From a phage, in the sequence record S69320.2: a DNA stretch of 347 nucleotides. The stretch is one strand, 5' to 3'. Under the pieces are notes generated by a model. The model was given only the letters and a program-made list of their open reading frames with translations, made no database searches and was not told the DNA's origin. The translations under genes and the position numbers were made by a program. Positions 1-347 of this stretch are shown here, one piece after another (the first letter of the stretch is position 1; each line of letters starts with the position of its first letter).

Positions 1-6
1 CATATG
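1..6. other. NdeI recognition site (CATATG) with the gene's ATG embedded at 4-6; engineered cloning junction
   Basis: Exact CATATG at 1-6 seen in the sequence. From memory, native Ff phage has ...TTCAATG here, so the CAT is most likely primer-introduced. The ATG in an NdeI site is the standard arrangement for T7/pET-type expression cloning. Confidence 0.8.
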
Positions 7-129
7 AATATTTATGACGATTCCGCAGTATTGACGCTATCCAGTCTAAACATTTTACTATTACCCCCTCTGGCAAAACTTCTTTTGCAAAAGCCTCTCG
101 CTATTTTGGTTTTTATCGTCGTCTGGTAA
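4..129 (+). CDS. ORF actually translatable from the engineered ATG: 41-aa aberrant product (10 native pX residues plus a 31-residue out-of-frame hydrophobic tail), stop TAA 127-129
   Basis: Direct codon-by-codon reading gives MNIYDDSAVL|TLSSLNILLLPPLAKLLLQKPLAILVFIVVW*. The tail is Leu/Ile/Val-rich because the phage sequence is T-rich and is being read out of frame. This is not a native gene product. Confidence 0.5.
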   Translation: MNIYDDSAVLTLSSLNILLLPPLAKLLLQKPLAILVFIVVW

Positions 130-305
130 ACGAGGGTTATGATAGTGTTGCTCTTACTATGCCTCGTAATTCCTTTTGGCGTTATGTATCTGCATTAGTT
201 GAATGTGGTATTCCTAAATCTCAACTGATGAATCTTTCTACCTGTAATAATGTTGTTCCGTTAGTTCGTTTTATTAACGTAGATTTTTCTTCCCAACGTC
301 CTGAC

Positions 306-314
306 TGGTATAAT
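306..314 (+). promoter_or_regulatory. Extended -10 promoter element (TGnTATAAT), likely the native Ff promoter serving gene V, embedded in the 3' end of the gene X coding sequence
   Basis: TGgTATAAT at 306-314 is a perfect extended -10 consensus. The -35 region at 17-nt spacing (TTTCTT, 286-291) is a poor match, which extended -10 promoters tolerate. Ff phages are known to carry a promoter just upstream of gene V, and gene V starts a few nt past this window in the native genome. The exact promoter assignment is from memory and was not verified. Confidence 0.45.
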
Positions 315-341
315 GAGCCAGTTCTTAAAATCGCATAAATC

Positions 342-347
342 GAATTC
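342..347. other. EcoRI recognition site (GAATTC) immediately downstream of the stop codon; engineered cloning junction
   Basis: Exact GAATTC at 342-347 seen in the sequence. Native Ff sequence after the gene II/X stop is recalled as GGTAATTCACAATG (gene V ribosome-binding site and start). Here it is replaced by ATCGAATTC, so the gene V translation initiation region is absent. Confidence 0.75.

Follow-up and report, generated by a model that had tools for sequence, protein, structure and literature searches.

The stretch of DNA analysed here (347 nt, referred to in its entirety as the window) carries gene X of a filamentous phage between two restriction sites. This raises the questions of whether it is natural phage DNA or a construct made for cloning, and whether it encodes the gene X protein, pX. 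Our analysis indicates that the window is almost certainly a man-made NdeI-EcoRI restriction cassette of M13/f1 gene X that, as written, carries a non-native 1-nt deletion.

We compared the window with 50,697 phage records by megablast, and the matches were 33 Ff-type filamentous phages. In every one of these (33/33) the alignment comprised window positions 4-338 and fell on the annotated overlap of gene II and gene X, located at 496-831 in M13, f1 and fd. M13 and f1 were the nearest matches, with 99.7% identity and a single gap accounting for the shortfall (megablast), and identity to the window was at least 99% in 27 of the 33 records. Because fd was 96.7% identical, the window is of the M13/f1 type and not of the fd type. 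Direct comparison with M13/f1 496-831 gave 335 bases, 0 substitutions and 1 gap. The ATG at window 4-6 corresponds to M13 496-498, the start of gene X inside gene II, and the TAA at 336-338 corresponds to M13 829-831, the stop common to both genes. RefSeq annotates M13 496-831 as gene X, made from an in-frame internal initiation codon in gene II, in agreement with the internal start that a preliminary description of this DNA had given for pX. At the level of sequence, the match to annotated references already settles the identity of the DNA.

The replication initiator pII has pX (G10P, 12.7 kDa) as its C-terminal third (PMC6024766). That source describes pX as essential and its role in the stable build-up of plus-strand ssDNA as unknown (PMC6024766), and the title of a study by Yen and Webster (1982, cited in PMC5405960) states that gene V protein controls the translation of pX and pII. 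A PDB sequence search (E-value up to 0.01) found no entry matching pX. Compared to Ff gene X (RefSeq NP_510886, M13 nt 496-831), the window has the same ATG, the same TAA and the same nucleotides except for one absent G. It differs in that the gene has been taken out of gene II, with restriction sites in place of the GAGGGGG Shine-Dalgarno sequence and of the downstream gene V junction, and in that the open reading frame (ORF) is broken past codon 10, giving 41 aa instead of 111 (Table 1).

Table 1. Features of the window, with positions counted from its first base.
Feature	Position	Strand	Basis
NdeI site CATATG; bases 1-3 (CAT) non-native, in place of TCA (M13 493-495)	1-6		Alignment, site scan
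Gene X of M13/f1 (record 496-831); 0 substitutions, one G deleted	4-338	+	Megablast, alignment, direct comparison
ORF from the NdeI ATG; 41 aa, MNIYDDSAVL (native) then 31 out-of-frame residues, TAA at 127-129	4-129	+	ORF translation
Site of the 1-nt deletion; native GTATTGGACGC becomes GTATTGACGC, one G of M13 525/526 lost; frame shifts past codon 10	33-34	+	Alignment
pX codons 12-111 and native TAA (336-338); PF05155 G2P_X_C, 124.4 bits (cut-off 25)	36-338	+ (-1 relative to ATG4)	Pfam search
59-aa ORF from pX Met53 (ATG159), the first ATG/GTG/TTG in the pX frame; no Shine-Dalgarno sequence	159-338	+	ORF list
ATC spacer, non-native; together with 342-347 equals the EcoRV half-site and EcoRI site of a pBluescript-type polylinker (GAT/ATCGAATTC)	339-341		Alignment; inference
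EcoRI site GAATTC at the exact 3' end, 3 nt past TAA	342-347		Site scan

We assessed the 5' end of the window for departures from the native gene X context. The window begins exactly at its single NdeI site, and CATATG occurred anywhere in 9 of 200 shuffles of the window. The site scan and the alignment to M13/f1 nt 496 bore out the earlier claim that the gene X ATG sits within this site and that the window starts there. The native context that had been predicted, GAGGGGGATTCAATG (TCAATG at the start codon), was indeed the one we observed in M13, f1 and fd. The window's CAT differs from it at 3 of 3 bases, and the chance of finding CAT before a given ATG was 0.019 at the window's base composition. 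None of the 33 Ff phage records matched window 1-3 (megablast). The native Shine-Dalgarno sequence of gene X, GAGGGGG, is cut away in the window; only 3 nt precede ATG4 and they hold no Shine-Dalgarno sequence.

An ATG inside CATATG is on its own no proof of engineering, because the start of M13 gene II itself lies in a natural NdeI site. Of the three natural NdeI sites in M13 (NC_003287.2), one (6003-6008) overlaps the gene II start codon (CDS from 6006); fd likewise has a natural NdeI site over the gene II start, at 6004. The deciding evidence for engineering is that the window departs from the native gene X context.

The 3' end likewise departs from the phage sequence. GAATTC, the 3' EcoRI site named in the preliminary description, forms the final six bases of the window and is its sole EcoRI site. 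A search for GAATTC found 0 EcoRI sites in wild-type M13 and in an fd-type genome. After the TAA the window reads ATCGAATTC where the native sequence reads GGTAATTCA, and the sequence downstream of this TAA in M13/f1/fd is GGTAATTCACAATG, the start of gene V. No alignment to the 33 Ff records reached window 339-347 (megablast). The chance of GAATTC at a fixed place was 3e-4, and jointly with CAT before the ATG it was about 6e-6 (window base composition). The NdeI and EcoRI sites thus sit exactly at the limits of phage similarity, namely the gene X ATG and TAA.

We considered whether the window could be a natural phage variant, or natural genomic DNA that has these sites by chance. M13 does provide a precedent in the natural CATATG on its gene II start codon. 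Against this, similarity was lost at both borders of the coding sequence in 33/33 Ff records, the gene X start is TCAATG in M13, f1 and fd, wild-type M13 and fd are free of EcoRI sites, and the joint chance of the two sites is very small. In addition, the frameshift described below would truncate the essential pII if it occurred here in a phage. Exact-match scans of 2.9 million viral contigs found neither junction (5' or 3') and no instance of the G deletion. A gapped control pattern recovered native Ff from viral and genome contigs, so the scans of those collections could have found Ff. The 5' NdeI junction was also absent from metagenome contigs; this negative carries little weight because the control pattern found no Ff in that collection either. 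Neither natural plasmids nor 5,426 complete E. coli genomes contained a match to the window, and no record identical to the window turned up among these or the phage records. With 0/33 records matching the first three bases, empty exact-match scans and EcoRI-free wild-type phages, we rejected the natural-variant reading, which we regard as scarcely credible.

Scanning of the window for expression signals detected 0 promoter-like and 0 terminator-like sites. An Rfam search (E-value up to 1) gave no match, and the minus strand of the window held no ORF of at least 20 aa. The non-native flanks, the lack of expression signals and the absence of the junctions from natural sequences together argue for an engineered cassette: non-native bases make a restriction site that overlaps the start codon, a second site absent from the source genome lies just past the stop, and the gene's own promoter, Shine-Dalgarno sequence and terminator have been removed. 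With both flanks non-native, the earlier description of the window as a cloned insert, not native genome, holds.

The pET, pT7-7 and similar vectors take ATG-flush NdeI cassettes. In cassettes of this type, as in the window, CATATG covers the start codon, the insert ends in a stop codon of its own ahead of a second unique site (EcoRI), and promoter and ribosome-binding site are left out of the insert. The window differs from them in that its insert is frameshifted. By this reading the gene X coding sequence would have been cut flush at the ATG and 3 nt past the TAA, with the start codon built into the NdeI site, and an expression vector would have provided the promoter, ribosome-binding site and terminator. 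A T7/pET vector may have been the recipient; an NdeI site at the ATG suits many vector families. Three points count against the cassette reading. The source covers 347 nt, and the expression-vector step is inferred. A deposited construct unable to make its own protein is odd and gives some room to a deliberate null or a record error. The G deletion also recurs in an unrelated public contig (L007, described below). A literature search found no stand-alone NdeI/EcoRI gene X construct.

The bases between TAA and EcoRI may indicate how such a cassette was made. The string GATATCGAATTC, the EcoRV-EcoRI segment of pBluescript-type polylinkers, was found in engineered plasmids, and the window's 9 nt past the stop (ATCGAATTC) equal its EcoRV half-site plus EcoRI site. 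This likeness rests on 3 diagnostic bases (ATC) only, and a primer-encoded tail accounts for them equally well. One route would be a PCR product with NdeI in the forward primer and a flush end at TAA, blunt cloning into EcoRV, and excision with NdeI and EcoRI. We put the chance of this polylinker route for the 3' tail at about one in three. A reverse primer with a GAATTCGAT tail explains the 3' bases equally well. We also considered pGEM-T Easy, cloning into which would presumably leave TAA-AATCGAATTC after the gene X stop. This has one A more than the window, and pGEM-T Easy was rejected; EcoRV blunt cloning or a primer tail fits the 3' tail better.

The preliminary description had regarded gene X in the window as isolated as a standalone ORF. 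This part of it did not hold. The native TTGGAC is short of one G at window 33/34, a loss that the description had not reported, and the gene X span is 335 nt in the window compared to 336 nt in 33/33 Ff records. Because of the missing G, the ORF from ATG4 comprises 41 codons, not the unbroken 111 codons of gene X. The pII/pX family domain (PF05155) was found only in the frame downstream of the deletion. The 41-aa product itself had no match in a Pfam search and was not on record in public assemblies. It is hydrophobic, with a GRAVY of +1.34 compared to -0.14 for pX. The cassette as written therefore does not encode pX; ribosomes starting at the NdeI ATG would make a hydrophobic peptide of 41 residues in place of the 111-residue protein.

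We looked for sequence elements that the deletion might have created. TTGACG at window 31-36 is similar to a -35 hexamer, but the promoter scan found no promoter, and the idea that the deletion had created one was rejected. No restriction site created by the deletion was seen on reading the sequence.

We assessed whether the frameshift could be bypassed, either by -1 slippage between 34 and 126 or by reinitiation at ATG159, which would give a 59-aa C-terminal fragment. The pX frame, at -1 relative to ATG4, stays open over 18-338, tetramers that would allow in-register slippage of a single tRNA occur at 75-78 (A_AAA), 90-93 (A_AAG) and 111-114 (T_TTT), and ATG159 lies 30 nt past the stop at 127-129. 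However, these are tetramers only, with 0 X_XXY_YYZ heptamers in 4-129, and there was neither a Shine-Dalgarno sequence before ATG159 nor an Rfam frameshift element. Since the sequence equals native gene X minus one base, nothing in it has evolved for recoding. We rejected a programmed -1 frameshift or structured-RNA reading on the lack of a heptamer and of any Rfam match (E-value up to 1). Bypass is very improbable overall. Judged from sequence features, the ORF from ATG159 is possibly a weak reinitiation product only, and slippage or reinitiation would yield no more than background amounts.

Within window 132-141, a GAGGG motif stands 2-3 nt upstream of ATG139, the start of a 19-aa ORF that shares the frame of ATG4. 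A good ribosome-binding site would need wider spacing, and the motif belongs to native gene X without any evident role.

Most probably the deletion is not biology but an unintended error, made in the clone (by PCR or from an oligonucleotide) or in the sequence as deposited. One explanation is that it is physically present in the clone by accident, through PCR, an oligonucleotide n-1 error or an error in gene-synthesis assembly, so that the plasmid would be an unintended pX-null. Single-base deletions are the typical error of synthetic oligonucleotides, and apart from this one base the insert holds no errors (0 substitutions in 335 nt). At a Tm of 60-65 C a forward primer would reach to window 26-34. 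A long primer would therefore have its 3' end at the deletion or just before it, and an oligonucleotide n-1 error is possible for such a primer only. Priming would, however, be poor from an oligonucleotide that lacks a base at its extreme 3' end, and the typical annealing part of 23-27 nt would stop short of position 33. Frameshifted clones are also usually discarded, not deposited. On balance, we consider an accident in the clone plausible, at somewhat less than an even chance.

Alternatively, the deletion may be confined to the deposited record: the GG doublet could have lost a base through faulty base calling, compression or transcription, and the real clone would then encode intact pX. A sequence that is perfect except for a doublet lacking one base is consistent with this. 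A sequence written from a design (the reference plus added sites) would not drop a base, and the doublet lies ~30 nt into the insert, where sequence is normally well resolved. We hold the record-error explanation tentatively, at less than an even chance and slightly behind an accident in the clone.

Read-derived sequences of laboratory M13 bear on this point. When public assemblies were queried with the 59-aa ORF, three Logan contigs came up. One of these, SRR7430799_1035 (L007), carries the identical G deletion at about 783, flanked on either side by native gene II sequence. The assembly of L007 is visibly poor. It is a fold-back chimera whose first 24 nt match M13 6215-6238 in reverse complement, and the 18 nt at its other end are not from M13. 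Another of the three, SRR5681796_87 (L006), has single-base deletions at about 872, 1384 and 1859, corresponding to M13 nt 568, 1081 and 1557. The deletion at M13 568 falls in AAAA (window 75-78) and cuts gene II/X short at the TAA that also ends the 41-aa ORF of the window. The deletion at M13 1557 is also present in contigs L005 and L008 and is probably a lineage marker, not an error. Because the contigs returned by the look-up all bear M13mp-lineage marker substitutions, they are lab-vector DNA. As an observation on the public data, positions 1-3249 of L005 (JPUP01000080.1, labelled 'SAR11 cluster bacterium PRT-SC02') consist of lacZ-alpha joined to M13 with M13mp markers; L005 is cloning-vector contamination in a public marine single-cell genome assembly.

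Like single-base drop-outs thus occur in read-derived contigs of lab M13, the one in L007 being identical to that of the window, and such drop-outs at this spot keep the record-error explanation alive. The presence of the same deletion in an unrelated contig also suggests that it is perhaps not a one-off cloning accident. We estimated the chance of the same doublet being hit in L007 and the window at roughly 1 in 30 to 1 in 60, taking a target of about 120 nt in which deletions end at the same stop; this is mildly surprising. Loss of G525/526 could accordingly be a real, recurrent gene II/X mutation of laboratory M13, with the cassette derived from such a variant or intended as a pX-null, which we consider quite improbable.

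We also weighed a deliberate frameshift, that is, a pX-null control cassette with almost unchanged nucleotides. The deletion comes as early as codon 11, so that 101 of the 111 residues are lost, and a stand-alone null would be a sensible control because, by the annotation, a gene X knockout in the phage also hits gene II. However, the sequence bears no mark of design such as a new restriction site or an engineered stop codon, a hydrophobic 41-aa peptide would be a poor inert control, and the literature search turned up no matching construct. A deliberate null is unlikely.

Overall, the engineered cassette with its probably unintended deletion is an ordinary artefact of known biology, and nothing in it is biologically new. 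The earlier advice to drop the reading of this DNA as a genomic region or a novel system was well founded, given the non-native flanks and the absent junctions. Anyone using this "gene X" as written for expression, complementation or annotation would obtain a 41-residue hydrophobic peptide or nothing useful. As a cloning artefact of a very well-studied phage gene, the window should be left out of searches for natural genomic novelty.

Follow-up and report, generated by a model that had tools for sequence, protein, structure and literature searches.

The product of gene X of the filamentous phages, pX, is needed for the accumulation of phage single-stranded DNA and restrains the replication driven by the initiator pII, as is known from work on f1. 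Over-production of pX from a plasmid is reported to block Ff DNA synthesis. According to the annotation of the M13 reference genome (NC_003287.2), pX is made from an in-frame start internal to gene II and has the same sequence as the C-terminal part of pII; its 111 aa correspond to the last third of that protein. The 347-nt stretch of DNA analysed here (the window) was compared by megablast with 50,697 phage records. The search gave 33 matches, every one an Ff filamentous phage (M13, f1, fd and recent isolates), and all of them fall on the gene annotated as X, which occupies the 3′ part of gene II. The window is colinear with Ff gene X, all 33 Ff records being matched over 97% of its length. 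Window positions 4–338 (335 nt) align with nt 496–831 (336 nt) of M13 and f1 with E = 9e-174 and 99.7% identity, and 335 of 336 positions are identical to M13 NC_003287 and f1 J02448. The window is thus of the M13/f1 type; fd and the newer isolates show only 91–97% nucleotide identity. Such a match to gene X, broken by a single one-base gap, is far beyond chance. The features of the window are as follows.

1–6, no strand: engineered NdeI site CATATG, replacing the native upstream sequence GGGGGATTCAATG; the phage match starts at position 4
4–33, plus strand: gene X codons 1–10 (MNIYDDSAVL), in frame with the ATG
4–129, plus strand: open reading frame (ORF) encoded from the ATG, 41 aa with stop codon TAA at 127–129; ten pX residues followed by 31 out-of-frame residues (TLSSLNILLLPPLAKLLLQKPLAILVFIVVW)
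31–35, plus strand: the lesion, TTGAC where the Ff references have TTGGAC; one G of the doublet at M13 525–526 is missing
36–338, plus strand: gene X codons 12–111 and the stop codon TAA (336–338), intact and identical to M13/f1, displaced by one base from the ATG
159–338, plus strand: 59-aa ORF (pX 53–111) opened by the first ATG in the pX frame past the lesion
339–347, no strand: engineered 3′ junction, ATC followed by an EcoRI site GAATTC (342–347), replacing the native GGTAATTCA after the stop codon

The phage matches from the 50,697 records never reach the first three or the last nine bases of the window. At the start junction the native TTCAATG has become CATATG. The first-pass annotation had called the ATG engineered; this is right for the preceding CAT only, and the ATG itself (4–6) is the native gene X start codon (M13 496–498). 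At the other end the native flank TAAGGTAATTCA reads TAAATCGAATTC in the window. We note that this junction (339–347) retains the native AATTC; a few native bases past the stop codon were apparently altered to create the EcoRI site, with no unrelated tail added. With NdeI and EcoRI sites at its exact ends and the native flanks swapped out, the window is evidently a man-made NdeI–EcoRI cassette carrying Ff (M13/f1) gene X. Searches of the plasmid collection (PLSDB) and of complete E. coli genomes gave zero matches to the cassette.

Window positions 31–38 read ttgacgct. A MAFFT alignment with M13, f1, fd and FfLavender contains a single gap column, at which the references have GCAGTATTGGACGCT and the window has GCAGTATT-GACGCT. 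Pairwise alignment with the whole M13 genome located the gap at M13 525/526 as the sole difference within the gene; the missing G could be either M13 525 or 526, the alignment being equivalent for both. Gene X is 336 nt long in 33 of 33 Ff phage records and 335 nt long in the window. The native GAC codon, which encodes Asp-11 of pX and Asp-310 of pII, is cut down to ‘ac’ at 34–35, flanked by codon 10 (TTG, 31–33) and codon 12 (GCT, 36–38). Putting one G back gives a translation identical to M13 pX, 111 aa. The first-pass annotation, made from the letters of the window, had proposed that ten N-terminal and 100 C-terminal codons of pX lie in different frames joined by ‘ac’, and that an Asp codon is needed there, one G of a GG doublet having been lost. 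The codon count is confirmed by alignment and translation, and the native TTGGAC is present in all 33 records. The native sequence is not TTGACGCT, the reading that would have made the proposed Asp codon wrong. Its further claim, that translation ends at TAA 127–129 and yields no full-length pX, agrees with the 41-aa ORF that runs from the ATG at position 4.

In the phages an unbroken ORF of 111 codons begins at the internal ATG and ends with gene II; it is absent from the window, where the reading frame stops after 41 codons. The frame from position 3 reads ...DAIQSKHFTITPSGK...EPVLKIA*, that is, pX 11–111. In a Pfam search the domain G2P_X_C (PF05155, E = 2.7e-36), covering pX residues 20–108, was detected only in this displaced frame (window 18–338). 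The 41-aa product has no Pfam match and so is not a domain-bearing product. Since the lesion sits at codon 11, the whole functional domain is lost from the product of the ATG. Nor is the gene nested in frame within gene II, the NdeI and EcoRI junctions having replaced the native flanks of what is an excised cassette. The window is therefore gene X by sequence and is best called a defective cloned copy, which fails three defining features as a gene. As written, the cassette is predicted to be a null allele of gene X from which no full-length pX is made. If a phage genome carried this lesion, pII would lose its last 101 residues and end instead in 31 unrelated ones. From what is known of gene II, such a phage would be expected to replicate only with pII and pX provided in trans.

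The 59-aa fragment would be the only pX-derived product open to the cassette, and then only if ribosomes initiate internally unaided; the sequence just ahead of ATG 159, GTTATGATAGTGTTGCTCTTACTATG, has no evident Shine-Dalgarno motif. An out-of-frame ATG at 139, with GAGG ahead of it at 132–135, starts an ORF of 19 codons. We also observed that the 31 out-of-frame residues (window 34–126) are very hydrophobic; if expressed, the 41-aa peptide could aggregate or insert into membranes. The exact 41-aa product is absent from a collection of 15 billion proteins. In a protein search against cluster representatives it shares no words with any of them, but that search is uninformative here as frameshifted pII variants hide inside the pII cluster. 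No structure of pX or of a relative was identified among PDB chains by sequence comparison; the best match (E = 0.85) is at chance level. On the minus strand there is no ORF of at least 20 aa and no RNA family match. The deletion creates TTGACG (31–36), a 5-of-6 match to the -35 hexamer, but the scan predicts no promoter-like site in the window, and this candidate was rejected. A scan for terminators likewise found no terminator-like site in the window.

An exact look-up of the 59-aa ORF in the 15-billion-protein collection located it on three Logan contigs, L006, L007 and L008. L007 (SRR7430799_1035, 1,209 bp) has the exact deletion of the window in the native gene II context, L007 780–786 corresponding to window 31–35, and is the only other occurrence of the deletion found. 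It carries the M13mp signature changes C3T, C149T, C213T, C214T and G216T. The first 24 nt of L007 are the reverse complement of its own positions 63–89 (a fold-back) and its last 18 nt (1192–1209) are not M13; both ends are therefore assembly or chimera artefacts. L006 (SRR5681796_87) resembles the window in being an M13mp-lineage gene II/X with a one-base deletion that runs into the same TAA. It differs in that the deletion lies in an AAAA run at M13 568, and it has a private gene V deletion at 1081 together with G852T; L006 represents either a heavily damaged vector population or noisy data. L008 simply begins at the 59-aa ORF. Wherever they cover the positions, all three contigs carry C3T, C149T, C213T, C214T, G216T, C1229T, the deletion of T at 1565, C1663T and G6125T. 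S1 Table of PMC5405960 gives these changes as those that set M13mp18/M13KE apart from wild-type M13, and it has none inside 496–831. The M13mp signatures thus identify the three contigs as cloning-vector or helper-phage DNA in unrelated sequencing runs, and with no listed difference inside 496–831 the deletion is private to L007. The SRR accessions of the three contigs were not found in the papers searched.

The shifted frame that ends at TAA 127–129 is open for only 120 nt, in which 82 distinct one-base deletion alleles are possible. With two frame-broken contigs, the chance that one would carry the allele of the window is about 2/82, or 2–3%, a figure that is post hoc and concerns one contig. 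The coincidence is suggestive on those terms: it slightly weakens an explanation by primer error only and hints at a mild hot spot. The frameshifted pII allele of the L006 type is absent on exact look-up in the 15-billion-protein collection. An exact 28-mer of the deletion allele gave zero matches in viral, metagenome and genome contigs, collections that hold almost no Ff DNA. The wild-type 29-mer used as a control found only 1, 0 and 1 loci in the viral, metagenome and genome collections respectively. With the control near zero the 28-mer negatives are powerless, and we have rejected them as evidence.

The searches also brought up other DNA of the M13mp lineage. Positions 317–3249 of L010 (JPUP01000080.1, deposited as ‘SAR11 cluster bacterium PRT-SC02’, a marine single-cell genome) are M13mp18-type vector DNA. 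The segment begins at M13 5869, the lacZ-alpha insertion point, and carries all M13mp signature changes. Its pII is also deposited under Psychromonas PRT-SC03, Marinosulfonomonas PRT-SC04, P. aeruginosa, Klebsiella and E. coli assemblies; such pII entries are laboratory vector contamination annotated as bacterial genes. The start codon of gene III is GTG in L006 (1881), L008 (928) and L010 (2433) as against ATG in NC_003287 (A1579G, M13 1579), and T1737C is present in L006 and L010. Neither A1579G nor T1737C is in S1 Table of PMC5405960, and the RefSeq M13 and the wild-type M13 of that study may differ at 1579 and 1737.

Our preferred explanation is a real deletion that arose while the cassette was being constructed and left the construct null for gene X; we give this a probability of about 0.5. 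That the base is missing from the DNA rather than from the record alone, and that it went missing during construction, we infer; the gap itself, the two frames, the truncated product and the lack of recoding signals follow directly from the analyses. The missing G of the doublet in codons 10/11 could go back to an n-1 oligonucleotide, to polymerase slippage there or to faulty gene synthesis. Translation from the ATG would then run through ten correct codons and 31 out-of-frame ones before the TAA at 127–129, and the G2P_X_C domain would never be translated, giving a null allele. Synthetic oligonucleotides typically err by losing a single base, and the lesion is 30 nt from the 5′ cloning site, a region in which oligonucleotide-derived errors would be expected to concentrate. 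The identical deletion in an independent read-based assembly, L007, argues for a real deletion. Of the two origins that the first-pass annotation put forward, an n-1 error in the primer and a base-calling error, the first is borderline. The site is 28–31 nt into the gene and a primer of about 38–40 nt or more would be needed to cover it. An NdeI primer usually has 18–25 nt of annealing sequence, and such a primer would end before position 33. A longer primer than usual is plausible for the AT-rich start of the gene. The primer-like string CATATGAATATTTATGAC was not found in the papers searched. L007, in its M13mp context, has the deletion without any NdeI primer, and a primer origin is therefore not required.

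The sequence alone does not separate a real deletion from a base-calling or typing error. It is possible, if less probable than a real deletion made during construction, that the clone is wild type and that one G dropped out in base calling, as a compression or homopolymer miscall, or in typing or copying out the record. Over 336 nt the sequences differ only by one base lost from a run of two, and such errors classically strike at runs of this kind; the ends of the record coincide with the restriction sites, hence it was edited by hand; and a depositor would normally describe a working pX construct. The GG doublet is, however, very short for a miscall, 11 runs of 4–5 identical bases in the cassette having been read correctly, and with the same deletion in an independent assembly a typing slip is not needed. 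L007 also bears on whether the loss at M13 525/526 recurs or circulates in M13mp-derived stocks, the cassette having been amplified from such a template. We consider this unlikely. It would account for the presence of exactly this deletion in a native gene II context with the M13mp signature changes, and the 2–3% estimate for chance coincidence is in its favour. Against it, the allele is on one contig from one sample, and that contig is error-prone, with its fold-back and non-M13 ends. The 340-aa frameshifted pII that it predicts, on wild-type, M13mp or VCSM13 backbones, is absent from the 15-billion-protein collection, whereas well over 100 contigs are listed with intact pII or pX. A phage with the lesion would have neither functional pII nor functional pX and would be unable to replicate alone, as is established for gene II. 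Moreover, M13mp18 and M13KE are identical to the wild type inside 496–831 (S1 Table, PMC5405960). We rate as improbable the proposal that the loss is a recurrent allele, or a circulating defective gene II/X allele which, like a defective interfering genome, is complemented by intact genomes in the same culture, and that the cassette inherited its deletion from such a template and not from a primer.

A deliberate frameshift is also improbable, and if anything more so. The cassette could have been designed as an untranslatable control for work on gene X expression: the lesion falls early, at codon 11, the other nucleotides are unchanged and the whole functional domain is abolished, all of which are traits of a null control. 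The usual way to design a null, however, is to introduce a stop codon or to fill in or cut a restriction site, and none of the nine enzymes checked gains or loses a site by the deletion, the HgaI site GACGC being present in both alleles. Such a construct was not found described in the papers searched, a search for gene X constructs or frameshift mutants having given nothing relevant. We regard it as barely credible that the pX frame is regained by -1 ribosomal frameshifting or transcriptional slippage and a pX-like protein still made. With the pX frame open from position 18 onwards, a near-full-length product would follow from a -1 shift at any point in 18–126, and several X_XXZ tetramers are present, including A_AAG at 90–93. 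A canonical X_XXY_YYZ heptamer is nevertheless absent from the zero frame over 4–129, and the longest homopolymer, at 5 nt, is too short for transcriptional slippage, which takes about 9 or more A/T. No Rfam match was obtained at E <= 1 on either strand, and the wild-type gene needs no such event, so there is nothing to select a signal. Every explanation apart from recoding agrees that the recorded sequence cannot make pX.

The lesion has practical consequences. Whoever takes this cassette or this record for ‘gene X’ would have a null allele in hand, one that specifies a hydrophobic 41-residue peptide and no pX, and annotation pipelines will call the 41-aa peptide or the 59-aa C-terminal fragment in place of pX. 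The identical deletion, found once more in unrelated public data, may point to a minor deletion hot spot in a vector backbone that is in wide use. Gene X itself has long been known. As a defect of cloning or sequencing the frameshift in it is an ordinary one and says nothing new about filamentous phage biology.

Among described systems the window is closest to gene X of M13 (NC_003287.2 nt 496–831, NP_510886.1) and f1 (J02448, AAA32210.1). Both have the same start and stop codons as the window, and its displaced frame encodes pX 12–111 exactly, together with the G2P_X_C domain. The window differs from both in lacking one G in codons 10/11, which breaks the ORF, and in being excised from gene II, with NdeI and EcoRI sites in place of the native flanks. 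The phages fd (J02451), FfLavender, FfLilac, FfIris and Copypasta have the same gene, 336 nt long, with the GG doublet and the GAC codon for Asp conserved; these differ from the window in nucleotide sequence (91–97% identity). L007 shares with the window the reading GCAGTATT-GACGCT, the same shifted frame to the same TAA and the same 59-aa downstream ORF. It differs in its native gene II–X–V context, with no NdeI or EcoRI site and with M13mp substitutions upstream of gene X.
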